Positions 1 through 32,000 of a DNA stretch of 32,000 bases are shown piece by piece. Positions within the stretch are counted from its first letter, which is position 1, and the number at the start of each line of letters is the position of its first letter. The DNA comes from Haloferax volcanii DS2 (lineage in GTDB: Archaea; Halobacteriota; Halobacteria; Halobacteriales; Haloferacaceae), in NCBI RefSeq assembly GCF_000025685.1, contig NC_013964.1, forward strand, positions 150,001-182,000. Direction: 5' to 3'. Below the pieces are notes generated by a model that was given only the letters and a program-made list of their open reading frames with translations, was not told the DNA's origin and ran no database searches. The position numbers and the translations under genes are program-made.

Positions 1-161
1 ATGCGCATCGTCGTCGTCTTCCCCGCGCCGTTCGGCCCGAGAAAGCCGTACACCGTTCCGCTCGGAATCGACAGCGAGACGCCGTCGAGCGCGACCTCGG
101 AGCCGTAGGCCTTCCTGAGGTCGGTCGCTTCGACCGCGGCGTCCGCGTTCGTGGAGGGCAT
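1..161 (-). CDS. ABC transporter ATP-binding protein, N-terminal 53 codons only (gene runs off the window start)
   Basis: Hand translation of the minus strand from the ATG at 159-161 gives [53 protein letters not shown]. This contains the Walker A motif GPNGAGKT and the typical ABC N-terminal beta-strand. It is absent from the ORF track because it has no stop within the window. Confidence 0.8.
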
Positions 162-247
162 GGGACGAGCCTCGATTCACTCTCCGGACGCGTAATGGTT
201 GCGGCTTGACACACGGGCAACAGAAACGCGTCGATTCGCCCGCCGTC

Positions 248-1114
248 TCAGGGAGTCGTCGTCTCGGGGTTCGTCGGGCGAATCGACCGGTAGAACGCGG
301 TCGAGTACGCGGCGAAGAAGCCGCCGATGAGGCCGCTGACGAGCACGAGTCCGACCGCGACGGCGACCATGCCGACGACGCCGATTGCCGGGAGGCTCGA
401 AAACGCCGACGCGGCGGGCGCACCGCTTCCCGGGCCGGCCACCGCGGTCCCCTGATGCCGGAGCGACGGGGTGAGGAGGAGCGAGGCCACGCCGCCGAAC
501 ACGCCGGCGACGAGGCCGCCGAGGCCGACGATGACCGAGTAGCCGAAGACCGATACGAGGTTGTTTCTGACGCAGGCGACGCTCCGCTTGACGCCGTCGA
601 CCGCGCCGAGGTCGTCGATGACGATGGCGTGGCCGAAGAACTGCACGACGAACGCCACGGCGAGGTAGGTGAGCACGACGGCGAGGACGACGATGGCCAG
701 AATCGCGAGCCCGACCGTGCCCAACTCGATTCCGCTCCCGAGGACGGCGAGGCCGACGAACACCGCGGCGAAGCCGCCGACGAACGACAACACGAGGTTG
801 ACGACGAGCAGGCTGAAGTAGACGACGAGCAGCGAGACGTAGTGCGACTTCCCCTCGCTGACGAGCGTGCCGAGCGAGGTGCGACCGTCGATAGCTTCGT
901 TGGCCATGCCGAGGACCCCGCCGAGGAAAAACGGGATGACGAATACCGTGACCCCGCTGAAGACCAGCGAGACGATGCCGCCGACGAGCGGGCCGACCGC
1001 CTGTGCGAACAGCGACGGGAGTTGGACGAGGCTGAACGCCATGGCGACGACGAACAGTATCGGGTTCCGTCTGAGAGAGCCGGCGGCTGTGCCGATGGAT
1101 TGGAGGGCTGCCAT
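248..1114 (-). CDS. Polytopic integral membrane protein of unknown function, probably in an operon with the downstream ABC ATPase
   Basis: Track ORF is 248..1291. I moved the start to the internal ATG at 1112-1114 (MAALQSIGTAAGSLRRNPILFVVAMAFSL...). The 59 upstream codons are Arg/Ser-rich, not hydrophobic, and overlap the 3' end of the hydrolase gene. The rest is a series of long hydrophobic G/A/V/L-rich segments. It lies on the same strand, 86 nt upstream of the ABC ATPase start. Confidence 0.6.
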   Translation of the reverse strand: MAALQSIGTAAGSLRRNPILFVVAMAFSLVQLPSLFAQAVGPLVGGIVSLVFSGVTVFVIPFFLGGVLGMANEAIDGRTSLGTLVSEGKSHYVSLLVVYFSLLVVNLVLSFVGGFAAVFVGLAVLGSGIELGTVGLAILAIVVLAVVLTYLAVAFVVQFFGHAIVIDDLGAVDGVKRSVACVRNNLVSVFGYSVIVGLGGLVAGVFGGVASLLLTPSLRHQGTAVAGPGSGAPAASAFSSLPAIGVVGMVAVAVGLVLVSGLIGGFFAAYSTAFYRSIRPTNPETTTP

Positions 1115-1268
1115 ACCGCCCACGTCGCGGTACCGCACAAAGAATGTTGGGTTGACAGGTCGTCCCTCCCGTCCCCGGTCTCCGACCCACAACTCGGTCG
1201 TTGACGAACGGGAGGCGGCCCGTGTTGCCGAGACCGCGATTACGCGTGTACCCGTGTAATCGGCGCTT

Positions 1269-2087
1269 TCACGGGAGACCGGCTCGGTCACGAAGGAACG
1301 CGTCGACCGCGGCCGCGACCCGCTCGGGGTCGTCGCCGGGGCCGCCGTGGCCGAGCGCGTCGAACTCGACGAACCGACTGGTCGGGAGGGCGTCGTGGAC
1401 GTTTCGGGCGCTCTCGCGGAGGAAGTCGGGACCGTCGGTGCCGGCCAAGACCACGGCCGGCGCGTCCACGTCCAAGCGGGCCGGAAGCCGGTACTGCTCG
1501 ACCGCGCGGTTCATCCGGACGACCTCCTCGGCGAGGGCGACGCAGTCGGGCCAGACGGGCCATTCGTCGAGCCACGCGTCGAGGTCGTCGATGCCGTCGG
1601 GGTGGAGCACCTGCTCGACGTAGCGTTTGACCGCCTCGCGCCGCTGTCCCGCCTCCACGAGCGCGGCCATGCGCTCCGAGAGGTTCGCCTCGGTTCGGTT
1701 CGCTTCCGGGAGTACCGCCGGTTCGTAGGCGGCGACGGCGGCCACCCGCGCGTCGGTCGCCGCTTCGAGGGCGGTGAGCGCGCCGTAGGAGTGACCGAAC
1801 AGCACCGGGTCGCGCCCGGTCGCCGCGCGAATCCCGTCGACGAGTTCGCGGACGCACTCGACCTCGCGCTCCAGCACCGCCTCGGCGGGCGTCGTCTCGG
1901 CGTCGTCCAGACAGGTGCCGAACCCGGGTCGCTCCGGGACGACGACCTCGTAGTCCCCGAGGTGCGGGACGACCGGGTCCCAGAACGCCGGCGGTGCCAT
2001 CCCGCCGTGACAGCACAGAAGCGGCGTGTCGTCTCCGAATCGTTCGTCGGACGGTTCGGCTCCGGGTTCGAATCGAATCGGTTGCAT
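1269..2087 (-). CDS. Alpha/beta-fold hydrolase
   Basis: 272-aa ORF with the nucleophile elbow GHSYG (G-x-S-x-G), an HGG-type motif (CCHGG) near the N-terminus, a C-terminal GHGG region and acidic composition. Competing ORFs in other frames are Arg/Pro-rich shadows. Confidence 0.85.
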   Translation of the reverse strand: MQPIRFEPGAEPSDERFGDDTPLLCCHGGMAPPAFWDPVVPHLGDYEVVVPERPGFGTCLDDAETTPAEAVLEREVECVRELVDGIRAATGRDPVLFGHSYGALTALEAATDARVAAVAAYEPAVLPEANRTEANLSERMAALVEAGQRREAVKRYVEQVLHPDGIDDLDAWLDEWPVWPDCVALAEEVVRMNRAVEQYRLPARLDVDAPAVVLAGTDGPDFLRESARNVHDALPTSRFVEFDALGHGGPGDDPERVAAAVDAFLRDRAGLP

Positions 2088-2219
2088 CGCACCCTCGCTT
2101 GTCGCCGGCGTCGGCTAAGTCGCACTCTCAGCCGTGCGGCCGTTTACATGGGGGCCGAAGACGGAGACCGCCTCGGCCGCTTCGACACGCCCATGACCGA
2201 CCGCCGAGAGAGCGGACGT

Positions 2220-2906
2220 ATGGGGCTCATCGCCGAGTTCGACATCGACTGCGACGCGCTCCCGCTGACCGGGGTCGCGGCGGCGGTTCCGGAGGCGACG
2301 CTCGCGCTGGAACTCCAGTACAACCACGGCGAGCGGCCGATGTTCATCGTGACGGCCACCGGTGGAGAGACGCGGGCGCTCGAAGGCGCCATGGACGACG
2401 CCTTCGACGTGGCCGACTGGACGCGAATCGGTGAGTCGGGCGAGACGCGCCGGTATCAGGCTGCCCCGGCGCGGAGCTTCGAAGAACAGCTCGGAGACAG
2501 CCTCGACGACCTCGCCGGACTGGAGGCCCTCGCCACCGCCGACGCCATCATCGAGCGCATCGAGGTCCGGCCGGCGGGCTGGCGGCAGACCGGCTGGTTC
2601 GCAGACCGCGACGAATTCGGGCGATTCGCGTCGTTCTGGCGGCGGAGCGCCGGTTTCGAACTCCGACGACTCGCCCGCGACGGCGACCCCGAACCGCCGG
2701 GCGAGGGACTCACCGACCGACAGAACGAGGCGCTCCGGACGGCGTACGAACTGGGCTACTTCGACATCCCCCGCGGGGCCACCCTGCGGGAGGTCGCCGA
2801 CGAACTCGGCATCACCGCGTCCTCGGCCTCCGAGCGACTCCGGCGGGCGCAGACCCGGCTCATCGCCGAGACGGTGGCGACGACGTGGCCGCCGCTTCCG
2901 AACTGA
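2220..2906 (+). CDS. HTH_10 (Bat-like) family transcriptional regulator
   Basis: The C-terminus LTDRQNEALRTAYELGYFDIPRGATLREVADELGITASSASERLRRAQTRLI is the haloarchaeal HTH_10 signature. The start is set at ATG 2220 (MGLIAEFDIDCDALPLTGVAAAVPEATL) because it aligns with the N-terminus of the paralog at 14917 (MTLVVECRLVSERLPLTDVAAAVPDVTL). Alternative in-frame ATGs lie at 2148 and 2193. The track ORF from 1347 is an antisense extension over the hydrolase gene. Confidence 0.8.
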   Translation: MGLIAEFDIDCDALPLTGVAAAVPEATLALELQYNHGERPMFIVTATGGETRALEGAMDDAFDVADWTRIGESGETRRYQAAPARSFEEQLGDSLDDLAGLEALATADAIIERIEVRPAGWRQTGWFADRDEFGRFASFWRRSAGFELRRLARDGDPEPPGEGLTDRQNEALRTAYELGYFDIPRGATLREVADELGITASSASERLRRAQTRLIAETVATTWPPLPN

Positions 2907-2980
2907 CGAACCGCGGAACGGACCGCCCGGCTACCCGCCCGCCCACCCAACCGGCCGAGTCGCGTCCGGCGACGAACGCC

Positions 2981-4204
2981 CTAACTCAGCCGAACGACGG
3001 CGCTCCGGCCGGCGAAGTAGACGCCGCCCCCGGCGACGCTCGGTCCGATGTCGAAGCGTTGGCGCTCGTCTCCGGCCAATTCCTGTCGCGTATTCCCGGT
3101 GGCGGCGTCGAGGACGGTCATCGCGCCGCCGCTGTCATCCCGCGTCCGGACGAACACCGTTCCCGCGCCGACGGCGATACCGCTCGCGTAGCCCCCGGCG
3201 TAGTTCCGGTTGTCCCAACAGCGGGTCCCGTCAGCCAGCGCGAGCGTGACCAGTCGGTCGTCGGCCGCGACGTACACCCGACTGCCGTCGGTCGCGATGG
3301 TCTCGGGCTGCCTCGGTCGGCGTTCGCCCCCTGCCCGCCGCGGTTCGAGCCGGTAGCGCCAGCGCTCCTCGCCGGTCTCGGCGTCGAATCCGAGCACCGT
3401 TCCCGCCCCGGTCCCGACGAGGACGGTCCCCTCGACGACCGAGACGTTACAGTCGATTCGGGCGCTCGTCTTCGCGCGCCAGCGCTCCGTCCCGTCGGCC
3501 GTATCCAGCGCCCGGACGTAGGTGTCGTCGCCGGCGGCGTAGACCGTGTCGCCGTCGACCGCGGGCGTCGAGTCGGAGGGGAACCCGGTCGCGGCCCGCC
3601 AGCGAGTCTCGCCGGTCGAGAGTGCCAGCGCGTGCGTCGCCACGCCCGACTGGACGTAGACGGTGTCGCCCGCGACGATAGGGCTCGCGCCGAAGATGCC
3701 GCCGTCGAGGTCTTCTCGCTTCCAGCGCCGGTCGCCCGTCGCCGCGTCGAACGCGTGGGTCGCGGCGTTGGTCACGACGACGAGCGTCCCGCCGCCGACT
3801 GCGGGCGCGGGTTCGGGGTCGGTGAGCGGTCTGGTCCACATCCGCTCGCCGGTCTCGGCGTCGACCGCGGAGAGTTCGTCGTCCATGTCGTGGACGTAGA
3901 CGGTGCCGTCGGCGACGACCGGGACGTGGTGGCCGACGTAGGTCTCGACGGGCACCGTCCAGTCTATCGCGAGGTCGCCCTCGGGGACGGCCTCGGCCGC
4001 GACGGCTCCGGTGTTCGTCGCCGGACCCAGCACGCCGCGCCAGTCCGTCGTCGCCGGTTCGACGGGGTCGTACTCGGGGCACTCTCCGTTCGTCGGGTTG
4101 TGCTCCGACCGCGTTCCGAGACAGCCCGTTGCGCCGATGGCGGCGGTCGCCCCGAGACTCGCCAAGAGCCGTCGTCGGGTCGGTCGCTTGCCCGCGTCGG
4201 TCAT
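2981..4204 (-). CDS. PQQ-like beta-propeller repeat lipoprotein (Tat signal plus lipobox)
   Basis: Start at the ATG at 4202-4204 gives MTDAGKRPTRRRLLASLGATAAIGATGCLG, which has a twin-arginine motif followed by a Cys lipobox. The body has repeated motifs of the type G.VYV...DG.L.ALD..TGE.RW, characteristic of PQQ_2-type propellers. The track ORF extension to 5134 is an Arg-rich shadow. Confidence 0.8.
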   Translation of the reverse strand: MTDAGKRPTRRRLLASLGATAAIGATGCLGTRSEHNPTNGECPEYDPVEPATTDWRGVLGPATNTGAVAAEAVPEGDLAIDWTVPVETYVGHHVPVVADGTVYVHDMDDELSAVDAETGERMWTRPLTDPEPAPAVGGGTLVVVTNAATHAFDAATGDRRWKREDLDGGIFGASPIVAGDTVYVQSGVATHALALSTGETRWRAATGFPSDSTPAVDGDTVYAAGDDTYVRALDTADGTERWRAKTSARIDCNVSVVEGTVLVGTGAGTVLGFDAETGEERWRYRLEPRRAGGERRPRQPETIATDGSRVYVAADDRLVTLALADGTRCWDNRNYAGGYASGIAVGAGTVFVRTRDDSGGAMTVLDAATGNTRQELAGDERQRFDIGPSVAGGGVYFAGRSAVVRLS

Positions 4205-5490
4205 GCGACCTTCACCACCCCGCGGTGCGCGTGGGTCAGATACATCGCGTCCCCGGTGACGACCGGCGACGCCACCGGTCGGCCGTAGTACGGCTCGGCG
4301 AAGTAGTTCCCGCTCCGGAGCCACTCGTCGGCGTCGCCGCCCCACTGCCGCGTCCCGTCGGCGGCGGAGACCGCTCCGGTTCGGATGTAGACCCGCCCGT
4401 CGGCGACGGGCGGACGAGCGAGATACGGGAGCGCCGTCGGGTCGCGGCCGTGGCTCGGCGGCGCTTCGTTCACCACGCGCCACCGTTCGACGCCCTCGCT
4501 CCGCGAGAGCGCGTAGAGGTTCTTCGCGCCGACGTAGACTCGTTCGTCGTCGACCGTCGGCGGGCCTGCCGCCGCCGAGCCGGTCACGAACTGCCACCGC
4601 TGCTCGCCGGTGTCGGGGTCCAGCGCGTAGACGGTTCCGCCGACGGTCGCGTACAGCGCGTCGTCGGTGACGGCGAGGCCGTTGGGTGACCGGCCGTACC
4701 GCCCGTCGAGCACCGTCCGCCAGCGCCGCCCGCCGCCGTGGTCGTAGCCGAGAACGACGACCGCCTCGCGCTCCCGGTCGAACGGCGTGAAGGCGGCGTA
4801 GACGCCGCGGTCGTCGGCGACGGGCATCGTGGTTTCGACCGGTTCGTCCGGACCGAGGAGGCGCTCTGCCGGCCCCGGTCGGTCGGCGGTCCACAGCCGG
4901 CTCCCGTCGCTTCCGACGGCGTGCAGGCGACCGCTCCCGCTTTCGACGTACAGCCGGTCCCCGTACGCCGTCGGCGTACCGAGTCGGCCGCCGAGGTCCG
5001 CGGTCCATTCGTTCCCCCCGTCGCTCCCGACGGCGTGGAGCGCGCCGTCGTACCCGCCGATGACGACGGTTCCTGAGTCGTCGTCGACGACCGCGGGGCC
5101 GCCGCCGAGGCCGTCCGCGAAGCCTTCGACCCACCGGACCGACCCGGACGCGGCGTCGATTGCGGCCAGCGGGCTCACGAAGTCGTCCGGCCTGTAATAG
5201 TGGGTGGCGACCCCAGTGACGTAGACCGTGCCGTCAGCGACGACCGGCGGGGACAGCGCGCCGTAGAGCGGTGGGTCGGCGGAACTCCGCGAGACGCTCC
5301 ACGAGACGGTTCCTTCGGTCGGGCCGTCGGGGGCGCGACCCGTCGCCTGCGGGTCGTAGCCGGCGGTCGGCCACGCCGTCGTCGGCGCGTCGAACGTCGC
5401 GTCCGGGGCCGGCGACGAACCGCCGCAGCCAGCGACCCCGCTCACGAGCGCGGCTCCGCCCGCGGCCAGTACCTCTCGTCTGGAGAGCAT
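4201..5490 (-). CDS. PQQ-like beta-propeller repeat lipoprotein (Tat signal plus lipobox)
   Basis: Start at the ATG at 5488-5490 gives MLSRREVLAAGGAALVSGVAGCGG. Propeller blades repeat (DGTVYVTG, LHAVGSDG..LW, VYALDPDTGEQRW). The stop overlaps the downstream paralog's start by 4 nt (ATGA at 4201-4204). Confidence 0.8.
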   Translation of the reverse strand: MLSRREVLAAGGAALVSGVAGCGGSSPAPDATFDAPTTAWPTAGYDPQATGRAPDGPTEGTVSWSVSRSSADPPLYGALSPPVVADGTVYVTGVATHYYRPDDFVSPLAAIDAASGSVRWVEGFADGLGGGPAVVDDDSGTVVIGGYDGALHAVGSDGGNEWTADLGGRLGTPTAYGDRLYVESGSGRLHAVGSDGSRLWTADRPGPAERLLGPDEPVETTMPVADDRGVYAAFTPFDREREAVVVLGYDHGGGRRWRTVLDGRYGRSPNGLAVTDDALYATVGGTVYALDPDTGEQRWQFVTGSAAAGPPTVDDERVYVGAKNLYALSRSEGVERWRVVNEAPPSHGRDPTALPYLARPPVADGRVYIRTGAVSAADGTRQWGGDADEWLRSGNYFAEPYYGRPVASPVVTGDAMYLTHAHRGVVKVA

Positions 5491-5617
5491 ACGCCCGCCG
5501 TCTCGGCGCGGAATAAAAACCTTCGTGGCTCCCCGCTCGGAGACCCGCCGACCGCGGCCGGTCGCGCCGCCGTCGGAACCAACAGGAGTATTATCAATCG
5601 GCACACACGTCCCCGCG

Positions 5618-6538
5618 ATGCCCTCCTATTCGAGACGCGACGCGCTGAAGACGATTCCGGCGCTCGCCGCCGGTCTCGCCGGCTGTGCGAGCCTCACGGG
5701 CCGCGACGACTCGCTTCCGATGCCGACCGCGTGGACGGCGGACGTGCGGACTCCGACCCGCGCCGTTCGGCCGCCGTCCGGCCCCCTGCTCGTCGGGACT
5801 GAGAGCCAGTTTCGTGACGACCCGATGGTGTCCGCGCTCGACCCCGCGACCGGCGAGGAGCGCTGGGCGGTGACCGGTGGCAAAGGCCGCCGGTCGCCCC
5901 TCGGCTTCGACGACCGCCACGCCTACCTGTTTTCGAGGGCGGAGCGGGCCACGGCGGTCGACTACGAGGCGGGCGAGCGAGCGTGGTCCACCGAACTGAC
6001 GGGCGTCGATAGAGCCGACCCGGGCGTCGTTCAGTACCCGCCGGCCGTCGCCGGCGACACCGTCTTCGTCGGGAGCGCGACCGAGGAACTGCTGGCGCTC
6101 GACGCGGCGACCGGCGAGGTTCGGTGGCGCGCGCCGCTCCAAAACACCGTGTTCTCTCGGCCGCTCGTCGCCGACGGCCGCGTGTACGTCGGCGGCGCGG
6201 ACTACTTCCTGTACGCCTTCGACGCCGCGTCCGGCACCCGACTGTGGCGGGACGAGCTCGCCGCCCCCGTGACCCGTGGGCCGACCCGCGTCGACGACCG
6301 ACTGGTGACCGTCGTGGGGTCGGACATTCTCGTCCGGGGGCACAGCGGGACCGTCCCGTTCGACCCGACCGCGCTGTACGTCCACGCGACCGACGGGACG
6401 CTCGTCGACGAACAGCTGTTCGAGCGAACTCCCGATGGCGGCAGAGTGAACTGGGCTGTCGCCGTGGGCGGTGGCGTCTACGTCGGACAGGAATGGCAAC
6501 TCGCTCGCCTCGCCCCGGAGGTGCTCGATGCCGAGTGA
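5618..6538 (+). CDS. PQQ-like beta-propeller repeat lipoprotein (Tat signal plus lipobox)
   Basis: Start at ATG 5618 gives MPSYSRRDALKTIPALAAGLAGCAS. Blade motifs are present (ALDPATGEERW, LLALDAATGEVRW, LYAFDAASGTRLW). It is divergent from the 4201..5490 paralog across a 127-nt spacer. Confidence 0.8.
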   Translation: MPSYSRRDALKTIPALAAGLAGCASLTGRDDSLPMPTAWTADVRTPTRAVRPPSGPLLVGTESQFRDDPMVSALDPATGEERWAVTGGKGRRSPLGFDDRHAYLFSRAERATAVDYEAGERAWSTELTGVDRADPGVVQYPPAVAGDTVFVGSATEELLALDAATGEVRWRAPLQNTVFSRPLVADGRVYVGGADYFLYAFDAASGTRLWRDELAAPVTRGPTRVDDRLVTVVGSDILVRGHSGTVPFDPTALYVHATDGTLVDEQLFERTPDGGRVNWAVAVGGGVYVGQEWQLARLAPEVLDAE

Positions 6539-7784
6539 GCCGCCGGAACGGTCGGGTTCGGCCGGGAATCGGAACCGACACGTCTCCCGCCGCGCGGTGC
6601 TCGGCGGGCTCGCGGCCGTCGGTTCGCTCGCGGTCGCCGGCTGCGGTTCGATTCCCGGACTCGGCGGGAGACGGCCCGTCTGGCGACGCGACATCGACGG
6701 TGCGTACATGGCCGGTCCGCCCGCCACCACCGACGAACTGGTTCTCGTCGGGATGCAGGACAAGGCGCTGTACGGCCTGCGGCGCGAAGACGGGTCGACC
6801 GCCGTCCGGTTCGAAACGGGCGGCCCGATAGAGACGCGACCCGTCACCCCTTCGTCCGGCGGTCCGTACCACGTCCACAGCACCGACGGCGACCTCTACG
6901 CCGTCGATGCGGCGGGCGACGAACTGTGGCGCGACGAGGGCACGGCGCGCCGGGCGCGACTCGTCCGCACCGACTCGCTCGTCGCTGAACTCGACTTCGC
7001 GCCCCCCGAGAACACGCTCACGGGCTACGACCCCCAGACCGGTGACCGACGCTTCGACCGGGCTGTTTCCTCGCACTCCCTCAACGGCGTCACCGACGAC
7101 TCGCTCGTGGTTCCCGTGCCGGTGGGCGGGAGCGACTCGCGCGTCGTCTCGCTTTCGCCGGCGGACGGGAGCGTCCGGTGGCGAACTGAGCCCCGACGGT
7201 GGTATTCCAACGTGGTCGCGGACTCTCGACTCGTCGTCGCCGCGAGAGACGGGACGCTGGCAGCCTACGAGCCGTCAGACGGGAGCGCTCGGTGGCGCGT
7301 CCCCATCGGCGACGTGGGACGGACGATGGTGCTCGGGTCGCAGGCGTACCTCGCCCGCGACCGGGAAGACGGGCGGCAGGAACTGCTCGCGTTCGACCGC
7401 GAGACCGGCGAGAAACGGTGGGCGAACCCCACCGGCTACCAGATTCGAGCGGTCGAGGCCACGGACGACGCGGTGTTCGTCGGGACCCGCGTCGACGACC
7501 CCGACGGCGGGGTTCTCGGCCAAATCGACTGCTTCGGCCTCGACGGGACGCGGCGGTGGCAGACCGTGACCGGACTCCCGTCCGTCGACTCACTCGGCGT
7601 CACTGACTCTCGTGTCGTCGCCGTCTGGGACCGCGGCTTCGAGGTGCTGGCCCGAGACACCGGCGCGTCGCGGTGGTCGTACGAACCGGAATCGGCCAGT
7701 CGGCTCTCGTTCCGCGTCGAGTCGGCGTCGGTGTTTGTCTCGTACGTGGACGACGGCGAAGCCGCGCGGTTCCCGCTGGACTGA
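6528..7784 (+). CDS. PQQ-like beta-propeller repeat lipoprotein (Tat signal plus lipobox)
   Basis: Start at ATG 6528 gives MPSEPPERSGSAGNRNRHVSRRAVLGGLAAVGSLAVAGCGS. Blade motifs are present (LYAVDAAGDELW, LLAFDRETGEKRW, ARDTGASRW). It overlaps the upstream paralog by 11 nt. Confidence 0.8.
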   Translation: MPSEPPERSGSAGNRNRHVSRRAVLGGLAAVGSLAVAGCGSIPGLGGRRPVWRRDIDGAYMAGPPATTDELVLVGMQDKALYGLRREDGSTAVRFETGGPIETRPVTPSSGGPYHVHSTDGDLYAVDAAGDELWRDEGTARRARLVRTDSLVAELDFAPPENTLTGYDPQTGDRRFDRAVSSHSLNGVTDDSLVVPVPVGGSDSRVVSLSPADGSVRWRTEPRRWYSNVVADSRLVVAARDGTLAAYEPSDGSARWRVPIGDVGRTMVLGSQAYLARDREDGRQELLAFDRETGEKRWANPTGYQIRAVEATDDAVFVGTRVDDPDGGVLGQIDCFGLDGTRRWQTVTGLPSVDSLGVTDSRVVAVWDRGFEVLARDTGASRWSYEPESASRLSFRVESASVFVSYVDDGEAARFPLD

Positions 7785-7877
7785 CTCCGCGTCCCCGAGT
7801 CTCCGATTCGACGACGCGCTCCCCACCAACTTATTGCTGTGCCGAGGGGATACCCCGTCAACGAGGGACACGAACCG

Positions 7878-8912
7878 ATGGACGACACACGCCGCGCGTC
7901 TCCGCTGGAGCGCCTCGTCGAAGCGGCCGAAACCCGAACTGACGATGAGGTGAGCGACTCTCTCGGGGAACTCCTGACGGCGTCGCCGGAAGACCGAAAG
8001 CGGGCGCTCCGCGAACTTCGAGACCTCGCGAACGACAGGCCGACCGCGTTCGAGTCGTTTATGCCTGCGGTCACGCCGTTTCTCACCGACGACGAGCGCG
8101 CCGTTCGACTGCTGACCGCGAAGGCGCTCGTCGCGGTCGCGGAGGCCGACTCCGACGCGGTCGCGCCCGCGGTTTCGGCGCTCGCCGAGCGCCTCGCCGA
8201 CGAAGACGAGTTCTACTACGTCCGCGCGCGGTCGGCCGAGGCGCTGGGCTACGTCGCGCTCGACCACCCCGACGCGGTCGCCTCGCCGGCGGTGCTCGCG
8301 GACCTCCGCGTCGGCCTCTCGTTCGACGAACCCGAGGTGAAACAGAAGCTGGCGAAGGCGCTCGAATGCGTCGCGCTCGGCGACCCCGGGCGGCTTCGCC
8401 ACCGCGTCTCGGCGCTCGCCGAACATCTCGACGACGGGGACGAACTCGTCCGGTACCATCTCTGTACGGCGATTGCGGGCGTCGGCTGCGATTCGCCCGA
8501 CTCGCTCGCGGCGGTTCGCGGGGCGCTCTCTGCTCGGCTCGTCGACGAGAACGCCTTCGTCCGGGGCCGCGCCGCCGAGGCGCTCGGGCTGTTGGCCGGT
8601 GAGCGCGGCGACCGCCGTGACCACGGTGAATCGGTGGCGGTTCCGGACTCGGCGCTCGGTGCGGAGTCCGACGAGGCGGCCGCGTTCGTCGCCGAACGAG
8701 TCGGGTTTCTTCGGGCGTCGATGGAGGGCGATACCGCGGCTGCGGCGTCGACGGTCGAGGGCGTCGGCACGCTCGCCGGCGTTCGACGCACGACCGCGGA
8801 CGCAGTCACCGAGATAACGTCGCCCGACGCAGAGGGTGTCTGTCCCCACTGCGGTATCGACCTCGCCGAGGGCGCGCCGCCGATGTGTCCGAGCTGCGGC
8901 GCTCCGTACTGA
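7878..8912 (+). CDS. HEAT-repeat protein with C-terminal CxxC...CxxC zinc ribbon
   Basis: Repeated HEAT/PBS-lyase-like units are visible (VRLLTAKALVAVA, VRARSAEALGYVA, VKQKLAKALECVA, VRGRAAEALGLLA). The C-terminus is VCPHCGIDLAEGAPPMCPSCGAPY. The start is taken at ATG 7878 (MDDTRRASPLERL). The track start 7839 is an alternative. Confidence 0.75.
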   Translation: MDDTRRASPLERLVEAAETRTDDEVSDSLGELLTASPEDRKRALRELRDLANDRPTAFESFMPAVTPFLTDDERAVRLLTAKALVAVAEADSDAVAPAVSALAERLADEDEFYYVRARSAEALGYVALDHPDAVASPAVLADLRVGLSFDEPEVKQKLAKALECVALGDPGRLRHRVSALAEHLDDGDELVRYHLCTAIAGVGCDSPDSLAAVRGALSARLVDENAFVRGRAAEALGLLAGERGDRRDHGESVAVPDSALGAESDEAAAFVAERVGFLRASMEGDTAAAASTVEGVGTLAGVRRTTADAVTEITSPDAEGVCPHCGIDLAEGAPPMCPSCGAPY

Positions 8913-9004
8913 ACTCCGCGTCCGGCGTGACCGACGAGCGGTCGTCCGTCACGGCCGTGCCGACCGAAACTCGCTCCCGCGCCTCGGACGACAGCCGCCG
9001 CCGT

Positions 9005-10810
9005 TCACCTGTCGGCCGCAGCGAACGTGACGCCCGTAATCTCGAACCGCGCGCCACCACCGTCTGACTCGGTGACGCTGACCGTCCAGCCGTGGGCCTC
9101 CGCGACCTGCTTCACGATAGCGAGCCCGAACCCGGTTCCCGTCCGTGACGTCGTCTGTCCGGCTTGGAAGACGCTGTCGCGTCGGTCGGCCGCGATGCCG
9201 ACCCCGTCGTCCTCGACGTAGAACCCGTCGGGGAGTTCGCCGACCGTGACCACCACGCCGTCGCCACCGTGTTCGATGCTGTTTCTGACGAGGTTCTCGA
9301 TGAGCTGTTGGAGCCGACTCCGGTCGGCGACGACCGTCGCCGTCAGGTCGGTTTGGAGTTCGGCGTCACCCGTTTCGATGGTCTCCCAGCAGTCGGTGAC
9401 GAGCGTCCCCAGCGACACCGGTTCTCGTTCACCGACGTTGTCGCCTTTCCGGGCGAGCGTGAGCAGGTCGTCGATGAGGTCGTCGATACGGGCCAGCGCT
9501 CGAGCGGCAGTCGCGAGCTGGTCGCTCTCGTGGTCTTCACGAGCCAGTTCCACGTTCCCCGCGGCGACGTTCAGCGGGTTTCTGAGGTCGTGGCTGACGA
9601 CGCTCGCAAACTCGCTCAGTCGCTCGTTTTGGCGCTGAAGCTGCTGTTCTCGCTCGCGTTGCTCGGTCGTGTCGCGATACATCCAGAGATGGCCGGTCCC
9701 GTCGGGGAGTTCGATCGGTTCGTAGCTTCGGTTGAGCGTCCGACCGTTCGTCAGGGCGACTGACTCGTTGTGGACCGACTCTGTCCCGGCGATTAGTTCG
9801 TCGACGCGCTCGACGAAGCCCTCCGAATCGACCACGAGTTCGCTGGTCTTCCGTGCCAACTCTCGGCAGTCAGCGCCGATGAGTTCCGTCGACGGTTCCG
9901 AGATGCCGAACAGTTCGAGCAGTCGGTCGTTAATCGCGAGGACGGTCCGGTCGCTGTTCTCGGCGAGGACGCCGACCGGGAGCGACCGGATGAGCGTCGA
10001 GAGCAGCGCGTTGGTTCGTTCGAGTTCGTTCTCGCGGCGGACGCGTTCGGTCACGTCTTGGAACAGCGAGATGATGCCGACGACCTCGCCGTCGTCGTCG
10101 GTGATGACTCGATTGTGCCACTCACAGCGGATGTGTTCGCCGTCTTTCCGGACGTTCTCGTCGATGCTGTGGTAGCCGCCCTCCGCGACCGCGAGCTGGT
10201 CCGTGACGGCGTCGACGTTGTCGTAGCTGTCGTCCGCGACGATGACCTCCCAACTGTGGCCGCGGAGTTCTTCCTCAGTGTAGCCCAGAATCTCCTCGCC
10301 GCGCTCGTTGAGCCCGATGATCTGGAAGTCGCTGTCGTATTCGAGGACGCCGAGCGGTGACTGTTCGATGAACAACGAGAGGCGCTGTTCGCTCGCTTCG
10401 AGCGCGCGTTGCGAGCGGTGCCGCTCGACTGCGTTTTCGATACGGTTCGCGAGCACGGTGTACTGGCTGGTTCCCTGTTCTTTCTGGAGATAGTCGGTGA
10501 CGCCCGCGGAGATGGCATCGCTGGCGACCTCCTCGCTTCCTTCGCCGGTAAAGAGAATAAACGGGAGGTCGGGTGCGTCCTCGCGGAGGGCTTCGAGAAA
10601 GTCTAACCCGTCGCGCTCGGGCATGTCGTAGTCCGATACGACACAATCGAACGTCGAATCCCCCGCGCGATTGAGTCCCTCGGCGACGGACGTGGCCGTC
10701 TCGACGCGAAACCGGTCGCATTCCCGTTCGAGGAACGCCGCCGTCAGTTCGGTGAAATCCTCGTCGTCGTCGACGTACAAGACGACCACTTCGTCCACTA
10801 GCTCGCTCAT
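9005..10810 (-). CDS. Hybrid sensor histidine kinase (REC - PAS - PAS - HisKA - HATPase_c)
   Basis: The N-terminal receiver carries all canonical residues (VLYVDDDEDF, phospho-acceptor context VVSDYDMPERDG, LFTGEGS, DYLQKE). Two PAS-like segments follow, then the H-box FASVVSHDLRNPLN and the ATPase motifs NLVRNSIEHG and GTGFGLAIVKQVAEAHGW. Confidence 0.9.
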   Translation of the reverse strand: MSELVDEVVVLYVDDDEDFTELTAAFLERECDRFRVETATSVAEGLNRAGDSTFDCVVSDYDMPERDGLDFLEALREDAPDLPFILFTGEGSEEVASDAISAGVTDYLQKEQGTSQYTVLANRIENAVERHRSQRALEASEQRLSLFIEQSPLGVLEYDSDFQIIGLNERGEEILGYTEEELRGHSWEVIVADDSYDNVDAVTDQLAVAEGGYHSIDENVRKDGEHIRCEWHNRVITDDDGEVVGIISLFQDVTERVRRENELERTNALLSTLIRSLPVGVLAENSDRTVLAINDRLLELFGISEPSTELIGADCRELARKTSELVVDSEGFVERVDELIAGTESVHNESVALTNGRTLNRSYEPIELPDGTGHLWMYRDTTEQREREQQLQRQNERLSEFASVVSHDLRNPLNVAAGNVELAREDHESDQLATAARALARIDDLIDDLLTLARKGDNVGEREPVSLGTLVTDCWETIETGDAELQTDLTATVVADRSRLQQLIENLVRNSIEHGGDGVVVTVGELPDGFYVEDDGVGIAADRRDSVFQAGQTTSRTGTGFGLAIVKQVAEAHGWTVSVTESDGGGARFEITGVTFAAADR

Positions 10811-10869
10811 GTCTATCCCGCTTAGACGTGTGCTGAGAAGGTACTTAACGATAGTCGCAGTTTGAGGAC

Positions 10870-10917
10870 CGAGCAGGTCGTTGAGTCACGTTGGGCTCAC
10901 ATTCACCGACCTGCTCG
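10870..10917. repeat. Perfect 11-bp inverted repeat CGAGCAGGTCG / CGACCTGCTCG with a 26-nt spacer, in the divergent intergenic region
   Basis: Read directly from the sequence: 10870-10880 is cgagcaggtcg and 10907-10917 is cgacctgctcg, its exact reverse complement. It lies 60 nt upstream of the kinase start (10810) in a 294-nt non-coding spacer. Confidence 0.5.
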
Positions 10918-11056
10918 ACGAGTGCTTTCTGGTGAATTTCGAAGCGACGTGAACGCGTGAACCGGGTCGCGTTTGCGGACGGCTGTTCTCTGCGAAAACG
11001 AATACGCTAAGCCAGTCGCCCCCGGTGGTTGCTTTGACGTTCCTGAATATCTGACT

Positions 11057-11104
11057 GGCCTAACGTTCGGAACTGTTTTGTATGTTTAGGCTGGCCTAAA
11101 TAAT
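11057..11104 (+). promoter_or_regulatory. Putative promoter/operator: GCCTAA half-site, TTCGGAAC, TATA-like TTTTGTAT, and palindrome TTTAGG-N4-CCTAAA (11085-11100) ending 4 nt before the ATG
   Basis: GGCCTAACGTTCGGAACTGTTTTGTATGTTTAGGCTGGCCTAAATAAT followed by the ATG. It aligns without gaps, 38/51 identical by hand count, with the region upstream of the paralogous gene at 18898-18948 (minus strand). The TATA-like element is centred about 26 nt before the ATG, which fits a leaderless transcript. Confidence 0.55.
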
Positions 11105-12310
11105 ATGGTGGACGATTCCGAAAACAGCAAGACACTGACACGGCGTGGCTGTCTGAAGTACGGCGGAACAATCGCGGGAAGCGGGCTCCTTGCAGGCTGT
11201 TCTGGTACTTCCGAGCCAAGCAGTTCGTCTCCGAAGTCGCGTACGTCATCGACGCAGACGGCTGTTTCGGAGACGGTCTCGGAGACGGATACGGCGACCG
11301 GGTCAGATGAGCCGTACACTGTCACAATCGAACCGATGGGTGAGGTTGCGTTCGACGGCCCGCCCGAGCGGTGGACCGCATTACTACCCACTTTTGCGGA
11401 TATGGCGTTCGCACTCGGTGGTGGACAGACGCTTGGTATTCAGAACCACGACCGTTTTGCGAGCGAGGCCTTCGAAGAGCTTCCCGGGATAGACTTCGAC
11501 GCAGATGACACCGTGGAACTGGTTGCCGACGGTGTGAGTAAGGAACTGTTCTATGAGATGAACGCGGACGTTCATTTCATAGACCCCCATATACTGCGAC
11601 TCTGGTACGGCTGGGATCAGTCTGACGTCGATGAGATTGCGGACAACGTCGGCCCGTTCTTTGGCAACTTTATCCGCCGCCACAGCGACGACTGGCACGA
11701 TTACCGTTACTACACCTTGTACGAGGCCTTCGGACTGATGGCTGAGGTCTTTCAGGCACAGGACCGATACCAGGCATTCGTCGAACTCCACGAGGAGATG
11801 CTTGCGTTGGTCGATGAGCACTTGCCGCCAGCCGACCAGCGTCCAACCGCCTTACTGGTATATCCGGCCGACGGAGCGGGCTTCCAGTTCTACCCGTTCC
11901 GGTTTGATGACGGGGGAGTCAGCACTAAGCAGTGGCGTGATCTCGGGCTGACCGATGCGCTTGCGGCGACGGATGTCGGTCATTACAGTTTCTCTGACAG
12001 GGGGACGCTCGATATCGAAGCCCTGATGGAAATCGACCCCGAGGTGCTGCTGGTGCGAAACTATGGCGGGGCGTCCGAGTCAACGTTCCAGAAGGAAGTC
12101 GTCGAACCACTCCAAGACCAAGCGGGGTCTCATAGCCTGCAGGCGGTTGAGGACGACGCGGTTTACAGTGCCGGTTACCTTGACCAAGGGCCAATCATCA
12201 ACTTCTACCATACCGACCGGGCGGCGAAAGATATCTACACGGACTCGTTCGAGAACGTGACGCTATTCGACCGTGAACGCGTCGCAGAAATCGTCCACGG
12301 AAACATCTGA
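11105..12310 (+). CDS. ABC-transporter substrate-binding lipoprotein, class III periplasmic-binding-protein type (siderophore/cobalamin/metal-chelate family), Tat signal plus lipobox
   Basis: The N-terminus TRRGCLKYGGTIAGSGLLAGCSG has a twin-arginine motif and lipobox and is followed by a Ser/Thr/Glu-rich linker. The body resembles Peripla_BP_2-type binding proteins and is paralogous to the ORF at 17680..18900. No permease or ATPase gene is adjacent. Confidence 0.8.
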   Translation: MVDDSENSKTLTRRGCLKYGGTIAGSGLLAGCSGTSEPSSSSPKSRTSSTQTAVSETVSETDTATGSDEPYTVTIEPMGEVAFDGPPERWTALLPTFADMAFALGGGQTLGIQNHDRFASEAFEELPGIDFDADDTVELVADGVSKELFYEMNADVHFIDPHILRLWYGWDQSDVDEIADNVGPFFGNFIRRHSDDWHDYRYYTLYEAFGLMAEVFQAQDRYQAFVELHEEMLALVDEHLPPADQRPTALLVYPADGAGFQFYPFRFDDGGVSTKQWRDLGLTDALAATDVGHYSFSDRGTLDIEALMEIDPEVLLVRNYGGASESTFQKEVVEPLQDQAGSHSLQAVEDDAVYSAGYLDQGPIINFYHTDRAAKDIYTDSFENVTLFDRERVAEIVHGNI

Positions 12311-12588
12311 GACGGGTTAGAATAATACCTACCGCGGGACCGTTTCTGCTTCGGGCAGTTACGCCGAGTATCGCTAGTTCGCCCTCAGCGTGCTCAGTTC
12401 GAAGTCACCCGGGTACGCGACGCGAGGGTACAAAACGATACTGAATTTTTGACATTTCCGGGCGTGTAACGATACTCACCGTCGGTTCGCAGGAGGGCGA
12501 CCGTCACCACGCTCGCTAACTCAGTCGCACTCGTTCTCTGAACGTTGGCCTCCAGTGAATCGGTTCCACTCGGCTCGACCGAGGGCAC

Positions 12589-13284
12589 TCAGAGGTCATC
12601 GACCCGACGCAGAAACGAACAGAGTGCGTCGGTGGCCGTTTCGAACAACTGTTCGCCCTGCTCGGCGGACGCAGACGTCGCATCCCCGACTGCACCGTTC
12701 TTGCTGAACTCTTCTGTGAACCGATTGACGACGCCACCATCGACCGTGTCGTCCCAGGTTGCGGCGTCGCCGTCGGTTGGGCTGCCGACCTCGTCGGGAC
12801 AGATGTGAAGGTGCATGGATGTCTCGAGTTCACCGGCGTGGTTGACGTGGTCGTCAACGGCGCTCATCCACTCCCAGAGGAACACTTCGAGGTCAACCGT
12901 CGAGTCGTCGGCAACGGTACGCGTTAGGTTTCGGAGCGTCTCACCGTTTCCACCGTGGCCATTGACGAACACGACCGTCTCCACGCTCGAGTTCGACAAC
13001 GAAGTGAGAATCTCATAGCTGTACCGCCGAAGCGTTTCCGCGGAGACCGATAGCGTCCCCGGGAAGTGACTATGATACGGTGCGATGCCGACTGGAATCG
13101 TCGGCAGGACGACCGAGTTGAGATCACTGCGCCGGCCAGCCTCGCTCGCCAGTTCCTGTGCGATAATCGTATCCGTACCGACGGGTGCGTGTGGCCCGTG
13201 TTGTTCCGTGCTTCCAACGGGGAGCAGCGCTACCGTCGGTGCCGCGTCTTTGACGTCCGTCCAGGAACTCGTCTCAAGGTGCAT
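12589..13284 (-). CDS. Creatininase-family amidohydrolase
   Basis: Motifs VALLPVGSTEQHGPHAPVGTD, VFVNGHGGN and NHAGELETS match the creatininase-family metal-binding signature. The start is set at the ATG at 13282-13284 (MHLETSSWTDV), a typical distance before the LPVGS.EQHG motif. The track start 13482 adds 66 Arg/Ser-rich codons. Confidence 0.8.
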   Translation of the reverse strand: MHLETSSWTDVKDAAPTVALLPVGSTEQHGPHAPVGTDTIIAQELASEAGRRSDLNSVVLPTIPVGIAPYHSHFPGTLSVSAETLRRYSYEILTSLSNSSVETVVFVNGHGGNGETLRNLTRTVADDSTVDLEVFLWEWMSAVDDHVNHAGELETSMHLHICPDEVGSPTDGDAATWDDTVDGGVVNRFTEEFSKNGAVGDATSASAEQGEQLFETATDALCSFLRRVDDL

Positions 13285-13494
13285 ACCGTTCGGTGCTGAG
13301 CACGCTACATAAGCGATACCAATCCGGTCACTCGGCGGCATACCGTGTCGGCCGCGGGCCAATACTGTACGTTGTGCTGATTCGGGGCGCGAATCTTGCA
13401 TGCGATTCCCAACTGAAATCGTTCGATTGCTCCCGTGTGACGAGCGCTCAATTGACAGTTCCACGGATCTGCGCGACACCATGGCGAGCCTGGA

Positions 13495-14628
13495 TTATTT
13501 CGGCAGTCGCTCGACCAGCCCATCGATTTCGGCGTGCGTGTTGTACACGTGAGGACTGACACGAATATTCCCTTCGCGCAAGGCTGTATGGATGCCAGCA
13601 TCCGCAAGCGCTCGATGGGTTTCACGGGCCACGCTTTCCGACGAATGGCTGAGTACGACGATGTTGGCGTGCCGTTGAGGGTCTTCCGGCGTTACAACCT
13701 CGAACGAACTCGATTCAGCCCCCTCGATGAGCTGACCGACGAGTCGCTCGCCATGAGCGCTGATCTGCTCGATGCCGATTCCGGTCAAATACTCGACCGC
13801 CGCAGTCCAGGGCATGAAGTTGTTGAAGTTCGCCGTTCCAAAGACGTCGTATCCGGACGCACCGAGTTCCGTATCAAGCGACAGATTCTGCATTTCGTCC
13901 AGCGTCGTTCCGGCTTGCATCGATAACCAATAAGCGTTCACTGGACCAATCGCATCGAGGACCTCCGGTGTGAGCCACGTAAAGCCCGTGCCGTACGGTC
14001 CGCAGAGCCACTTGTAGCCACAACTGATGAGCACATCGACCGGTGTTCGCGATACGTCAATCGGCCGCGCCCCAACGCCCTGCGAGCCGTTTAGCACGAA
14101 GAGCACGTCGTGTTCGTGACAGACGGTTCCGATCTCGTCGATATCGAGCCGCCGCCCAGTGAACGAGTCCACCCACGTCGTACAGAAGGCGCGCGTCCGC
14201 GGGGTCGCTGTCTCGGCGAGCTGCTGTGTCAAGGGTGTCGAACACTCGGCATCGACGAACCGCAGTTGGACCCCCTGGGATTCGAGCAGATGCCACGGGA
14301 GAATTGTCGCCGGGAAATCACCCTCGACGAGGATTACTTCATCACCTTCGTTCCACTCAAGCCCGTGAATCAGCAGGTGCAGCCCGTACGAGAAGCTGTT
14401 TCCGAGGATAATTTCGTCGGGAGAGGCGTTGATGAGTGTCCCGAGTGCCCGTTTGACCCCGGCTGGTACCTCGCGAAAGGCCTGTTCTGGGAGCCGATGG
14501 GGCGCTCGTTTCAATGTAACCGCATCGTCAACCGCCTCGACGGCTCGCTTCGGTAAGGGCCCTTGATGGGCGCAGTTCAGCCAAGTATGTCCATCGAACG
14601 GCCCGAAATCCGCATTCCAATCCGCCAT
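13495..14628 (-). CDS. Class V aminotransferase-fold PLP-dependent enzyme (cysteine desulfurase / epimerase-like)
   Basis: 377-aa ORF. The N-terminus has LNCAHQGPLP, the putative PLP-lysine context is ISCGYKWLCGPYGTGF, and the length and composition are typical of the family. Confidence 0.8.
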   Translation of the reverse strand: MADWNADFGPFDGHTWLNCAHQGPLPKRAVEAVDDAVTLKRAPHRLPEQAFREVPAGVKRALGTLINASPDEIILGNSFSYGLHLLIHGLEWNEGDEVILVEGDFPATILPWHLLESQGVQLRFVDAECSTPLTQQLAETATPRTRAFCTTWVDSFTGRRLDIDEIGTVCHEHDVLFVLNGSQGVGARPIDVSRTPVDVLISCGYKWLCGPYGTGFTWLTPEVLDAIGPVNAYWLSMQAGTTLDEMQNLSLDTELGASGYDVFGTANFNNFMPWTAAVEYLTGIGIEQISAHGERLVGQLIEGAESSSFEVVTPEDPQRHANIVVLSHSSESVARETHRALADAGIHTALREGNIRVSPHVYNTHAEIDGLVERLPK

Positions 14629-14916
14629 GAGTCTCGTAGCCCTAGAGCCGACTTAGTAATTCACCCGAAGCATTCTGTGTCGAGCTTATCTCCTAAGCCG
14701 ACCGGGTATCTGTATCCACTATCGAGAACGTCCCTCCGCACCGTGCTTCGTGAGGTACTTGGAGAGGTTATCTCTGCGCCGGCGATGGGTGTCGTCGCAC
14801 ACGCGTCGGCGGTGATCGATGTCGACACGAAGTCAACGCGGTTCATCAAACAGAGCGAGCCGAGACGTTCTGACCTCAGGACTTTTGGGGACCTCGTCCG
14901 TCGTCTTCCACTGACC

Positions 14917-15570
14917 ATGACCCTCGTCGTCGAGTGTCGTCTCGTCTCGGAGCGGTTGCCGCTGACCGACGTCGCCGCCGCCGTACCGGACGTGACCCTC
15001 CGGGTAGAGAACACGCTGACGTCCGCGCGGAGCCGACCGGTGCTTATCTTCTGGGCTGATGGCGGCCGGTTGGACTCGGTCGACGCGGCGTTACGGGACG
15101 CGTCGGTGGCGACTCACAGCGTGCTCGGGTCGACCGTGGACCGCCGTCTCTATCGCGTCGAACTCTCGGAGCGGCCGCCGGCCATCTACACGGAGTTTAT
15201 CCGGCTGGACACCGCCCCCATTTCAGCGACGATAACCCCGAGCGGATGGGACGTGCGGACGCGGCTCTCCGACCGAGCGACGCTCGCCGAGTTCAACAAG
15301 GACTGCGAAGAGAACGGTATCACGTTCCGACTCGACCGCGTCGTCGACGTCGCCCCCTCGGACAGCAACGAGTACGGACTCACCGCGAAACAGCGCGAAA
15401 CGCTGCTCGCCGCCCACGAGGCGGGTTACTTCTCCGTTCCGCGAACGACTTCGCTGGCGGAGTTGGGGGCCGAACTCGGCGTCACCGCCCCGTCCGTCTC
15501 CGAGCGACTCCGGCGGGCACAAGACCGACTCGTCCGGCACACTGTCGCCTCAGATAAAAAGACGTCTTAA
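14917..15570 (+). CDS. HTH_10 (Bat-like) family transcriptional regulator
   Basis: The C-terminus is LTAKQRETLLAAHEAGYFSVPRTTSLAELGAELGVTAPSVSERLRRAQDRLV. The start at ATG 14917 (MTLVVECRLVSERLPLTDVAAAVP) is collinear with the paralog at 2220. The track ORF from 14563 is an unlikely 118-codon extension. Confidence 0.8.
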   Translation: MTLVVECRLVSERLPLTDVAAAVPDVTLRVENTLTSARSRPVLIFWADGGRLDSVDAALRDASVATHSVLGSTVDRRLYRVELSERPPAIYTEFIRLDTAPISATITPSGWDVRTRLSDRATLAEFNKDCEENGITFRLDRVVDVAPSDSNEYGLTAKQRETLLAAHEAGYFSVPRTTSLAELGAELGVTAPSVSERLRRAQDRLVRHTVASDKKTS

Positions 15571-15738
15571 ACACCACAACAGGTTAGAGTCAGTACTTAT
15601 CGCCGCACGCCCCCGGGATACAGACATGGCATCGAAGCTACAATCACGGGTGCGAAACCTCCCCGTGGACGGCGTCGGACGCCACCCGAATCGGCGGGTA
15701 GGCCGCCGCATGACGACGGTTGACGGGGTGACCTGCGC

Positions 15739-17340
15739 GTGACCGATACGGTCGGCACCGAAGCGGACGCGGCCGAACGCGACGCCTACTTCGTCGGCGG
15801 CGGCATCGCGTCTCTCGCCGGGGCCGCGTTCCTCCTTCGAGACACCGAGATACCCGGCGAGAACGTTCACGTGCTGGAAAAGCGGCAGGTGTTCGGCGGC
15901 GCGCTCGACGGGCGCGGAACCCCCGAGGAGGGCTACGTCCTACCCGGCGGCCGCATGTTCAACTTTCCGACCTACGAGTGTACGTGGAACCTCTTCCGGT
16001 CGATTCCGTCGCTCGAAGACCCCGACACGACCATCAAGGGGGAGATGGACGAGTTCAACGAGAAACACGAGACGTACGCCGAGGCCCGACTCGTCGGCGC
16101 GGACCAAGAGATACTCGACGTCTCCTCCTACGGGTTCGAGACGCAACACCGTCTATCGCTGCTCCGCCTCCTTCTCACTCCCGAGGAGAGGCTCGGTGAG
16201 ACACGCATCGAGGAGTGGTTCGACGAGACCTTCTTCGACACCACGTTTTGGTATCTGTGGGCGACGACGTTCGCCTTCCAGCCGTGGCACAGCGCGGCGG
16301 AGATGCGCCGGTACATGCAGCGGTTCACACGGGAATTTCCCCGACTCCACACGCTGAGCGGCGTGTCGCGGACGAAGTACAACCAGTACGACTCCGTAGT
16401 ACGACCGCTCCGCCGTTGGCTGGAGGCACGCGGCGTCGATTTCTTGGGTGGCCACACCGTCACCGACCTCGATATCGTCCCGGCCCGCGCGGGCAAGACG
16501 GTCGAAACCATCCGTTACGAGGACCAAGACGGCTCCGCCGGCACTATCGCCGTCGAGCCGACCGACGTCGTCTTCGTGACGAATGGGTCGATGACGGACG
16601 CGCTGAGCCTCGGGTCGATGACCGAGGTCCCCGACCTGCACGACAGCGGCACCTCGTTCGAACTCTGGAAGGCACTCGCGGACGACTTCCCCGAGTTCGG
16701 GAGGCCTTCGGTGTTCGCCGACCACGTGCCCGAGTCGATGTGGGAGTCGTTCACGCTCACACTCCGCGAGCCGGACTTCCTCGAACACGTCGTGGAGGTC
16801 ACCCGCGAAGAGCCGGGGAACGCGCTCGTGACGTTCACGGAGTCGAACTGGCTGCTCTCCATCGTCACCGCCGTCCAGCCCCACTTCGCGAACCAGCCGG
16901 ATGACGTGAAGGTCATCTGGGGGTACGGCCTCTTCCCGGAAGAACGCGGGAATCACGTGAACAAGAAGATGGAGGACTGTACGGGCGAGGAGATTCTGGC
17001 GGAGCTCTATCACCACCTCGGCTACACCGACCGTCTCGAAGAGCTCCGCGAGACGGCCACCTGTATCCCCTGTATGATGCCGTTCATCACGAGTCAGTTC
17101 ATGCCGCGGACGCCCGGTGACCGCCCCGAGGTCGTCCCTGCGGGATCGAACAATCTCGCGTTCCTCGGCCAGTTCGCCGAGGTTCCCGACGACGTGGTGT
17201 TCACCGTCGAGTACTCGGTTCGCTCGGCACTGATGGCGGTTCACGAACTGTTCGACGCCGAGGGCGATGTGCCGCCGGTGAGCACCCATCAGTACGAGCC
17301 CGACGTGCTTCTCGACACGGTACGGGCCGCTTTCAGATAG
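15739..17340 (+). CDS. Oleate hydratase (MCRA / 67-kDa myosin-cross-reactive-antigen family, FAD-dependent)
   Basis: Motifs include the FAD-binding AYFVGGGIASLAGAAFLLRD, ENVHVLEK, GGALDG, GGRMFNFPTYECTWNLFRSIPSLEDP and the C-terminal NLAFLGQFAEVPDDVVFTVEYSVRSA. The start codon is GTG (15739-15741) and there is no in-frame ATG upstream. Confidence 0.85.
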   Translation: MTDTVGTEADAAERDAYFVGGGIASLAGAAFLLRDTEIPGENVHVLEKRQVFGGALDGRGTPEEGYVLPGGRMFNFPTYECTWNLFRSIPSLEDPDTTIKGEMDEFNEKHETYAEARLVGADQEILDVSSYGFETQHRLSLLRLLLTPEERLGETRIEEWFDETFFDTTFWYLWATTFAFQPWHSAAEMRRYMQRFTREFPRLHTLSGVSRTKYNQYDSVVRPLRRWLEARGVDFLGGHTVTDLDIVPARAGKTVETIRYEDQDGSAGTIAVEPTDVVFVTNGSMTDALSLGSMTEVPDLHDSGTSFELWKALADDFPEFGRPSVFADHVPESMWESFTLTLREPDFLEHVVEVTREEPGNALVTFTESNWLLSIVTAVQPHFANQPDDVKVIWGYGLFPEERGNHVNKKMEDCTGEEILAELYHHLGYTDRLEELRETATCIPCMMPFITSQFMPRTPGDRPEVVPAGSNNLAFLGQFAEVPDDVVFTVEYSVRSALMAVHELFDAEGDVPPVSTHQYEPDVLLDTVRAAFR

Positions 17341-17679
17341 CGACCTCGAAGACGACGCTGGCTCGGATTCGGCGGCCGTCTCCAACCGTTGGCGTTCGAA
17401 CTCCTCGACGGCGATATCTGTGTTCGCAACGAGCCGAATCGACGACGGTGAAGCCAGTTGCCCGCGGTCCGTGAGGTGGATGCACCGTTCCTGATTACTG
17501 ATGACTTCAGGGCTCTTCCTGAACTTCGAGAGCTAGTGAGTGCGGCTGTTGCATTATCACCGATCAACAACCTCGGAGGCTGATTTTGATGCGCGACTTG
17601 CGTTCAGCAACATCGAGACTGAATCGGACCTGCGGTAGACCCGCTTTCTGCCCGTTGAGGGACCTGGGGTCAAATTCAG

Positions 17680-25342: not shown

Positions 25343-28300
25343 GTGTTCGGTACTACTGACGAACTGGACGAACCAATCCGCGTTCTCTACGTGAACTCCG
25401 ATCCCGCGTTCGCGGAGTTGGTTCAAACCAAACTCCAACAGACGAGTCCCGAGATCGACTGTGTTTCTGCCGACGGTATCGACGAAGCACTGCACCGGCT
25501 TGCTTCGGATCGGGTCGACTGTATCGTGACGGCGTATTCGCTCGGAGATTCCGACGGCATCGGGCTCACGGAGTCGATTCGCCAGGAGAACGACGAGATT
25601 CCGATACTCCTCTTTACCGGAAAAGGCAGTGAGTATATCGCGAGTGAAGCGACTCGTGCCGGCGTCTCGGACTACATCCCGGTCCGGTCGGAACGTGATA
25701 ACTTCACACTACTCGCGGCCCGTATTCGGACACTCACGACGGCTGCCCGCAAACGCACGGAGGCCGAGCAGACGAAACGGCGCTTCCGACGAACGCTCGA
25801 ACGCGCAACTGACGCGATTTACGCCGTCGACAGCGACTGGCGCATCGAGTATATGAACGAGAAAATGGCCGAGCGAGTCGACCGTGACCCGGACTCGGTC
25901 GTCGGAGAAACCATCTGGGAAGAGTTCCCGTCGGTCGTCGGAACGGAACTCGAAGACACGTATCGAACGGCAATGGAGACTGGTGAACCAGTATCGTTCG
26001 AACAGTATCTGGAAGAGCCGCTCGACTACTGGGTCGAAGTGCGAGCGTTCCCAGATGACGACGGGCTGACTGTCTTTTCGCGTGAAATTACTACCGAGCG
26101 AGAACGGGAACTGAAGCTAGAGCGCAGTAACGCGGTTCTGGAGAACATCCACGACATCGTGTTCGTCCTCAACGAGCAAGGTGATATCGATTCCGCGAAT
26201 ACAGCTGCAAAGCGGTTACTCGCAGGGGATCCGTCGGCCCAGCTCACAGGACAACAGCTCGAAACGGTCGTCGGTGACCGCGTTAGCGATTCCGATATGA
26301 CGCGATTCTCCCAGGCAGTCGAATCGACGCTCGACGAGATCGAGAGCGATGGTGGGTCGATGGGATTGTACGATGCAGACCTCCAACTCGACGTCGTGGT
26401 CGGGACCAGCGAGCGGACATTCGACGTCCGGGTAACCCCGTTCCAGAGTCGAGCGAGTAAGCAGGTCGTCGTTGTCGCTCGAGACGTGACCGAAGAAAGC
26501 GAGGTGAAGCGTCAATTGGAACGAGAGCGGGACGCACTCCAGGATCTCCAAGCCGTTATGGCAGAAAGCGATGTCTCGATCGAGTCACGCCTCGAGAATC
26601 TCCTTGAAGTCGGTTGTCAGACGCTCGGACTCGAAATCGGCATCATCTCGCGGATTCAGGACAGCGACTACACGGTCGAAGCAGTTCATGCACCAGAGGC
26701 TGATATCGAAGCTGACGATCAGTTCGATCTCGAATCGACGTACTGTGCGGAAGTCGTCGGCACGGATTCGGTCTGTTCGTTTGCAGACGCCGTTAGCGCC
26801 GGGAAAGAGACGCATCCTGCCTACCGTGACTTCGAGTTAGAATCGTACATCGGCGTACCCCTCATCGTCGATGACACGCGTTACGGAACCGTCAATTTCT
26901 CGAGTCCGACGACGCGAGTCGCGCCGTTTGGAACGCTCGAACGAACGTTCGTCGAGCTGGTTGCACAACTCGTTAGTACCGAACTCTCGCGTCGTCGTGA
27001 CCGTGCCGAACTCGAACGTCAGGGGTTCCTCTTCGACCGCGTTCAGGACGTCGCAAACATCGGTATCTGGGAACTCGTTCCATCGAGCGGCGAACTCACC
27101 TGGTCTGATGGGGTCCGCCAGATCCACGGCGTCGACGAAGACTACGAGCCCTCTCTCGACGGCGCAATCGAGTTCTATCACCCCGACGACAGAGAGACGA
27201 TTACCGAAGCGGTCGACCAGACAATCGAAGACGGGGAACCCTACGACCTCGACCTTCGAATCGTTCGACCCGACGGCGAGGTGCGTGACGTTCGGGCGTG
27301 GGGGAAATACGTTGAGGACACACCACGGGGTGACCCAGTACTTCGAGGCGTTTTTCAGGACATCACGGAGCGAGAAGCGGAACGCCGGAAGCATCGAGAA
27401 CTCGCGGAGGAATACGAGGCGTTGCTCGAAACGTCCGGGGACGCGATATTCTTGCTTGACGTCGATACCGCTGGTGAGAACCCCTCGTTCGAGTTTGCCC
27501 GACTCAGCCCCGGATACGAGTTACAGACCGGAATTACGACCGAGGAAGTTCGCGGCAAGTCGCCACGAGAGGTGTTCGGCGACGAGCAGGGTGCTGAACT
27601 CGAGACCAAGTACACTCGCTGCGTCGATCAGGGTGCCCCTGTCTCGTATCGCGAGGAACTCGACATCGGTGACGGTGCTCAGTTCTGGGACACCAGCCTC
27701 GCACCAGTACTCGTCGACAACGAGATTGTTCGAGTCGTGGGCATCGCTCGAAACGTCACCGAGCAGGTCGAACGAGAGCGCGAACTCGAGGCGACGAACG
27801 AGCGACTGGAATCGCTCATCGGGGCCACGCCACTCACCGTCATGGAAATCGACACCGATGGCAACGTCATCCGTTGGAACGACGAGGCCGAGAATATGTT
27901 CGGCTGGTCGCGAGACGAAGTGCTTGGTGAGTTCAACCCGATTGTTCCGGACGAGCAGCAAGAAGAGTTTGCCTCACACAAGCAGCGCGCCTTGAGTGGC
28001 GAGCGGATTCGGGCGAAGGAGATACAGCGGGAGACAAAAGACGGAGACGAACTGGACCTGCTCTTGTCGGTCGCGCCGATAACGGGCTCCGACGGGGAAG
28101 TCACGAGCGTCCTTGCCGTCTTGGAGGACATCACCGAACAGAAACGGTTGGAAGCTCGCCTCCGCTCGCTTCAGGACACCGCACAGCAGCTGAGCGGCGC
28201 TGAATCAAGCGACGAGATCGGAGCGATTGCCGTCGATGCCGCGGCTGAGATACTCGACCTCGGTGTTACCGGAATCTGGGAATACAACGAGCGAGAGAAC

Positions 28301-29248
28301 GCGCTCGTCCCGATCACGGAAACGCCTGCAGCACGAGATCTGCTTGGCGAGTCTCCCCGATTCACTCCTGGAGACAGCCTTGCTTGGGACGCGTTTGAGT
28401 CCGGAGAAACTCAGGTATATGATGATGTCCAGGCCGAGGGGCAACCCCACAATTCGAACACAGAGATACGGAGCGAAATTCTCGTCCCACTGGGTGAGTC
28501 TGGACTCATGTCGACAGGGTCAGTTTCCACGAAGGTCTTTTCTGATACGGACGTCGACCTGTTCCGGATTCTCGGTGCGACTGTCGAGGCAGCACTCGCA
28601 CGAGCGAACAGGGAAGAGGAACTACGCCGACAGAACGAGCGACTCGACCAGTTCGCGAGCGTCGTTGCCCACGACCTTCGGAACCCGCTCTCTGTCGCAA
28701 TGGGGTTCCTCGAAATCGCGGAGGAGACCGGGAACGCGGAGCACTTTGAAAAAGTAGAATCCGCACACGACCGAATTGAACGACTCATCGAGGACCTCCT
28801 GACGCTGGCACGTGGGGAGACGAAGATCGAGAATGCAGGAGAGATCGACCTCGAGAGTATTACGACAGAAGCATGGGGATATGTAGACACTGAGGAGGCA
28901 ACGCTTACAGTTGCAGATGGAGTTCCGGAAGTTACCGGCGACGCAGGGCGGTTGACTCAGTTCTTCGAGAATCTCTTCCGGAACGCAGTCGAGCACGGGG
29001 GTGCTGATGTCACGGTGACCGTGGGTGGACTGGACGGAGACGATGGATTCTACGTTGAGGATACCGGCAGCGGGATTCCCCAGGAGCAGCAAGACGACGT
29101 GTTCAAACACGGCGTCACGTCCAGCGAGGGGGGAACCGGGTTCGGCCTCTCGATTGTGGCCGACATCGCGAAGGCGCACGGTTGGACAGTTTCGGTGACA
29201 GACGGAAGCAATGGCGGGGCACGGTTCGAGTTCAAGCGGTCGAAATAG
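25343..29248 (+). CDS. Large multi-sensor histidine kinase: degenerate REC - multiple PAS and two GAF-like domains - HisKA - HATPase_c
   Basis: 1301-aa ORF with a GTG start (25343) and no upstream ATG. It has an N-terminal receiver-like fold, repeated PAS-type segments (for example the W..G...I.G motifs and DITE(R/Q)K(R)E linkers), GAF-like segments (YIGVPLIVDDTRYGTVNF and EILVPLGESGLMSTGS), the H-box FASVVAHDLRNPLS, and the ATPase boxes NLFRNAVEHG and GTGFGLSIVADIAKAHGW. Confidence 0.9.
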   Translation: MFGTTDELDEPIRVLYVNSDPAFAELVQTKLQQTSPEIDCVSADGIDEALHRLASDRVDCIVTAYSLGDSDGIGLTESIRQENDEIPILLFTGKGSEYIASEATRAGVSDYIPVRSERDNFTLLAARIRTLTTAARKRTEAEQTKRRFRRTLERATDAIYAVDSDWRIEYMNEKMAERVDRDPDSVVGETIWEEFPSVVGTELEDTYRTAMETGEPVSFEQYLEEPLDYWVEVRAFPDDDGLTVFSREITTERERELKLERSNAVLENIHDIVFVLNEQGDIDSANTAAKRLLAGDPSAQLTGQQLETVVGDRVSDSDMTRFSQAVESTLDEIESDGGSMGLYDADLQLDVVVGTSERTFDVRVTPFQSRASKQVVVVARDVTEESEVKRQLERERDALQDLQAVMAESDVSIESRLENLLEVGCQTLGLEIGIISRIQDSDYTVEAVHAPEADIEADDQFDLESTYCAEVVGTDSVCSFADAVSAGKETHPAYRDFELESYIGVPLIVDDTRYGTVNFSSPTTRVAPFGTLERTFVELVAQLVSTELSRRRDRAELERQGFLFDRVQDVANIGIWELVPSSGELTWSDGVRQIHGVDEDYEPSLDGAIEFYHPDDRETITEAVDQTIEDGEPYDLDLRIVRPDGEVRDVRAWGKYVEDTPRGDPVLRGVFQDITEREAERRKHRELAEEYEALLETSGDAIFLLDVDTAGENPSFEFARLSPGYELQTGITTEEVRGKSPREVFGDEQGAELETKYTRCVDQGAPVSYREELDIGDGAQFWDTSLAPVLVDNEIVRVVGIARNVTEQVERERELEATNERLESLIGATPLTVMEIDTDGNVIRWNDEAENMFGWSRDEVLGEFNPIVPDEQQEEFASHKQRALSGERIRAKEIQRETKDGDELDLLLSVAPITGSDGEVTSVLAVLEDITEQKRLEARLRSLQDTAQQLSGAESSDEIGAIAVDAAAEILDLGVTGIWEYNERENALVPITETPAARDLLGESPRFTPGDSLAWDAFESGETQVYDDVQAEGQPHNSNTEIRSEILVPLGESGLMSTGSVSTKVFSDTDVDLFRILGATVEAALARANREEELRRQNERLDQFASVVAHDLRNPLSVAMGFLEIAEETGNAEHFEKVESAHDRIERLIEDLLTLARGETKIENAGEIDLESITTEAWGYVDTEEATLTVADGVPEVTGDAGRLTQFFENLFRNAVEHGGADVTVTVGGLDGDDGFYVEDTGSGIPQEQQDDVFKHGVTSSEGGTGFGLSIVADIAKAHGWTVSVTDGSNGGARFEFKRSK

Positions 29249-29399
29249 TACCCGTTGTCAGTGAGCAAACCGTGCCTGCGGCCTATGCATTGAGAGAACC
29301 AGTCTCAACTTATCACATTCTTGGCGCACTTATAAGCCTACAAACGAGACTGTCTGATTTCCGAATGGGTAGGCCAAATCAGGGTGCGAAAACCGGGTG

Positions 29400-31400
29400 A
29401 AGTCGATTCAGCGACCGGACACGAGTCTACTGGTCAACAGATGTCGAGAAAACGAGTGAAAATCGACAGAGCAGCCGCTACCGAACTCTCAAACCGGAAT
29501 GAGAAAAGCGTTACCCGAACTCACGCAGGAAGTCCCCTAACGCTCGCACGAAGGTCTTCGCCGTGATTACAGGCGGCGACCGAATCGGCTCGTCGAGCGC
29601 GACCTTGATCAGATAGTCCGTGAGCCGCCACAGGTTGTAGATCAACGTCGACAGCGCAAAGTTACAGAATCGAAGCCGATAGTCCGTCGACGACGTCTTC
29701 GGCATGAAGCTCTTGATCGACTTGTACTGGTTCTCGATGTCCCAGCGCCGACTGTACCCGTTCACGACACTTCGAATCTTCTCAGGTTCCACGCGGTCCT
29801 GATTCGTCACGAACACCGCGTACTTCCCCTCAGCATCGTCGCTCGTACTCGGCGCGTAGAGGAACTCCGCTTCGTGGTGAACCTCGCCATCGATTCCCAA
29901 TGGTACGTCGTGCTTGACAGCTGCGTCTGCCGTCGGATGCTCCTGAATATCCTGAACCGCCGTCAACTCATCTTCATACTTCGGAACTGGTGAGAGGTAC
30001 GTGATTTCCCGATCGTGGACGTCCGCGTACACACGATTCACGTAGAATCCTCGGTCGAACATCACCGTGTCCAGATCGACGAACCGCTCGGCGCTGTCCA
30101 ACAGCCGACTCACGAGGTCGGCTTTCGAGTACGATGGCGAGTCGTCGGGTTCCCATGCGGAGTTCTCTTTCACCGGCTCGATACCGAGAACAATCGGTGC
30201 GTGGTCACCGACCAGTGTGATCGTCGCGTATTTGTATCCACGCTTGTACTCGCCGTCTTTCTTGTACCCGCTCACCATCTTCGGGTAGTCCGGCTTGGCG
30301 ATACCCGCTTCCTTGTCTTCCCACGGCCAGACGTGGAACTGCTCGTGGGTGATGTCGATGGCTGCAATCGTCTCACGCGACTCGAAGGGGTTCTGACCGC
30401 GAATCGAGTTGATGATGTTGTCCGTCGCGGCGTCGAACGCTGTCATAATGGCGTCTCGAATCCGGTCGGTTTCCGGCATTGAGTCGTCGTCCTCGAAATC
30501 CTCGAACGTGAGCTGACTATCCGAGTCCTCTGGAGTAGCAATCTTCTTCATCGCCCGCAGGAACGTCGAGTCGTCACAGATGAGGTCATCGTCGGTGAGC
30601 CAGCCGTACTCCGATTCCGAGTGAGCACTCCCCTTGTTCGCACAGATCCGCGCGAACATATCCAGAATTACCTCGTCGGAGTACGTCTTGTGGGCCGCTC
30701 GGTGCGTATCGAACTCGGGAAGGACGTGTTTTCGAGCGAGCGTCAGCGTCTTCTGGGCTTTCTCCTTCTTGTACTCGCTCTCGCTCTTCGAAGTCGAATT
30801 CTCAGGTTCCGTCGGAATGGTTGGAACAAGGCCTTCCGTGAGTACGCCGTGATTGAGCGCGGCCTGTCGAACGCCAGCGACAGTTCTGTTCAGAACCTCT
30901 TGTGTGTTCTCACTGAACTGCGCGTGCGTATACGAGAGCTGTTGCTGGGTCGGAGTATTCGAGAGATCGGTGGTATCGAGGTGGAAACTCTTGACCAAGC
31001 TCGGCTCCCGCCCGAGTCGTTGGGCTAATTCGTTCTGTGAGATACCCCGAATCCCTTTGAACAGGAGCGTGCGGAACATCTCATCGGTTCCAAACGTCAC
31101 GCGGTTCTGATCGCGAGCATCCTCGAGGTTGTCGACGGGGATCGATAGCTGACGAATCACGTCCCAGAGGTGGTCTTCACGCTCACAGAGCGTCTCCGCG
31201 TGGACAATGATTGAGTCAGCAACAGCCGACGGGTCAGTCAGCATTGAACCACCTCGGGGGTGAACTGATCTGCTTCTGAGGTGTGCTCGACCAAATACTG
31301 ATGTAATTCTGTGTAGAGACATCCGCTATCCAAGAACAGAGATCAGTATAGAATAGAGTGGAAATAGTGTAGAGCATTTTGCGATGATTGTATGCTCTGA
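29400..31400 (-). mobile_element. IS4-like insertion sequence (boundaries approximate, terminal repeats not resolved)
   Basis: A single long transposase gene is flanked by AT-richer non-coding sequence (29249-29510 and 31245-31541). I could not identify convincing terminal inverted repeats or target-site duplications by eye. Confidence 0.45.
29511..31244 (-). CDS. IS4-family-like DDE transposase (intact, about 577 aa)
   Basis: The C-terminal Y-(2)-R-(3)-E-(6)-K signature is YSRRWDIENQYKSIK. Acidic DDE-type regions are present (AAIDITHEQFHVW, VMFDRGFY). An N-terminal HTH-like segment is present (FRTLLFKGIRGISQNELAQRLG). The start is set at the ATG at 31242-31244 (MLTDPSAVADS). The track start 31322 adds 26 basic, atypical codons. 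Confidence 0.8.
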   Translation of the reverse strand: MLTDPSAVADSIIVHAETLCEREDHLWDVIRQLSIPVDNLEDARDQNRVTFGTDEMFRTLLFKGIRGISQNELAQRLGREPSLVKSFHLDTTDLSNTPTQQQLSYTHAQFSENTQEVLNRTVAGVRQAALNHGVLTEGLVPTIPTEPENSTSKSESEYKKEKAQKTLTLARKHVLPEFDTHRAAHKTYSDEVILDMFARICANKGSAHSESEYGWLTDDDLICDDSTFLRAMKKIATPEDSDSQLTFEDFEDDDSMPETDRIRDAIMTAFDAATDNIINSIRGQNPFESRETIAAIDITHEQFHVWPWEDKEAGIAKPDYPKMVSGYKKDGEYKRGYKYATITLVGDHAPIVLGIEPVKENSAWEPDDSPSYSKADLVSRLLDSAERFVDLDTVMFDRGFYVNRVYADVHDREITYLSPVPKYEDELTAVQDIQEHPTADAAVKHDVPLGIDGEVHHEAEFLYAPSTSDDAEGKYAVFVTNQDRVEPEKIRSVVNGYSRRWDIENQYKSIKSFMPKTSSTDYRLRFCNFALSTLIYNLWRLTDYLIKVALDEPIRSPPVITAKTFVRALGDFLREFG

Positions 31401-31541
31401 GCTTATTGTGGGAGATACATCAAGGGGTATGCGCGCTATACTTGGAGAATTAGTTGTGGCCATAATTCGGTATGGGTCAAGAATCAGTATGAATCAATTT
31501 TCGGTTGGATTTATAGTAACGTGCGAGAAGAAGGAGGTACG

Positions 31542-32000
31542 ATGGGCTTGGACGAACTTGAGGGGTTTCTTCGGAAGAAGGGAGCGGCAGAACTCATTAC
31601 GGAGATTGGGACGGGAACAGCGACATTCAACGCGCTCGTTGACGCGGTTGCAGTAAGTGGCTCGACAGTTTCCTCGCGACTCTCAGAAGGTGTTGAGCGC
31701 GAAGTGCTCACGGTCAGCCATAAGCCAACCGAACACGGGACAGAGAAGCGGTATGCGCTCACGATTCTTGGACGCCGTATCTACGATTGGGCAGCGCAAA
31801 CGGAATTCGAACGGAAGGTCCGGAAGCTTCGCCGGGTTCAGCACGAACGTGAGACGGCGTTCGAGCGGATGGTTGGGAAGCTCAATCGAGATATGGAGAT
31901 TCGCAAGATGGTCACCGATTCGGAACCCGTAGAGGATCAAGAGATTGATCTGCCTGAGGGGGCGTCTTTGGTGCCGAAGATGGCGTCAGAAGAGAAGCTT
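31542..32000 (+). CDS. Winged-helix-like DNA-binding protein, 5' part (ORF open to the window end)
   Basis: Hand translation from ATG 31542 gives MGLDELEGFLRKKGAAELITEIGTGTATFNALVDAVAVSGSTVSSRLSEGVEREVLTVSHKPTEHGTEKRYALTILGRRIYDW, followed by a charged coiled-coil-like tail. There is no stop before position 32000, so it is missing from the ORF track. It is preceded by a strong Shine-Dalgarno-like GGAGGT (31533-31538). The pattern helix-turn-helix then beta-hairpin wing (KRYALT..G) suggests a wHTH. Confidence 0.55.
   Translation, partial: MGLDELEGFLRKKGAAELITEIGTGTATFNALVDAVAVSGSTVSSRLSEGVEREVLTVSHKPTEHGTEKRYALTILGRRIYDWAAQTEFERKVRKLRRVQHERETAFERMVGKLNRDMEIRKMVTDSEPVEDQEIDLPEGASLVPKMASEEKL

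Follow-up and report, generated by a model that had tools for sequence, protein, structure and literature searches.

The two similar 51-nt blocks found in this region of Haloferax volcanii DNA are very probably the core promoters of two siderophore substrate-binding protein (SBP) genes, HVO_B0144 and HVO_B0150, and contain binding sites for the iron regulator TroR that have already been published. We analyzed a 32-kb window (150001-182000) of the megaplasmid pHV3 (NC_013964.1) of strain DS2; positions given below are those of the window, and the pHV3 coordinate is obtained by adding 150000. For this organism, the literature already covers the regulator, its motif, its binding at both promoters and HVO_B0144 as a regulon member. 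The genes and promoter elements, with distances counted from the conserved ATG, are as follows.

11105..12310, plus strand: HVO_B0144, siderophore/iron-complex substrate-binding Tat-lipoprotein of 401 aa, Pfam PF01497, matching ADE01510.1/D4GPE5 exactly.
11049..11064, plus strand: distal TroR-box position of HVO_B0144, −56 to −41; degenerate (ATCTGACTGGCCTAAC), with the right half-site GCCTAA alone kept and a score below 8 bits with the box PWM.
11066..11073, plus strand: BRE-like element TTCGGAAC of HVO_B0144, −39 to −32; the consensus of 66 related promoters at this place is aatCG.AAc.
11076..11083, plus strand: TATA-like element TTTTGTAT of HVO_B0144, −29 to −22; a T-rich block is conserved here in the 66 promoters.
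11085..11100, plus strand: proximal TroR box TTTAGGCTGGCCTAAA of HVO_B0144, −20 to −5; a perfect motif match in ChIP peak 4, and at 29.3 bits the best PWM score of the window.
17680..18900, minus strand: HVO_B0150, paralogous substrate-binding protein of 406 aa, Pfam PF01497, matching ADE01619.1/D4GPF1 exactly.
18941..18956, minus strand: distal TroR box TTTTGGCCTGCCTAAA of HVO_B0150; one mismatch, 25.9-27.7 bits, 36 bp from the proximal box, in ChIP peak 5.
18932..18939, minus strand: BRE-like element TTCGGAAC of HVO_B0150, in agreement with the consensus of the 66 promoters and the proposed haloarchaeal BRE.
18922..18929, minus strand: TATA-like element TTTTGCGT of HVO_B0150, in agreement with the T-rich block of the 66 promoters and the proposed haloarchaeal TATA element.
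18905..18920, minus strand: proximal TroR box TTTAGGTGAGCCTAAA of HVO_B0150, −20 to −5; a perfect match, 25.5-26.4 bits, in ChIP peak 5.
19317-19745: nikR (HVO_B0151), divergent neighbor of HVO_B0150; the NikR protein matches ADE01537.1 exactly.

The 51-mer at 11057-11107 (plus strand) aligned without gaps to that at 18948-18898 (minus strand), and the computed identity, 38 of 51 positions, was the same as the hand count in the earlier note. This is 8.8 SD over the background formed by all window 51-mers on both strands (mean of 12.2 identities, SD of 2.9). The highest match to an unrelated 51-mer, again on both strands of the window, was 25 identities, and a single 51-mer with 27 identities resulted from the palindrome overlapping itself. 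The complete pattern of conserved blocks was present in the window at these two sites only, with 0 expected from 100 shuffles. TTTAGG was found only at 11085, 18905 and 18941, as had been seen by eye, and a search for TTTAGG-N4-CCTAAA returned two perfect matches and one with a single mismatch, compared to 0.15 expected. The one-mismatch match, at 18941-18956, represents a further box in the HVO_B0150 promoter, a short way upstream of the proximal one; the earlier note had the position right but missed its role as the distal box. When the 32-kb window was scanned with a PWM built from 159 boxes (training median of 26 bits), zero sites above 8 bits were detected outside the boxes named above. 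The shared block is thus confirmed as an observation, and the concern that its motif might be scattered over many non-promoter sites was not borne out in the window, which holds no further copy.

The proteins encoded downstream both belong to the Peripla_BP_2 family (PF01497) and are 31% identical, in line with the initial impression of paralogues sharing about one third of their residues. Each carries a lipobox and a twin-arginine (Tat) signal, and homologues have kept these features. Names given to the homologues include iron-complex, ferrichrome and Fe3+-hydroxamate binding protein. HVO_B0144 and HVO_B0150 are two among 11 paralogous siderophore substrate-binding proteins of H. volcanii. 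With PF01497 SBP genes downstream in both cases, the boxes lie in promoters of iron acquisition or storage genes. For SBP1, no sequence match was identified among solved structures. The two genes are separated by 7.8 kb on one megaplasmid, a transposase gene is present in the window, and the similarity of the blocks could accordingly be imagined as a neutral relic of a recent promoter duplication or gene conversion, or as part of a repeat element, maintained without selection. However, the coding regions have diverged to the extent given above, the window has no other copy, and the same blocks were found upstream of homologues in many genera (see below). The cross-genus conservation refutes recent duplication or a repeat element, leaving the neutral reading with hardly any probability, and agrees with the proposal in the earlier note that selection acts on the DNA element.

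TroR is a DtxR-family iron regulator whose ChIP-seq motif in H. volcanii is TTTAGGC-NNN-CCTAAAANAN (TTTAGGC-NNN-CCTAAA), and iron-transport promoters often have tandem TroR motifs about 30 bp apart (Martinez Pastor et al., NAR 2023/24, PMC10783522). The window boxes TTTAGGCTGGCCTAAATAAT and TTTAGGTGAGCCTAAACCAT match the published motif; judged by their letters, two perfect boxes and one with one mismatch, at 25-29 bits, qualify as TroR sites. The 51-mers correspond to pHV3 161057-161107 and 168898-168948 and lie inside TroR ChIP-seq peaks 4 and 5, respectively. Peak 4 (pHV3 160800-161399) covers the HVO_B0143/HVO_B0144 intergenic region and peak 5 (pHV3 168600-169199) the 5′ end of HVO_B0150 and its upstream region, and both were obtained in three replicates (bioRxiv 10.1101/2023.08.16.553580). 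TroR occupancy in vivo at both promoters is thus established from published ChIP-seq, not from data generated here. The locus tag HVO_B0144 was taken from the ChIP table of the same study, which also gives, in pHV3 coordinates, the HVO_B0150 end at 167680, the nikR start at 169317 and the HVO_B0143 end at 160810 (window 10810). Among the regulators that the earlier note had put forward, a DtxR/SirR/Idr-type iron regulator is therefore the one that fits, since a DtxR-family motif and TroR peaks are present at both sites.

H. volcanii has three DtxR-family regulators, and the motif alone cannot separate paralogues, so that Idr or SirR might be the main binder instead of or alongside TroR. We regard this as improbable, because TroR was the protein used for the ChIP-seq that gave peaks at both promoters, the motif itself was derived from TroR peaks, and repression of a paralogous promoter was lost in a troR deletion (PMC10783522).

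Taken together with the alignment of related promoters, the TroR assignment allows each conserved block to be given a likely function. The upstream GCCTAA block is the right half of a distal TroR box; in HVO_B0144 this box position precedes the proximal box by 36 bp, at a place that in most related promoters is taken by a full box. The TTCGGAAC and TTTTG blocks resemble core-promoter elements, being BRE- and TATA-like, respectively, and the elements proposed for haloarchaea are CGAAA for the BRE and TTWT for TATA (PMC4983044). The block list of the earlier note hence stands in that every block is conserved and can be explained, but the upstream GCCTAA is now placed as a distal-box half and TTCGGAAC and TTTTG as BRE- and TATA-like elements. 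The further claim that the operator palindrome sits between a TATA-like box and the start codon held, and the same layout is conserved in related promoters.

Leaderless transcripts make up 72% of the mRNAs of H. volcanii (PMC4983044), and the mRNAs of HVO_B0144 and HVO_B0150 are probably leaderless as well, as judged from conserved spacing: the TATA-like element is about 26 nt from the ATG, and the ATG follows 4-5 nt past the proximal box, which is consistent with a start of this type. The same spacing bears on the idea that the palindrome acts not as DNA but as a hairpin in a 5′-leader RNA, with translational or attenuation control. The arms could pair as a 6-bp stem, and GCCUAA, UUAGGC and GCCUAA could in principle pair alternatively. 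However, the ATG and TATA-like positions are those expected for a leaderless mRNA, and an Rfam search returned no match at E≤1. In addition, 75 arm pairs varied among the 159 boxes, and 69 of these changes break the pairing while 1 is compensated, which indicates conservation of the sequence and not of a structure. We consequently rejected a cis-regulatory RNA and consider it extremely unlikely.

The position of the operators depends on where the genes begin. RefSeq/PGAP places the start of HVO_B0144 at 11336 (324 aa) and that of HVO_B0150 at 18720 (346 aa), and these starts, used in the ChIP study (161336 and 168720), come 231 and 180 nt after the conserved ATG. The short forms lose the conserved twin-arginine signal and lipobox of HVO_B0144 and HVO_B0150. 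The conserved promoter and the alignment of homologues favor the 401- and 406-aa forms, with ATG at 11105 and 18900, over the RefSeq starts. The TroR motif has been reported to lie ~100 nt upstream of start codons (PMC10783522), whereas the boxes measured from the conserved ATG begin at −20 and −56; the RefSeq starts, being too far downstream, inflate the apparent distance from motif to start and hide the real geometry of operator and start. A GTG at 18915 had been raised as a possible start of HVO_B0150 that would put the palindrome into coding sequence. We rejected it: this GTG falls within the proximal box, and the spacing of 19-20 nt that is conserved from the beginning of that box fits the ATG at 18900. 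We note that an ORF of 147 codons at 18942-19385 (minus strand) occupies most of the 416-bp HVO_B0150/nikR intergenic region, with a CPRC...CPRR stretch and its terminal TAA within the distal TroR box. It had no Pfam match and there is no gene call at this location, and it is probably spurious.

To analyze the conservation of this arrangement, we aligned 19 homologues and, with that alignment, retrieved 80 related loci that come from many genera of haloarchaea. These loci contained 153 boxes with no more than one mismatch, compared to 0.3 in block-shuffled sequence, and 108 of the 153 were located within 200 nt upstream of the SBP match, a zone that makes up 4.8% of the sequence. At least one box was present within 200 nt upstream in 64 of the 80 loci. 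Where boxes occurred in tandem, the spacing was 36 bp in 46 of 65 pairs, and in 50 of 64 promoters the first start codon was 19-20 nt past the start of the proximal box. The consensus of the 66 promoters aligned on the proximal box reads TTTAGGc..GCC.AAA, aatCG.AAc, a T-rich TATA-like block, TTTAGGc.aGCCTAAA and a...ATG. The common layout is thus a distal box, a BRE-like CG(G/A)AAC, a TATA-like element, a proximal box and an ATG at the distance just given. The phylogenetic footprinting that the earlier note had proposed therefore yielded both recurrent boxes and fixed spacing, between the boxes and to the ATG; the comparison of sequences shows that other species have kept the element in their orthologous and paralogous promoters.

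For most of the other boxes, the gene that began 18-24 nt downstream encoded a further Tat-lipoprotein SBP, a membrane protein or an FAD oxidoreductase. In loci from other genera (L029 ~3578, L046 ~3618; L024 ~223), an FAD/NAD(P) oxidoreductase-like gene (with ...GEYDVVIVGGGVGG... at the N-terminus) and a membrane-protein gene likewise follow TroR-type boxes at a distance of ~20 nt. In H. volcanii itself, one of the TroR peaks falls at HVO_1758, an NAD(P)/FAD oxidoreductase (bioRxiv 10.1101/2023.08.16.553580). Genes of these two kinds are probably conserved members of the TroR regulon. In eight loci (L035, L053, L059, L079, L068, L081, L080 and L082), boxes were found ~1200-1390 nt upstream of the matched SBP, and several genomes have two tandem SBP paralogues with tandem boxes before the first gene only, which suggests a two-SBP operon with a single operator pair.

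The earlier note had also named NikR, encoded at 19317, as a candidate regulator. NikR tetramers bind half-sites set widely apart, and the inverted repeat GCCTAA-N22-TTAGGC, with nikR as the divergent neighbor of HVO_B0150, resembles NikR operators in its widely spaced inverted half-sites and in the adjacency of the gene; ChIP peak 5 moreover overlaps the 500 nt upstream of nikR. However, a nikR-like gene was near the SBP in only 2 of the 80 loci, against 64 of 80 with boxes, and this failure of linkage to nikR or nickel-uptake genes led us to reject a NikR operator. The element also precedes HVO_B0144, which is not a neighbor of nikR, the boxes are ~360 bp from the nikR start, and the half-sites are fully accounted for as parts of the two TroR boxes. 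Control by NikR is therefore very improbable, and we retain TroR as the regulator of both promoters.

Elsewhere in the window, HVO_B0149 is ohyA/D4GPF0 and HVO_B0138/139 are PQQ proteins. A stretch of ~100 bp (14761-14867), at the 5′ end of a gene for a BAT/HTH_10 regulator, matches plasmids of many other genera at 88-95% identity, including Halorhabdus, Salarchaeum, Halobacterium, Halorubrum and Halolamina. In those genera the matching stretch spans the start of a gene for a hypothetical protein of 190 aa together with the sequence before it, and it belongs to a conserved module in which a restriction endonuclease gene usually comes last. The stretch 14761-14867 appears to be a piece of plasmid backbone that is shared widely. 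The intervals 21961-24764 and 29511-31322 (both minus strand) drew attention for CapC-like and Mur-ligase-like genes, possibly for poly-gamma-glutamate synthesis, that adjoin genes for a response regulator and for a PAS/GAF histidine kinase of 1301 aa, and for a DDE transposase gene near the window end.

With TroR as the regulator, the arrangement suggests how the promoters may work. When iron is sufficient, metal-loaded TroR would occupy the proximal box, between TATA and the start site, and, where the distal box is intact, would also sit there, beside the BRE and abutting TFB/TBP. TroR on the boxes would block assembly of the transcription machinery, and from its position we infer that the repressor at the proximal box occludes recruitment of the polymerase. 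When iron is scarce, TroR would leave, and the uptake proteins would be made.

The published TroR operators of H. volcanii (PMC10783522) are the same as those described here in organism, replicon, motif and tandem boxes, with both sites in peaks, and nothing is different in kind. One member of that set is the promoter of HVO_B0047, a paralogous SBP gene beside the iuc siderophore operon. In reporter assays it was repressed under iron-replete conditions, and repression was kept with either box mutated but lost with both mutated and lost in the troR deletion (PMC10783522). In our plasmid comparison, an H. lucentense plasmid, 99.4% identical, stood in for pHV3. Its near-identical copy of the HVO_B0047 promoter has the same layout, with boxes at L085 24346 and 24382 (36-bp spacing) and the ATG at 24402, 20 nt past the start of the proximal box. 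The reporter evidence is for a paralogue of the two window promoters, and the distal box of the HVO_B0047 promoter is nearly intact (1 mismatch), whereas that of HVO_B0144 has lost its left half.

Outside the archaea, the bacterial DtxR/IdeR 19-bp iron box TTAGGTTAGSCTAACCTAA shares the core TTAGG-N4-CCTAA and is likewise a site for a metal-dependent repressor in iron-uptake promoters. The bacterial box consists of two overlapping dimer sites with a 5-bp offset, whereas here two separate 16-bp boxes, 36 bp apart, flank an archaeal BRE and TATA. The four CCTAA repeats of the 19-bp box were not found in the boxes here; each has the 14-bp core only, with a variable center (C/T-N-N-G/A). Because this core equals the 14-bp site proposed for one IdeR/DtxR dimer, TTAGGNNNNCCTAA (PMC8464063), each box likely binds one TroR dimer.

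Data on iron-dependent expression of HVO_B0144 and HVO_B0150 are only partly documented. In proteomics, the HVO_B0144 protein was up 4.9-fold on iron starvation, and the HVO_B0150 protein was not reported among the iron-regulated proteins (PMC11349517). According to that paper, every fhu/phu SBP gene or operon of H. volcanii has upstream of it the DtxR ‘motif I’/ferR (FerR) regulon signal, which Leyn and Rodionov 2015 had predicted by comparative genomics; HVO_B0144 is named as a member, and the likeness of that signal to our boxes is one of description. At the transcript level, RNA-seq of the parent strain without versus with iron gave for HVO_B0144 a log2FC of 0.07 (p 0.96), the standard error being large at 1.3 (bioRxiv 10.1101/2023.08.16.553580). 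We note that ATP synthase and an RNA polymerase subunit are near the top of the list in the corresponding sheet (-vs+Fe.pyrE.RNAseq of Suppl. Table 3), at log2FC >5. These housekeeping genes, together with the standard error for HVO_B0144, call for caution with the iron-response values of that sheet, and for both promoters we can only infer how large the response would be.

Across genera the geometry is close to invariant: the distal box adjoins the BRE, the proximal box separates TATA from the start, and the two boxes are set 36 bp apart. One possible meaning is that two TroR dimers cooperate on either side of TBP/TFB and are not redundant roadblocks. Single-box variants of the HVO_B0144 type would then have a different iron threshold, with graded de-repression among the 11 SBP paralogues. 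We consider this reading doubtful; if true, it could explain the high expression of HVO_B0144 without a clear transcript response to iron. As a discovery, the finding matters little. What our analysis adds is the correction that the RefSeq starts of HVO_B0144 and HVO_B0150 are too far downstream, and the base-level anatomy of the promoters, in which boxes at −56 and −20 flank the BRE- and TATA-like elements in a layout common to SBP promoters across haloarchaeal genera.
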